Assembly (NCBI GenBank): GCA_029776125.1
Contig: JARVJS010000014.1
Span: 1-56,945, forward strand
Length of the DNA stretch: 56,945 nt
Origin: Nitrososphaeria archaeon
GTDB taxonomy: Archaea > Thermoproteota > Nitrososphaeria > JACIWG01
Direction of reading: 5' to 3'
Positions within the stretch are counted from its first letter, which is position 1; every line of letters begins with the position of its first letter. The notes beneath the pieces were generated by a model. That model did no database searches. It had not been told where the DNA came from and was given only the letters and a program-made list of their open reading frames with translations. This document shows, piece after piece, positions 1 through 56,945 of this stretch. The translations under genes were made by a program, and so were the position numbers.

Positions 1-2
1 CA

Positions 3-899
3 TTACTATCTTCAAAATTGGGATATAATATTGAATATAACTTTGACCCCTATAGGTTAATTCTTAACGGTGGATATCTTCTTACTTTTGATAGTATTAG
101 AGAGGTTTTATCCAAAGAAATCAATTTAAAAGAAGTATTAGAAGTTGCATTAAAAGACACTAATCTAATACGTACACGTGGTTGGAATGTCGCAAAAAGA
201 TTTGGGATCATTTCCCGTCATATTTCTTACGATAGTAAACTCAGTTCATTTTTGTTAAGAAGATATTATGGCACAGCTTTTTATAACGAGACATTAAACG
301 AAATTTTTATAGACAAGTTTGATTTGGAGAGAACTAGTGAAATATTAAAGAATATACGTGAAAAAAAATTGCACGTTTTTTATAAGGAAGTAGAAAACTT
401 TTCTCCATTAGCAAGGTTAGGTTTTAAGTATGCTATAAAAAATGTTGCAAACATATACGATATGGATGAAACAATGTTAAATACTGTTAAAGAAAGATTA
501 GAAAATAAAAAGCATCTATTATTATGCCTAACATGTGGTAAATTAGAAAAAATTATACAAACTAAAGATGTAAATGACCCCATATACTGCAATATATGCA
601 AATCTCGACTAGTTACAATTACATCTATCTGGAATAAAAATGCAAAGGAGATAATTGCGAAGAGAATAAGAGGAAAAAAACTTTCAAAAGAGGAGGAAAA
701 TGAATACAAGAAACTTTGGTGCGTATCTTCTTTGATCCAAAATTTTGGAAAAAAGGCGATTTTTGTACTTTCTGGTTATGGCATTGGGCCCCAAAATGCT
801 AGTAGAATATTGGATAAAAAAGCAGATATGGGAGAATTATTAAATGAGATTTATAGAGCTGAAAAAAACTTTATTAGAACTAGGCCTTTCTGGGATTAA
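3..899 (+). CDS. C-terminal part of a large Lhr-type DEAD/DEAH-box helicase (5-prime end lies outside the window)
   Basis: The frame is open from position 3, with no stop upstream of the TTG at 18. It has a CxxC...CxxC zinc ribbon (CLTCGK...CNICKS), then a GYGIGPQNASRIL helix-hairpin-helix-like segment and a terminal RPFWD. I associate this layout with the C-terminal domain of archaeal Lhr-like helicases. No helicase motifs fall inside the window. Confidence 0.4.
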   Translation, partial: LLSSKLGYNIEYNFDPYRLILNGGYLLTFDSIREVLSKEINLKEVLEVALKDTNLIRTRGWNVAKRFGIISRHISYDSKLSSFLLRRYYGTAFYNETLNEIFIDKFDLERTSEILKNIREKKLHVFYKEVENFSPLARLGFKYAIKNVANIYDMDETMLNTVKERLENKKHLLLCLTCGKLEKIIQTKDVNDPIYCNICKSRLVTITSIWNKNAKEIIAKRIRGKKLSKEEENEYKKLWCVSSLIQNFGKKAIFVLSGYGIGPQNASRILDKKADMGELLNEIYRAEKNFIRTRPFWD

Positions 900-902
900 A
901 AT

Positions 903-2432
903 TTATCCTTGAACCTTGTAAATAGAAGTATATGGCTTTACTTCTAAACAAAGGGAAGGTTTTGTTTTAAGCTTAACACCATTTATAACTAATCTTTCAC
1001 CAGGGAAAACATTTTCAATTAGCTGCGTATAATCTCTCCATGCGACTAAGCTTATTTCATCTGTTTCATCCCCTATCAATATTTCCGAAAAACTTATCTT
1101 TTCACCATTTTTTAATTGAATTTCTTTTGATGTAGCTTGCGAGATAGCCACAGCCTTTAGAAAATAAATTTTATTTTCATTGACACTTGCTTTTATACTT
1201 GAAATTTTTTCGTAAAAAGACGACATATCCAATACAGGAGCACCAAATTTTTTACCTATATCAGATGCTTTGGCGCAGACTAGCTTGTCACCCTCTATAA
1301 CTTTGAATACACCTTCCACAGTCTCTCCTGGTTTTATTGATAGCAGAAATGAAGTTACATCTTCTAAACCAATCAACGTATAGTATTTACTGTCATTCGT
1401 GCATACAAGAGCGTTTACTAATGGGGTACCATTTTTTGTTTTCTTTAAGGGGCCTATCGAAAGAACAGTAACATTCATACGGAGGGAGGATACGGACACC
1501 ATAGATAATGGTTTTTGCTGTAGTGGGAGTATGATTGTTTTTTCATCACCATGAAACTCAATTTCGCCTGTTGCTAATGATTTGAATTTCAAAGGCCCAA
1601 TTATCACCGCTGAACCGACCGGTGGAAAACGATCTGTTATATCTTCAGTTAACCATAAAACAACTCTATTCTTTTGGGCAAATGATTTTAGCCCACGCAG
1701 TAAAAACGAACATATTATAACATTTGATCCATCTTTCCTTGTATAATTAGAGATAGAGGGAGGGGTATGTACAACACCCTTTAAGCAGAATAAGGTGGTT
1801 TTAGGTTCAAAATTATCTAGAGGGATCGAGATATCTTCTAATGTTGGTAAGGTTGCTGTGGATTCAGGAACCTTTATCTTTTCTACTGAACCTTTCTGGC
1901 CAATATGTAACGAAGGTGTGTTATCAAAATCTAACTTTACATATGCCTTTTTGATTTGAATTGCTTCATTAGGTTTTAAATTCATGGCCATGATTTCTTC
2001 TGCCTTGGAATCCCAAGCACAACATTTTACTAACCCAGTCTTATCAAAAACTGTAAAAAGAAGTAAAGAACCTTCTGTCAAATCTTTTTTCATATACTTT
2101 CTTAATTTAGAAACAGAACAAACTCTACAATTAATGTTTACAGAATTTGCACCTATATAAAGATCTTTAATTTCAACTGTAGAAGGAAGATTGAATTCTA
2201 AATTTACACCTAAGTCAGCGGCTACTAAATAAGCAGCACCTGTATCGGTTAGATAGCCACTTCCAATTTTTTTCTTCTTTTCCTGGATTAAAGAGATAAT
2301 ATCTTCTCTAGTTAGACCCGAGACCTTCTTTAATATTTCTTCTATTATACTATTTAGGTCACGCATCAGTTTTAACACATAATCTAAGATAAGTGGGTAT
2401 ATATTTGAATTTGGGTAAGAATATTTCAGCAA
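903..2432 (-). CDS. rpa: Replication protein A-like single-stranded DNA-binding protein (multiple OB folds)
   Basis: 509 aa. The N-terminal module LTREDIISLIQEKKKKIGSGYLTDTGAAYLVAADLG is followed by several repeated beta-rich OB-fold-like segments, as in archaeal RPA/RFA. The gene sits among replication genes. Confidence 0.6.
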   Translation of the reverse strand: MLKYSYPNSNIYPLILDYVLKLMRDLNSIIEEILKKVSGLTREDIISLIQEKKKKIGSGYLTDTGAAYLVAADLGVNLEFNLPSTVEIKDLYIGANSVNINCRVCSVSKLRKYMKKDLTEGSLLLFTVFDKTGLVKCCAWDSKAEEIMAMNLKPNEAIQIKKAYVKLDFDNTPSLHIGQKGSVEKIKVPESTATLPTLEDISIPLDNFEPKTTLFCLKGVVHTPPSISNYTRKDGSNVIICSFLLRGLKSFAQKNRVVLWLTEDITDRFPPVGSAVIIGPLKFKSLATGEIEFHGDEKTIILPLQQKPLSMVSVSSLRMNVTVLSIGPLKKTKNGTPLVNALVCTNDSKYYTLIGLEDVTSFLLSIKPGETVEGVFKVIEGDKLVCAKASDIGKKFGAPVLDMSSFYEKISSIKASVNENKIYFLKAVAISQATSKEIQLKNGEKISFSEILIGDETDEISLVAWRDYTQLIENVFPGERLVINGVKLKTKPSLCLEVKPYTSIYKVQG

Positions 2433-4189
2433 ATAAGTACAGCAAAAAATGAAAAAAGCAATAATATAAGCATAAGAAGTATAATTGCACCCTTTTTCAC
2501 CTTAGAAAGAACAGTATTTAAGAAAATTGAGTAAGTATTAATTTGATTTCGACCTAAAATTTTCAGATTAGATAGACAATAATAAGTTTTAAAAGCACCC
2601 GCCCGAAAATCATCTATTAGTTCACTTGCCATATTTACAAGCATTGATACAATATGGTTAAGATTAGATAATTCACCCAACGCGTAGTAACCCTTTTCTG
2701 ATAATATTTTACCTGAGGAAAAATGTGTATCTGTTGTGCATACTTCAATTAAGGATAACCCTTTTTTCTGTAATTCTTTTTCTAGAACAGGCCTCAAATT
2801 TGGCACTGAATTATTAGAGTCTATTGAGTAAATTATGTAATGATAATTATCTATTAGAAGAGCGAGACATGAGATTCCACCTGGACCAATCTCCTTAAAT
2901 ACGAGTGAGCGTTCCTGAGCAAAATTATATCTAAAAGGATATGATGGCGATTTTGTTAACCTTTCAATAAGTTCAGTTAAGCAAGATTTCAAATCTTCTA
3001 TATCTTCCTTAGTTGGAATAGGCCCTAACGCATTATGTGCATCAACTAATATAACCTTCTTTATTCCATTACTTTCTAACCCTTTAACGTATTCATAAAT
3101 TTCTGTTGGAAGATCTTCAACACCATAAGGTGCAAAAGTTATAAAAGCCAATATTATATCAGAAAATTTTAAGCCATTTACAGTAACTTTATTCTTGTTT
3201 ATCTTAATTGGTTTACTGCAAAACGACCCTTGTGAAATAAGGTAAAGATTATTTAATGAATTAAGATAATGTTCTGTTTGATATTTTGAAGGTAAATTAA
3301 CTTCATGTGAGGATGGACTATGAAATACCATTGAGTTAACGTTTTGTGAATTGTAAAAATTTATTATTTCGTAAGGCAAGTTATAACTGCCAATTGGAGA
3401 AAATGGACCTGGATGTATGCCAGGTATAACTAAAGATACGTTTTTGTTACAATTTACTAAATCAATTTTATATGTTTCAATTTTTGATTCAACACTATTT
3501 TTTTCCAATAAATTTTCTAGTGGAGTAGGATCAGAACAAACCCATGCATACAAGTATGAAGATAATATTTTAAATGAACTAACATTAAGCAACGATAAGC
3601 CCACATTATTAATAAATTTGATATAAATTGAAATAAATACAGAGAAAATTAAATTTATTATGAGAGCAATTATTACAATAGGTAGATTTAATGTATTTTT
3701 AAAATATAATTCTAAGAGTACAATAAGGAAGAATGGTAAAAGCAATGCATGAATAAAGGAACTTAAATATTTTTGATAAAATACAGCGTATAATATAAAG
3801 TAACGTAAGTTAAATGTAAAAAATGCCCAAAAAATAAACATTTTTAAAAAAGTGTCAAAATCGAATAAAGTAAAAAGGTTAATAACAAATGATAAAAATG
3901 AAAATAGTAGTAAAGGAGACAGTTGAAAGAGAATTGCGAAGAATATACGTCTTAATGAAGAAATAGGAGAAAAGGATGTTAAAAATACATCAACATACGA
4001 AATGATCAAAATTACAGTTAAAAAGCTTAGAAAAACGAAAGGCAACAGATTTAAATCAGCATAATGATAGAACGGTAAAGATAAAAATATACACGAAATG
4101 ATCAATAACAACAATCCTGTTTTTAATGAAGGAAAACTGAAGAGTTTTTTGTAATGATTTGCAATTTGTGTAGTAGCGTCATCAGCCAT
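2426..4189 (-). CDS. Polytopic membrane protein, DUF2070-like
   Basis: 587 aa. The N-terminal ~220 aa are very hydrophobic (multiple TM helices). A soluble domain and one terminal TM helix follow. Layout and size match archaeal DUF2070 proteins as I recall them. Confidence 0.4.
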   Translation of the reverse strand: MADDATTQIANHYKKLFSFPSLKTGLLLLIISCIFLSLPFYHYADLNLLPFVFLSFLTVILIISYVDVFLTSFSPISSLRRIFFAILFQLSPLLLFSFLSFVINLFTLFDFDTFLKMFIFWAFFTFNLRYFILYAVFYQKYLSSFIHALLLPFFLIVLLELYFKNTLNLPIVIIALIINLIFSVFISIYIKFINNVGLSLLNVSSFKILSSYLYAWVCSDPTPLENLLEKNSVESKIETYKIDLVNCNKNVSLVIPGIHPGPFSPIGSYNLPYEIINFYNSQNVNSMVFHSPSSHEVNLPSKYQTEHYLNSLNNLYLISQGSFCSKPIKINKNKVTVNGLKFSDIILAFITFAPYGVEDLPTEIYEYVKGLESNGIKKVILVDAHNALGPIPTKEDIEDLKSCLTELIERLTKSPSYPFRYNFAQERSLVFKEIGPGGISCLALLIDNYHYIIYSIDSNNSVPNLRPVLEKELQKKGLSLIEVCTTDTHFSSGKILSEKGYYALGELSNLNHIVSMLVNMASELIDDFRAGAFKTYYCLSNLKILGRNQINTYSIFLNTVLSKVKKGAIILLMLILLLFSFFAVLIC

Positions 4190-4216
4190 TTAATGCACCA
4201 AAATTAAATTGAGATA

Positions 4217-4390
4217 CTAAGGGGGAACAAGTATTAAAAGCATTATTGAAAAAACAACAAGAGATAAAGCTAAGGCTAGAACAAAAGCAGGTTTAATTTT
4301 TATACCATGTGTCTCATCTTCAAAGAATCTAAGTAACCCTGCACTTGAGGCAGGCATAGGAGCAGATGATTTCTTTTTCTTGGAACTCAT
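4217..4390 (-). CDS. secG: Preprotein translocase subunit Sec61-beta (archaeal SecG)
   Basis: This gene is below the ORF-track size cutoff. Hand translation gives MSSKKKKSSAPMPASSAGLLRFFEDETHGIKIKPAFVLALALSLVVFSIMLLILVPP (57 aa). It has the SSAGLxRF/Y..E...IKxxP motif plus a single C-terminal TM helix, typical of Sec61-beta. ATG at 4390, TAG at 4217-4219. Confidence 0.75.
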   Translation of the reverse strand: MSSKKKKSSAPMPASSAGLLRFFEDETHGIKIKPAFVLALALSLVVFSIMLLILVPP

Positions 4391-4475
4391 ACATAGGGGA
4401 GTTGGTTTTACGTCTTTAAAAATTTTTTATCAAAACTAAAAATTTTAATTATCACCTCTCCTCTTGTAGAGTGGT

Positions 4476-5792
4476 ATGAGCATAAACAAAAAACTTTATG
4501 ATGAAATATTTAGATTACTTTATGAGCATCATAAATGGTTTTCAGAAAGCTTACCTTTAATAGCTAGTGAAAACGTTCCAAGCCCTAGTGTAAGAGAAGC
4601 TTTAGCAAGTGACTTAGGAAATAGATATGCAGAAGGATGGCCTGGAGAAAGAGTGTATGCAGGATGCACCTATATTGATCAAATTGAACTTTTGGCTATA
4701 GATGTTGCAAAGAGGCTGTTTAACTGCGAATTTGTTGATGTAAGACCAATTTCAGGAGTTTGTGCAAATTTAGCAATTTATACAGCATTTACTTTACCAG
4801 GAGATTACATGATATGCCTTTCAATTCCTTGTGGAGGACATATAAGTACTGGAAAAATGGAATTAGGAGGAACAGCGGGAGCAGTTCATGGACTAAAGGT
4901 AGAATATTTTCCATTTAATTATGATGAAATGAATATAGACGTGGATTTGACAAAAAAGAAAATAGAGGAATTAGAGAAAAATGGAATCAAAATAAAATTA
5001 GCAATGTTTGGAGGATCCGTACTTTTATTCCCTCACCCACTTAAAGAATTAGCTTCTTTTTTAAAAGAAAAAGAGGTGTTTGTATGCTATGATGCAGCCC
5101 ATGTAATAGGACTTATTGCAGGCAAGCAATTTCAAGACCCACTTAGAGAAGGAGCGGATGCTGTAACGTGTAGTACACATAAAACATTATTTGGGCCACA
5201 AGGTGGAATGATCTTATCCTATGAAAAGTTTGCTGAAAAAATTAAAAGGGCAGTGTTTCCAGGAAATGTTAGTAACCATCATCTGCACTCTGTAGCCGGA
5301 AAGGCGATTGCTTTAACTGAAATGTTAGAATTTGGTGAAGAGTATGCAGCACAAATTGTTAAAAATTCAAAAGCTTTTGCAGAAGCTTTAGCAAAGAACG
5401 GTTTAAAAGTATTAGGTGAAAAGAATGGATTTACAAAGTCGCACGTTGTTTTAGTAGATGTAACAAAGTTTGGCTTAGGTGGAGATTTAGAAAGAAAATT
5501 AGAAAAAGCGAATATAATATGTAATAGAAATTTGTTGCCTTGGGATATTAAGGAAGGGAGACATTTCGCTAATCCAGGTGGATTAAGATTTGGTGTATCA
5601 GAAGTAACGAGATTAGGTATGAAAGAAGGTGAAATGGAAGAGATCGCTGGTTTTATCTCAGATATCATAGTTAAAGATAAAGATATCGAAGAAGTTAAAA
5701 AGAAGGTTATTGAATTTAGAAAAGAATTTCAAAAGGTTCACTTTTGCTTTGAACCAACCAGAGGCGCACATGAATACATAAAAATTAGATAA
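4476..5792 (+). CDS. glyA: Serine hydroxymethyltransferase
   Basis: 438 aa. Contains the PLP-lysine motif STHKTLFGPQGG, plus LIASENVPSPSVREA and YAEGWPGERVYAGC, which are characteristic SHMT blocks. Confidence 0.9.
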   Translation: MSINKKLYDEIFRLLYEHHKWFSESLPLIASENVPSPSVREALASDLGNRYAEGWPGERVYAGCTYIDQIELLAIDVAKRLFNCEFVDVRPISGVCANLAIYTAFTLPGDYMICLSIPCGGHISTGKMELGGTAGAVHGLKVEYFPFNYDEMNIDVDLTKKKIEELEKNGIKIKLAMFGGSVLLFPHPLKELASFLKEKEVFVCYDAAHVIGLIAGKQFQDPLREGADAVTCSTHKTLFGPQGGMILSYEKFAEKIKRAVFPGNVSNHHLHSVAGKAIALTEMLEFGEEYAAQIVKNSKAFAEALAKNGLKVLGEKNGFTKSHVVLVDVTKFGLGGDLERKLEKANIICNRNLLPWDIKEGRHFANPGGLRFGVSEVTRLGMKEGEMEEIAGFISDIIVKDKDIEEVKKKVIEFRKEFQKVHFCFEPTRGAHEYIKIR

Positions 5793-8700
5793 AATCGGTC
5801 AAAGTAGCTTGCTTTTGCTCTTTACCAAAAAGACTTTCAAAATCTTCTTTCGCCAATTCAACTCTCATCTTAACATAGGAAGGAACTCCATTATTTGAGG
5901 CAAGCCTTTCAGCTAATTCTAAAAATTTTCCAACACTCTTTTTAGTTACAGAAAGTTGGAGTTCACCTCCGCATTTTATGCAGATACCCTTTAGTGGAAT
6001 ACGTCGATACTTTTCGCCACATTTTTTGCATCTTACCTTCTGGGAACCAAATGCTTTTAGATTTCCGAGAATATCAGGTAAGAGGTGTGTCGTCAAAATT
6101 GCAACTATTGCTTCGTTAAAACTAACAGCCTTTATCATCATTTCATAATGAAATTGTTTTTCTATTTTTTCTATGAAGGAAGGCGCAGTCGCAAGAGAAT
6201 TCCTTTCTTTGCTTAAGAATAATGACTTAGTATCATAATTATATTTTAAATCTAGATATTCTTCCTTCTTTGCAAGAAGGTTCTTTATAAGTGGTATTGA
6301 GGCTACTTCTCTAGCTGATGCGGATTTATAGGATTTTTCATAAAAATCTCTTGGATACCTTTCAGATGAATCAATAGAAAGAGATTGATCTTCAACTTCA
6401 GAAGGTATAATATAAGGTTGCAAGAGAAGGGGGGTGTCCATTAAGCCGCCAATCTGGGAGGGAACATAATAAAGTGAAAAGTTCAATAATACATCAAGTA
6501 GTAATGTTATAGAGTCTGCATCACCGTCACAATCTCTTCTTTTTGCGGAGTGCCAAAAAGGATGGGCTAAGCAAACCTGGGAGTTTGAAAAACCAATGAT
6601 TCTTCCTACAATCGCTACAGAAGTATGTGGAGCAATACCCACAATCAAGTGGCCTATTAAATCATTTTCTTCTTTAACCTTATAAAATGAGGGTACGTTA
6701 TAAAATTTCTCTAACAATTCATCAATAAATTTAGCTACATTTATCAAATGTTTGGCAGCATTTTTAGGTAAAATGACATCCTGCACATATATAGGCACGG
6801 GCCTTCCTGACGATAGTTCATTTAAATCATAGCCTAAATTAACTAGTTCCTTATAATCAGTAATAATTGTATTAGGTAAAAAAGATGTAAGAGGCATATT
6901 TGTGGCGTCGAATCTTATAGTGCCATCACGATAAATTTGCAGATTATATTTTTGCCTTAAAAGACCTTTTTCAATAGGTTCGGGCTGCTTTAAATCATTC
7001 ATTAAACCCTTAACACCTTTCAGAGGCGATACAGGTTTGTAATCTACTTTTTCAGAGGCGGATGACAGTTCCTTTTTTAAATCAAGGACTTTTTGTGAAT
7101 AAGGCGACATATATATTTTACATTTTGGACAGATTTCATTTTTATCAGAAGTATTACCACAGGAAGGACAAGTGTAGACAATTATAGTAGGACTTTTACA
7201 AATTTTACATATTGAAGAAAATTGTGAACTAGAACATTTTGGACAAAGTCTATTAATAATAGGAACGCATACCGTTTTCTCTGATGCCTTTACGAGATCA
7301 CGTGAAGACCCACCAAATGAGCCTACCGGAAAAAGAAGGTGAACCGGCGGCTTCATTCTTCTTTCTTCTGCCTTTTCTGGCCTTCCAACTCTGACACCTA
7401 TAAAAGTAGAGACCTTATTTTTAATAGGCACGCCACTTAAAAAAGATATAAGATCAAGTACACTGTCATATTTTGAAAGAAAAACCGCTTCTCTATTAAG
7501 TCCTAGACAGTTATCTAATATTTTTGCGATACCTCGTTCAAAAACTATTAGAGCATTTTCAACTTTATGAGGGACACATAGTTTTTCTAAAATCTTTTTA
7601 ACATTTTCATCATAAGATATAATGAGATAATCATCCTTTTTTGAACCATTTCTTAAAGCATTTCTTAGAATAATAACTTCATTAATTTTTAATAAGTCCC
7701 AAAAAAAGAGATAGCGCGGATGCAGAGGAATATTCAACGTTTTAGAAATTTTATAAGCCAAATCAAAATTTGGATAAAATCTATTTGGATTGTTTATCCA
7801 GTTAAGAATATTTTCTAAGGGAACATCTAAGGATTGTGATGCAACAGTGATATTCCCATAAGTTGCATTGCATGCATCAATAAAGTCATGCAACCAAAGT
7901 TCTTCTACATATGCTGTTTTATCAAGTATAGCGTTATTTTCTATAAAGTCACCGAATGATATTAGTATATCTCCTAGAAATAGGATTTTATCTATATCAT
8001 GTTTAACCTTTTCAGCTGTCTGGAAATCTTCAACTTTTATTACAGACCCATCATTCAATTTAACAACGGGGCCTTCAATCGAATCAACAAAGGCAACAGT
8101 TGCACTTTTACCTGGTTTATCTATTTTTATTTGCGTTCCTACGACAAGAGCATAATCTAAAATAACTGAGGTAAGAGGATTAATACCTACAGTCGCTAAA
8201 CCTGTATTGAAGCAACGACCATATCTTAATCTAAAGCCACCTTTTGCACCAGGATAAGAAAGTATCGGGCGGCCAGCAATAACATCACCAAAATGAGATA
8301 AAGTAGCAGCTTCCTGTAAACCACCTTTTAAGTGCACAAGCCAATTCCAATCAGTTATAGAAAGTTCCTTAACTAACTTTTCTAATTTTCTAGCACGACC
8401 AATCAGACCATCATTCAGAACTCTAAGGGCACCACCTCTAACCCTATTTGTTTCAATTCGTTTCATATTCCTATGAATAATAACCTCTACCGGATTTGTT
8501 TCAACACCATTAATTTCAACTGGCACATACATTAGTGCTGTTTTTATATCTTCATCTGTTACCTTGAACTGAAAATTACCAACTTCTCTTTCATATATCC
8601 TTAATTCTTCAATAAACCGTCCTATTTCATCATCAAAATCATTTACATGATAACGTTCGAGACCTAAAACTTTCCTAACTTCATTAGCTATAACTAGAGT

Positions 8701-9228
8701 AAAGGCAGCATCTGTACCACCAGCAGATCTTATTGGCCCCGCAAAGTAAATACTTGCGTACTGCGACCCGTCTTTATTTTTTTTAATTGCAACTTTTGAT
8801 ATTCCTTGCAACGGTGCAACAGTGACACCATCTGTCACAACAGCTAATCCGGCCCTGACACCCTTATCCAATGCTTCTTCACGGGATAGAGAACCAAATA
8901 AACCAGATGCCACATCTATAGCTAAAATTAGAGCCGCGGCCTCTTTTTTGTTTTGCACTAATAATGTTCTTAACCTTTTTGATATACCTTTAAGTCCGAT
9001 TAATTCTTCAACTCTTGAAGCTAAATCAAAGACAATTTTTGTCTCTATATTTGGAGCAGGATCTAGGCCCTTACCCCTTGCAATATTTGCAATTTCTATT
9101 GCTTTACTTAAGTAGTCAGTAATATAAGAATAATATTTTTCATATTTTGAATTCAGCGATACACGTTCCTTAAGCAAGGAAAAGCATTGTTGCATTTGTG
9201 ATACAACATTTTCTTGCAACAATAGCAC
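5785..9228 (-). CDS. polD2: DNA polymerase D (Pol II) large catalytic subunit DP2
   Basis: 1147 aa. Length and several Cys-cluster zinc modules (CPKCSSSQFSSICKICKS, CPSCGN...CPKCK, CKKCGEKYRRIPLKGICIKCGG) fit DP2. The conserved DP2-like N-terminal region includes GLAVVTDGVTVAPLQGIS. Confidence 0.9.
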   Translation of the reverse strand: MLLLQENVVSQMQQCFSLLKERVSLNSKYEKYYSYITDYLSKAIEIANIARGKGLDPAPNIETKIVFDLASRVEELIGLKGISKRLRTLLVQNKKEAAALILAIDVASGLFGSLSREEALDKGVRAGLAVVTDGVTVAPLQGISKVAIKKNKDGSQYASIYFAGPIRSAGGTDAAFTLVIANEVRKVLGLERYHVNDFDDEIGRFIEELRIYEREVGNFQFKVTDEDIKTALMYVPVEINGVETNPVEVIIHRNMKRIETNRVRGGALRVLNDGLIGRARKLEKLVKELSITDWNWLVHLKGGLQEAATLSHFGDVIAGRPILSYPGAKGGFRLRYGRCFNTGLATVGINPLTSVILDYALVVGTQIKIDKPGKSATVAFVDSIEGPVVKLNDGSVIKVEDFQTAEKVKHDIDKILFLGDILISFGDFIENNAILDKTAYVEELWLHDFIDACNATYGNITVASQSLDVPLENILNWINNPNRFYPNFDLAYKISKTLNIPLHPRYLFFWDLLKINEVIILRNALRNGSKKDDYLIISYDENVKKILEKLCVPHKVENALIVFERGIAKILDNCLGLNREAVFLSKYDSVLDLISFLSGVPIKNKVSTFIGVRVGRPEKAEERRMKPPVHLLFPVGSFGGSSRDLVKASEKTVCVPIINRLCPKCSSSQFSSICKICKSPTIIVYTCPSCGNTSDKNEICPKCKIYMSPYSQKVLDLKKELSSASEKVDYKPVSPLKGVKGLMNDLKQPEPIEKGLLRQKYNLQIYRDGTIRFDATNMPLTSFLPNTIITDYKELVNLGYDLNELSSGRPVPIYVQDVILPKNAAKHLINVAKFIDELLEKFYNVPSFYKVKEENDLIGHLIVGIAPHTSVAIVGRIIGFSNSQVCLAHPFWHSAKRRDCDGDADSITLLLDVLLNFSLYYVPSQIGGLMDTPLLLQPYIIPSEVEDQSLSIDSSERYPRDFYEKSYKSASAREVASIPLIKNLLAKKEEYLDLKYNYDTKSLFLSKERNSLATAPSFIEKIEKQFHYEMMIKAVSFNEAIVAILTTHLLPDILGNLKAFGSQKVRCKKCGEKYRRIPLKGICIKCGGELQLSVTKKSVGKFLELAERLASNNGVPSYVKMRVELAKEDFESLFGKEQKQATLTDFI

Positions 9229-9240
9229 ACCATTATTTAA

Positions 9241-9480
9241 TTAGATTTGGATTTCACCACGATTAATTTTATCTACAAATTCATTATAAGTGTCTATGTA
9301 TTCTTTTTCTTTAGGTGCAGAGTAAGGGTAGAAAAGGTGACAGGTTCCACATTTTATGTTTACTACATCATCTGAAACTCTATCAACTATAAGTGAAATA
9401 TTACCACATTTTGGGCAGGCTAATATTTTTGGTAATTTTCTTTTGAAAACTTTAATTACTTTTCTTTTTCTTCTACCCAT
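9241..9480 (-). CDS. elf1: Transcription elongation factor Elf1-like zinc-ribbon protein
   Basis: 79 aa. Basic N-terminus MGRRKRK, a CPKCGN...CGTC zinc ribbon, and EYIDTYNEFVDK, which resembles the Elf1 pIDvYseWvD segment. Confidence 0.7.
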   Translation of the reverse strand: MGRRKRKVIKVFKRKLPKILACPKCGNISLIVDRVSDDVVNIKCGTCHLFYPYSAPKEKEYIDTYNEFVDKINRGEIQI

Positions 9481-9686
9481 TCAGCATCAACAAGCTTAAT
9501 TATACTCGTATTTATATAGTTATTCAAAAACATGAAAACAAAATAAATATTTTTATAAACCTACTAAAAAATGTTATTTAATATATATTAATTTATATTT
9601 ATTTATAAAAAAATAAAAAAAGAATAAGTGAATGTAGTAAATTTAAAATATCATTTATTGGAAAAGAAAGCAGCGAAAGTCTTAAA

Positions 9687-10097
9687 TTGTTTTACATTAA
9701 CGTAAAATGGATGTTAAAAGAATTGTTAAAAGAGGACAAGCTATTAGAGAAATTAATCACCAAATCTGGCTTTTCAAGAAAACAATTAGATTACATAATT
9801 GTAAGAAAAGAATTAGAAGGAAAAATTAATGAAATTGTAACAAAGACAGATGGGGGAAAAGTTTCAAAAGCAGCATACCTTATCACTAAAAATAGAGGTA
9901 TTACCAATATAAAAAAAGCATTCTATACTCTAATATTAGCGTACTATTTAGGGATAATTCCAAAGGAAAGTTTTGTTGCACTAGAAAAAATAACAACATT
10001 AATGGATAATGTTAAAGGAAGAATCTTAACCAAAGAACAAATTGACAATATCATAATAACATTAGAAAATTTGTTTGAACAATTAATAAACGCATAA
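9687..10097 (+). CDS. Hypothetical protein
   Basis: Open frame of 136 aa with host-like composition. A more likely ATG start is at 9711 (MLKELLKEDK). No motif recognised. Confidence 0.35.
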   Translation: MFYINVKWMLKELLKEDKLLEKLITKSGFSRKQLDYIIVRKELEGKINEIVTKTDGGKVSKAAYLITKNRGITNIKKAFYTLILAYYLGIIPKESFVALEKITTLMDNVKGRILTKEQIDNIIITLENLFEQLINA

Positions 10098-10133
10098 AAG
10101 TATATAAGGAATATGATGTGATATTAATGTTGC

Positions 10134-10661
10134 ATGATGGATATCATTGATTTTGTGATTGTTGCATCACTTATGCTTGCAACTTTAACATGTTATCATA
10201 TAATAATTGAATTAAAATTTAAGAAAAAGGAAACAACTATATCAAAAGATGAATATTCTCTTCTGAAAGCAATATTAACAGAATTCAAACACAGGATAGA
10301 TGAACAAAATAAAAAAATATCTGAATTAATAGTGAAAGTAGATTTACTAGAAAATAAAGTAGGAAAATATCCTGTAAAACGGAATCTAGTTGAGAAAGAG
10401 ATACCAGAAACCACCCAAAAAGGGAATGAGATAGAAGAAAACTTAGGTTTAAGCGATATAGAAATAGGTATTCTTAGGTTTATTTCCACTGGACCAAAAA
10501 GTTCAAAAGACGTTCAAAATGCAATAAAAAAATCAAGGGAACACACTGCAAGATTACTTAAGAATTTATATTCTAAAAATTTACTAAATAGAGAAAGCCA
10601 AGGAAAGTTCTTTGTTTATTCATTGAGTGAGCAGGGTAGGAAGGTTATTGCTGGATCATAG
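10134..10661 (+). CDS. Membrane-anchored winged-helix DNA-binding protein
   Basis: N-terminal TM helix (IIDFVIVASLMLATLTCYHIII), a coiled-coil middle, and a C-terminal MarR/ArsR-like wHTH (ILRFISTGPKSSKDVQNAIKKSREHTARLLKNLYSKNLLNRESQGKFFVYSLSEQG). Confidence 0.5.
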   Translation: MMDIIDFVIVASLMLATLTCYHIIIELKFKKKETTISKDEYSLLKAILTEFKHRIDEQNKKISELIVKVDLLENKVGKYPVKRNLVEKEIPETTQKGNEIEENLGLSDIEIGILRFISTGPKSSKDVQNAIKKSREHTARLLKNLYSKNLLNRESQGKFFVYSLSEQGRKVIAGS

Positions 10662-11046
10662 GTGATTTTGCAATAGAGTATATCCAACCTGAAGAACTCC
10701 ATTTTCTAGAAAGTAAACCCCTATCAACTAATCTCATAAGATAGGTTGAGACGAGGGCCTGACTTAAACTTGTTCCAAATTCTTCTTGTGCTACTAAAAG
10801 GGCGTCAGTTGAGGTAAAAACACCTACAGGAAAGTGTTTAAGTAAAATTTCATAAAATTTTTGAAATTTCGTATCTTTTCTTTCAACATCGTAGTTTGAA
10901 ACATCGTTGTTTACATTATTGGATAAGAATTCGTATATTCTTTTAATTTCTTCTCCTGTGGAAGGCCCGCTTACTTCGATTTTGATTTTTCTACCATTAA
11001 AATCTTCAAACTCTATTTTTATCTTTCTTTTACCTCCGGAGGACAT
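10645..11046 (-). CDS. Hypothetical protein with C-terminal winged-helix-like segment
   Basis: 133 aa. The C-terminal LSQALVSTYLMRLVDRGLLSRKWSSSGWIYSI looks like a recognition helix plus wing. An 18-bp perfect palindrome lies just upstream of the start. Confidence 0.4.
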   Translation of the reverse strand: MSSGGKRKIKIEFEDFNGRKIKIEVSGPSTGEEIKRIYEFLSNNVNNDVSNYDVERKDTKFQKFYEILLKHFPVGVFTSTDALLVAQEEFGTSLSQALVSTYLMRLVDRGLLSRKWSSSGWIYSIAKSPMIQQ

Positions 11047-11090
11047 CTGATAACCTGATAAATGGATAAAATGATAAATGGATAAACTGT

Positions 11091-11108
11091 TAACTTGTTA
11101 ACAAGTTA
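11091..11108. promoter_or_regulatory. 18-bp perfect palindrome (TAACTTGTTAACAAGTTA), candidate operator upstream of 10645..11046
   Basis: Read directly from the sequence. It is preceded by a tandem GATAAATGGATAAA x2 at about 11056-11085. It lies 45-62 nt upstream of the minus-strand start at 11046. Confidence 0.35.
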
Positions 11109-11194
11109 GTAAAAGAAAATTAACTATTCTTTATAGTACAATACGCTGTTAACATGCAATAGAAAAATACCATATCAAAAAGATGCTTAAACAA

Positions 11195-11216
11195 TGTCCA
11201 GTGGAAATAAAGGGGT
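11195..11216 (+). repeat. ORB element 1 (TGTCCAGTGGAAATAAAGGGGT)
   Basis: Exact 22-nt copy of ORB 2. Confidence 0.8.
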
Positions 11217-11255
11217 CTAATTTTTGGTTGTTAACAGATAAAACAGTAGAAAATA

Positions 11256-11277
11256 TGTCCAGTGGAAATAAAGGGGT
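11256..11277 (+). repeat. ORB element 2 (TGTCCAGTGGAAATAAAGGGGT)
   Basis: Exact 22-nt copy of ORB 1, 61 nt downstream of it. Confidence 0.8.
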
Positions 11278-11322
11278 GTGCGCCTATAAAAAACAAAAAT
11301 ATTATTAACAGGAAAAGCACAG

Positions 11323-11344
11323 ACCCCTATTTTTCCATTAGAAA
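11323..11344 (-). repeat. ORB element 3, inverted (reverse complement TTTCTAATGGAAAAATAGGGGT)
   Basis: 17 of 22 positions match ORB 1 in inverted orientation. It borders the AT-rich region. Confidence 0.7.
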
Positions 11345-11494
11345 AAGTAAGTTGTAGTTTCGTATAATGATGTAAATAAAAAAAGATCAATTAGTATAAA
11401 TTTTTTGATATTATTAATAATAATTTGATTCCGAAAAATTAATTCGGGATTCTTTCTTGAAATATTAACATTAAACAATTTTTATATTTCATTC

Positions 11495-11516
11495 TTTCCA
11501 TTGGAAAAATTGGGGT
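11495..11516 (+). repeat. ORB element 4 (TTTCCATTGGAAAAATTGGGGT)
   Basis: 16 of 22 positions match ORB 1. It faces ORB 3 across the AT-rich region. A mini-ORB, TCAGTGGAAATATTGGT, follows at 11541-11557. Confidence 0.7.
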
Positions 11517-11559
11517 CTGCATAAAATAATATATAGTTATTCAGTGGAAATATTGGTAT

Positions 11560-12780
11560 ATGGCCACTGATAACTTTTCTATCGACGATATCTTTAAACG
11601 AGCTTTGAACAAAACAAGCATTTTCAAAGATAGAAATGTCTTAAGATCTGATTATATTCCTGATAAATTATATTTTAGGGATGAACAAATTAGAATTGTA
11701 GCTGAAACTATTTCTCCTGTTCTACATGGTGCAAGGCCCTCAAATATGTTTCTTTATGGTAAAACCGGTACAGGAAAGACGGCTGTTGCTAAATATGTTT
11801 TTTCTAAACTAAGTCAAATAGCTTTATCCAAATCTATAGGTGTACGTTTTGCATATGTGAATACGCGTATGGCTGGTACCGAATATAGGGTGTTGTATGA
11901 AATTGCGCGTGATTTTAATATTCCTGTACCACATACTGGTCTTGCTTTGAGTGAAATTTTTGATAGAATTTTTAAGAATCTTTCTAGGGACCGCTTTTCT
12001 GGTCTTATAATTCTTGATGAAATCGACTTTTTAGTTAAAAGTCATGGTGATGATCTTTTATACGAACTTACAAGAGCAAATGAAAGACTTTCAGGAGTTT
12101 TTATTTCACTTGTTGGTATATCAAACGACCTAACTTTTAAAGAATATTTGGATCCTAGAGTCTTAAGTAGTTTAAGTGAGGAAGAGTTAGTTTTTCCTCC
12201 ATACACAGCAGAGGAATTAAAAGTTATTTTAGCTGATAGAATAAGACTAGGCTTCCAACCTAATGTTTTCACGGAAGCAGCACTTAATTTGGCCGCTGCA
12301 CTTGCTGCTGCAGAACATGGTGATGCAAGAAGGGCTGTTGACCTTGTACGCGTCGCAGGTGAAATAGCTGAAAGAAAAAATCTTGCTTTTGTCGATGAAG
12401 AGCAAGTTCGTGAGGCCCTGTTAAAAATTGATCAAGATCGATTAGTAGATGCATTAAGGTCCTTGCCGCTTCATAGTAAATTGGTTGTTCTAAGTGTTGC
12501 CGGGTTAAAAGATAATGTTTCAACTGGGGCTGTTTATAATAATTATTCTCAATTATGTAAAAAACTAGGTATTCCTGAGTTAACAACAAGGAGAGTAAGC
12601 GGTTTGTTAAATGAATTATCGATGTTAGGTATCGTTTCTGCCGAAACTGTTAGTTTAGGAAGGCAAGGTCGAAGCAAAAGGCCTAAATTACTTATTCCTT
12701 TAACTACTGTAAAAGCCGTTTTCTCTAATGACCCGGTTCTATTTGATTTAGTTAAATACGTTGAAGATTATGTTGAATAG
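11560..12780 (+). CDS. cdc6: Orc1/Cdc6 replication initiator
   Basis: 406 aa. Walker A LYGKTGTGKT, Walker B IILDEIDF, sensor and arginine regions, and a C-terminal winged helix. The gene directly abuts the ORB array. Confidence 0.95.
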   Translation: MATDNFSIDDIFKRALNKTSIFKDRNVLRSDYIPDKLYFRDEQIRIVAETISPVLHGARPSNMFLYGKTGTGKTAVAKYVFSKLSQIALSKSIGVRFAYVNTRMAGTEYRVLYEIARDFNIPVPHTGLALSEIFDRIFKNLSRDRFSGLIILDEIDFLVKSHGDDLLYELTRANERLSGVFISLVGISNDLTFKEYLDPRVLSSLSEEELVFPPYTAEELKVILADRIRLGFQPNVFTEAALNLAAALAAAEHGDARRAVDLVRVAGEIAERKNLAFVDEEQVREALLKIDQDRLVDALRSLPLHSKLVVLSVAGLKDNVSTGAVYNNYSQLCKKLGIPELTTRRVSGLLNELSMLGIVSAETVSLGRQGRSKRPKLLIPLTTVKAVFSNDPVLFDLVKYVEDYVE

Positions 12781-14248
12781 TTATTTTGTTAAAATCTTTT
12801 TCAATAACTTCTAAGGTGTTTAAGTTAACTATCGCACCTATTCCTGGAGTTGGATTTATTCCTATAGACTTTTGATGCATTGTTTGATTTTGAAAAGTGC
12901 CCGAGTTTATAATTAATGTGTTCCTATATTTAGTATAACCAAAAATATGTACGTGGCCAGCGTGAAACACGTCTGGTGGTGTATCTATCACTAACGAATC
13001 TTCTTCGGCTGGAGCTATAATCGTTCTTGCTCCAAAGACTGGTGCTAAATGTCTCGCTCTTAACAAAAGTCTCATAGCATTTTCTGGTCTACTTGTTTCC
13101 GATGAAGGGGAATATGCAAAAACATCATCAAGACTTCGACCATGATAAACAAGAAAGTTTATACCATGCAATTTTATTTCAAGAGGATCTCCATACATTT
13201 TTACATTATCCATTCTATATAACTCTTCACAATATTTTTTCGGTATAGAAGGTTGAGGTAAAGCTTGTCTTGTCGCATCATGATTTCCCGGAATAATAAT
13301 TACTTGAATATGTTTAGGAATTTGTTCAATATATTGCGCTACTAAAATGTATTGTTTTCTTATATCGGTTTCTTCCAACTCTTTTTCCTGATTGGGATAA
13401 ATGCCTACACCATCAACAAGGTCTCCTGCTATTATTATATACTTTAATTTCCTTATAATTTCCTTATCTCCGTGATATCCTTGCAACCAATGCAATAAAT
13501 GTTCAAAAGTTTCTTTTTGAAAACTTTTACTTCCAATATGCAAATCCGAAAGCAAAAGTGTATAAACTTCTGGTGCTTTTGTTTGGAATCCAGTATCGGG
13601 TATTTCAGGAAATTCTATTCTAGAAGCATAAGCTAATCCCTCTTTTATTGAGGAAATTTCAACTATTACCAGTTGATCTGGTAAAACTTCTAGTGGTGTT
13701 CGGTTTTGATTATCCTGTTTGCTTACGATTTTTAGTACACCTGTTGGATCTTCCACTTCTAAAATTACTTTATCTTTTACTACTTTTTTTTCTTTGACTA
13801 ATCCTGCTATTTTTACATCTTTACCATTATTTGAAATTTTGTCTATTTTTGTAAAACTCTTTTGTGAAGGTCTTGAATTCACAATTTTCAGTAATTTCAT
13901 GTATCTGTTCAAAAAATAATTTTTAAAACCTTCTATTCCTTCAAGGATTTTAACTTCATTCCCAGGATCTCTTATAACTTCAACATCTGCCTTAATATCC
14001 TCATACTCTATTTTTCCTTCTAATTCTTCTTTTTTTGGAAGAATTTCTTCTATATCTTTAGTTGTAACAAAAGTCGAATGGGTTAATTCACTACTCTTCC
14101 TTTTTATTATCTCCTTTATAATTTCATTTTTATTTATTTCACGATATTCAGTAAATACTTCTATCAATTTTCTAAATGCATCAGGCTCTATCTGAAAACC
14201 TTTTCTCGTGAACTCGTATACTATTTTTTCGATTTCCTCTACAGACAA
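12752..14248 (-). CDS. polD1: DNA polymerase D (Pol II) small subunit DP1
   Basis: 498 aa. An OB-fold middle region is followed by a calcineurin-like phosphoesterase with LLSDLHIGSK, IIAGDLVDGVGIYP, IIPGNHDA and HAGHVH motifs. Confidence 0.85.
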   Translation of the reverse strand: MSVEEIEKIVYEFTRKGFQIEPDAFRKLIEVFTEYREINKNEIIKEIIKRKSSELTHSTFVTTKDIEEILPKKEELEGKIEYEDIKADVEVIRDPGNEVKILEGIEGFKNYFLNRYMKLLKIVNSRPSQKSFTKIDKISNNGKDVKIAGLVKEKKVVKDKVILEVEDPTGVLKIVSKQDNQNRTPLEVLPDQLVIVEISSIKEGLAYASRIEFPEIPDTGFQTKAPEVYTLLLSDLHIGSKSFQKETFEHLLHWLQGYHGDKEIIRKLKYIIIAGDLVDGVGIYPNQEKELEETDIRKQYILVAQYIEQIPKHIQVIIIPGNHDATRQALPQPSIPKKYCEELYRMDNVKMYGDPLEIKLHGINFLVYHGRSLDDVFAYSPSSETSRPENAMRLLLRARHLAPVFGARTIIAPAEEDSLVIDTPPDVFHAGHVHIFGYTKYRNTLIINSGTFQNQTMHQKSIGINPTPGIGAIVNLNTLEVIEKDFNKITIQHNLQRI

Positions 14249-14361
14249 ACCATCTAAAGTATGTTTAAATGGGATTAAAACTATTATGTCTTATAATTAT
14301 TCGAGTTTGGAAACAATTTTATTAGGCGCCATTAGTAAGTAATGCTCTAGTCTGATTTTTT

Positions 14362-15051
14362 ATGAATAATATTTCCCGTTCAAAAAGAGAAAGTTCACTT
14401 CATTTCGCTATAAAGAACTGCTACTCCATTGAAGGAGATAAACTAGAGGAATGGGTTGACGGCTTTATAGTCGACATAGTTAGAGGAGATCTCCTAATTG
14501 AAATACAAACAAGCAATTTCTCTATGATAAAAACAAAACTTTCAAATTTACTAAATGGTCATAAGGTTCGTTTGGTGTATCCCATACCTAAAATAAAATG
14601 GATTGTTTATAAGTCAATGTGTTCGGGAAAAATTTATAGAAAAAGAAAGTCTCCTAAAAAAGGTAATTTATATGATCTTTTTAATGAATTAATTAAAATA
14701 TTAAATCTATTATCGCATAAAAATCTTAGCATTGAAGTTTTGATGGTTGAGATGGAAGAAATTCGATGTAATGATGGAAAAGGAAGCTGGAGAAGAAAAG
14801 GTATAAGTATAAAGGACAGGAAGCTTGTTCGTATTTTTGAAAAAATAGTTTTTGAAAACAAGTCAGATTTTTTAAAAGTCTTGCCTGAAAATCTTTCTGA
14901 TCCTTTCACTAACAGAAATCTCGCTAAAGTCCTCAAAATATCGGTTAATCAATCACGAAAAATAACTTATGTGCTAAGGAAAATTGGAGTCCTAGCATAT
15001 GTAGGAAAAAATGGAAATCAAATGCTTTTTAAACGTTTACATAATCTATGA
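14362..15051 (+). CDS. PD-(D/E)xK nuclease-like protein (CoiA-like core) with C-terminal wHTH-like tail
   Basis: 229 aa. ESSLHFAIK...EEWVDGFIVDIVRGDLLIEIQTSNFS fits a D-x(n)-E-x-Q/K restriction-endonuclease-like core. The C-terminal NLAKVLKISVNQSRKITYVLRKIG resembles an HTH. Confidence 0.4.
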   Translation: MNNISRSKRESSLHFAIKNCYSIEGDKLEEWVDGFIVDIVRGDLLIEIQTSNFSMIKTKLSNLLNGHKVRLVYPIPKIKWIVYKSMCSGKIYRKRKSPKKGNLYDLFNELIKILNLLSHKNLSIEVLMVEMEEIRCNDGKGSWRRKGISIKDRKLVRIFEKIVFENKSDFLKVLPENLSDPFTNRNLAKVLKISVNQSRKITYVLRKIGVLAYVGKNGNQMLFKRLHNL

Positions 15052-15095
15052 TCAATTAAAATTTTAATTCCTTACTTTTTATTATGTAATTGTTG

Positions 15096-15305
15096 CTATA
15101 CTATCTTAATAATTTTCACAGCCATTATGATAAAAGCGCGCGACAATATCGGAATGCCTATGATTAGTGGTGTGAGAAGATAACCGATGATTAATATAAT
15201 TATCAAGTGAGATAGTACACTAATACCGGTTCTTTTCGCAATTTCATTTAATGGAAGACTTAAAAGTAACAATCCTATTAGTATACTTATCCATGATATA
15301 GCCAA
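15096..15305 (-). CDS. Small hydrophobic membrane protein (hypothetical)
   Basis: 69 aa, apparently two TM helices. No other support. Confidence 0.3.
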   Translation of the reverse strand: MAISWISILIGLLLLSLPLNEIAKRTGISVLSHLIIILIIGYLLTPLIIGIPILSRAFIIMAVKIIKIV

Positions 15306-15431
15306 AAGTGTTATTGGGAAACGTGCAATAGTTCCTAAGTGGATCTTAATGTCTTGCTGTATTTTGGCTATATCAACTTAGAATTGGAAAAGTTGACTAG
15401 GCTCAAAGAAAGTAGTGGAAGTAGTATTAAG

Positions 15432-15516
15432 TGCGGGGGGTGGGATTTGAACCCACGAACGCCTACGCGACAGGGTTCTGAGCCCTGCGCCTTTGACCTG
15501 GCTTGGCAACCCCCGC
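15432..15516 (-). tRNA. tRNA-Leu (anticodon CAG)
   Basis: Folded by hand on the minus strand. Acceptor GCGGGGG/CCCCCGC, D arm GCC-AAGCCAGGTCAAA-GGC, anticodon arm CAGGG-CTCAGAA-CCCTG, a 14-nt variable arm, T arm GTGGG-TTCAAAT-CCCAC, discriminator A. Total 85 nt. Confidence 0.9.
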
Positions 15517-15683
15517 ACACTTGTATAGTAGGAAATTGCAATTTTATAAAATTAAATTTGTTTATAATGGCATTTATATAAAGTATCTTTTTTGTTGTTT
15601 TCTATTACACTATTTACAAGGAACAATTTAAATACGGTTTACTTCCTATCTTTTGACCCCGAATCTCCGGATGTGGTGTAATT

Positions 15684-16358
15684 ATGGAAGTAAAGATTGA
15701 AGATAAGATTAATGAAATAAGAGCTTTGATAGAAAAAATAAATGATCCTCTTCTTAAAGAAAAGACATTAAGTGTGATTGAAAAATGTTTATTCAAATCG
15801 CCATATGTTTTTTCTCCTGGTGCCAAGAAGGCTCATCACTCTTATCTAGGTGGTTTAATTGATCATATCTTATCTACTACTAATATTGCGGTATCTATTG
15901 CTCATCAATTAGAAAGAATTTATGGGTATAATGTTGACTTTGATACTGTAATTTCAGCTAGTCTTTTGCATGACATTATGAAACCAATAACATATAATCT
16001 AGGGGAATCTGATAAAAATTCTTCTCTAGGACATTACCTTGATCATTTAACTTTGAGTGTATTAAAACTATTCCAGGAAGGTTTTCCATTAAAGGTTATT
16101 CATGCTGTTGCAGCACACCATGGTGAACCAAGTCCAACCCGTCCCACGACAATCGAAGCAATGATAGTCCACCTTGCTGATTATATTGATTCGAAATTAA
16201 ATGGAGACATTTTACGAAAAGCTAGAAGCATTTGTCAAGAGGAATTAAAAGAATCTCTGGAATTTAATAATTTTACTCAGGTTGTTAATATTTTTGAAAA
16301 ACAGAAGAAGATATTGGATCAAGCACAAAATGAATTCACTGTCTCTTTTTTATCCTAA
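15684..16358 (+). CDS. HD-domain metal-dependent phosphohydrolase
   Basis: 224 aa with HHSYLGGLIDH, LLHDIMK and AAHHGE motifs (an HD superfamily signature). Confidence 0.7.
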   Translation: MEVKIEDKINEIRALIEKINDPLLKEKTLSVIEKCLFKSPYVFSPGAKKAHHSYLGGLIDHILSTTNIAVSIAHQLERIYGYNVDFDTVISASLLHDIMKPITYNLGESDKNSSLGHYLDHLTLSVLKLFQEGFPLKVIHAVAAHHGEPSPTRPTTIEAMIVHLADYIDSKLNGDILRKARSICQEELKESLEFNNFTQVVNIFEKQKKILDQAQNEFTVSFLS

Positions 16359-16400
16359 GAAATTTAAATTTTTTAAACTCTTCTTAGCTATTATCTTGTG

Positions 16401-16499
16401 GCCGGGGTGCCTGAGCGGTCAAAAGGGCCGGCCTCGAGATCTTTCAAGAAAGCCGGTAACGGCCTGTCCGTTGCAAGGGTTCAAATCCCTTCCCCGGCG
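16401..16499 (+). tRNA. tRNA-Ser (anticodon CGA) with a ~12-nt intron at the canonical 37/38 position; integration target of the adjacent element
   Basis: Hand fold. Acceptor GCCGGGG/CCCCGGC, D arm CCT-GAGCGGTCAAA-AGG, anticodon stem CCGGC/GCCGG with loop CTCGAG[ATCTTTCAAGAA]A. An 18-nt variable arm has an AACGG/CCGTT stem. T arm AAGGG-TTCAAAT-CCCTT, discriminator G. Total 99 nt, about 87 nt once spliced. Confidence 0.85.
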
Positions 16500-16500
16500 T
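16485..16500 (+). repeat. attL core (ATCCCTTCCCCGGCGT), part of the tRNA-Ser T arm and acceptor
   Basis: Identical 16-mer at 39466-39481. Confidence 0.7.
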
Positions 16501-16554
16501 AATCGAGATCATGCAGCGCCCCATTCTCTTTAAATATTTGCTGGAGGGGTTAAG

Positions 16555-17730
16555 GTGATGGCTGACATACACTCTTACGCTAGAAGGGTTGCTGCAGTCG
16601 AAGGCCGGCTTCTTGGATCAAACGGGGAGACTGCAGGATCTTTTCTGAAACACCTTCGCGCGAGAGGCTTAACTGACGCCAGACTACACTTTTACGCTAC
16701 AAGACTGTCCAAGATCCTCTGCTTCCTTGACCGCAAAAATCTTAGGCTCCAGGACATTGGAAGAAAGGATGCTGAAGAGTTTCTGGCATGGGTTCTTTCT
16801 CAGCCGTTTAAGGCGTGGACGAAGCACGCTTACGTTCTAGCGTTCAAGAAGCTTGTCTCGTACGCTAAAACAGGCGATTCTGACAACGCTCCCCCTGAAG
16901 TTGCATGGATCAGGCCTCATGCATATTCTAGGGAGGCTGACAAGGAGTCCCGTGCAAGGCCTGAAGCGTTGCTTACAGAAGAGGAGATATTGAAGATCAT
17001 TTCATGCGCTAGGAACTTGAGGGACAGGGCCATGCTCTGGGTTCACTTTGAAGGCGCGCTTAGGCCTGGAGAGCTTCTCACGATGAAGGTTTCGAGTGTA
17101 GAGTTCAGGGACCAATATTGTCTCGTAAGCGTCCACGGCAAAACTGGCTTAAAGCGTCTCCCGCTGGTCATAAGCTTCAGGCCGCTCCTCGACTGGCTCA
17201 ACGTTCACCCGCTAAAAGACGATCCAAGCGCACCACTTTGGGCCAGCCTCTCCCGCTCACGCCATGGAGCCGGCGTCGGATACCAGTATTTCAGGAACAC
17301 GGTTAAAAGGTGCGCTGAAGAAGCCGGCCTAAAGAAGACTGTTTGGCCTTACCTGTTCAGGCACACGCAGCTCACGAGGCTCGCGAAAAAGCTTACCGAA
17401 GCCAAGCTTGCACTGTATGCTGGATGGGTTCAGGGATCCAACATGGCTAAAAAGTATGTTCACTTCAGCGCCAGAGACCTCGAGGAAACGGTTCTAGAAA
17501 TTAATGGGCTCAAGAAGCCTGAAGAAGAGCATTTGAAGCTCCAGCCTAGAATGTGCCCAAGATGCGGCGTCCAAAACAGTCCAGACACTGTAAGATGCTC
17601 ACGATGCGGCCTAGTCCTCGACCACCCGCAGGCAGTCGAAGAGGCTGCAAGAGAGCAGGAGGAGATCGAGTCAATAAAAAGGGAGCTGGAGGAGGTCAAG
17701 GACACCCTCAAACGCATCCTCCAACCCTAA
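16555..17730 (+). CDS. int: Tyrosine recombinase/integrase (XerC/D-like) with C-terminal zinc-ribbon extension
   Basis: 391 aa. N-terminal SAM-like core-binding region, then catalytic-domain blocks GALRPGELLTMK (Arg), LFRHTQLTRL (His-x-x-Arg) and KKYVHFS (Tyr). The tail carries MCPRCGVQNSPDTVRCSRCG. The gene is adjacent to the tRNA att site. Confidence 0.85.
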   Translation: MMADIHSYARRVAAVEGRLLGSNGETAGSFLKHLRARGLTDARLHFYATRLSKILCFLDRKNLRLQDIGRKDAEEFLAWVLSQPFKAWTKHAYVLAFKKLVSYAKTGDSDNAPPEVAWIRPHAYSREADKESRARPEALLTEEEILKIISCARNLRDRAMLWVHFEGALRPGELLTMKVSSVEFRDQYCLVSVHGKTGLKRLPLVISFRPLLDWLNVHPLKDDPSAPLWASLSRSRHGAGVGYQYFRNTVKRCAEEAGLKKTVWPYLFRHTQLTRLAKKLTEAKLALYAGWVQGSNMAKKYVHFSARDLEETVLEINGLKKPEEEHLKLQPRMCPRCGVQNSPDTVRCSRCGLVLDHPQAVEEAAREQEEIESIKRELEEVKDTLKRILQP

Positions 17731-17939
17731 ACCCTCTTTTCAAGCCTCGAAAGACGCTCCTCAATCAACTCGATCCTCCGAACAAGGCTCTCGAGAACAC
17801 TTTTCCGCACAAGAACATGCTCTCCATCCATCAACCAAACCAAAAAGAAAAGCTTAAAAAGAAAAAAGGGGAAACAGCATCCAAAAAACTTAAGCACCTG
17901 CTTAACTTGACAAAAGCATGAAGTGACATTTTGTTGCAA
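17727..17939 (-). CDS. Small hypothetical protein; only the C-terminal ~35 aa coiled-coil part looks credible (ATG at 17831)
   Basis: The sequence from the internal ATG, MDGEHVLVRKSVLESLVRRIELIEERLSRLEKRV, looks helical. The upstream part overlaps repeat DNA. Support is weak. Confidence 0.2.
   Translation of the reverse strand: MQQNVTSCFCQVKQVLKFFGCCFPFFLFKLFFLVWLMDGEHVLVRKSVLESLVRRIELIEERLSRLEKRV
17888..17908 (+). repeat. 21-bp direct repeat copy 1 (ACTTAAGCACCTGCTTAACTT), containing palindrome TTAAGCA-CC-TGCTTAA
   Basis: Exact second copy at 18016-18036. Confidence 0.85.
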
Positions 17940-17982
17940 ACACGACGACTCCAGAATCGACGTAAATGCAACAAAATGTCAC
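17923..17982. repeat. 60-bp hairpin-forming palindrome, copy 1
   Basis: The outer arms are 16-bp perfect complements: GTGACATTTTGTTGCA ... TGCAACAAAATGTCAC. The inner arms are imperfect and carry ACGACGA/TCGACGT. Confidence 0.85.
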
Positions 17983-18015
17983 CTCATGTTATCCTGTACG
18001 CTGGACTGTCAGCAG

Positions 18016-18036
18016 ACTTAAGCACCTGCTTAACTT
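18016..18036 (+). repeat. 21-bp direct repeat copy 2 (ACTTAAGCACCTGCTTAACTT)
   Basis: Exact copy of 17888-17908. Confidence 0.85.
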
Positions 18037-18060
18037 AACCAAAAAAACATTTAACATGAG

Positions 18061-18120
18061 GTAACATTTTGTTGCAAATGCGACGATTCTAGAGTCGTCG
18101 TAAATGCAACAAAATGTTAC
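18061..18120. repeat. 60-bp hairpin-forming palindrome, copy 2
   Basis: GTAACATTTTGTTGCA ... TGCAACAAAATGTTAC. Relative to copy 1, G to A in the left arm is matched by C to T in the right arm, so the symmetry is preserved. Confidence 0.85.
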
Positions 18121-18176
18121 TTCATGGCATGCTTACATTTTTCCTGCTGGGGATAATGTATTCTGTTAAGTTTGCG

Positions 18177-19928
18177 TCAACCTCTTCTGCAGCGTCCCAG
18201 AAACTGTTCCGTGTCCAAGAAGGCTACATTTTCGTCGACTTCTATAATATCGTGGCCTTTGCATAGAAGCCGATGCTCTTTAGCCGCCTTCGGATCCCTC
18301 CATGGGCCGGCTCCGCATGTTATACACCGGAGGAGCCTGGACTCTTCTACAGAATTCTTCTCCCGCTGCTCCCCCGCCTCTGTAACGCTTGTAACATTTG
18401 TAACACTTTTTCCACTCTGTACGCATCCTGCAACAAGATCTGCTGCACCAACATTGTCTGTAACACTTGTAACGCTTGTAACACTTGATTCCTCTGTAGG
18501 CTCATAGTCTGGAACAAACTCCATGAACCTTGTCCTAAGCCTGCCCTCGTCAAACCATATTGGCCTATAAACGCGGTCGATTCTAACAAGCTTAGGAAGC
18601 TGCTCCTGCCTCGGGTGAAACTGCAGAGAATTTATCACGTTCCTAACCTCTCTCGTGGACCATCTTATCTGCTCAGCCAAGTCTGAAGTCTGTAAGGGAA
18701 CAAAAAGATCTTCATTAGTTTTAGGATGCTTTATTTTGTTTTTTGCAAAATATTTTATTCCATTATGTTCTCCCATCAAGTTTTCACGCCAAAATTCATA
18801 GAGTGTGTTGATTATGATGCCGTCTTTTGACATGGCCTTAACTTCTCTCCTCCTCTTCTCCAGAACCTTCAGGATGTCCACAATGTTTGACGCAAAAGAT
18901 GGCTCAATTTTGCCTATCGCCAGCAGAGGCAAGACTGCAGCCGTAAGCCTGTGGTCCCTTATCCCCGGCACCCTTGCACCCTTGTCTATTACAACCTGAT
19001 CCCAGTACCTTAGCCTCAGGTAAAGAAGTTTAGCCTGAAGGTCAAGGCCCTTCTTGATCCAGTCGTCCAGCTCCTCGGTTGGAATCGCCTTCTGGCTTTT
19101 TTCGCAGTAGAAGGGTATCGTGCGATCTTCCAGCGCATTATCCTCCCAAACCCTCCTCTGCGTTATGATTGTGAGGCCAAAATTGTGGAAAACCTCATTA
19201 TATTTTGGGCTGTCAGGATTCTGCCTCGAGATTGGGACACCATAGCATCTGCAGTTCAGGTAATGGGTCAGCTCCGAAGTTTCACCCGTGTTAACGAAGT
19301 CCATTTCGCTCAAGCATAGTGTTCCACGCCACTGGTCAAGAGGCCGATAAAGTGAAGGAACCCTTCTCGTGCTCACGTCATAGAATGGCCTGTAACAGTT
19401 TAGTCTCAGGGCGTTGAGAAGCCTGTCTTTGCCGGAGCCCGAGGGCCCTCTCAAGGCTATTATTGGAGCGAAGGCACCCATTCCCGGAACAATCACGTTA
19501 AATTTGTCCAGGAACCAGCTGCTCTGGGCTACAGCCACCAGAAACTTTACCTCGTCAACCCTGTCAGCTTCACAGTCGTACATGCTGAGAGCCAGCTCGC
19601 ATCCTTCTTGAAAGACTTCACTGAAAGAGGATTCCTTTACCTCTTCAGGCAATAGGACCAGGCCCTTCTTAAGCGAAGGATTGTTTAGAGGCCGGTAAAC
19701 CACACGCTTTAAATCGTCTTTCAGCTCACTTTGAAGTTGGATCAGGATGCTTTTGGCCTGAAGATATCTGACCTCATAAAATGATGTCTCCTCTCTCCGC
19801 CTGTAAACCTGTTCCGCGACAGCGTAGCCTTCTATAACAGGGCTGGGAGAATATATGATGCTCGTGTCTGGAGTGTCGTCCTCGTCCTCCACGCTTTTGC
19901 CGGAAAAAGAGGATGTGGAGCTGCTCAT
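18177..19928 (-). CDS. P-loop NTPase, candidate SF3-like replicative helicase of the element
   Basis: 583 aa. Walker A RGPSGSGKD, Walker B-like TLCLSEMDF, then LTIITQRR (a possible motif C). The C-terminal Cys/His cluster is CITCG...CKGH. This is the last and largest gene of a tightly overlapping five-gene minus-strand operon. The function is inferred. Confidence 0.5.
   Translation of the reverse strand: MSSSTSSFSGKSVEDEDDTPDTSIIYSPSPVIEGYAVAEQVYRRREETSFYEVRYLQAKSILIQLQSELKDDLKRVVYRPLNNPSLKKGLVLLPEEVKESSFSEVFQEGCELALSMYDCEADRVDEVKFLVAVAQSSWFLDKFNVIVPGMGAFAPIIALRGPSGSGKDRLLNALRLNCYRPFYDVSTRRVPSLYRPLDQWRGTLCLSEMDFVNTGETSELTHYLNCRCYGVPISRQNPDSPKYNEVFHNFGLTIITQRRVWEDNALEDRTIPFYCEKSQKAIPTEELDDWIKKGLDLQAKLLYLRLRYWDQVVIDKGARVPGIRDHRLTAAVLPLLAIGKIEPSFASNIVDILKVLEKRRREVKAMSKDGIIINTLYEFWRENLMGEHNGIKYFAKNKIKHPKTNEDLFVPLQTSDLAEQIRWSTREVRNVINSLQFHPRQEQLPKLVRIDRVYRPIWFDEGRLRTRFMEFVPDYEPTEESSVTSVTSVTDNVGAADLVAGCVQSGKSVTNVTSVTEAGEQREKNSVEESRLLRCITCGAGPWRDPKAAKEHRLLCKGHDIIEVDENVAFLDTEQFLGRCRRG
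18381..18407 (+). repeat. Iteron triplet A (3 x 9 bp TGTAACRYT) inside the 3-prime part of the NTPase gene
   Basis: Sequence TGTAACGCTTGTAACATTTGTAACACT, read directly. Confidence 0.8.
18459..18485 (+). repeat. Iteron triplet B (3 x 9 bp TGTAACRYT) inside the 3-prime part of the NTPase gene
   Basis: Sequence TGTAACACTTGTAACGCTTGTAACACT. It encodes the SVTSVTSVT peptide on the minus strand. Confidence 0.8.
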
Positions 19929-19932
19929 CGGA

Positions 19933-20166
19933 TCACCTCCCTTTCAGCCGATACAAGATGATGAGGAAGACTGTTGCAGCATTTCTCCCGCAGAGGTCAC
20001 ATTCTCCCGGCCCCCATGCTGCGAGAGCATCGTATCCGAGAACCTTTTCCCTCAAGCATCTTCTGCAGACTGCTAAAGAGGTTTTGTCCAAAAAATGGGT
20101 TGGGGGGACAGTCATTGAACCACCTCCATCTTCTCGCAGACTTTCCTGTGAGCCCAGAGCGCGCAC
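19933..20166 (-). CDS. Small zinc-ribbon protein (hypothetical)
   Basis: Contains CRRC...CDLCG. A likely internal ATG gives MTVPPTHF (60 aa). The stop lies 4 nt before the NTPase start. Confidence 0.4.
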   Translation of the reverse strand: MRALGSQESLREDGGGSMTVPPTHFLDKTSLAVCRRCLREKVLGYDALAAWGPGECDLCGRNAATVFLIILYRLKGR

Positions 20167-20435
20167 CCGTAAACCTGCTTGAACCTGTCCCCTCGGACTA
20201 CCGTGAAAGAGTATTCGACGCCGTCGTCAACCACCTCCGTCCTGAAGTCGCCGATGTAGTTCATCATCCAGTACACCTTCAGCCTCTCGTGAAGCCAATA
20301 GTATATTCTGTAGGTTTCCGGAGAAGGCGGCGGAAGCTTGAACACGATCCTATCCCCGCGCCTGAACATGAAGCCTTCACTTTCCACCATTCTCCTCCGC
20401 CTCCAGACAGAGTTTCTCGCGCCTGAACAGTTCAA
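20112..20435 (-). CDS. Hypothetical protein (operon member)
   Basis: 107-aa frame overlapping its neighbours in an operon-like chain. A likely start is at MVESEGFMF. No motif recognised. Confidence 0.35.
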   Translation of the reverse strand: MNCSGARNSVWRRRRMVESEGFMFRRGDRIVFKLPPPSPETYRIYYWLHERLKVYWMMNYIGDFRTEVVDDGVEYSFTVVRGDRFKQVYGCALWAHRKVCEKMEVVQ

Positions 20436-20664
20436 ACAGGGCCTTCAGCATCCCGTTGGACAACTGAACCTGGTTCTCCAGCATGGAGGTCGAAGAAATC
20501 TTCAGAGAGTGAACTAGGCCGCGCTCATCCTGTTCCACGTCAACGTGGTAGTAAATGATGCCGTCGCCGAACTCGCATGGGATTTCAACAGCATAGGAGA
20601 CTGTTACAGTCCCAGTTTTCCGCACAATCGCCTGCCTCCCCCTACACTCCATCCTCCACTTCAC
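20377..20664 (-). CDS. Hypothetical protein (operon member)
   Basis: 95-aa frame. An internal ATG (MECRGRQ) overlaps the stop of the upstream gene in a coupled arrangement. No motif recognised. Confidence 0.35.
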   Translation of the reverse strand: MKWRMECRGRQAIVRKTGTVTVSYAVEIPCEFGDGIIYYHVDVEQDERGLVHSLKISSTSMLENQVQLSNGMLKALFELFRREKLCLEAEENGGK

Positions 20665-20833
20665 CTCTCACGGGAACAATGAGGATGCTGCCGTCATCGT
20701 AGAAAACGTATTCGACCAAGCGCCCATGTCCCAGCTTCTGCCACCTGACCCAGTCGCTTGGAGCAGCCATCACGTATTCCACGTCCCCCTTCCTTCGAAT
20801 CCTATACACTTTTCTCCTGATGACCTGAGCCAC
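20642..20833 (-). CDS. AbrB/SpoVT (MazE-like) swapped-hairpin DNA-binding protein, first gene of the replication operon
   Basis: RKVYRIRRKGDVEYVMAAPSDWVRWQKLGHGRLVEYVFYDDGSILIVP resembles the AbrB-type looped-hinge pattern. The ORF-track frame extends to 20962, but that N-terminal part is hydrophobic and low-complexity. I therefore prefer the GTG at 20833. Confidence 0.4.
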   Translation of the reverse strand: MAQVIRRKVYRIRRKGDVEYVMAAPSDWVRWQKLGHGRLVEYVFYDDGSILIVPVRGEVEDGV

Positions 20834-20998
20834 GCAGATCACCTGACAAAAGAAGAATACAGCCTTAAAAAGGAATGGAAGAATTCTACCGAAAACATTA
20901 TCCCGGCCGGAAAATGTAAGCCACCCTCTCTCGGGAAAAGCCTGCCCCCACAAGCATGCCACAAGCCCAACCCTTCTCCTTCTCCTTCCCTTCTCCCC

Positions 20999-21191
20999 TA
21001 AACGGGCGTCGCCTAAACGGGCTTCGCCCGTTTAATCATGCAAGAATGCGAAGCATTGTTGCAGCATACAGAGTGGAAAAAGTGTTACAAGCGTTACAAG
21101 CGTTACAGCCTAAACAGGCGAAGCCTGTTTAATCTAAACAGACTTCGTCCGTTTAATCTTATATCATGCAAGAATACGGAGTATTGTTGCA
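20999..21191. other. Highly structured intergenic region, candidate replication origin or master operator of the element
   Basis: Three 21-bp palindromes TAAACNGNC-nnn-GNCNGTTTA lie at 21014-21034, 21111-21131 and 21135-21155, with a half-site at 20999-21013. Two 25-nt hairpins TGCAAGAAT..ATTGTTGCA lie at 21039-21063 and 21167-21191 and show a compensatory base-pair change. An inverted iteron triplet lies at 21081-21107. Confidence 0.6.
21081..21107 (-). repeat. Iteron triplet C (reverse complement of 3 x TGTAACRCT)
   Basis: AGTGTTACAAGCGTTACAAGCGTTACA is the inverted counterpart of the triplets at 18381 and 18459. Confidence 0.8.
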
Positions 21192-21266
21192 GCAGGATCC
21201 GAAGGATGCTGCAGCAGAGGACTAGAGGATAAGGGGATGGGAGGCGGGGGTTTGGGCTTGTTTTGG

Positions 21267-21650
21267 TCACCGGTTTCTGAAGGTTATGCGGGCTGGGAGG
21301 CTGCTGGCGTCAAATTCTGTGGTAAGAATCTTTTTCCAGGCCAGGTTGCAGTAGAAGACCATGATCCTGCAGCCGCGTGCGCGGGCGTAGGAGACTTCTG
21401 CGCCGACCTCCTCGAGGCAGCATAAGCCGTATTCTTTCAAAAAAAGCTTTTTTAGGCCAATAGAACATTTTGGGCCAAGGGTTCTGGAGAGGACACTGTC
21501 CACTGAAGATGCGACAGCCTCCCTGAAAGACTGCAGCCCAAGGGAACTCTTTTCTCTAAAACCAACATTGTGTGCGGACAGAATATTTATGGAAACAAAA
21601 TTTTCTTCCCAACCCCCCTCCAACTCAAGCACATGCTTAGTATACGACAA
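21267..21650 (-). CDS. Hypothetical protein (uncertain gene)
   Basis: 127-aa frame with a TTG start. The 5-prime end overlaps an AAGCACATGCTT palindrome. No motif recognised, and GC-rich DNA generates many chance frames. Confidence 0.25.
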   Translation of the reverse strand: MSYTKHVLELEGGWEENFVSINILSAHNVGFREKSSLGLQSFREAVASSVDSVLSRTLGPKCSIGLKKLFLKEYGLCCLEEVGAEVSYARARGCRIMVFYCNLAWKKILTTEFDASSLPARITFRNR

Positions 21651-21693
21651 AAATTTTTAAATAAAAGCCCATACATTATTTACTTGAACAAAG

Positions 21694-22242
21694 TTGGCCG
21701 CTAAAATTCCAAGCGGTTTCACCCTAGTCGAGGGGGAGCGTCCATACTATTATGCAAGACTAAGCTGGAAAGCGAACTGGCTTCTCATACTCTTGGGGAT
21801 TCTGACGATCTGGGTCTTCGGCTTCGGCCTAATCTTCTTCATCATAGCCTTCCTGAGGGTTAAGGCTACAGAATATTTTATAACAAGCCACAGAATGTAC
21901 ACAAAATACGGTCTAATAGGAAGAAGGGTTTTCGAGATAAAAAACGAGTGGATCACGGGCGTGATGGTTAGACAGGGGTTCATCAGCAGAATACTCAACT
22001 ACGGCGACATCGTCTACAGCACGCCCGGCCAATACGCTGGCTCCGTCGCAATGATAGGCGTATCGGACCCAATGCACGTTAGAACAATAGTCGAAGACAT
22101 CCTGAACAAGTTCAAAGAAAGGCAGAAGCTGCAGGAAGAGCTGAAGGCTGTCGAAAGAGAATACGAGTTCGGAAGAATATCGAAGGAAAAGTATGAGGAG
22201 CTGAAGAAAAAGTACGAGGAAAAGATTAGGATCCTAGGCTAA
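21694..22242 (+). CDS. Membrane protein with bacterial PH (bPH_2/YdbT-like) domain and C-terminal SHOCT domain
   Basis: 182 aa. Two TM helices (NWLLILLGILTIWVFGFGLIFFIIAFL) are followed by YFITSHRMYTKYGLIGRRVFEIKNEWITGVMVRQGFISRILNYGDI (bPH_2 pattern). The tail EREYEFGRISKEKYEELKKKYEEKI is SHOCT-like. Confidence 0.6.
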   Translation: MAAKIPSGFTLVEGERPYYYARLSWKANWLLILLGILTIWVFGFGLIFFIIAFLRVKATEYFITSHRMYTKYGLIGRRVFEIKNEWITGVMVRQGFISRILNYGDIVYSTPGQYAGSVAMIGVSDPMHVRTIVEDILNKFKERQKLQEELKAVEREYEFGRISKEKYEELKKKYEEKIRILG

Positions 22243-22633
22243 GCCTCCCCCAAACACACTCTTTTTTCAACACATCCAACTTAAGCATGTGCTTTAACAG
22301 TCCAATCTAGGCCTAGTCCAAAGACACGTTCTCCTAAACAGTGTAACCAAGACTATCTACTATACATCCATGCTATTTATTCATTTGTTGATGCAAATGT
22401 TCTGTCAACGTAATCAGAGAAAACTCTGCTAACACGAACATCGTCTCTCATCGTAGGCTTCCCACATCCATAGCTGATACCAGCTTAAAGTAAACAAACT
22501 AGATAAAAAATCTTACACTAAATCCTGTCAGCCACACCATTCAACAAAAGTCTCTCGCACACTAGCCTAAGCACATGCTTCAGCAGCCCAGCCTAGATTC
22601 AGCAGAATCCTGCACCGCCTAACCATACCTAAA

Positions 22634-23344
22634 TTAGAACAACTTAACACTAAAATCATCGCTTGACGTGTGGGTAACCGCACCTGGGGCTGTCCAAATA
22701 CTATTACCTATGTTACTTGACTGTCTAGGCTTATTTGCGTTTTCTAAAAATTCTTCTGCACGTTTCATATAGCAGCTGTCAGTAAATAGTCTTTTGAGCA
22801 TTTTATATGTTCCCCTATAAAACCTTATCAAATTGATACAATTTTCCTTCGGATCAAATGTTCTTAAATTGTCATATTTGTTAAACCTGCTTATATCTTC
22901 TAACTCCCTAATGTCATTATCTGACAGCCTACATTTTCTTATCTTTACTTGCTTTTCTCCTGGAAAGACTAACCCTATTCGGTGGGTAAGAGAGTTTCTT
23001 GTATCCCAAATAATATCAATGATCCCTTTTGGGTCTTGGACGCCTTCTTCACGCCATGGATAAAAGTCATTTAATAAGTCTTTGAAGTGGTCAAAATCCT
23101 TGTTTCCTTTACCCTGCAAGTAAGCCTCCAACTCTTTTGGATCATAAAGGGTGATCGAAATTCCACTGACAACGTCGACCATAAAATTGAAGAGTGCAAA
23201 GTTGCAGCCGCCTTTACAATTATTTTCAGGAAGAGGGTGTTTAAGCATTGCTCTCATGTCATCAAAAAGCATGTCTACACGCTCTCCTAGAAACTTATGA
23301 ACTTGAGGATATTTTCCCTTATCTATTAAATCTGACGGATTCAT
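22634..23344 (-). CDS. Hypothetical protein with a candidate HEPN-type Rx4H motif
   Basis: 236 aa. IWDTRNSLTHRIG contains R-N-x3-H, as in HEPN RNase active sites. The gene lies in a lower-GC islet within the element. No other motif recognised. Confidence 0.35.
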   Translation of the reverse strand: MNPSDLIDKGKYPQVHKFLGERVDMLFDDMRAMLKHPLPENNCKGGCNFALFNFMVDVVSGISITLYDPKELEAYLQGKGNKDFDHFKDLLNDFYPWREEGVQDPKGIIDIIWDTRNSLTHRIGLVFPGEKQVKIRKCRLSDNDIRELEDISRFNKYDNLRTFDPKENCINLIRFYRGTYKMLKRLFTDSCYMKRAEEFLENANKPRQSSNIGNSIWTAPGAVTHTSSDDFSVKLF

Positions 23345-23417
23345 GGGGTTCAGTAATCAATCTTGTTTAATAAGCTTTTTTCTAAAAGAATGTTTAGGAT
23401 TCCAGTTTTTATGGCCT

Positions 23418-25610
23418 TTAAACGCCTTTCTTCCGCATCCCTTTATGGACAACTGCTGCACACACTATGGCAAGTAAAGCTATCGCTATAACAGTGCCCG
23501 TTAACCATATTGTAGCAGATTCCGGCTGCCCAGTTGAAGTGGTTGAGGTTGTTAAGGTGGTGGTTGTTGGCTGAGAAGTTGTTGTCGGAGAAGGAGGGGT
23601 TGTAGTGGTTAAGGTTGTGGTTGTTGGCGCTTGGACTGTTACAGTTTTCTGGCTTAAGCCTACGTTTCCTGCAGCATCTCTGACCTTCAATGTCACCAGA
23701 TATGTTCCAGGATTCTTGTAGGTGTAGGTAAAGGTTTTCTCGAACACTATTGTGCCGTCTCCAAGGTTCCACTCGTAGCCTACTACAGCGAAGTTGTCGC
23801 TTGCAACAGCATCGAATATGATAGTTTCACCAACTCTTATAGTCTGGTCTGGGCCTGCGTCAGCCAAAGGCTTAGTCATATCCAATATGATTGACGCTTC
23901 ATATGTTTGTGAAACGAGGCCTGCCCTATCCTTAAACTGCACATACACTGTTTTAGGTCCATCGCCAGCATCCAAAGTCCAAGGCATTGGAGAAGAAAAT
24001 GGCCGCCAACTGCTCCAAACACGTTCATCGTTGCTTAAACGCACTTCCGCTACACCAGACAAATTATCGTACCCTAACAGAATGAGATTCACTAAAGTGC
24101 TGTTCGTGTACTTTGAACCTTCATTTATGGCAACGGAGCCTGTGGGAGGAGACAAATCCAACTTTATTCCCTTCAAAAAGTGATGTTCTTCCTCGTTTCC
24201 AGCATAGTCGACACTCCAATATTCTAGAGTATTGTTGAAACCCTCGTCACTAATCCAAGGCTGTCCGTCTGCACCAACACTGCGAACAGGCCCACCATTA
24301 ACTCGATAGAAGGTTTCAGCTACGCCGCTTAAATCGTCTGAGGCAGTCAAGTTTATAGAAAAATAGCTTGTGTGCCAAAGGCCATCGTAGTCGTCGACTG
24401 TAACGGGAGGCATACTGTCTCCAACTTCAAGAACCTTAACGTTAGCTGTCGTACTATTTTTGAACCCGAACTCGTCAACAACTGTTAGAGTCACACTATA
24501 GTCGCCGGACACAGTATAACTGTGCACGACTTTCGGAGACAATGTAGTAGTAACGTTACCGTCACCGAAATCCCAAACATACTTGACAATAGAACTGTAT
24601 AGGCCAAAACTTGCTGACCCGTCAAAAGCCACCTTCTTGCCCACGGAAACCATGGACGGCGAATACGAGAATTTAACAATTAAAGGAAGTGTGGGCGTGT
24701 CAGGGTGAGGCTCAACTAGAATCGGCAAATACTCGATAAAGCCTGCGCAGGTTATGTCATCCTTCTTATCGTAAATCATTGAATCAATAACAGCTGTGTC
24801 ATTGGTTCCCCAATAATTTTCAGTCGCAATCATAGCCGCTTCACGAATTCCTGGATACAATTTCAAAACTGTTCCACTCACACCGATAAATGAATTATAT
24901 TTAACAACTGTTTTTCCCACATAACTTGCCCAATTTTCTACGACAAAACCCCTGTTTCCTTTGAAGAGATTATACCTTATGTAAACGTTGCGACCGCCGC
25001 TTCCAACAGAAAAGCCAGCCGAGTTTATAAAAATATTATATTCCACATAGACATCTCTCATAGGATACCACACATATGAGAAGTCTTTCAAGTTAATTAG
25101 TTCACAATATTTTATGCTAAAGGAACCATATGTGGAGTAACCCGTCGCAGGCCAAAGACTTAATCCGTCCCTAATGATGCAGTAACTTAGATTCAAAAAC
25201 GATGATTCGCCAGAACTTTTGGGGCTAAAAAAATTAGAAACTCCTCCGCCGTCAAAAACTATTTTATTAGCAGGCGTCCCATGAGCCTCAATTCTCCCAT
25301 GCAATAGAAACATGTCAGGTGGGCTGCGGCTGACGACCGTCACACCCGGTTCAATGGTAAGAGTCACATTCTCCGGTATCTGCACGGTCTCAACTACAAT
25401 ATACGGACTATTCTCCAGCGTCCACACAGTATCCTTCCAGATTATCCCGCCGACAGTCGTACCCGAGCCGCTGGAGCCCACGGCCTCCACCCCACCAAAA
25501 ACTGTCCCAGAAACAGGAAAACATGAAAATAGGACAACAATAGCCAGAATCCCCAAAAAACTCTTGCACACTCTGAACATCATATCACATAAGCCTCTGC
25601 GGAAAAACAA
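23418..25610 (-). CDS. Secreted, membrane-anchored surface protein with right-handed beta-helix region, two PKD domains and Ig-like domains
   Basis: 730 aa. Signal-like N-terminus (likely start MMFRVCKSFLGILAIVVLF). Repetitive beta-helix segment. PKD signatures WDFGDGN...HSYTVSGDYSVTLTVVDEFG and WNLGDGT...YTYKNPGTYLVTLKVRDAAGN. DxLSGV Ig-like modules, a Thr/Pro-rich stalk, and a C-terminal TM helix plus a basic tail. Confidence 0.7.
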   Translation of the reverse strand: MFFRRGLCDMMFRVCKSFLGILAIVVLFSCFPVSGTVFGGVEAVGSSGSGTTVGGIIWKDTVWTLENSPYIVVETVQIPENVTLTIEPGVTVVSRSPPDMFLLHGRIEAHGTPANKIVFDGGGVSNFFSPKSSGESSFLNLSYCIIRDGLSLWPATGYSTYGSFSIKYCELINLKDFSYVWYPMRDVYVEYNIFINSAGFSVGSGGRNVYIRYNLFKGNRGFVVENWASYVGKTVVKYNSFIGVSGTVLKLYPGIREAAMIATENYWGTNDTAVIDSMIYDKKDDITCAGFIEYLPILVEPHPDTPTLPLIVKFSYSPSMVSVGKKVAFDGSASFGLYSSIVKYVWDFGDGNVTTTLSPKVVHSYTVSGDYSVTLTVVDEFGFKNSTTANVKVLEVGDSMPPVTVDDYDGLWHTSYFSINLTASDDLSGVAETFYRVNGGPVRSVGADGQPWISDEGFNNTLEYWSVDYAGNEEEHHFLKGIKLDLSPPTGSVAINEGSKYTNSTLVNLILLGYDNLSGVAEVRLSNDERVWSSWRPFSSPMPWTLDAGDGPKTVYVQFKDRAGLVSQTYEASIILDMTKPLADAGPDQTIRVGETIIFDAVASDNFAVVGYEWNLGDGTIVFEKTFTYTYKNPGTYLVTLKVRDAAGNVGLSQKTVTVQAPTTTTLTTTTPPSPTTTSQPTTTTLTTSTTSTGQPESATIWLTGTVIAIALLAIVCAAVVHKGMRKKGV

Positions 25611-26038
25611 TACCGTTTGAGTAGAAAACTTATTTAAACATTATGGTCCTCCAGCCAAAGAAGACCTTCGCCCCAAAACATCCTACAGCCTCCCATCCCA
25701 TGCCAGCCAACTCCCTCCCCCCTCCATGGTCGACACCATCGTCTCTGCAGCCTTCAGCAGCGTTTACCCTTTAACGGTGGAGGAAACAAAAGTTTCGTCC
25801 CAAACCAAGCTAAAGCACATGCTTTAGCAGGCCCAGCCCAGACTCCGCCAAACCTAACTTCCTAAGCGTGCCTAAACATTCTCATTGTAAGATTACATAA
25901 TGCTAAAGCAAGAGACCTTTCAACCATACTCTTTTACATGCATGTTATCGCAAGAGACGACAACGTCCCCGAAATACTTGAGATTATACCTTCACCGGAG
26001 GAGGTTAGTGACATGGTACGCGAGAAGGGAGAATAGCA

Positions 26039-26795
26039 TCATAGCCTGTCTTCTCGCCCTTTAGGCCGCATACTCGGCGACCTCAAAACTTTTATCCCAT
26101 ACAATTTTTCAAAAACTTCTGTCAAGACCTCCTTTTTACGTTTGACAAGCTCCCTTCTCGCCTCCGGATCCGGGATGCGCCTCAAAATTTTGTCGAACGC
26201 GTGGGAGGGCGCAAACTCTATGACAAGCCTAAACCTCACCGCCTCCACATCATCTCCGCAAACTTCTGGAACCGCAGCCTTCACAACATCCCCCCGTATA
26301 CGATAGAAAAGTTCTTTGGAAAACTTTGCCTCCTGCAGACCATACACTTTCAAGCTCTCGAGATAAAGTTCGCCTAAAAAGGCATAAAACAAGCGTTCGC
26401 CTTCCCCGCATCCGGCGACAAGCTCTCGAACAAAAGGACTTCTCACCAGACTTGACACAATATCCTCTGACGCAACCTTGTCAAAAGAAGATGGTGACGG
26501 AATCACCCCCCTCCCCACCTCATCCAGTCTCCCAATCTCCTGCGGCAGCATAGCAGCCTCCATAAGCCGCATGTTCTCCGGCACACTGACACCTCCTAGG
26601 ACGTCAAAGCCTTTTTCAGTCAAAACATATTTTCCCCCAGCATCCTTCTCAACCAAACCCATGCCCCGCAACTCTCTCAGATGCTCGCAAACCGTTTTCT
26701 CAGACACCCTCAAAAAACGCCTTAACTCACTCCAACTCCGCCCCCCCCTCCAAAAGAAAACCTAGCAAACGCCTTTTCTGCCCACTTAAAATCAT
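26039..26795 (-). CDS. Winged-helix (ArsR/MarR-like) transcription regulator, reading frame interrupted at a C8 homopolymer (26741-26748)
   Basis: The ATG at 26795 gives MILSGQKRRLLGFLLEGG, then the frame is lost in the G8 run (minus strand). Removing one G joins it to RSWSELRRFLRVSEKTVCEHLRELRGMGLVEKDAGGKYVLTEKG, a complete wHTH. The ORF track only reports 26039..26713. Confidence 0.6.
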
Positions 26796-27176
26796 ACTCT
26801 ATCAGCCCACCCAAACATACAATCTCACATAAGCCTTCTCCAGCCTTAAAAGGAGAAAAGGGGGACAGCATACTCACCTCAGCCAGCAGCCCAAACGGAG
26901 GCCGCGGCAGCCTGCACCCCCACATGCTCTTCGCCTGCCCCCAACATTTTTTGAAAAAAAACATGATCTTCTGTCTCCCTTTTAAGCGCCTGGACGGGAC
27001 CGTGTTGGAATGGAATGTTGTATGCGCATGTTTGCCCAAGATGCGGTTTCGAAAACGTTGGACGCAGGCCTCTGATGGTCCTCGTGTGCAGGAAACGCGG
27101 TGTGCCAGAAGACTTTTGAACACTTTCTCTTCCTCTTTTATATTATGTTCTGTACCAAATGTAGGCTGCACAGTCT

Positions 27177-28187
27177 ATGCCTTCTGGATCCTTGAAGATG
27201 CTGGAAGACTATCTGGAGGATATAGTGTTAAACAGTCTACCGTACACTGTCGCGAAACTGAAGGAGAACCCGACTGTCAGCGAACCGGAAGCAAAAAATG
27301 TTGTCGGCAAAGTCTGCGAACTCAAGACACTGCTGGCCCTGTACACGATCCTATCGGAAATCATGCCAGAAGACGGCATACTCTACATAGAATACAACAG
27401 CCAATATAATAGGAGAAAATGGAGGCTCAAAGAGAAGCCCAACGACGAAGGCGCAGACATCCAGATCGCGTCAAAAAATGTTCTAGTAGAAGTTGAGGTC
27501 AAGCACCGCCTCAGCGGCTACACGACAGAAAAAGAGTTCACCGAAAAAATTCTGCCAAAATATCATCCGCGCGCCAAAAAAATCCTTGTACTCTACACCG
27601 GCTACACGGAGCAAGAAAAAGAGAACCTCAGAAGACTCTGCAACAGACACGACGTCACCCTGATCGTGGACAAGCCAATCGAATACAGGAAACGCGAGGG
27701 CGCCTACGAATTCAACCCAGCAAGCTTAAGCATGCAGGCCGCCAACCTCGCAACCGTGGCAACAAAACTATCCTACCACCTAAAAAAACACCTAACCACC
27801 GCCACAGCAACAAAACAACCATCTTCTTCTTCCTATACAATACATAGTAATCTATACTATACAATGGACTATAGTAAAACGGATTACAGTAGAACATTCT
27901 ATAACAGCAGCGTTGACCATATAATGTTTGATTGGGTGATGTTTGATTGTATTATGTTTGATGATATGATGTTCTGTTCTGATGCAATGTTGTGTTCTGG
28001 TATAATGTCATGTTCTAGTGTCATGTCCTATGCTGGCATCATGTTGTCGACTGTTCCATGGGACACCCTGTCCCCAGACGGTATAATGTATTATGCTAGC
28101 ATAAAATGTTATGGGGCGAGAATGTTGGAGGAAACTGGTGCCTGCGGAGGCTGCAAAAAAACCGATTTTTTTGACATAATATTATAA
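27177..28187 (+). CDS. Hypothetical protein with PD-(D/E)xK nuclease-like core and an unusual Met/Cys-rich periodic C-terminal tail
   Basis: 336 aa. GADIQIASKNVLVEVEVKH fits D-x(n)-E-x-K. From about residue 245 the sequence becomes 5-6-residue periods starting with Met (MFDWV MFDCI MFDDM MFCSDA MLCSGI MSCSSV MSYAGI). It is unclear whether the tail is translated. Confidence 0.35.
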   Translation: MPSGSLKMLEDYLEDIVLNSLPYTVAKLKENPTVSEPEAKNVVGKVCELKTLLALYTILSEIMPEDGILYIEYNSQYNRRKWRLKEKPNDEGADIQIASKNVLVEVEVKHRLSGYTTEKEFTEKILPKYHPRAKKILVLYTGYTEQEKENLRRLCNRHDVTLIVDKPIEYRKREGAYEFNPASLSMQAANLATVATKLSYHLKKHLTTATATKQPSSSSYTIHSNLYYTMDYSKTDYSRTFYNSSVDHIMFDWVMFDCIMFDDMMFCSDAMLCSGIMSCSSVMSYAGIMLSTVPWDTLSPDGIMYYASIKCYGARMLEETGACGGCKKTDFFDIIL

Positions 28188-28428
28188 TACACTGTTCCAG
28201 CGGAGGGGAAAATGTATCGGGGGCGAAAAAAGAGAGTAGACTAGGCTGAAGAAGCTTGCGTGATGTTCACCCGACCACCCTTCCCCTGGCCTGCGGAAGA
28301 AGACGGGGAAGCCGGACTCTCCCACCACCTTCTTTCACACGCTGGAAAAAGGTGGAGAAAAAGGAGTGTGGAAGGAGAAGGGGAAAACAGTTAAATGGGG
28401 GCGGAAAAACATTCTGCCACAGAAGAAA

Positions 28429-29058
28429 ATGTCATCCCGTCCAGAAGACGGTAGAAAGGCGTCCGAAAAGATCCTGTCCACAGCATCAGCAAACGGACCT
28501 AAATCTTCTGCCAAAAGAGAAAACAGGATTGTTGGAAAAACCATTCTGGCAGCAGCAACCGTGTTCGGAATCCTCCTCCTAACAGGACTTCTGATGGAGG
28601 CAACGGCACCAGAAACTTTGACAGCATCGAAAACCGCTGCCGCCACCAGCACTGTAGCCGAAACAGTCTACGGGGCAGGAGAACCTGTCATCGCAGGAAA
28701 CCTAGCGTACACGGTCGAAAAAGTTTACACAGCAGACCGGATCGCGTTCGCGAAAGCAGACGGCGTATACGTGATAGTCTCCCTCACAATAGAAAACGTT
28801 GGCAAAGAAACCGTCACAGTAGACAGTGAAATGCTAAAAATAGAGGACGAACAGGGCCGAACATACAGTGCAAACGATGACGCAACAGTCTTCCTCGACC
28901 GCGGCTTAATCGTGAGACAGTTTCAGCCAAACATCCCCTCCAGAGCAGACATCGCATTCGACGTCCCCAAAAACATAGGCAGAATCAGCCTAAGAGTCTA
29001 CTCTGACAAAAACTCCAAAGAATACAAGCTCATAGACCTGGGCACAGCAGCAGACTAG
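28429..29058 (+). CDS. Membrane-anchored DUF4352-like (Ig-fold) protein
   Basis: I prefer the ATG at 28429 (MSSRPEDG); the ORF track starts at the GTG at 28366. TM helix ILAAATVFGILLLTGLL. The segment YTVEKVYTADRI...VYVIVSLTIENVGKETVTVDSEMLKIEDEQGRTYSA...ADIAFDVPKN matches the DUF4352 pattern. Confidence 0.6.
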   Translation: MSSRPEDGRKASEKILSTASANGPKSSAKRENRIVGKTILAAATVFGILLLTGLLMEATAPETLTASKTAAATSTVAETVYGAGEPVIAGNLAYTVEKVYTADRIAFAKADGVYVIVSLTIENVGKETVTVDSEMLKIEDEQGRTYSANDDATVFLDRGLIVRQFQPNIPSRADIAFDVPKNIGRISLRVYSDKNSKEYKLIDLGTAAD

Positions 29059-29070
29059 GCCAGCTTACAC

Positions 29071-29988
29071 TCAACACTCCCCCAAAGGATAGAACATGTA
29101 ATATTCTGGAGCAACATTAACCATGCCATAGCCTGGCGGAAAACATTTCCAAAGCTTACCCGGATCATCCTTGACTTCCACAACAACCTTAGGCCGCCAC
29201 CTTCCAATAGACTCCCTCATCCCCTCCAAAACCATAAGCTCAGCACCCTCCACGTCAACCTTAACAAAATCGATCCTCCCAACATCCTCCAGCAGAAAAT
29301 CAAGTGGAACAGCTGGAACAGCATAAAACCTTTCCCCAACATCGAAGACAACACTATTGTGTCCCATGCTCCTTCCAACCTTCAACCTAACCTCCCCAAA
29401 CCCATTCCATGCGGCAACATTGTATAAGACAACATTATCTAGCCCGTTAACGCGAACATTTTTAGCCAAAACAGAGAAGGTGCGCGGACAAGCTTCCACC
29501 GCAACAACCTTAGCATGCGGAAAACGTTTAGCAACCTGCACAGCATACTTTCCAACATGAGCTCCAACGTCAACAAACACGCCACCATCACCCAAGCAGA
29601 CAAGATCCCACATCCACCTCTCGAAATCGTCTGACACAATAAACAGGCTTTCGACGTCAACAGCGTGGAAAACACATTCTCCAACCCTAACCCTTGCACC
29701 AGAAACAATCCTGTCACCCAACCCCCTAACATGCTCCAGGAAACCAGCCTTCTCCACAAAAAGATTCGGCACACTAGCAAACAGTGCAGCAAAAAAGATT
29801 CTAACAGCATCCAGAACACCCTGTCCCCGGAAAACGAACCCGAACCTGCGGAAAAAATATTCCAGGAAACCCCTCAAACTGTGCCCACGAACCCCTCTAC
29901 CAGACATCATCATACAAGACGTCCACCGTTTAAAAGGAGAACATGGGAGACAGTGGACCAGAAGAGGGGAGCAGGCTTCCCAGAACAT
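29071..29988 (-). CDS. FkbM-family SAM-dependent methyltransferase
   Basis: VFVDVGAHVGKYAVQVAKRF (SAM-binding motif I), VVAVEACPRTFSVLAKN, and FVKVDVEGAELMVLEGM (the typical FkbM C-terminal block). The true start is probably internal (MMMSGRG). Confidence 0.75.
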   Translation of the reverse strand: MFWEACSPLLVHCLPCSPFKRWTSCMMMSGRGVRGHSLRGFLEYFFRRFGFVFRGQGVLDAVRIFFAALFASVPNLFVEKAGFLEHVRGLGDRIVSGARVRVGECVFHAVDVESLFIVSDDFERWMWDLVCLGDGGVFVDVGAHVGKYAVQVAKRFPHAKVVAVEACPRTFSVLAKNVRVNGLDNVVLYNVAAWNGFGEVRLKVGRSMGHNSVVFDVGERFYAVPAVPLDFLLEDVGRIDFVKVDVEGAELMVLEGMRESIGRWRPKVVVEVKDDPGKLWKCFPPGYGMVNVAPEYYMFYPLGEC

Positions 29989-30273
29989 TGTCCAGCCAGG
30001 AAGCCTAAACCCCTCTTACGTGGGCTCCACCGTCCAACACCCTCCACTTGGGAGGTTAGCTGGACGGCTTCAACGCCCACGTTTCGGCCCCACCGGGCCA
30101 ACCCCGCACCAGCCTCCCACCCCATGCAGGAAGCATGGGAGAAGAGGAGACTGGAAACGGAGCTCCCATTTCGGGATCGTCAGAGAGGGAATTCCAACTT
30201 AACCCATCCTCTCAACACACTAGTCCACCCAAACCTTCCCCCAAAAAATGGTGGAAAAAGAGGGGAGAGAAAA

Positions 30274-30783
30274 CTAGTCCCACCAGAACCTGTACACAAA
30301 ATACATTCCACTGTCTTCGAAGACACCGAACTCGTCCGCGGAAGCCTTCAACGCAAGCCCATCAAACAGTTCAGCCAACACCAGAAAATCTATTCTTTCA
30401 CCGGAACCAAACTTTGGGACCACAACATATATGACCCTCGACCCCTCGTTTCCCACAACAAACTTGTGCAGCCGACAGCCTCCTCCCATCCGCTGGACAG
30501 CACGGTTTACTTCGGAAACAAGCTCAGTAAGCCCCTCGACAGTGAAACCATTATAGCAGCCAGCACGTTCAACAAACGCGAGCGCCTCCTCCGGAGAAAG
30601 CTCGACAAGAAAGTTGGATGAAACCCTGTCAAGCTGCAGCGCAAGATCAACCCTTCTAGAGAAACCGCTTCCATCTTGGCTGAAGCACATTCTTCCTCCA
30701 AAAAGATGCCGTCTACCGTCCAAGGTCAGCTGCCAGAACATGCGGTCTAACAGTATCAAGCATGCGCTCGAAAACACCATCAT
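30274..30783 (-). CDS. Hypothetical protein (operon member)
   Basis: 169-aa frame on the operon strand. Its 5-prime end overlaps the upstream gene by 70 nt, so the start is probably internal. No motif recognised. Confidence 0.3.
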   Translation of the reverse strand: MMVFSSACLILLDRMFWQLTLDGRRHLFGGRMCFSQDGSGFSRRVDLALQLDRVSSNFLVELSPEEALAFVERAGCYNGFTVEGLTELVSEVNRAVQRMGGGCRLHKFVVGNEGSRVIYVVVPKFGSGERIDFLVLAELFDGLALKASADEFGVFEDSGMYFVYRFWWD

Positions 30784-31423
30784 TCCATCTCCTTACACCA
30801 TCGTATGCCCTGGAAACGGTTTCAAGAAACTCTGCCAGCACATCGGCTGCAGAGGATACAACATTAAACAGTCGACTAAGGTCAACCGCGCTGGAGACAA
30901 CAAGAGAATAGAGAGTTCCATCGGATACAAGATGCAGCAGCCTAACATTATCTGACGAGAAAACAATCTCCGAAACCCGAACACGCTCGAGCACGCCAAA
31001 AGACTGTGAAACAAGAAACTTGGCCCTAGAACATTTAATGCTAGAACAGTCTCCAGAAAACCTCCTGCGCAAGACAACAGGCTTATAGAGTCTAACACGC
31101 CTGCTGAGGCGACAGAGTACAACGAAAGCGTCCCTAACCTGGCTCCTAACACATTCAGCCAAAACCTCACCCTTTCCCCTGACAAGGTTCAGGAAACCGA
31201 ACAGGTCAACCTTGCCGTCGACAGTACTAAAATCCTTTTCAACAAAAACAATCTTCAGCCCACCATCTTCCTCGAACATGACAGCCCGTCTAGAGAGAGA
31301 AAAAGGCTTAAGGTACGAGAAACATTCTACAACCTTCGCTGCCACATTCCTGTTCAAAGCATGCACGTCACACGACTGGAGCATGCCAAAAAGTCTCCTA
31401 GCATCAGAGTCCATCAGGAGCAC
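30713..31423 (-). CDS. Hypothetical protein, paralogue A of 31675..32397
   Basis: 236 aa. Shares VECFSYLKPF / VECFSHLKPF and GEVLAECVRSQVRDAFVVLCRLSRRVRL / GAVLSRYVRPLVRRAFYDLCMLAGRIRL with the 240-aa protein. Conservation between the two copies supports that it is coding. Confidence 0.45.
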   Translation of the reverse strand: MLLMDSDARRLFGMLQSCDVHALNRNVAAKVVECFSYLKPFSLSRRAVMFEEDGGLKIVFVEKDFSTVDGKVDLFGFLNLVRGKGEVLAECVRSQVRDAFVVLCRLSRRVRLYKPVVLRRRFSGDCSSIKCSRAKFLVSQSFGVLERVRVSEIVFSSDNVRLLHLVSDGTLYSLVVSSAVDLSRLFNVVSSAADVLAEFLETVSRAYDGVRRWNDGVFERMLDTVRPHVLAADLGR

Positions 31424-31638
31424 CCTTCCAAGAGAACCTTCCTCGCATCACTTTCACATCGTGCCACAATGCTGCCGCAGACCGGACAACGGTACTCTTG
31501 GTCGTCGACGTCAACAGACTCAATACCATAGTATTCGCCCACACCATCTCTTACAGTGAAGCCGCCGCGCACAAACTCTGTCGCAGAATACTCGAGCTCC
31601 ACAATAAGGCTGCCGCAGAAAGGACACTTTCCCACCAC
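31414..31638 (-). CDS. Small zinc-ribbon protein
   Basis: 74 aa with CPFCGS ... CPVCGS. The gene sits between the two paralogues and overlaps the downstream start by 10 nt. Confidence 0.5.
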   Translation of the reverse strand: MVGKCPFCGSLIVELEYSATEFVRGGFTVRDGVGEYYGIESVDVDDQEYRCPVCGSIVARCESDARKVLLEGCS

Positions 31639-31674
31639 CTAACACCCCCAAAAAAGGGAAACAGGGGAAACATT

Positions 31675-32397
31675 CTAAAAGAGTTCCCTGGAAACACGGT
31701 ACGGTTCAACAGTCAACTCCATCTGCTCCAGAACCCGACCATTCTCCTCAAACACTGGAGAAAGCTGCCTCCTCAGCTGCTCAGCAAGTTCAGCGATGAC
31801 GTCAAACAAAAGAGGAAACCGTGCCACCACATCACGCAAATCATAGCATAATCCAATATTGAAAACGTACACCACATCATTCGACAGCACGTAAAAGGTT
31901 CCAGGATCAGACGCATTCAACATGACAGAGTCAACGGAATCCAACCTTATCACAGGAAGCTGCTTACTTGACACAGAAACATACTTGAGCCCACGGTCAG
32001 GAAAGCCCCTGGACAAAACCTTTTCAGCAGAAGCCTCCTCAACAAGCCTTATCCTCCCAGCAAGCATGCAAAGATCATAGAACGCTCTCCTAACAAGCGG
32101 CCTAACGTACCTGGAGAGGACAGCACCATGTTTCCTGACAACGTCAAAAAACTCTTTCCCCAAAACCTCTCCCACAATAAACCTTGTACCATAAACATAG
32201 ATCCTCCGGTCAACCCATGTTCTAACAAAATAGTGTAGGACAACACCATCTTCTTTGACTGGAACAATGAACGGCTTAAGATGCGAGAAACATTCCACAA
32301 TCTTGTCCAAAACCTTCTTCCTGTAAACGCTCAAGTCAACTTCCAAGAGCATACGTTTCACGCGTCTAACATCGTCTTCCAACATAATTTCCCCCAA
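31675..32397 (-). CDS. Hypothetical protein, paralogue B of 30713..31423
   Basis: 240 aa. See the shared blocks listed for paralogue A. Confidence 0.45.
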   Translation of the reverse strand: MGEIMLEDDVRRVKRMLLEVDLSVYRKKVLDKIVECFSHLKPFIVPVKEDGVVLHYFVRTWVDRRIYVYGTRFIVGEVLGKEFFDVVRKHGAVLSRYVRPLVRRAFYDLCMLAGRIRLVEEASAEKVLSRGFPDRGLKYVSVSSKQLPVIRLDSVDSVMLNASDPGTFYVLSNDVVYVFNIGLCYDLRDVVARFPLLFDVIAELAEQLRRQLSPVFEENGRVLEQMELTVEPYRVSRELF

Positions 32398-32408
32398 AAA
32401 AGGGTGGT

Positions 32409-32678
32409 CTAGTCGAAGTTGAACAGCAGAAAGTATGCTGGAGCAACAACAAGCAGCCCTATCGCACCAAACACTGCAGCATAAACTTTGACGGGATCAA
32501 ACACTGGAGGCATAAAGCATCCAAGCAGTCCGTCGACAACAAACCATCTTGGAAAATACTTGTCTGGAGCAAGGAAAACATCGAATGAAAAGAGTATACT
32601 GTAGGCGGACAAGACGGCGATGGCAGCGGTTACAAGGAGAACGTTAGCCTTAACCTTCAATGCAACCATCCCCTCCAA
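32409..32678 (-). CDS. Small membrane protein (2-3 TM helices)
   Basis: 89 aa, strongly hydrophobic (LLVTAAIAVLSAYSILFSF, AAVFGAIGLLVVAPAYFLLF). Lies directly downstream of the ParB-like gene. Confidence 0.4.
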   Translation of the reverse strand: MEGMVALKVKANVLLVTAAIAVLSAYSILFSFDVFLAPDKYFPRWFVVDGLLGCFMPPVFDPVKVYAAVFGAIGLLVVAPAYFLLFNFD

Positions 32679-32717
32679 AAAACGGTAAGCCGGTGGAAAG
32701 AAAAGGAAATCCAGGGT

Positions 32718-34199
32718 TCAGACAACATTGTCCTTGACTAGAAAAGTTTTCCCGCAGAAGGGGCATCTTACAACAAGATCCTCCTTAAACTTAAGCAGCC
32801 TCTCGAGCTCCGCAACCCTTGCCCTTAGAACATCAATTTCTTTTCTAGCGTAAGCCAAGTCCGTTTCCACGGAAACAGTGTCACGTGCAGCCTCCCTAGC
32901 CTTCCTTATCTCCCACAGCGCATCATCCAAGCTCATGACGTTAACAAGCTCAACAATCCTACGCTTCTCCTCCTCACTAAAGTCTCCCTTAACAAATTCT
33001 TCGGCGAGACGGAACGCTATACCTCTTCTGGAGGGAATGAGGCCGTTGAAGATGAAACCGTGTTTGGCGTTAAGTTCATCAAACTTCCTGCTCATGAACT
33101 CTTCTGCAGCCTTAAGCGCCTGCTTCGGATCAATGCCGCGGTACACTTGATCAACAACCATCTTGGTCTCGCTGCTGGTAAGCCCCTTTTCCCTGACAGC
33201 GTATGCGATCTCCTTAACAGCATCAGGCTTATCCTTTATCTTAAGAAGCTCCTCCGCATGCGATGGGGTGAGGAAGCCCCTGGGCTTGGAGACAGAAGCC
33301 CCCTTATCCAGCCCACCTTCTCTGACACCGTCTACGGCAACAAAATTGTGCCCTGGGGCACAATTTCCCGCTCCAGTCTCCTGCAACGGTACAGAATTTA
33401 GGTTAACCAAATTGTGCGGTAACGCACAATTTTCCGCCCTAGTCTGTCCAAAGTAGTCTCCAACAGAATTTTGCGCTGGCGCAAAATTTCCTGCTCCAGC
33501 ATCATGCGATGGCACAGGATTTAGGTTAACCAAATTTTGCCGTACGGCAAAATTTTCTGCCCTAACCTGCTCCAAACCATCTCCGTCAGCCTTCCTCCTG
33601 TCAATCTCCCTCTGAAGCCTCCTCTCGAAGTCTTCTTCAAGCATTTTCTGCACCTCCTCCGGAAGGTCAAGAAACTGTATCCTGCGGACAACGTAGCTGC
33701 AGTCTTTCCCAATCTTGTTGGCGAGGTCGGTGACCGAACCCCAGCCGAACTCTTCAACATACCTTTTGAAGGCTCTAGCCTCTTCCATTGGACTAAGCTG
33801 CTTACGCTGAACATTTTCAACCAACGCTATCTCGAAAGCGTCCCTGTCATCCAGTCCATCGTGTACAATACACAGCGCCTCTTCCACGCCAAGCGTCTTC
33901 AACGCATTATATCTTCTCCATCCGCAGACAAGCTCGTACCCGCTTCCAGCCTTCCTGACAGTAAGCGGGTTAAGAAGCCCCTTCCTTCGAATACTTTCAG
34001 CAAGCTCGTCTATCCTGCCAAGAGATGACCTCAAAAGAAACCTTGGAGCACTGATTTCCGAAAGCCTAAGATATCTGATCTGAGATGAAACAGCCTTCTG
34101 CATACAGCATCCTCCAAAAAAGGTGGAAAAGACTCCGTCACCATTCCCGCATACTGTTGGGAAAGTAGAAGGCGACAGCCAGAACAAGGCATACTCCAA
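32718..34199 (-). CDS. ParB/Srx-domain protein with HTH, an internal 41-aa tandem repeat, coiled coil and C-terminal zinc-ribbon-like end
   Basis: ParB N-terminal blocks are LRLSEISAPRF, GLLNPLTVRKAGSGYELVCGWRRYNALKTLG and ALVENVQRKQLSPMEEA. HTH: LANKIGKDCSYVVRRIQFLDLPEEVQ. The C-terminal end has RCPFCGKTF. The likely start is the ATG at 34103 (MQKAVSS). Confidence 0.7.
   Translation of the reverse strand: MEYALFWLSPSTFPTVCGNGDGVFSTFFGGCCMQKAVSSQIRYLRLSEISAPRFLLRSSLGRIDELAESIRRKGLLNPLTVRKAGSGYELVCGWRRYNALKTLGVEEALCIVHDGLDDRDAFEIALVENVQRKQLSPMEEARAFKRYVEEFGWGSVTDLANKIGKDCSYVVRRIQFLDLPEEVQKMLEEDFERRLQREIDRRKADGDGLEQVRAENFAVRQNLVNLNPVPSHDAGAGNFAPAQNSVGDYFGQTRAENCALPHNLVNLNSVPLQETGAGNCAPGHNFVAVDGVREGGLDKGASVSKPRGFLTPSHAEELLKIKDKPDAVKEIAYAVREKGLTSSETKMVVDQVYRGIDPKQALKAAEEFMSRKFDELNAKHGFIFNGLIPSRRGIAFRLAEEFVKGDFSEEEKRRIVELVNVMSLDDALWEIRKAREAARDTVSVETDLAYARKEIDVLRARVAELERLLKFKEDLVVRCPFCGKTFLVKDNVV
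33343..33555. repeat. Four 22-24-bp palindromes in a ~123-bp tandem duplication inside the ParB-like ORF (candidate parS-like centromere)
   Basis: P1 33343-33366 AAATTGTGCCC-TG-GGGCACAATTT. P2 33409-33432 AAATTGTGCG-GTAA-CGCACAATTT. P3 33467-33488 AATTTTGCGC-TG-GCGCAAAATT. P4 33532-33555 AAATTTTGCCGTACGGCAAAATTT. A TTAGGTTAACCAAAT spacer precedes P2 and P4. Confidence 0.9.
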
Positions 34200-34465
34200 A
34201 AATCATTCCTAAAACAAACAAGTCCATCCGCTTGTCCCCCAAAAAACTTGTCCAAAAAAAGTTTCAAGCAAAAAAAGTGTGGAGAAAAATGGACAGGATC
34301 TAGATTTCGACAACCTCTCCATTTAACTTTGGCTTAGGGTTGACCTTCCCGCGATTCTCTCTATTGCAGCATCCTTTCTAATATCATTCTTTCACACTAG
34401 GGAGGAGAAGATAGCGCATTCTAGAAAATAAAATTTATATAATTGGAAATCCAGAAAATGTCTTG

Positions 34466-34577
34466 GCTGACGTGAGGTTGGGTTACTCCCGTTTGAGGAG
34501 GGCGGGGTTTAACATTTTTTCAATATGTTTGGGGAAACGGTGTTGGGCGGCGAATAACATTTTTTGCTCACGTCAGC
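34466..34577. promoter_or_regulatory. 11-bp perfect inverted repeats (GCTGACGTGAG / CTCACGTCAGC) bracketing a 90-bp segment directly upstream of the 828-aa surface-protein gene
   Basis: Read directly. The bracketed segment holds two direct repeats, GGGCGGNGNNTAACATTTTTT, at about 34500-34520 and 34545-34565. The gene start is at 34594. Confidence 0.6.
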
Positions 34578-34593
34578 TGAGAGAGTGTAGAAA

Positions 34594-37080
34594 ATGAGTC
34601 CAACACCATCAAAAAAGTTGAATAAGGTCGTTGGAACGCTAGAAGTGTTTATACTTCTTCTGCCAATTTTTGCTGGAGCATCTTCTCTTACACCAGTAGG
34701 CTATGCGAAGGCCATGTCTTACGTTAACCAGGACATTTTAGTGGACACTGTGTGGGACAAAAGTGGAAGCCCATATATTATACAGAAGAGTATCATGGTA
34801 GCAGAAGGTGCCACGTTGAAGATTGAGCCGGGCGTGGAAGTCGATGTCATCGAAAAGTCTACGATAACAGTGTACGGTAAAATTGTTGCAGGATCTGTTG
34901 GAGGAGAAGCTGTTAACGTTAAAGGCTGGGGTAAGCCTGGAACATTCTCTGTCCAAGTCAAAGGCGGAAATCTTCACATAGAAAATGCTGTGATAGAAAA
35001 TGTTCTTATGACGTTAGAGGATGCTGACGTGAAACTTTCTAGGCTGAAGACAGGGTCTTTTACGATAGACGTGTTCAACAGGTCCATGTTGGCAGCCGCG
35101 GGACTTGAAGCCGAAAGCCTGAAAGTCGGTGGAGGAAAATGTGGTATAGCATACTCTATCCTGTCCATAGAAAATTCGGAGGTCAAGTCAATCGAGGTTT
35201 CAGGATACGCTGGAGTTTACTGTTCGACTGTTAGACTGTCGGATGTCCAGAGCCAGACGATGAAAGTGGCTGGAAAGCCGCCATACTGGGTAGGCGGTGT
35301 GATGGGAGTCGACGTCTACAATTCCACAGTGTACTTTAACATGGTTTATGCTGGCAAAGTCGACATGAGCGGATATGGCGGCTTCAGGCACTCTTTCATA
35401 AAATTCGATGGCGGTAGGGTGGGAGACATTATCATGCCGCTTGACGTCTACAATTCTACTGTAGAAGTCTATTCTGTGGAAGCGGATACAGTAAACTTCT
35501 GTCCCGGTACGATGGTGCGTTCGAAAACCTTTTTCGAGAACGTTGTCGCGAACAAGATAATGTTCAACGGAAGCAAGTACTGGGGTGAAATCGCTTCCAA
35601 TTCGAACATTACATTCAACCGCATCGTGTGCAGGACATTGGCTGTTTCAGGCATGTCGGGAGACAGTGGAATCGACGTGAGAAACAGTACTATAAAGATT
35701 GTTGGGTCCACAGTCGCATACGGTTCAGGAGTGTACGTCAGGTGCCTCACGAACTCGGTTCTGGAAATAAGTGGATCAAACGTTTACGGAAACAGTCCAT
35801 ACGGCCTCTATGTTGGATCATCGTCTGGCATGATTATAGGCAAAAATCCTGTCGTTAAAGTGGACGGAAACTGGTGGGGTGACGCTAGCGGACCAACCAA
35901 TCCAAAACTTAATCCGGGCGGAAAAGGCGACACCATCATAGTTCCAGACAATACTACAATATCCAAGTGGCTTACTTCTCCAGCGGGAGGAGCTGTGATG
36001 CCAAGGTCTAGGCTTGAGCCAGCGAATCCTGTTATAGCAAGAGGAAGTCCAGCATCTTTTATGGTAGCAGCTGAAGGAAGCAGGATAGCCGCATGCTTCA
36101 TGGACTTCGGAGACGGTTCTGTGTCAGGCTGGACACGTGACCTGCCAGTAGTCCACGTGTATAATGCGGTTGGAGAATATCTGGTTACAGCGTACACGGT
36201 GCACGAGAACATGCTTTTAACTAAAGCATCTGCTTTGGTCAGGGTGGCGTCACCTCCTTCCGTTAAAATAGTGTCTCCTGCAAACGGTACACTATTAAAA
36301 GATAACATGGTGAAAGTGGATGTTAACGTAGAGGATCCGGTTGGGATAATATTGTGCCAGATTAAAGTGGACGATTTTACTAGAACCGTGAAACCGAATA
36401 CTACAAGATACGCTGGAACAGTCTCTTTGGGTCCTATAGCGGACGGGTGGCATCTTGTCGAGGTCAATGCTACAAACGTGTTTGGGCTATCATCTTTGGA
36501 TAACGTTGTTGTCGGAACAGACACTATCACCCCATGTATAGAAATAGAAGCTCCTCCAGCAACAAGCGGAACCTTCACTTTGAAATGGAATATAACAGAC
36601 AATTTTAGCGGCGTGAACCCTGACAGCGTCAGAATATCGTGTGGAAGAATATATTTTCCACGTGCGGTCGTCGGAAGCATTAACCTCACAATTGATGCCA
36701 CAACAAACATTATAGTTTATGCTGCAGACTATGCTGGAAACACTATTGAAGCAAACTTTACGATAAAGTATGTTGGAAAAACTTCTACAGCTACTGCAAC
36801 AGCCTCTCAGACTGAAACTTCTTCTTCCACTGAACCGTGTTCCAGCGAATCTTCTACTATACCATCGTATCATGGGCAGGAAGGCGAATACGATTGGATA
36901 AACTATGTTGTACCCTTCGTTATCCTGGCAGCAGTTGTAGCTGCGGTCGCGTTAGCTGTCGTCTATAGGTTCAGGAGAAAGAGGGAGGTTGCCGAAATTA
37001 AGGCGATTGAAGGTGAAACCGTGGAAGGCGGGCAGGCTGGAGCAGGCGGGGCAGGGGGCGGAGGAAATGAAGCTGTTTGA
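34594..37080 (+). CDS. Secreted, membrane-anchored surface protein with beta-helix repeats, PKD domain and Ig-like domains
   Basis: 828 aa. Signal-like N-terminus (VFILLLPIFAGASS), a long repetitive beta-helix-like region, and the PKD signature FMDFGDGSVSGW...VHVYNAVGEYLVTAYTV. Also a DNFSGV Ig-like module, a Ser/Thr-rich stalk, a C-terminal TM helix (VVPFVILAAVVAAVALAVVY) and a basic/Gly-rich tail. Confidence 0.7.
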   Translation: MSPTPSKKLNKVVGTLEVFILLLPIFAGASSLTPVGYAKAMSYVNQDILVDTVWDKSGSPYIIQKSIMVAEGATLKIEPGVEVDVIEKSTITVYGKIVAGSVGGEAVNVKGWGKPGTFSVQVKGGNLHIENAVIENVLMTLEDADVKLSRLKTGSFTIDVFNRSMLAAAGLEAESLKVGGGKCGIAYSILSIENSEVKSIEVSGYAGVYCSTVRLSDVQSQTMKVAGKPPYWVGGVMGVDVYNSTVYFNMVYAGKVDMSGYGGFRHSFIKFDGGRVGDIIMPLDVYNSTVEVYSVEADTVNFCPGTMVRSKTFFENVVANKIMFNGSKYWGEIASNSNITFNRIVCRTLAVSGMSGDSGIDVRNSTIKIVGSTVAYGSGVYVRCLTNSVLEISGSNVYGNSPYGLYVGSSSGMIIGKNPVVKVDGNWWGDASGPTNPKLNPGGKGDTIIVPDNTTISKWLTSPAGGAVMPRSRLEPANPVIARGSPASFMVAAEGSRIAACFMDFGDGSVSGWTRDLPVVHVYNAVGEYLVTAYTVHENMLLTKASALVRVASPPSVKIVSPANGTLLKDNMVKVDVNVEDPVGIILCQIKVDDFTRTVKPNTTRYAGTVSLGPIADGWHLVEVNATNVFGLSSLDNVVVGTDTITPCIEIEAPPATSGTFTLKWNITDNFSGVNPDSVRISCGRIYFPRAVVGSINLTIDATTNIIVYAADYAGNTIEANFTIKYVGKTSTATATASQTETSSSTEPCSSESSTIPSYHGQEGEYDWINYVVPFVILAAVVAAVALAVVYRFRRKREVAEIKAIEGETVEGGQAGAGGAGGGGNEAV

Positions 37081-38935
37081 GCATACAATGGTCAATATCT
37101 TCCTGTTTGTGGCAATAGTGTCAGTTGTCACATACTATCCTTTGCCGATTCCACACTTTTCTAACTTCATGTCATATACGGAGTTCACTGGAATGCCTAG
37201 CACGAGTCTTCCACCAGATTTCGGTGAGAAACTGACAGAGTTCATTGACATGTGTGTATGGTGGCCTACAATTTTTGTGAAAATGTTGACCGGGGCAGCA
37301 AGTTGGCCGTATTCTGCAACGATGCAACTTGGTGTAGTCTATCTTAGTTGGATAATTTTTATTGCTGCAAGCGGTGTACCAGACCTAGATTCTGAAGGCG
37401 GCAACATACTAAGCGTTGTATTGTATCTTCCTCTAACATTCCTCCTATGGGCTCTGAAGAAGATTGCGCCTGAACCATTCAGGCACAGGGGTGCCGCGCA
37501 CAGCATATTTTATGCACTACTCGCGTCAGCAGTAAACTTTCTTCTGATGTACTTACTCTATGTTTTTGTCGTGCGAGCGATTGGCGTAAACACATTCATT
37601 GGAGGGTTGCTGGAAACCATGGCTATTTTTTCGGCTTCACTTTTGCCACTATGCTATCTAGGGCACATTCTGTTTGACACTTCAACCGAGTCCGGGGTCA
37701 GACTATTCTATCCTCTTTCGAACAAAGTCTTCTATGGAAAATTTTGGCCAGTGTTCGCTTCCCCGCTTCTACCATTCGCATACTTTATTATTGTACCATT
37801 CATTCCCAGGCAGGAGACTGCAGTCTACTGGACACAATTTTACAGCCTGTTTCCGCCAGCGTTCGCTCTATCGCTTGCACTTATACCGACGTCGATAGCT
37901 GTTAGTACATTGACTAGGAAGCCGGGAAAGTCTAAGGTAGGCAGTCTTCCTAGGACAGTGGACACAATTTTACAAGCCGATTACCCGCATGGTTCAGAGG
38001 ACACGGTGTCAGAAAGTTTGCAGGACAAAATGTTGGAAGAACGTAGGAGGAGTCTGGAGAAAGCGGAGGCTGAAAGGAGACAGGGGACTGCAATGAAGAT
38101 TATAATGGAGAAGGTTTTGGAGACTGCGAAGGACAGTGGGAAAGGCGAAGAATCTTTGCTGGAGAAAAGGAAAGCTGGAGGCCGGAAAAATAATGTTGCA
38201 CTAGAGTCCATTTGGTTCCAGGAAAAGGATTTGGAGAAAGTGTGGGCGTTCTATCTCCAGAAGAACGGTGGATCCGTTAACAGAGCGTTAGAAGAGTTTA
38301 AGCTGAAGGCTGAAGCGTTCAAGAAAACGAGTGAGGGGAAAGGGTTAGCTGAGCAAATTGACACTGTTGTAAAAGAGATCGTCGACGAAATAGCAAAAAA
38401 GAAAGTATTTGAAGAGGAAATTTATAGGAAAGCTAAAGAGGAATTGTCTAAAATGGAAAGTCAGCCTATAAAACAGGAGTATGCGACACCGAAACCTGTT
38501 GAACAGATACAAAACCTGTTGAACAGAAAACCAAAACCTGTTGAACAGATAAAGGATTCAAAAAATCTGCCGGCAATTAGGTCACCAGATTTGAAAAGGA
38601 TCCAAAAGGTTTGGAAAGTTGACGTTAAAGACATGCGACCAGAAAGACCTAAAGAATTGGTAGAAGGTGGATTTTATGAGGACGCGTATGTGTCAGCGTT
38701 CTCATTACTTGAATATGTGTTAAAGAAGAATATGAAAATGATTTATGGCGACTTCCGTGCCGTACTTGACAAAATGGTGGAAGAAGAAAAAATTTCTTCT
38801 ACACTAAAAGAAAGAATCAGCCAATATTATGATATAAGAAACGGTGTGGTACACTCTGGCAGGAAAGTTTCTTTTAAAGAAGTTCGCGAATTCGTTAACT
38901 TCGTGTACGATGTGTTAGAGGGTCAAGTACACTAG
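37067..38935 (+). CDS. Fusion protein with N-terminal YdjM/DUF457-type membrane domain, charged coiled-coil linker and C-terminal HEPN domain
   Basis: I prefer the ATG at 37067, which follows GGAGGAA; the ORF track starts at 36989 inside the upstream gene. The polytopic N-terminus has VPDLDSEGG and FRHRGAAHSIFYAL, which are DUF457 hallmarks. About 230 aa of Lys/Glu-rich linker follow. The C-terminal FYEDAYVSAFSLLEYVLKK...YYDIRNGVVHSG carries the Rx4H HEPN motif. Confidence 0.6.
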   Translation: MKLFEHTMVNIFLFVAIVSVVTYYPLPIPHFSNFMSYTEFTGMPSTSLPPDFGEKLTEFIDMCVWWPTIFVKMLTGAASWPYSATMQLGVVYLSWIIFIAASGVPDLDSEGGNILSVVLYLPLTFLLWALKKIAPEPFRHRGAAHSIFYALLASAVNFLLMYLLYVFVVRAIGVNTFIGGLLETMAIFSASLLPLCYLGHILFDTSTESGVRLFYPLSNKVFYGKFWPVFASPLLPFAYFIIVPFIPRQETAVYWTQFYSLFPPAFALSLALIPTSIAVSTLTRKPGKSKVGSLPRTVDTILQADYPHGSEDTVSESLQDKMLEERRRSLEKAEAERRQGTAMKIIMEKVLETAKDSGKGEESLLEKRKAGGRKNNVALESIWFQEKDLEKVWAFYLQKNGGSVNRALEEFKLKAEAFKKTSEGKGLAEQIDTVVKEIVDEIAKKKVFEEEIYRKAKEELSKMESQPIKQEYATPKPVEQIQNLLNRKPKPVEQIKDSKNLPAIRSPDLKRIQKVWKVDVKDMRPERPKELVEGGFYEDAYVSAFSLLEYVLKKNMKMIYGDFRAVLDKMVEEEKISSTLKERISQYYDIRNGVVHSGRKVSFKEVREFVNFVYDVLEGQVH

Positions 38936-39465
38936 AAACTGATTCTTAATCATAACAAATATACGATGAACTAACATTTTTCAAATGAATTTTAGTATCA
39001 CTCTTTGAGTTGATGAACATTTTAAAGGAAAAATGTCTGCCACATTTGGCACGAATTCAAACACACTCTGTAGCCAAAAAAGACTAGAGTTATATAGAAA
39101 TTAGAACTAAATATTTTTTCTCAAGCTAGATACGAAACAAGTGAAGCATGATTTAAATGCTCGTGGCTTATAAAGCATGTAGACTTAGGCACACCAGAAA
39201 AATCGAAGACATCAAAAAGATATGATCCAAGATCAGAATAGCTCTCTCAAAATTCATATTCGCTCGCCTCTGTTGAGGTTCCTACCAGCCTAGATAATTG
39301 GGTAAAACTTAGGTAAAAGTAGATAAAAAAACTGGAAAAATAAAACATAAAGAAAATATCAAAATAAAATTTTCTTTGACAACGTTGGTTAAAGACCAGA
39401 TTTCTAAACGCCTAAATTTATAAAAAAGTTTGATCCGAAAGACGGGCGCCAAACAAAAAACTTTT

Positions 39466-39481
39466 ATCCCTTCCCCGGCGT
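39466..39481 (+). repeat. attR core (ATCCCTTCCCCGGCGT), displaced tRNA-Ser 3-prime fragment
   Basis: Identical 16-mer at 16485-16500. Host-like AT-rich core genes resume downstream. Confidence 0.7.
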
Positions 39482-39676
39482 CTGTTCTCTTAATTCTTTT
39501 ATATCAAAAATAGATAATCTGTTATTTTTAATGCAATTAAATGCAATTATTGGATAATTTTGATCACATTATTAGTTCTCCTATCAATCCAATTAATTAA
39601 AATTAGTTCCACACTATATAGTGAATTATAGAATGTTCTAGTCTTTGATTAATTATTCCGTTTAAAGATGAAAAAT

Positions 39677-39949
39677 TTAATCCCTTATATTTTCTAGACA
39701 ACTTATTGCATCATATATTTTTACTCTAGCAAATATTGGTAAATTTGGATCTTCGCTTATTTCAGTAAGTATTGCTACAGCATTTGCCGCTCGCACTCCA
39801 AGTTTTCCGGATCCTTTTTGTAAGTCTGTCATAATTTCCTTTATTGTTTTTCTTATATTTCTTGGGACTGTTACTGTTTCAGAAATGTTTTGAAGTACTG
39901 CCAGTGCTTTAGTAACTCTTTCTTGATTTTCTTTACTGATTGTTGACAA
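39677..39949 (-). CDS. UPF0147-family small helical protein
   Basis: 90 aa. VPRNIRKTIKEIMTDL...LGVRAANAVAILTEISEDPNLPIFARVKIYDAIS matches the conserved archaeal UPF0147 pattern as I recall it. Confidence 0.6.
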   Translation of the reverse strand: MSTISKENQERVTKALAVLQNISETVTVPRNIRKTIKEIMTDLQKGSGKLGVRAANAVAILTEISEDPNLPIFARVKIYDAISCLENIRD

Positions 39950-40036
39950 TGTTCATCACCCTCCATGTTAAGAATTATACCCCCTATTATATCCCCTAAA
40001 TTATTTAATTTAAATCTTCTATTATGTTGTTACTTG

Positions 40037-42178
40037 TTATTTAAGTTTATTGTAGTCCAAAGTTACTATTTCTCTTATCCTTTTTGCAATAGTCTCACCG
40101 ATTCCTTTAACTTCCATCAACTCGTTTTCATCGGCATTAAAGATCCTTTGTAATGTACCAAATTTTTCTAGTAATCTTTCAGCTAAAATTGCACTTATTC
40201 CGGGTATTCCGGCAAGAACATATTTTTGAACCTCTTTTATATTGAGAGGTTTTGTTCCCTCGCGAATTTTTACACTCTTTTTTTTCTCAATTTGTTCTCT
40301 TTTTGCAATACTATAAAGTAGGAAGGCTGTCTCAGAATTTGATTCAGTTATTATTATGGGTATATTGAAGTCTGAAATTAGGCTTGCTAATGCTCCATAG
40401 AATGAATTTAATGAAACTCTTTCTATGTCCCCTCTTTTCTCTATTATTATAATTGGTTTAGTATATTGTTGTTTAAGGTTTAATGCCTGTGAAAAAAGTC
40501 TTCCATCTATTATTGATTCCACAAAATCTTTGATTGTTTTTCTTTCAACACAAACCTCCTCTGATAATAAAAAGTCTCCTATTTCTAATCTTTCTTCTTC
40601 AACCTTTATATTATATTTTGAAAGCTCATGTTTTATTTCATCATTTTCTCTGTGATCCACTATTATTCTTAACGAGTTCTCTTCATCTTTTAGATCAATG
40701 AAGTACTCTAGAGGCAACATTTTTGTATCCTTTTTTATCTCCTTTATTACTTTTTCCGCCTTTTTCTTGCCGGCCCAAAAAATTGCCTCTTCTTTGGTTC
40801 CCTCCATAATTAAAGCAATAATTTTTCCTCTCTTTTTTCTTCCTGTTCTTCCTTTTCTCTGGACAAATCTTATTGCATCTGAAACATTATCATAGAAAAT
40901 TACTGTATTACATTCTGATATATCTAATCCCTCCTCACCTACTCTTGTTGCAAATAATACTCTGTATATTCCCTCCTTCATTTTTTCGAGAACATCTAAT
41001 TGCTCTTTTTGTGATTGGCTAATACTTCCCCTCTTTCCAATTAGATATGCTCCTTGTATGTTCCAATTTTTTGCTTTTTCAAAAAGCATTTTTGCAGCAT
41101 ATTTATGATTTGTAAAAACTATGGCATTATCTGTTCCCTTAATATGCGTTAAGATTTTTTTTAATTGAATTACTTTTGGATGCTCCTCCCCTACTACTTG
41201 CATACTTTTTGCTACTTCGTAGGCTGTTCTAAAATCAGGATCATTTTTTAATTGAACCACACTTTTCCCTTTTTTTAAAAATATTTTTTCGCAGTAATCA
41301 ATAAAAGGTTCAATGCCATATGTTTCAACTAGATTTAGACAATGATGTATCCTAATTAATGAGGTAATAATTGTTTTATTTTCTATATCTATTTCCCTTC
41401 TACGCAATTCTAGAAGTTCCTTAAGCGATTTAATTTTAGAAAAGTTTACATTTTCGTTTTTTAATTGTTTACTTATATTTTCAATCGATTTAAGTAAACT
41501 TTGTCTTATTCGATTTAAGGCTGCAGTCGGCTTTACCTTAACTACTATAATTTTTGACCCAAAAATATACTTTTTAACCTCGGGTTCTTCTTCTGTAATT
41601 GTTTCTATATCTGATAATTTTAGTGAATCTAGGATATTTTGAACTCTTTCCTTTTCTAGAGGTGGTGATGCCGTGAATCCAATTATCCTTATGTCTTTAT
41701 TTTTTTGAAAAATTTCTTTCCCTAGTATTGCATATGGGTGATCACCAATTGCATGATGCGCTTCATCAAAAATTACAGCATAAAATTGTTTGATGTCAAA
41801 TATATCTTTTTCTAAGTCGTTTAAAGTGACTTCTGCTGTAGCAATTACTATCCTTTTGCTCCATAAATTTTTCCTTTCTTCAATATTCTTTTCTCCAGTT
41901 ACTTCCATTATTTCCTCACAATCTAAATCCAAAATTTCTTTTAATGTAGTTGCATGTTGGCCTACTAAAACGCGTGTTGGCGCAATTATTAAAAATCTTC
42001 TTGTTTCGTCCATGTTTAATGCTTTCGCGATAAATAATGCTGCAATAACTGTTTTTCCTAAACCTGTTGGTGCTACAATTAAACAATTTTTTTCAAGACA
42101 AATATTTGAAAATTTATCCTGATATTCTCTAAATTCAACTTTACCCTTTTTTATAAATTTAATTTCCACAAATTGCAT
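40037..42178 (-). CDS. hef: Hef (FANCM/XPF-like) helicase-nuclease
   Basis: 713 aa. SF2 helicase motifs VAPTGLGKT and FDEAHHAIG. ERCC4 nuclease block GDFLLSEEVCVERKTIKDFVESIIDGRLFSQ. The C-terminal (HhH)2 is LAGIPGISAILAERLLEKFG...EVKGIGETIAKRI. Confidence 0.85.
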   Translation of the reverse strand: MQFVEIKFIKKGKVEFREYQDKFSNICLEKNCLIVAPTGLGKTVIAALFIAKALNMDETRRFLIIAPTRVLVGQHATTLKEILDLDCEEIMEVTGEKNIEERKNLWSKRIVIATAEVTLNDLEKDIFDIKQFYAVIFDEAHHAIGDHPYAILGKEIFQKNKDIRIIGFTASPPLEKERVQNILDSLKLSDIETITEEEPEVKKYIFGSKIIVVKVKPTAALNRIRQSLLKSIENISKQLKNENVNFSKIKSLKELLELRRREIDIENKTIITSLIRIHHCLNLVETYGIEPFIDYCEKIFLKKGKSVVQLKNDPDFRTAYEVAKSMQVVGEEHPKVIQLKKILTHIKGTDNAIVFTNHKYAAKMLFEKAKNWNIQGAYLIGKRGSISQSQKEQLDVLEKMKEGIYRVLFATRVGEEGLDISECNTVIFYDNVSDAIRFVQRKGRTGRKKRGKIIALIMEGTKEEAIFWAGKKKAEKVIKEIKKDTKMLPLEYFIDLKDEENSLRIIVDHRENDEIKHELSKYNIKVEEERLEIGDFLLSEEVCVERKTIKDFVESIIDGRLFSQALNLKQQYTKPIIIIEKRGDIERVSLNSFYGALASLISDFNIPIIITESNSETAFLLYSIAKREQIEKKKSVKIREGTKPLNIKEVQKYVLAGIPGISAILAERLLEKFGTLQRIFNADENELMEVKGIGETIAKRIREIVTLDYNKLK

Positions 42179-42270
42179 ATCGGCCCTTTTGTTTATATAT
42201 TAGTTTAATTAAATCTTTTTGAACACTAATTAAGTAGGTATAAGTAAAAATATGGTGGTGTCTATCTTGC

Positions 42271-43311
42271 ATGCAAATTTTGGGTGAAGAGGACTTAATA
42301 AAATATCCTTTCTTAGAAGAAACTAGACAGTATATCGCAAAATTGGGTTTAACATTAGATGATTTCACGCTAAATGAATTTGAGAAAGTAATAAGGCGAT
42401 GTGAATTAAGGTTAATGTCCTCAAAGTATCCACCTGAACTTTATACTCTCGATAAAGATACTGATCTGCTCTCCTTTATGTTAGCTGTTATTATTATTAA
42501 AGCAAGTCAACGTGAAGACGTGATCGCCAGGTTCGCTTTTAATGAAGCAAGTCGTGCAGAATATTTCTTAAAAACTGAGCGAAATAAAAGTATTCTAACA
42601 TATATTTTAAGAAGATTATTAAATATAAACATATACGAAGTTGATTATGCTATATGCAATGAATATTACGAGTACGCAATCCATGTTAAAGATTATGTTA
42701 AACTTTCTTCTTCTTTAAAAAGTCTTCATTGGAAGATTGTTAACAAAATAGTTAGTAACGGTCTTGTTTACCTAAGAAGACAGGAACTAATAAGACTTGC
42801 TCGTGATAAAATATTTCAAGAAATATTTAAAAGAATAAAAGATGCTCCAACTCCAATAGTTCCCCAAAAACTCCAATATCTTGTTGATATAGTAAGAAAT
42901 CGTCCTCTTCCAAAAAGATTGCACGAAAGCTCTGTCTTAACAGAAGACCCTCCTTGCGTGAAACAAATATTAGATAAAATTAAGTCTGGAAAAAATTTGT
43001 CACACTATGAACGTTTTTTCATAACAACTTTTTTACTAAAAAAAGGAAAATCAACTGAAGAAATTGTAAGTCTATTTTCCTCTTCTCCAGATTTTAATGA
43101 AAAAATTGCAAAATATCAAGTTGAACATATTGCAGGTTTGCGAGGAGGACGAAAAAGATATAATGTTCCGGATTGTAAAACCCTTTTTTCTCAAGGCTTA
43201 TGTTATAAAGATGATTCATGCAACAATATATCTCATCCTCTGAATTACAAACTTAAAAAAGGTGATAAGACGCTTGATAGAAAAAGACGATTTTCTAAAG
43301 AAAGCATTTAG
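42271..43311 (+). CDS. priL: DNA primase large subunit PriL
   Basis: 346 aa. The C-terminal Fe-S domain pattern is PPCVKQILDKIKSGKNLSHYERFFITTFLLKKGKSTEEIVSLF...YQVEHIAG...YNVPDCKTL...GLCYKDDSC. Confidence 0.85.
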   Translation: MQILGEEDLIKYPFLEETRQYIAKLGLTLDDFTLNEFEKVIRRCELRLMSSKYPPELYTLDKDTDLLSFMLAVIIIKASQREDVIARFAFNEASRAEYFLKTERNKSILTYILRRLLNINIYEVDYAICNEYYEYAIHVKDYVKLSSSLKSLHWKIVNKIVSNGLVYLRRQELIRLARDKIFQEIFKRIKDAPTPIVPQKLQYLVDIVRNRPLPKRLHESSVLTEDPPCVKQILDKIKSGKNLSHYERFFITTFLLKKGKSTEEIVSLFSSSPDFNEKIAKYQVEHIAGLRGGRKRYNVPDCKTLFSQGLCYKDDSCNNISHPLNYKLKKGDKTLDRKRRFSKESI

Positions 43312-44452
43312 AAGATATTATTATGAAAACATAAATAAAATTTGCGCCCCTCAAAGGTTACCTGAAAGGGAAATTGGTTATTTAACATTTTATCCTGAAA
43401 AAATGATTCGGCATGTCACATTAAAAAATGAGGGTGAACTAAAGGCATTGCTTGTGCATGAGGCTCCAAAATCGGTTTACTATTCAACCGCATACTATGA
43501 TGATCCTTCAGCGCCTATTAATTCACGCTTATGGAAAGGTGCTGATCTTGTTTTTGATATAGACTTAGATCACATGCCATTTAAAGAAAATCACATGACT
43601 TTTATTTACATATGTAATAGTTGTAACTCATTCTTTGCCGATTTAAATAATAAAAGATGTTCCTTATGTGGCTCAGAAAAGATTACTACAGCAAATATTC
43701 CGACAAAAGAAGGCCTAGAATACGGAAAAGATGAGATAATTAGATTAATTGATATTCTTACAGAGGATTTTGGAATTGGTAAAGATAAAATAAAAATATA
43801 TTTTTCAGGAAAAAGAGGTTATCATTTAACTGTAGAAAACTCACTTTATGAAGATGTTGACCAAAATTTTCGTTTAGAACTTTCAGACTACTTGACTTTA
43901 AATGGGTTTAAGCTATTAAACACTATACTAAATCGGAATGTACCTATTAACGACCTCCATCAAATTTTCCCTCTCCCTCATGAAAAAGGTTGGATGGGCC
44001 GCCTCTCTAAATCATTTTTTGAAGATATAATAGGTATCAAATTAGAAAATTGGGACGAAACCTATCTTAGATCTCTATTACAAAAGTATTTTTCAACAAT
44101 AACATATAAGGATTTGCAATTATCATTAGAAAAGGTAATTGATAAAATTAAAATAAGGATAGATACAAATGTGACTACAGACATACATCGAATATTTAGA
44201 ATGCCTGAAACATTACACGGTGAAACTGGTCTTCTTAAAAAAAGAATTACTAACATTGACACTTTTCATCCATTAGTTGATGCAATCGCTTTTTCCCAAG
44301 AGCCGATCAAAGTTTATGTAGATTACGCTCCAAGGTTTGAATTAAATGAACAAATATTTGGTCCATATAAAAAAGAAGAAGTTATTCTTCCCGAGATGGC
44401 AGCAGTTTTTCTAATATGTATGGGGCTAGCTAAACCTTTAGAGTTTCCTTAA
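43262..44452 (+). CDS. priS: DNA primase small catalytic subunit PriS
   Basis: 396 aa. Catalytic DLVFDIDLDH, zinc knuckle CNSCNS...CSLCGS, and later SGKRGYHL and RIFRMPETLHGETG blocks. The start is uncertain (GTG 43262 or TTG 43271), and the gene overlaps the priL end. Confidence 0.85.
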   Translation: MIRRLIEKDDFLKKAFRRYYYENINKICAPQRLPEREIGYLTFYPEKMIRHVTLKNEGELKALLVHEAPKSVYYSTAYYDDPSAPINSRLWKGADLVFDIDLDHMPFKENHMTFIYICNSCNSFFADLNNKRCSLCGSEKITTANIPTKEGLEYGKDEIIRLIDILTEDFGIGKDKIKIYFSGKRGYHLTVENSLYEDVDQNFRLELSDYLTLNGFKLLNTILNRNVPINDLHQIFPLPHEKGWMGRLSKSFFEDIIGIKLENWDETYLRSLLQKYFSTITYKDLQLSLEKVIDKIKIRIDTNVTTDIHRIFRMPETLHGETGLLKKRITNIDTFHPLVDAIAFSQEPIKVYVDYAPRFELNEQIFGPYKKEEVILPEMAAVFLICMGLAKPLEFP

Positions 44453-44510
44453 GTTACAATATCATAATAAATATTTTAAGTAGACGGTAGAGTGTACAAA
44501 ATGATGGGCA

Positions 44511-45083
44511 ATGTCTCTAACATTAGATATCAATAGATTATATGACTTACTCATAAATGAAATATTGAACGATGATCTTACAAAACTAGATGAAGATTTC
44601 TTTGAAAATATAGTGTTATATTTTAAACAAAACAAAAACAATAATTCTTCTACAACAATAAACTCAGTTTTAAATTATGAAGAAAAAACAATTATATTGT
44701 CCCTAATCAAAAAACTATTAGAAATAAGATCAAGAAAAATCTTTTTAGACTCCTCCAAAAAATTAACCTTTTCCAACCTTACTTTGGAAGAACGCTTTTT
44801 GTATGATCAAATCATAAAATTCAAACAGAATGCAGAAAATTTTCTAAAGGATATAGAAATGGGTCATGTTAATAAGTTAGAGGAAATAAAAAAGAAAGTT
44901 ATTAAAAAAACTGTGCTTGTTAGAATACATTCAGATATTCCTCCATTTGTTGGTGTTGATCTAAAAAAATATGGTCCACTTGAACCTGAGGATGTTACAA
45001 TTTTGCCAAATGGTAATATCGAACCATTTTTAAATAAGTTATCTCTTAGCGGAGGATGGGCGGAGCACCTTGAAAATTCCTAA
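44511..45083 (+). CDS. GINS-family subunit (Gins51/15-like)
   Basis: 190 aa, helical N-terminal domain (LYDLLINEILNDDLTKLDEDFFENIVLYF ... IRSRKIF) plus a small C-terminal beta domain. Its position immediately after priS matches the priS-gins15 linkage known from Sulfolobus. No strict motif was found, so confidence is moderate. Confidence 0.5.
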   Translation: MSLTLDINRLYDLLINEILNDDLTKLDEDFFENIVLYFKQNKNNNSSTTINSVLNYEEKTIILSLIKKLLEIRSRKIFLDSSKKLTFSNLTLEERFLYDQIIKFKQNAENFLKDIEMGHVNKLEEIKKKVIKKTVLVRIHSDIPPFVGVDLKKYGPLEPEDVTILPNGNIEPFLNKLSLSGGWAEHLENS

Positions 45084-45351
45084 AGAAATTAAAACGTATT
45101 GTTCAAAATGTAAAGCACATACTATACACTCTGTTGCAATTTATAAAAAAGGAAGAGAAAGACGTTCATCAGCAGGCGCACGTCATCATGAGCGAGATAA
45201 AAAAGGATATGGTGGTCAGAAGTTCCCGGAGTTGGTACGTACTGCAAAAACAACAAAAAAAGTTACGCTAAAATTAAAATGTAAGCAATGCAATTTCGTA
45301 CATCATCGTGAAGGTGTACGATTAAGAAAGGCTGAAATAGTTGAAAGGTGA
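45070..45351 (+). CDS. rpl44e: Ribosomal protein L44e (eL42)
   Basis: 93 aa, TTG start. MKIPKEIKTYCSKCKAHTIHSV...KKGYGGQKFP...LKCKQCN is the classic L44e pattern. Confidence 0.9.
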   Translation: MKIPKEIKTYCSKCKAHTIHSVAIYKKGRERRSSAGARHHERDKKGYGGQKFPELVRTAKTTKKVTLKLKCKQCNFVHHREGVRLRKAEIVER

Positions 45352-45360
45352 TATAATAAG

Positions 45361-45567
45361 TTGGTTAAAAAAGAGAAAGTATTATTACCAAAGCCCAAAA
45401 GTGCTTTTTATCTAGTTGAATGTTCCAATTGTAAAGCACAAAAAATAATTTTCTCGCACTCTACAATTAATATTAAATGTCCTTCATGTAATTCAATTTT
45501 ATGTGAAAGTACAGGTGGTAAGGCTATAATAAAAGGTAATATAATAAAACGATTGGATCAAGTTTAG
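45361..45567 (+). CDS. rps27e: Ribosomal protein S27e (eS27)
   Basis: 68 aa, TTG start. The zinc ribbon is CSNCKAQKIIFSHSTINIKCPSCNSILCESTGGKA. Confidence 0.9.
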   Translation: MVKKEKVLLPKPKSAFYLVECSNCKAQKIIFSHSTINIKCPSCNSILCESTGGKAIIKGNIIKRLDQV

Positions 45568-45582
45568 GTAAATTTTTATTAA

Positions 45583-46359
45583 ATGATAATATTAAAGATA
45601 AAGGCGATCGATATGTTCTTAGCAAGAAGTGAAAGTCCAGAAGAATGGAAAGCCGTGTCCACAGCTATTTCTACATTGGTTGAAGAAGCTACTTTTGAAG
45701 CTACCCCCCAAGGAATAAATTTTCGAGGAATGGACCCCTCACACATTGCCCTTATTGATCTGAATTGGCCTAACACCGCATTTGAAAGGTATGAATGTTC
45801 AGAACCAATAAAGATAGGAGTGAAAATTGAGGATTTAGTTAAATTCATTAAAAGAGCTTCCTCAAAGGATAAGGTTGAGCTTGAAATAAAAGAAAATACA
45901 CTCTTAATCAAGCTATTTAATTCTTACAAAAGAGAGTATCTTCTACATTTAATTGAGCCCTATAGTACATCAACACCATTACCAAAGGTACCATTGAATT
46001 CAAAGATTGTAATAAAAACCAAATCACTAGAAAAATTATTAGATGATATCCAAGTGGTTTCAGAAACTGTTACTTTGACTACAACTAAAGATCAACTTTT
46101 ATTAGAAGGACAAGGTGATGCAGGTGTTGCAAAAGTTATTGTTGATAAAACAAATGAAGATTTAATCTCTATCGACATCAAAGAGGAAAGTTCATCTACT
46201 TACAGTTTATCGCATTTAATCGATGTAATCAGTGCCCTTTCTTCGGTTTCAGAAAATGTTACACTGGAATATTCATCCAAAATGCCCATAAAATTAAATT
46301 TTAAAATTGGCCCTTATGGAATAGATTTTAATTATTACCTTGCGCCTAGAATTGAATAA
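45583..46359 (+). CDS. pcn: PCNA sliding clamp
   Basis: FEATPQGINFRGMDPSHIALIDLNWPNTAFERYEC...IGVKIEDLVKFIKRA is a typical PCNA N-domain pattern. The true start may be the ATG at 45613 (MFLARSES), giving about 248 aa. Confidence 0.85.
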   Translation: MIILKIKAIDMFLARSESPEEWKAVSTAISTLVEEATFEATPQGINFRGMDPSHIALIDLNWPNTAFERYECSEPIKIGVKIEDLVKFIKRASSKDKVELEIKENTLLIKLFNSYKREYLLHLIEPYSTSTPLPKVPLNSKIVIKTKSLEKLLDDIQVVSETVTLTTTKDQLLLEGQGDAGVAKVIVDKTNEDLISIDIKEESSSTYSLSHLIDVISALSSVSENVTLEYSSKMPIKLNFKIGPYGIDFNYYLAPRIE

Positions 46360-46433
46360 TTTGTTTCATAAAACTGCAGTATAACTAATTAGAAAAGTTA
46401 TAACTCTCTATTATTTACCCTTTATGATTAATT

Positions 46434-47219
46434 ATGCCAAAGAAGGAATTTCAATTGCCAGAAGAAGGTGAAGTTGTCTTAGCGACAGTTACAGAAATAA
46501 CCCCTTATGGTGCTTATGTTACATTGGATGAATATGGGGGTATGCATGGTTTTCTCCATATATCTGAAGTATCATCAGGGTGGGTTAAGCATATCGATAA
46601 ATATATCAAAGAAAACCAAAAAGTTGTTCTTAAAGTTATAAGAGTTGATAAAATTAGAAAAGAAGTTGATCTCTCTCTGCGTCAAGTAACAGAAGAAGAG
46701 AAAAGAAATAAATTAATTTTAATAAAGAAGGAAGAAAAAAGCAAAAGTGTTCTAAAGAAGGTTGCTCTGGACCTCCAAGTTCCAGATACTGTATTACAAA
46801 ACTACATTGAAAAAATTTTAGAAGAATATACCTCCCTATATTCTATGATTGATTCTCTATTGCAAAAAGGTCCTTCTGTTCTAACAAAACTTTCTCTGCC
46901 AGAAGATTTTTCCCAAAAAATATACGAGGTTGCAAAAGAAAAACTTTCTCCCCCTCCTGTAGTTATAAACGAAATATTACAAATCACTTCATCTGCTCCT
47001 AACGGCTTAGAAGTTATCAAACAGGTTTTAAATGCAGCCAGTAAATTAAATGACGAAAATATTATGATTTCAATTAAGTATGTTGGTGCCCCAAATTATC
47101 GTTTATCCTTATCTGCTCCAAATTATAAGATTGCAGAACAATTCTTAAAGCAGGTCAACGAAATTCTTCAAAAGGAAGCAAGAAAGAATAAATGCGAACT
47201 TTCGATAAAAAGAATTTGA
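46434..47219 (+). CDS. eif2a: Translation initiation factor aIF2 alpha subunit
   Basis: 261 aa. N-terminal S1 domain PEEGEVVLATVTEITPYGAYVTLDEYGGMHGFLHISEVSSGWVKHI. The conserved linkage with nop10 downstream is present. Confidence 0.9.
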   Translation: MPKKEFQLPEEGEVVLATVTEITPYGAYVTLDEYGGMHGFLHISEVSSGWVKHIDKYIKENQKVVLKVIRVDKIRKEVDLSLRQVTEEEKRNKLILIKKEEKSKSVLKKVALDLQVPDTVLQNYIEKILEEYTSLYSMIDSLLQKGPSVLTKLSLPEDFSQKIYEVAKEKLSPPPVVINEILQITSSAPNGLEVIKQVLNAASKLNDENIMISIKYVGAPNYRLSLSAPNYKIAEQFLKQVNEILQKEARKNKCELSIKRI

Positions 47220-47229
47220 GTGGTCAAAA

Positions 47230-47379
47230 ATGAGACAATTGCTAAAAAAGTGTCCTAAATGCTTGTTATATACTTTAAGAGAAGCATGTCCAAATTGTGG
47301 TTCTCCAACAATTTCCCCACATCCACCTAAATTCTCTCCAGATGACAAGTATGCTTATTTGAAAAGTAACATAATATAA
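47230..47379 (+). CDS. nop10: H/ACA RNP protein Nop10
   Basis: Below the ORF-track cutoff. Hand translation gives MRQLLKKCPKCLLYTLREACPNCGSPTISPHPPKFSPDDKYAYLKSNII (49 aa). It has a CPKC...CPNCG zinc ribbon plus the PHPPKFSPDDKY motif. Confidence 0.85.
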   Translation: MRQLLKKCPKCLLYTLREACPNCGSPTISPHPPKFSPDDKYAYLKSNII

Positions 47380-47394
47380 AGAATTAGGTGTACT

Positions 47395-49482
47395 TTAAAG
47401 CTTGGCCTTATAAATTAGCACTTGTAAATAAGACGTGAAAGGCGATTTATATACTAATTCAAAGTAAGGATTATTCGTTTCTCCGATTTTTTGATAGTAA
47501 TAATAAACCGTAATAATTTGATTACCGTATTGTGCCTGGGTCGGTGTCCAAGGAAGCATTTTTCCTAAAAGTGTATTTTCCCAAAAGTATTCAGTGGGCT
47601 GGTTTTTACTTTCATTATAATATTTCGTTTCATCTAATCTAGCAATTTTTGCCATCCAAGGGAATTTACTCTCATCTCCCCCACCTCCTATCCAGTATAC
47701 TCCTTGTTGAATTTGCTGTCCGACAGTAAATACAACCACATATACATTTTTTCTTCCAGGTACAAGTTCCTTTATTATTTTTATTGCCTCCTCTTCATTT
47801 GATAAGAACATTTTACCTACTAATGCAATTTTTGTTGTATTTAATGTTGCATTATCAACTAATGTTGTTCTATTACCAATTACCCTTATCCAGTATCCAT
47901 AATCCCACCAAGAAATAATAACAGAATCCTCAGGCGTTTGTTCTCGAATGTAAGATAAGGCGTCAATCCAATCGTTACTAACAATCTTAAAAGCGGTTGA
48001 ACCATTAAGAAGTGAAACAGGTTGATCTGCGTAGCGTATCCAAATGCTACAATTAAATAACATTATAATTAAAATAAATGCAATAAATATTAACTTGAAA
48101 TTCGTGTTTGTAATCTCTAATCCTTTTCTTTTGAAAGTAAATTTAGATGGTTGAGCAAATAAAGTTCTTATAATAGCCAATATTCCAATACCACCTAAAA
48201 TTGTTAAGCTAAATGTTAAGTAAATCATTAATCTTCCAAATGAGGCTGCAAAATATAAGGCAGTAACAGTAAAAATTATCGCCGAAAATCTTCTAAAATC
48301 AACATTTTTAATTATATAATATATACTAAATCCTCCAAAAAATATCATAATAGAGAAAAAGGTGAAATATTCAACAGCTGTTGAAGACGCATGTTCCGCA
48401 ACAGATTCAACAATGGGCTCTTGGGATAACTCAAAAGGAAAAATAACAGAAAGATACCTTTGTGTTAGTTTTCCTACTGCACCAAAGCTAACTAAAGTTA
48501 ACCCTATCATAACGGCAGTTAAAATAGAGTAAACCTTATCTTTAAATCCAATTGCTGTACCTTTTTCCTTAAATATTAAAAGAAAACAACTTGCAATACC
48601 AATGTATATAACAAGATTTGCTGGGTTAATTATAACCATATATCCTGGTTTCTTAAACATCATGCTAACAAGCAAATTAAATCCAGTTAAGACTAGAATA
48701 TGTTCAAAAAATGACTTATATGACTTAATAAAAAACAGTGCTACCAATACTAATATACCTAAGGTCCCAACAAAATACATTGCCCCTCCCCAAATAGTCA
48801 TTGAAAGACCTAAGAAGATGCCAGCAATTGAAGCCGCACTTAAACTTTTAATTGAAACTTTTTCTTTTTCAATTATTTCTAAAAATAGTATAAAAGTCAA
48901 TATTCCGAATAAATAGGCTAAGGGTTCAGTATCCCACCATCCAAAAGAATCACGCGATATTAAAGGAGGTGACAAAGTAGAAAGTAAGCCTGCAAAAATA
49001 CCAACTCCCTCTCCACCAATTTTCTTTCCTAATAAATAAATTGCTAATGATATAAATCCTCCTATTGCTACTGGAAGTAGGACTAGAAAATCGTATAGAG
49101 TAATATTTATTTGAAGTATGTTCCGGAAAAATAAGTATAGAAAAGCACCTAAATAATGTAGTCCACTAAATGAAGTTGAGGCTACATCTCTTCCTTCAGG
49201 ATACCAGGCCATTTTATCTATCCAATTAAAGTAATCAAGTATTCCTGCAAATCCTTTTTGGTCAAAACTCTTTACAATGTAATTAGTGGAAATGTATTGA
49301 AAATAAGGGTCAAATTCATTAATGTAAAATCCATACTGCGCTGACAGTAATCTAACACCAATAGCTAAAACAAAAATTGTTGTAAGCGCATAGATAAGTA
49401 AAACTTTCTCCCTCTTTATATATGGTCTCGATAATTTTCTTTTCAATGCAAATAATTTTATTATGTTGCTCATGTACTCCAC
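47395..49482 (-). CDS. aglB: Oligosaccharyltransferase AglB (STT3 family)
   Basis: 695 aa. Polytopic N-terminal region and a soluble C-terminal domain with the catalytic WWDYGYW motif. Confidence 0.9.
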   Translation of the reverse strand: MEYMSNIIKLFALKRKLSRPYIKREKVLLIYALTTIFVLAIGVRLLSAQYGFYINEFDPYFQYISTNYIVKSFDQKGFAGILDYFNWIDKMAWYPEGRDVASTSFSGLHYLGAFLYLFFRNILQINITLYDFLVLLPVAIGGFISLAIYLLGKKIGGEGVGIFAGLLSTLSPPLISRDSFGWWDTEPLAYLFGILTFILFLEIIEKEKVSIKSLSAASIAGIFLGLSMTIWGGAMYFVGTLGILVLVALFFIKSYKSFFEHILVLTGFNLLVSMMFKKPGYMVIINPANLVIYIGIASCFLLIFKEKGTAIGFKDKVYSILTAVMIGLTLVSFGAVGKLTQRYLSVIFPFELSQEPIVESVAEHASSTAVEYFTFFSIMIFFGGFSIYYIIKNVDFRRFSAIIFTVTALYFAASFGRLMIYLTFSLTILGGIGILAIIRTLFAQPSKFTFKRKGLEITNTNFKLIFIAFILIIMLFNCSIWIRYADQPVSLLNGSTAFKIVSNDWIDALSYIREQTPEDSVIISWWDYGYWIRVIGNRTTLVDNATLNTTKIALVGKMFLSNEEEAIKIIKELVPGRKNVYVVVFTVGQQIQQGVYWIGGGGDESKFPWMAKIARLDETKYYNESKNQPTEYFWENTLLGKMLPWTPTQAQYGNQIITVYYYYQKIGETNNPYFELVYKSPFTSYLQVLIYKAKL

Positions 49483-49620
49483 CCTATAACAAAAATTATT
49501 ATAAAGTTAAAGTTTTTGCACTGCAAAAATAAAAATGTTGTCTAGAAAGACTATTCCTATTTTTCCATAACTTCCATAAGTTTTAAATCCCTCATTTAAA
49601 CCCTATATTATCGAGTCAAG

Positions 49621-50229
49621 TTGCTAATTGCTATAGATGGAATCGATCAATCAGGTAAAAAAACACAAACCGACTTATTGCTAAAAAGACTATCAGAGTT
49701 GAACTATAAAGTAATAAAATTTTCATTTCCAAACTATGAGACACCTATAGGCCAATTAATAGAAAAAATTCTTTTAAACGAAATAATTGTTCCTTTAGAG
49801 GTAAAGCATATCCTTCTTTCAGCAAATCGTTGGGAATTAAAACCTAAAATTGAAGAATATATTAAAAAGAATTTCATCATCATATTTGATAGATATTACC
49901 AATCTAATCTTGCATATGGTGTCGCAAATGGTTTACCACTTGATTGGCTCATGAATCTTGATAAAAATCTGCCTGATTGCGATCTAACTATTATTTTAGA
50001 CATACCTCCAGAAATCTCGTTTAAACGAAAAGAATTAAATCGGGATGTTCATGAAAAGGATTTTAACTATTTAGTGCGTGTGCGTAAATGTTTCTTAGAA
50101 CTAGCGAATAAAAATTCATGGGTTGTTATAGATGGAAATAGGCCTATTTCTGAAGTCCATAATTCCATATGGTCTATTGTTTCAGAAAGATTAAAAGTAA
50201 AATATATCGGGACCAATATTAATAATTAG
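49621..50229 (+). CDS. tmk: Thymidylate kinase
   Basis: 202 aa. P-loop IAIDGIDQSGKKTQ and the DRY-type block FDRYYQSNLAYG. Confidence 0.85.
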   Translation: MLIAIDGIDQSGKKTQTDLLLKRLSELNYKVIKFSFPNYETPIGQLIEKILLNEIIVPLEVKHILLSANRWELKPKIEEYIKKNFIIIFDRYYQSNLAYGVANGLPLDWLMNLDKNLPDCDLTIILDIPPEISFKRKELNRDVHEKDFNYLVRVRKCFLELANKNSWVVIDGNRPISEVHNSIWSIVSERLKVKYIGTNINN

Positions 50230-51525
50230 GTGTATTTTCAATTGTTAGAAATAAAAGATCCTGTACATGGGTATATAAAGCTAACTGAATTGGAACAAAG
50301 GTTAATCGATACTCCTGAATTCCAAAGATTAAGAAGAATAAAGCAACTTTCAGGTGCTCATTATGCCTATCCTGGTGCAACTCATACACGTTTTTCACAT
50401 TCTTTGGGTGCCCTTTATTTAGCGGGCTATATTGGTGACATTTTTGTTTCAAAGAATTTTTTATCTAAAGACGATTTACAAAAATTAAGGATCGCCGCTT
50501 TACTACATGATATAGGTCACGGTCCATTTTCCCATCTTTTTGAAGAAGTAATTTTTTCAAAAAGAAATCTTACACATGAAGACTTAACCTTGAGGGTAAT
50601 CACAGAAACAAGGATAAAAGATATTATAGAGAGTTATGGCTTTTCTTCCAAAAATATAGCAAATCTGGCTATAGGCCAATCAAAAGAAGATCCTCTTTAT
50701 ATGAATGAAATAATAGGTGGCGGATTAAGTGTTGATGTCATAGATTATGTTCTTCGTGACGCATATTTTACAGGAGTTGAATACGGCCAAGTTGATGTTC
50801 ATCGTTTACTAAATTCTTTTGAAGTATATGAAAAAGAAAATCGGCTAGCACTTGATTATGCCGCTATATATTCGCTTGAAGCTCTATTTATTTCAAGATA
50901 TGAGATGTTTAAGGCAGTATATTTTCATAAAACAGTTCGTGCAGCGGAAATAATGCTCATTCAAGCCTTTATGCTAGCTGACGATGTACTTGATTTCTCA
51001 AATTTTAAAAACATACAATCCTTAATAGAATTAGATGACGAATCTATTATATCAAAAATAATGCATTCTCAAGAAGACTCTTTAAAAGAATCAAAAGCAA
51101 TAATAGAAGATGTCATAAACCGAAGATTAATCAAATGTGTGTATGAGAAAATTGTTCACAGAAAAGATCCATTCATTTATCAATTACTAACCCAGAAAGA
51201 TGTACGTGCTACATTAAAAAAAGCAATAAGTGCTCATGCACAAGTATCAGAAAAAACAATTTTTGTAGACGTCTCAACAGCTCCATCCTTGCCTGTTAAT
51301 TCAAAACGTGAAACATTAAATGAATTATGTGTTTTCACAAGATCTTCAAAGGGTCCAATATTCTGGTACATGCCTCTTAGCGAAAATGTAGTATTAAATG
51401 CAATTAGTGGGTATGTAGATATGATAAGAGTATACACCACTATAGAAAATCGCGAAAAAGTAGATAAAATAATAAGTTCAATTTTTAGTTCCTCACAAGA
51501 TTTTGTGTCAAAACTTTCACTTTAA
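50230..51525 (+). CDS. HD-domain phosphohydrolase (SAMHD1/dGTPase-like)
   Basis: 431 aa. THTRFSHSLGALYLAG, LLHDIGHGPFSH and DVIDYVLRDAYFTGV blocks are typical of this HD family. Confidence 0.7.
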   Translation: MYFQLLEIKDPVHGYIKLTELEQRLIDTPEFQRLRRIKQLSGAHYAYPGATHTRFSHSLGALYLAGYIGDIFVSKNFLSKDDLQKLRIAALLHDIGHGPFSHLFEEVIFSKRNLTHEDLTLRVITETRIKDIIESYGFSSKNIANLAIGQSKEDPLYMNEIIGGGLSVDVIDYVLRDAYFTGVEYGQVDVHRLLNSFEVYEKENRLALDYAAIYSLEALFISRYEMFKAVYFHKTVRAAEIMLIQAFMLADDVLDFSNFKNIQSLIELDDESIISKIMHSQEDSLKESKAIIEDVINRRLIKCVYEKIVHRKDPFIYQLLTQKDVRATLKKAISAHAQVSEKTIFVDVSTAPSLPVNSKRETLNELCVFTRSSKGPIFWYMPLSENVVLNAISGYVDMIRVYTTIENREKVDKIISSIFSSSQDFVSKLSL

Positions 51526-51929
51526 TCCTCTGTAATAATCACTCTATTTCCATCAACTTCACAATTTTTTATAATATCCACTTTTGGCAGCTTATTTATA
51601 TTTATATCGTCTATTAATGGAACATTTGAGATCGCACACCCAGTTACCAACATAGTATCTGCTTTTTCACACAAAATTGCTTTAGGACTTAGATGTTCTT
51701 TATATAATTTGTAAATTACAAATGCACCTACAGTACTTCCAATCGAAGTCGGTAAGTAAAATATTTTCCCAGTTAATTGTTCGCCATATAAATTACTATT
51801 AGGATCTATAATTTTTCCTGTAACTATATCAATTCCACCTAGAAAAGATAAGGGCTTTCTTGAGATTATTAATTCTCCAAAAACTTTTCCCTCAATTATA
51901 CTTCTCCCCTCTAATATGATTTTGTTCAT
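51522..51929 (-). CDS. Aconitase X swivel-domain protein (DUF126), small subunit of phosphomevalonate dehydratase
   Basis: 135 aa. SRKPLSFLGGIDIVTGKI...GKIFYLPTSIGSTVGAFVIYKL...PKAILCEKADTMLVTGCAISNVPLI matches the DUF126 pattern. It is adjacent to the DUF521 and UbiD genes. Confidence 0.65.
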   Translation of the reverse strand: MNKIILEGRSIIEGKVFGELIISRKPLSFLGGIDIVTGKIIDPNSNLYGEQLTGKIFYLPTSIGSTVGAFVIYKLYKEHLSPKAILCEKADTMLVTGCAISNVPLIDDININKLPKVDIIKNCEVDGNRVIITED

Positions 51930-51931
51930 CT

Positions 51932-53080
51932 TTATTCACTTTCTGTTTCAATTATACTATTCAATTCTCTTAAATTAACTTTAATGCCTCTGTATTTATA
52001 GTAGTGTGCTGCCTTAACCGAATTTGTAATAACTTTACTAACTCCAATTTCTTTTAGTAAAGGCGAAAATATTGGGCACGCTCCCTTAAAAAAGTATATT
52101 CTTTTTTTATTTAGTAATTTCCTATCATAAATCTTAATTGTGCTTTCGTACGCTTTTTTACAACAAGCTATTATGCAATCTTTTTTGAAGCACCTTCCAT
52201 ACATTTTTTCCAGAAGATTAATTATTTCTTTATGATTCCAGTGTGGGCATCCTAAAATAATAATTTCCCCATCTTCACTGGTATTCAATTCTAAATATTC
52301 TTTTTCTAAATCTTTTTTTAAAACTTCTTTACTAATACCTTTTCTATCACCAATCTTCAACATTGCAACATTTCCTATAGTTCCTAATGCTGCTGATAAT
52401 GCTTTTTTTTCAAGTGATGACAATCTTTTTCCTAGTTTTATATTAAATGGCCTTTCTGTTTCCTTCCCTATATGATAAACAATTAAGCCTAAAATTAATT
52501 CATTAATTTTGTTTTTGTATTTATAAGAATATGTACATTTCCTGTTTTCTTCTATATGCATACCTGAATAAATTGTTTCACCTAAAATTGCGCTTGCTAA
52601 AGCACTAAGTGCACTTTCTTTATTAGTATAAAGTTCAAGAAAAGAATTACCATATACTACTGCAGATGATTCTGCCCATGCTACATGGCTTCCTTTTTTT
52701 GGGACTAAGAAATAATCATAAGGTGTGCAGGTAAAAGATTCGATAGCACCCATCTTAAGATAAGCTTTTGCTATTTCCTCTTGCTTTTTTATAAACTGTT
52801 CATGCAAATTAAAAGTGTTATCATAAATATCTGCCCCCATTGGATTAACAGTTGTGTATACCGAAAATTTTCCTTTTTCTGCAATATCTTCTAAAAATAA
52901 TAAGCCGGCATCACCTATATTCTCATATGATACACCTGAAATATGTGCAGTTCTAATTCTTATTCTCATATCACTTTTATAAAATCTACTTAATGCTCTA
53001 ATAATTCTTTGAGCGGTATCATTTGCTTTATCTAATTTATTCATTAATCTGTGCCCGCTTAAAATTGCTTTTTTTAGCAT
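51932..53080 (-). CDS. Aconitase X catalytic-domain protein (DUF521), large subunit of phosphomevalonate dehydratase
   Basis: 382 aa. IIILGCPHWNHKEI and AHISGVSY blocks fit the DUF521 pattern. The start is probably the ATG at 53044. Confidence 0.7.
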   Translation of the reverse strand: MLKKAILSGHRLMNKLDKANDTAQRIIRALSRFYKSDMRIRIRTAHISGVSYENIGDAGLLFLEDIAEKGKFSVYTTVNPMGADIYDNTFNLHEQFIKKQEEIAKAYLKMGAIESFTCTPYDYFLVPKKGSHVAWAESSAVVYGNSFLELYTNKESALSALASAILGETIYSGMHIEENRKCTYSYKYKNKINELILGLIVYHIGKETERPFNIKLGKRLSSLEKKALSAALGTIGNVAMLKIGDRKGISKEVLKKDLEKEYLELNTSEDGEIIILGCPHWNHKEIINLLEKMYGRCFKKDCIIACCKKAYESTIKIYDRKLLNKKRIYFFKGACPIFSPLLKEIGVSKVITNSVKAAHYYKYRGIKVNLRELNSIIETESE

Positions 53081-54329
53081 TTAAAGGTAAAGTAGCATCA
53101 ATACCCATTTTTGAAGTTTTACCCGTCTTAAAGGTTGAGGGGTCTAAGCTTGACCCGTGTTGGTCCCTTAAGATAACTAATCCCTTATCAGCTTGAAAAC
53201 GTGTTGCAATTGCCCATTCAACTTCTTCTATTTTATAAGGGTCTATGTCCTCATCTACAACTATTACCAACTTTATCGAATGCACGTTTTCGAAAATGTA
53301 TTTGATTGTATTTTTTCCATCTTCTTCATTTGTTTTCTTAATACTTATTATACAATGAAAATAGGCACATCCACCATTGGTTAAGTTTACTTTTTTAAAA
53401 TTAACGCCTTTCTTTCTTAGTACATTTATTATTTTTATTTTTTGAGGTAAACCCATAAAAAGTTTATGTTCATTACTAGCTGGTAAAAGTGCATGAAAAA
53501 TAATATCTTCTTCTCTAGGAATAAGCATTTTAGTAAATTTTATTATAGGTTCCTCACGTACAATATCATATGTGCCTGTTATATCTGTAAACGGCCCCTC
53601 TTTACTCCTTTGTTTTAAATCTATTTCTCCCAAAAGAATAACCTCCGATCCCATTGGAACTTTTATTCCATTTTCAGTTCTAACTAATCTAAGTTTTCCA
53701 TTAAAAAATGAATTAGCTAAATTATATTCAGAAACCCCATAATCTAAAGAAAGACTAGCTGCTAAGAATATCGCGGGGTGTACACCTATAATAACTGCAA
53801 CTTCACTTTTTCCACCCTTTTCATTTAATATTTTAAATAAATTCCTAGGTAAAATTCTGATCGTGCCAAAATCTTTTCCGATAACCATTATTCTATGTAC
53901 AGATAAATTTTCTTCATCAGAATTGGGAAATTGGCAAACAACTATTGAAGAAGTAATATAGTGCCCTCCATCTTTTTTATAATATTTTGGAATTGGCAAT
54001 TTACTTAAGTCTACTCTTTTTTCAACCCATTCCCCTTCATTAAAAATATTAATTGGTTTTTTTGGATTTGAATAAAAATTTATTATCTTATCAGTTAACT
54101 CGCTTTCACTTATATTTAATGTATCTATCAAATTTTTTAACTTTGGGCAAAGGTTTCCTACAATTTTAGTGTTTTCAAAATTTTTAATTTTATTAAAAAG
54201 CACAGGCGTTTCTTGATTGTAATAAAGTATTCTTGGAACATCTTTATCCTTGTCTACAGATTTTTCAATTATCTCAACTTTACCTTTTTCTATAAGGTCA
54301 TAAATGTATTTTCGGTAACTGTCTTCCAT
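53037..54329 (-). CDS. UbiD-family decarboxylase (candidate anhydromevalonate phosphate decarboxylase)
   Basis: 430 aa with UbiD-like length and blocks (GGHYITSSIVV, FTDITGTYD, ATRFQADKGL). Its operonic position with the AcnX subunits suggests the modified archaeal mevalonate pathway. Confidence 0.7.
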   Translation of the reverse strand: MEDSYRKYIYDLIEKGKVEIIEKSVDKDKDVPRILYYNQETPVLFNKIKNFENTKIVGNLCPKLKNLIDTLNISESELTDKIINFYSNPKKPINIFNEGEWVEKRVDLSKLPIPKYYKKDGGHYITSSIVVCQFPNSDEENLSVHRIMVIGKDFGTIRILPRNLFKILNEKGGKSEVAVIIGVHPAIFLAASLSLDYGVSEYNLANSFFNGKLRLVRTENGIKVPMGSEVILLGEIDLKQRSKEGPFTDITGTYDIVREEPIIKFTKMLIPREEDIIFHALLPASNEHKLFMGLPQKIKIINVLRKKGVNFKKVNLTNGGCAYFHCIISIKKTNEEDGKNTIKYIFENVHSIKLVIVVDEDIDPYKIEEVEWAIATRFQADKGLVILRDQHGSSLDPSTFKTGKTSKMGIDATLPLNAKKSNFKRAQINE

Positions 54330-54407
54330 ATTCTTAAAGATTAACTTGATTATTTAAAAACATAACTTTAAGCGCTTGGTGAATAAATATTTTTCTAAAA
54401 TTATATA

Positions 54408-56294
54408 GTGATGTCCTATTTCCCATATCAATATTATCGTGAGGGCCAACTTGAATCTATAGAGGTTATAAAATCATGCATAGAGAACAAACAAAACCTT
54501 ATTTTTGAAGCTACAAGTGGGTACGGAAAAACTGTTTCAGCTCTCTCAGCATCTCTTGAAGTAGCTGAGAAACTTAACCTTTCTGTATTATATCTGTGTA
54601 GAACAAAGCGTGAAATCGAGCATGTTATAGACGAGACTAAAAAGATTCAAAAAAGAAAGCATTTTCCATTCTCATTTTTATTTTCAAAAAATGAGCTTTG
54701 TCTATTTTACCAGTCACAGAATTTGGATAATTTGTCACTAAATATTTTGTGTAAATATGTAAATACATTCAATCTATGCTATTATAAATCCAATTGCTAT
54801 TTTCTTGATCAGCAGATTTTATCCAAAATTATATTTAATACAGAAAATCTAGAATCGCTTTTATTACAAGCTAAAATTTATCATGTATGCCCATATGAAC
54901 TTTTAAGAAGATTATCTCTCTCTTCAAGGCTATGTATTATGACATATAATAGCTTTTTACAAGATTTACTCTTCTCCAATTTTATTTTATCTTCACAAGG
55001 TTATTCAAAGACTATAATCATCCTTGATGAGTGCCATAACTTACTAGATATTTTATCGGAAATCTTTACATTTAAAATAAAAGAAAAGGATATTGAGCAA
55101 AGTATAAGTGAGGCACAACGGCTTGGTTTACATAAATTAGTTGGATGGCTTTCTTCCCTTTACCCCTTATTTAATAGAATTTGTTTTATTGTTGATAAAA
55201 TTTCTGCGCATGATAAATCTCTTATTAAAAGTGAACTAAAATCATTTAATCTTGACAAAATAAATGATTTGCAAAATATGCTTTCAAGTTGTTTAAGCAC
55301 CGTATTTATCACTTCCTATAAAAGTCTCCCTTACGTAGCAAAAAATCTTATAAAAATACATACTTTTTTGAACTATCTTCTCCTTTATCTCAATCGTCAA
55401 AATATTTTATTATATGTTGACACTAATTGTAAAGAAAAAATACTTACCTTCATTAATGTTGATCCGACAATAGAATTTAGTTTTCTTTTAAATAAATTTT
55501 GGTCTTTCATAATGATGTCTGCAACAATAGGTTCACCTAAAATCTATTCAACAATATTAAAACTTGATCCAACTAAGACAAAATATTACTCAATCAGTTC
55601 ACAAGATTTAATTAAAAAAATACAGATTATTATTGATACCGGATTAACAACAAAATATAAAGAGCGAACAGTTGATCTGTTCAAAAAAATTGCCGGACGT
55701 ATCTACAATATATGTACCATTTTGCCTGTAAATATAGGTGTGTTCTTTTCATCATACAAAGTTCTTAAAGAGACAGAAAAGATACTCTTTACAGCATATG
55801 ATGTTAAACGTCCTTTTTTTAAAGAATCACCTAGCATGACATTAAAGGAAGCAGATAAAATTTGTTCAAGTTTTAAAAGCTATAAAAATAAAGGTGCATT
55901 ACTCTTTGCTGTCCAAGGAGGTCGTTTTTCTGAGGGGGAAAACTTTCAAGGAGGTGAAATGCGTTCAGTAATAGTTGTAGGTCTTTCTTTACCCCCTCCT
56001 ACTAAACAAATCTTTTTGAGAATGAGTTATATAAAAAGGACATTTTCCCAAAATGCTTTTCTAATTTCTATGCTAGAGCCCGCGATTAAGAAAGCAGTAC
56101 AATCAATTGGTAGGGTCACAAGAAACACTTCTTCCTCTATAGTTTTCTTGTTAGATTCAAGATTCGCTTCAAAGTCTATTTTTGGACTATTACCTGAATG
56201 GATTCAGAAAAATGCTATATGCACAAATTTAGATGATAATAAAGTAGAAAAGTTGCTAAATAACTTTTCTTCCTTCTCTTTGCAAGATTTTTAA
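54408..56294 (+). CDS. xpd: XPD/Rad3-family Fe-S helicase
   Basis: 628 aa. Walker A EATSGYGKT, DEAH-like LDECHN, and a four-Cys region between them (ELCLFY...LCKY...LCYYKSNC...VCPYE). The C-terminal motif VI-like block is QSIGRVTR. Confidence 0.85.
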   Translation: MMSYFPYQYYREGQLESIEVIKSCIENKQNLIFEATSGYGKTVSALSASLEVAEKLNLSVLYLCRTKREIEHVIDETKKIQKRKHFPFSFLFSKNELCLFYQSQNLDNLSLNILCKYVNTFNLCYYKSNCYFLDQQILSKIIFNTENLESLLLQAKIYHVCPYELLRRLSLSSRLCIMTYNSFLQDLLFSNFILSSQGYSKTIIILDECHNLLDILSEIFTFKIKEKDIEQSISEAQRLGLHKLVGWLSSLYPLFNRICFIVDKISAHDKSLIKSELKSFNLDKINDLQNMLSSCLSTVFITSYKSLPYVAKNLIKIHTFLNYLLLYLNRQNILLYVDTNCKEKILTFINVDPTIEFSFLLNKFWSFIMMSATIGSPKIYSTILKLDPTKTKYYSISSQDLIKKIQIIIDTGLTTKYKERTVDLFKKIAGRIYNICTILPVNIGVFFSSYKVLKETEKILFTAYDVKRPFFKESPSMTLKEADKICSSFKSYKNKGALLFAVQGGRFSEGENFQGGEMRSVIVVGLSLPPPTKQIFLRMSYIKRTFSQNAFLISMLEPAIKKAVQSIGRVTRNTSSSIVFLLDSRFASKSIFGLLPEWIQKNAICTNLDDNKVEKLLNNFSSFSLQDF

Positions 56295-56753
56295 AGCTGA
56301 AATTTTATCTTTTTCCTTACCTTGTTTCCCTTTTAATTTTATATTTTTTGTTGTCTTTTTTTCATCAATAAAATAAATCTCTATTTTATCGAATCGTGCT
56401 TGTAATATCTTTTTCAATTCATCCGCACTTTTTAAATTTCCGCATCCTATCTTAACAATTTTCCTGTTATCTTCAAATTCCTTTAATATTCCAACTATAA
56501 AATATATTGCATTTTCCCATGGCGAAATTACTTCATTTAAAATAAGTTTTTTTCCATAATAAAGTGCCACACCCGTTCTTTCCCCCGGATCAACGCCTAG
56601 AAATATCGTTTCTTTTTTAAATAATTTTTGAACAATTTTTTTAAAATCTAGATTCGGTTCAAATGTAATCTCATTTACATTTAAAATATCCTTCTTATAT
56701 TTATTTTCATCATCCGTGATTATTATATCTGCATCTTTGGGGTGATCAACCAA
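56256..56753 (-). CDS. RNase H-fold nuclease, YqgF/RuvX-like (hypothetical)
   Basis: 165 aa. IFLGVDPGERTGVALY resembles the RuvX/RuvC first-strand Asp motif. FIDEKKTTKN and KDKISALKILQ resemble the later DE..T(T/S) and D..AA.IL blocks. Confidence 0.4.
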   Translation of the reverse strand: MVDHPKDADIIITDDENKYKKDILNVNEITFEPNLDFKKIVQKLFKKETIFLGVDPGERTGVALYYGKKLILNEVISPWENAIYFIVGILKEFEDNRKIVKIGCGNLKSADELKKILQARFDKIEIYFIDEKKTTKNIKLKGKQGKEKDKISALKILQREGRKVI

Positions 56754-56945
56754 ATTGAAGTATATATTTTTATTTTTAAAAAGGGCTTTTAAGTAATATA
56801 TTACTCTAGTGTTACTATTATCATCGAAATATATATTGAGTCCACTTGGGTATACTATCGCCTGGGGTTCCCGAGCGGCATCTTCGATGGGGTGGGGACT
56901 TTTCTGGCGCTCCAGGATATCTGTCTGGATTTGCCGAGCATGCGC

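Follow-up and report, generated by a model that had tools for sequence, protein, structure and literature searches.

A predicted membrane-anchored HEPN protein with an apparently exchangeable C-terminal module at the end of an integrated element in a Nitrososphaeria archaeon

The window analysed here (all 56,945 nt of contig JARVJS010000014.1, assembly GCA_029776125.1, from a low-GC Nitrososphaeria archaeon; all genes, domains, motifs and att cores given below lie on its plus strand) carries a cryptic element of ~23 kb that is integrated at a tRNA-Ser gene and whose contents include a tyrosine integrase, a ParB-like protein and several surface proteins. The target tRNA gene (16401..16499; Rfam RF00005, 47.6 bits), which has a long variable arm and an intron of ~12 nt, was not detected at this position by ARAGORN; read by eye from the sequence, it is tRNA-Ser(CGA). 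Its 3' end forms attL: the core, ATCCCTTCCCCGGCGT (16485..16500), spans the tRNA 3' end plus one nucleotide and recurs as an exact 16-nt direct repeat in attR (39466..39481), beyond which lie the host UPF0147 and Hef genes. This repeat has two matches in the window and none in 100 shuffles, and an intact tyrosine recombinase (16555..17730; Pfam Phage_integrase, E = 9.6e-14) sits beside attL. The last gene of the element, 37067..38935, is separated from attR by 530 bp of AT-rich non-coding sequence (38936..39465, GC 0.31), in which we found neither an ORF of at least 50 aa nor an Rfam match. The att repeats, the integrase and the order of features agree with the initial annotation, which had made this the terminal gene of a mobile element.

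The gene is one uninterrupted ORF with an ATG start and encodes 622 aa. Because the same ORF is intact in a contig of an independent MAG (L003; 99.95% DNA identity across 5675 bp), it is not a frameshift artefact, and the initial concern that sequencing errors might have split the frame is answered by an unbroken ORF in two independent assemblies. The gene is carried by four contigs only, all from NCBI MAG assemblies with adjacent accessions (GCA_03887-03888 series), and searches found no further relatives beyond them; the whole protein matched none of the PADLOC defence models, and PDB sequence searches returned no match. It overlaps by 14 nt, in the same orientation, with the gene of an upstream surface protein (34594..37080), as previously annotated, and the "giant" size ascribed to that protein amounts to 828 aa. 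This operon partner has a signal-like N-terminus, a beta-helix, PKD (Pfam E = 5.4e-8) and Ig-like domains and a Ser/Thr-rich stalk, ends in a C-terminal transmembrane anchor with a short basic tail (type-I-anchored), and has a dN/dS of 0.27 against a contig of a third MAG (L004); its Pfam matches to Big_7 and Beta_helix are weaker than that to PKD. No antitoxin, MNT or other defence partner gene was found near the 622-aa gene.

The N-terminal 285 aa (37067..37921) are hydrophobic, with ~7 segments by hydropathy, and score 47.7 bits with Pfam YdjM (PF04307; E = 1.6e-12, cut-off 29 bits), which confirms the polytopic DUF457 domain proposed from its PDLD and HRGxxHS signatures. E. coli YdjM shares, in alignment, all four motif blocks, namely H6 (aa 6), PDxD (PDLD, aa 105-108, 37379..37390), HRGxxHS (HRGAAHS, aa 140-146, 37484..37504) and HxxxD (HILFD, aa 200-204, 37664..37678), and aa 1-419 are under purifying selection (dN/dS 0.29 against the allele in another MAG, L001). 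Membership of the YdjM/YbcI family (DUF457, PF04307, COG1988) is accompanied by several differences: E. coli YdjM has 196 aa and lacks a cytoplasmic extension, whereas the archaeal protein has one of 337 aa, together with a ~70-aa insertion after TM1, extra C-terminal transmembrane segments, and PDLDS in place of PDIDH. Lys and Arg residues number 14 on inside loops versus three on outside loops, which by the positive-inside rule predicts a cytoplasmic C-terminus. However, H6 and PDLD would, in a simple 7-TM topology, lie across the membrane from HRGxxHS and HxxxD, and the topology is therefore uncertain. Our literature search for a function of the YdjM family returned no functional papers, and we know of no activity for any YdjM protein in any organism.

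A charged linker of ~235 aa follows (aa 286-520; 20% K+R, 18% D+E). Its first part (aa 286-420, 37922..38326), which shares ~98% nucleotide identity with the Alba-type allele of L001, runs from a basic juxtamembrane stretch through a long helix predicted at aa 316-354 to a small helical sub-domain (aa 360-419); its second part (aa 421-520, 38327..38626) comprises a predicted helix (aa 425-463) and then a Pro/Lys-rich disordered tether, whose DNA contains three tandem repeats of 20-22 nt (38488..38551). The linker had been described as a helical, charged coiled coil of ~230 aa. Its charge and length hold, but it is only partly helical in a low-confidence model (two helices of ~39 residues and the small sub-domain), with ~40 aa of disordered Pro/Lys-rich sequence. 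Heptad periodicity is no higher than in shuffled sequence, and the coiled coil is not supported. What stands of the proposed architecture is a YdjM/DUF457 membrane domain, a long charged linker and, at the C-terminus, a HEPN-like domain whose Rx4H motif is intact.

This last domain (aa 521-622, 38627..38932) is HEPN-like with four helices and contains the motif RNGVVH (aa 591-596, 38837..38854), although any protein of this size should contain about one Rx4H string by chance. None of the HEPN-clan profiles reaches its curated cut-off, so that the profile searches uphold the DUF457 part of the initial annotation and leave the HEPN part sub-threshold: the best Pfam match, DUF4145, scores 17.7 bits against a cut-off of 23.1 (E = 0.0037), equal to the score of the unrelated family SHCBP_N, and the profiles of RiboL-PSP-HEPN (E = 0.0052), NCBIfam HepT (E = 0.015; 15 bits against a family cut-off of 60) and CARF_HEPN (E ~ 0.01) also give weak matches, which like that of DUF4145 are centred on the motif. 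Among 1.8 billion representatives, the domain has a single real homologue, a SIR2-HEPN protein (P0003) from an IMG metagenome (E = 3.7e-6, 30% identity over ~110 aa), in which the R, N and H of the R-N-x3-H motif are conserved and whose own C-terminus matches six HEPN families. Foldseek retrieved HEPN structures as 29 of the 30 top PDB matches, with probabilities up to 0.99; the two structure models of the analysis are both of low confidence (mean pLDDT 52 and 45). These lines converge, though each is individually weak, and make it very probable that the C-terminal ~100 aa form a HEPN domain, in which RNGVVH is a canonical motif.

The L001 allele matches ours at ~98% DNA identity as far as aa ~420; over the next ~59 aa, protein identity is only 37% (BLASTP E = 8e-9), and its C-terminus is an Alba domain (PDB 1nh9, E = 1.9e-5, residues 2-85 of 87 aligned) where our protein has HEPN. 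Alba binds nucleic acid and is no toxin, which is as compatible with tethering as with toxicity; together with the lack of a nearby antitoxin or defence partner, this sister allele complicates a reading of the protein as a suicide or exclusion effector. At the recombination breakpoint (38325..38361), nucleotide identity to L001 drops from ~98% to ~55% and GC3 from 0.53 to 0.37, and the L004 contig stops at 38325. The coincidence of identity break, GC3 drop and contig end indicates, from sequence comparison, that the C-terminal module is exchangeable. The reading frame continues for 202 codons beyond the break and, because the 59 aa past it are homologous in both alleles, both parents were full-length members of one gene family. 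The HEPN allele itself is represented by near-identical copies only, on contigs of adjacent-accession MAGs, which are too alike to gauge the evolutionary conservation of its HEPN part.

Literature searches returned no described DUF457-HEPN fusion, in keeping with the initial annotation, which knew of none; membrane-tethered HEPN RNases, however, are already a class. The HEPN survey of Anantharaman et al. (PMC3710099), which also discusses Ire1 and membrane-associated HEPN proteins, lists three further groups of TM-HEPN proteins, all without YdjM, for which RNA cleavage at the inner membrane face upon a surface stimulus has already been proposed. Like our protein, they join transmembrane segments to a HEPN domain that has an Rx4-6H motif and is predicted to be cytoplasmic, and one of them is DUF4145-like, as is our best HEPN-clan match. 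They differ in being bacterial and not archaeal and element-borne, and in having one TM with a WP signature, one TM with a helical domain, or two TM with a Zn-ribbon in place of a polytopic YdjM/DUF457 domain and a ~235-aa tether. The best structural matches (7bxo, 5yep, 7ae6) are to HepT/MntA (HEPN/MNT) type VII toxin-antitoxin systems, which share the RNxxxH motif, but here HEPN is fused to a membrane protein and no MNT antitoxin gene adjoins it. P0003, named in its source as YutE/DUF86 family, shares PK.L.E.G.Y and IRNxxxH; at the N-terminus it carries a soluble SIR2_2 (ThsA/Dsr-like) domain, in contrast to the membrane domain here. Csx28 of type VI-B CRISPR is said to be a small, pore-forming membrane protein with a divergent HEPN that acts, dependent on Cas13b, in antiviral defence; our gene lacks a CRISPR context, and the membrane domains are unrelated. 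In Ire1-type proteins, oligomerisation of the membrane or sensor part activates a HEPN-type RNase at the C-terminus. As a membrane-anchored protein with a putative C-terminal RNase, ours would work like the eukaryotic KEN-domain (HEPN) RNases Ire1 and RNase L, but it has no kinase or luminal sensor domain and its sequence kinship is only at superfamily level, so that the likeness is one of analogy, not membership. HEPN cargo has also been reported on a thaumarchaeal element (PMC6563490).

We tentatively read the gene product as a modular, membrane-anchored protein that targets nucleic acid and most likely serves an element-encoded conflict function, i.e., exclusion of competing elements or viruses, or abortive infection, an explanation that as a whole has somewhat less than an even chance of being correct. 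The HEPN domain would act as a metal-independent endoribonuclease that, like other HEPN RNases, would depend on the pairing of two Rx4H motifs; the membrane domain would keep it at the inner membrane face and, through its own oligomeric state, control it, as Ire1 does its KEN domain. Held and controlled in this way, it would cleave RNA in a manner confined to, or triggered at, the membrane, with the adjacent surface protein possibly supplying the input. Conflict systems typically combine a constant N-terminal part with C-terminal modules that can be swapped, and the defence or exclusion role put forward initially is plausible.

Alternatively, though this is rather unlikely, the protein may be a membrane tether for nucleic acid and not a toxin, with a constant YdjM-linker scaffold that anchors Alba or HEPN under the membrane in order to position DNA of the element or particular RNAs, e.g., for segregation with the ParB-like protein, export, or local translation of the element's surface proteins; HEPN would then mainly bind or process RNA. 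A bona fide Alba in the sister allele, a HEPN allele without an adjoining antitoxin or immunity gene, and an element that encodes ParB and several surface proteins all favour such a tether, and the modelled long, flexible linker would fit capture rather than catalysis. We know of no precedent, however, for a membrane-tethered Alba or HEPN in segregation. The catalytic Arg, Asn and His are, moreover, all intact and conserved with the SIR2-HEPN homologue, whereas non-catalytic HEPN domains usually lose such residues (PMC3710099).

Improbable, too, is a reversed logic in which HEPN or Alba would be the cytoplasmic sensor of foreign RNA or DNA and the YdjM domain would act as the effector, damaging the membrane as an embedded hydrolase or pore, comparable to the CARF-transmembrane effectors of type III CRISPR. 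The YdjM His/Asp motifs are all retained, the membrane domain is conserved and selected while the cytoplasmic domain is swappable, and there are established cases in which a cytoplasmic ligand-binding domain drives a membrane effector, e.g., Cap1 (10.1101/2025.11.13.688252, a preprint that concerns DUF4579, not DUF457). This logic leaves both the long tether and the surface-protein partner unexplained. It also calls on a family without any known activity, whereas HEPN domains with an intact Rx4H are, to our knowledge, the effectors in characterised systems. We consider it equally doubtful that the gene is a recent recombinational chimera without selected function, in which a YdjM-linker gene was joined near the element end to a lower-GC fragment and the HEPN-like tail is fortuitous, decaying, or not HEPN at all. 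The sharp discontinuity of identity and GC3 within the gene, a nearly orphan C-terminal domain in an allele known only from near-identical copies, and HEPN profile matches under their cut-offs all speak for such a chimera; but the long open frame after the break and the significant similarity of the first 59 aa to the other allele argue against random DNA, and the tail has both a significant homologue with a conserved catalytic motif and HEPN fold matches. Among known membrane-tethered HEPN proteins, the element-encoded protein, predicted to target nucleic acid from the membrane, would represent a rare modular variant.

The membrane-HEPN gene runs from 37067 to 38935 (+) as one uninterrupted frame of 622 aa with an ATG start. 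Although the longest stop-to-stop frame containing it opens with a TTG at 36989, the ATG at 37067 gives a histidine at position 6, the same place as in E. coli YdjM; the identical 622-aa product is named 'MAG: metal-dependent hydrolase [Nitrososphaeria archaeon]' at NCBI. The 14-nt overlap with the upstream surface-protein gene (34594..37080, +, 828 aa), reported in the initial annotation, is confirmed at 37067..37080. The same fusion occurs in L003, a contig of an independent MAG assembly (GCA_038874495.1) that is 99.95% identical to the window over 5675 bp taking in both operon genes and the downstream host genes. This agreement rules out a sequencing error, a frameshift and two genes misread as one, and the single unsplit frame stands as first described.

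By every testable criterion the protein is a YdjM/DUF457 protein, and this part of the initial annotation holds. The Pfam profile PF04307 (YdjM) matches aa 92-260 over profile positions 27-162 of 176 and scores 47.7 bits (E=1.6e-12), where the gathering cut-off is 29; a sister allele, P0002, likewise scores above that cut-off. Alignment with E. coli K-12 YdjM places identical columns in all four motif blocks: H6, P105-D106-x-D108, F138-x-H140-R-G-x-x-H145-S146 and Y197-L-x-H200-I-L-x-D204. The archaeal protein departs from its E. coli relative in having Ser rather than His after PDxD and in carrying an extra insertion of ~70 aa after the first hydrophobic segment. The domain is polytopic, aa 3-283 containing ~7 Kyte-Doolittle segments (52% AILMFVW), and a seven-segment model assigns 14 Lys+Arg to loops facing the same side as the C-terminus and 3 to those facing the other; the positive-inside rule thus predicts a cytoplasmic C-terminal part, the topology of the motif loops being uncertain. 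Over aa 1-419, comparison with L001, the contig carrying the sister allele, gives 23 synonymous and 23 non-synonymous differences, and the resulting dN/dS of 0.29 indicates purifying selection on this stretch. We found no functional or biochemical study of YdjM/DUF457 in the literature, and hydrolase activity is a predicted property of the family; the 66 text matches to 'DUF457' in a Cap1 preprint refer to DUF4579, which is unrelated.

The C-terminal HEPN domain proposed in the same annotation is favored by an intact motif, a homologue that is probably HEPN itself and fold matches, but no profile reaches its curated cut-off. RNGVVH at aa 591-596 (R591-N-G-V-V-H596) conforms to Rx4-6H with a polar residue after the Arg. 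However, a bare Rx4H is expected about once by chance in a protein of this size, and a second R..H string lies in the YdjM motif, so the string alone is not significant and the case for HEPN rests on other evidence. Among Pfam, NCBIfam and PADLOC profiles no HEPN family reached its curated cut-off, and profile searching, with its sub-threshold HEPN-clan matches, thus neither clearly bears out the domain nor refutes it. With the isolated 127-aa fragment, the HEPN-clan family DUF4145 (17.7 bits against 23.1, E=0.0037) and HEPN_RiboL-PSP (17.1 bits against 28.4, E=0.0052) both spanned the motif region, and the unrelated family SHCBP_N, at E=0.0058 on the same fragment, marks the noise level; NCBIfam HepT gave 15.1 bits against a cut-off of 60 (E=0.015), and the PADLOC CARF_HEPN models and DzbB gave E=0.005-0.01.

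Homology provides a further line of evidence. When the C-terminal 127 aa were searched exhaustively with phmmer against 1.84 billion cluster representatives, one real match emerged, the 538-aa metagenomic protein P0003 (E=3.7e-6, 30% identity over ~110 residues); a second match, to the repeat protein P0004, appears spurious. P0003 is a SIR2_2 protein that its own source names YutE/DUF86, and the profiles matching its C-terminus (Hypoth_Ymh, HepT-like, HEPN_Swt1, RiboL-PSP, DUF4145 and PADLOC Csx1) are all HEPN families, every one of them sub-threshold. The alignment of the two proteins keeps PK.L.E.G.Y, an acidic LLE/VLE in helix 1 and I-R-N-x3-H, with RNQIAH in P0003 as the counterpart of RNGVVH. 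A single-sequence AlphaFold2 model of aa 473-622, of low confidence (pLDDT 52), contains four helices, placed by two models (pLDDT around 50-60) at aa 534-556, 563-572, 578-597 and 603-621. When compared with the PDB by Foldseek, HEPN proteins made up 29 of the 30 top matches, with probabilities up to 0.99, weak E-values (0.05-0.5) and TM-scores of 0.35-0.53; the matches include the HepT toxins 7bxo, 5yep and 7ae6, AF_0298 (2hsb, 0.99) and YutE (1ylm, 0.98). PDB sequence searches with the HEPN part and with a HEPN profile found no meaningful match, and a word-indexed protein search with the two-sequence HEPN alignment found none. Taken together, these data make it very probable that the C-terminal domain is a HEPN, divergent but with its catalytic motif intact.

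Between the two domains lies a charged linker (aa 286-520; 20% K+R, 18% D+E) that had been described as a coiled coil. In a heptad-register test of its two long helices, 43-44% of shuffled sequences reached the observed score, and the coiled coil is therefore not supported; the linker is instead charged, partly helical and partly disordered. These helices (aa 316-354 and 425-463) are predicted by a single-sequence AlphaFold2 model of the whole protein, which is poor (mean pLDDT 45) and was used for secondary structure; the same low-confidence model has a Pro/Lys-rich disordered stretch at aa 464-505. Its best confidence (61-76) falls on a sub-domain made up of four short helices (aa 360-419; 38144..38323), with the sequence EESLLEKRK...LESIWFQEKDLEKVWAFYLQKNGGSVNRALEEFKLKAEAFKK, which is fully conserved in the Alba-type sister allele. 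Neither the linker nor this sub-domain has a Pfam family or a meaningful PDB sequence match. Within the disordered part, 38488..38551 holds three tandem 20-22-nt copies of the unit AAACCTGTTGAACAGA, encoding PKPVEQI twice; these repeats sit where homology to the Alba-type allele ends and may be a recombination or slippage scar.

The only other relative of the protein is that sister allele, P0002 (599 aa; contig L001, GCA_038886015.1). From the start codon to window position ~38325 (aa ~420) the two genes are ~98% identical in DNA, after which identity falls to ~55% and then to background, and GC3 drops from 0.53 to 0.37 at the break. The 59 aa past the break still align at 37% identity (E=8e-9), and past aa ~477 no relationship remains: the C-terminal end of P0002 is an Alba domain, which matches PDB 1nh9 along almost all of that chain (residues 2-85 of 87, E=1.9e-5). 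Contig L004, from a third MAG, terminates at exactly window position 38325; assemblers end contigs where haplotypes fork, and this end is what such a fork would give. Because the linker past the break is homologous, though diverged, the two alleles derive from full-length YdjM-linker-X genes, with recent homogenisation of the 5' parts. At the level of sequence, the C-terminal module is shown to be swappable, being HEPN here and Alba in the sister allele. On L001 the Alba-type gene is followed by more element-like DNA (GC ~45%) with other genes and no attR. Positions 2070..4007 of that contig encode a 503-aa protein of no clear family (a weak polyprenyl-synthetase match) and, in part, a protein whose CxxxCxxC motif is radical-SAM-like, both without counterpart in the window.

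The operon partner follows a different course. The surface-protein gene is paired with the YdjM gene in all four contigs, and its divergence is much the faster: of the 113 positions at which L004 differs from the window, 110 are upstream of the YdjM start codon, in essence within the surface-protein gene. Divergence of the operon is mosaic across 34594..38325: the upstream differences amount to ~4% with a dN/dS of 0.27, and the 1.26 kb that follow, in the YdjM gene, have only 3. Two antisense ORFs inside the surface-protein gene (35808..36710, -, 300 aa; 36490..36873, -, 127 aa) are probably not genes.

Both operon genes belong to an island of 45-50% GC, from ~16.4 to ~39 kb, in a chromosome of ~30% GC whose host genes in the window include Hef, the PolD small subunit and UPF0147; GC3 is 0.43-0.58 in element genes and 0.14-0.23 in host genes. 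The integration target is a tRNA that has an intron and a long variable arm (16401..16499, +; Rfam 47.6 bits, missed by ARAGORN), which we read by eye as a putative tRNA-Ser(CGA). The attL repeat at 16485 consists of the last 15 nt of this tRNA and one further base (ATCCCTTCCCCGGCGT) and recurs exactly at 39466..39481; the 16-nt repeat occurs at these two places in the window and in none of 100 shuffles. A tyrosine integrase gene adjoins attL. A second tRNA, for Leu (CAG), lies 0.9 kb from the target tRNA on the opposite strand (15431..15516), with an HD-domain gene of host GC in between. Just downstream of the integrase gene, 17888..18133 contains two copies of a near-perfect palindrome of ~72 nt (CATGAAGTGACATTTTGTTGCAAA...), with a 28-nt direct repeat ahead of each. 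On L001 this palindrome (1893..2010) overlaps the stop codon of the Alba-type gene, but none follows the HEPN gene; it may represent a terminator hairpin, a MITE-like repeat or a site of recombination.

The remaining island genes include a ParB-like protein, a bPH_2 membrane protein and a wHTH protein. Pfam scanning also identified a second large PKD-repeat surface protein (23418..25610, -, 730 aa), bringing these to two in all, a DUF4352 protein (28366..29058, +) and an FkbM-type methyltransferase (29071..29988, -), which are further envelope-related cargo. Pfam and PHROGs, applied to most but not all element ORFs, recognised no viral or conjugation hallmarks, ParB being the sole PHROGs match. 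In its integrase, its tRNA-matching repeats and its distinct composition, the element fits the 'cryptic integrated elements' described for Thaumarchaeota in work that also records a HEPN nuclease as casposon cargo (PMC6563490). The YdjM-HEPN gene is its last gene, 530 bp from attR, which agrees with the position at the end of a mobile element noted from the outset; the 530-bp tail has no ORF of at least 50 aa and no Rfam match.

Relatives proved scarce. A word-indexed protein search with the full-length query recovered only the identical protein and the one sister allele, and peptide patterns from the YdjM part and from the HEPN part each found no relative in GTDB genomes (representative genomes), IMG/VR or JGI metagenomes. 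For the surface protein and the integrase, IMG/VR yielded no relative either, and tblastn gave no match among plasmids and phages. A degenerate DNA pattern for FRHRGAAHS hit 64 loci in GTDB genomes; the 20 motif-containing ORFs examined proved to be chance hits, off-frame, in GC-rich bacteria, and phmmer with ORFs of all 64 loci matched none to the protein. This protein family is known from four MAG contigs only.

The architecture had been put forward as undescribed. Three bacterial groups of membrane-associated HEPN proteins, with one or two TM helices, have been reported, together with the proposal that they degrade RNA under the membrane in response to a stimulus (PMC3710099). The concept of a membrane-associated HEPN is therefore not new, but none of those groups includes YdjM, and the novelty of the DUF457-HEPN combination stands to that extent. 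The DUF4145-like group has a single TM helix with a WP signature, whereas the N-terminus here is a polytopic YdjM, and the WWP at aa 65-67 corresponds in the alignment to WW in E. coli YdjM. HepT/MntA type VII toxin-antitoxin systems have an adjacent gene for an MNT nucleotidyltransferase antitoxin; we found neither an MNT gene nor another antitoxin candidate near the YdjM-HEPN gene (upstream surface protein and 530 bp downstream), and membership in that system is rejected because the MNT gene is absent. Csx28 is reportedly another membrane HEPN protein, acting in defence. We regard the archaeal protein as a probable member of the HEPN superfamily and as a fusion that is real and unusual.

If the HEPN domain is catalytic, it would be a metal-independent endoRNase needing two Rx4H motifs side by side, as in the general HEPN mechanism (PMC3710099). 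The membrane domain would then localise the HEPN and gate its activity through oligomerisation, as in Ire1/KEN. The products of HEPN RNases end in 2',3'-cyclic phosphates. We infer a role in conflict, by exclusion or abortive infection, which would fit the placing of cargo genes at element ends, swappable effector modules and what is known of HEPN biology. The fullest version of this idea takes YdjM/DUF457 as a scaffold sensing membrane state or infection and steering exchangeable nucleic-acid modules by a long tether; in the HEPN allele an envelope stimulus, possibly relayed by the surface protein, would cluster the membrane domain, dimerise the HEPN and set off RNA cleavage beneath the membrane, Ire1-like, for exclusion or abortive infection. 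As a complete scheme this is speculative, and we think it unlikely to be right as it stands.

Other readings compete with it. The protein may be a non-toxic tether for RNA or DNA, a reading favored by the Alba allele and by the lack of an immunity partner, or the logic may be reversed, YdjM acting as effector while the C-terminal domain senses. Alternatively, the gene could be a functionless chimera; the common descent of both alleles from full-length genes argues against an accidental joining.

The practical weight of these findings is modest, as they come from four MAG contigs and predictions. The exchange of HEPN for Alba on a scaffold of 98% identity is a clean natural domain swap in an element-borne operon, and the protein offers a compact test case for how membrane anchoring controls a HEPN nuclease. 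If its HEPN is an active RNase, the class of membrane-tethered HEPN RNases, of which there are as yet only bacterial predictions, would reach archaeal mobile elements. For YdjM/DUF457, a family found across bacteria and archaea, a natural fusion with a nucleic-acid-targeting domain, accompanied by a second allele with another module, is one of the few clues to function.
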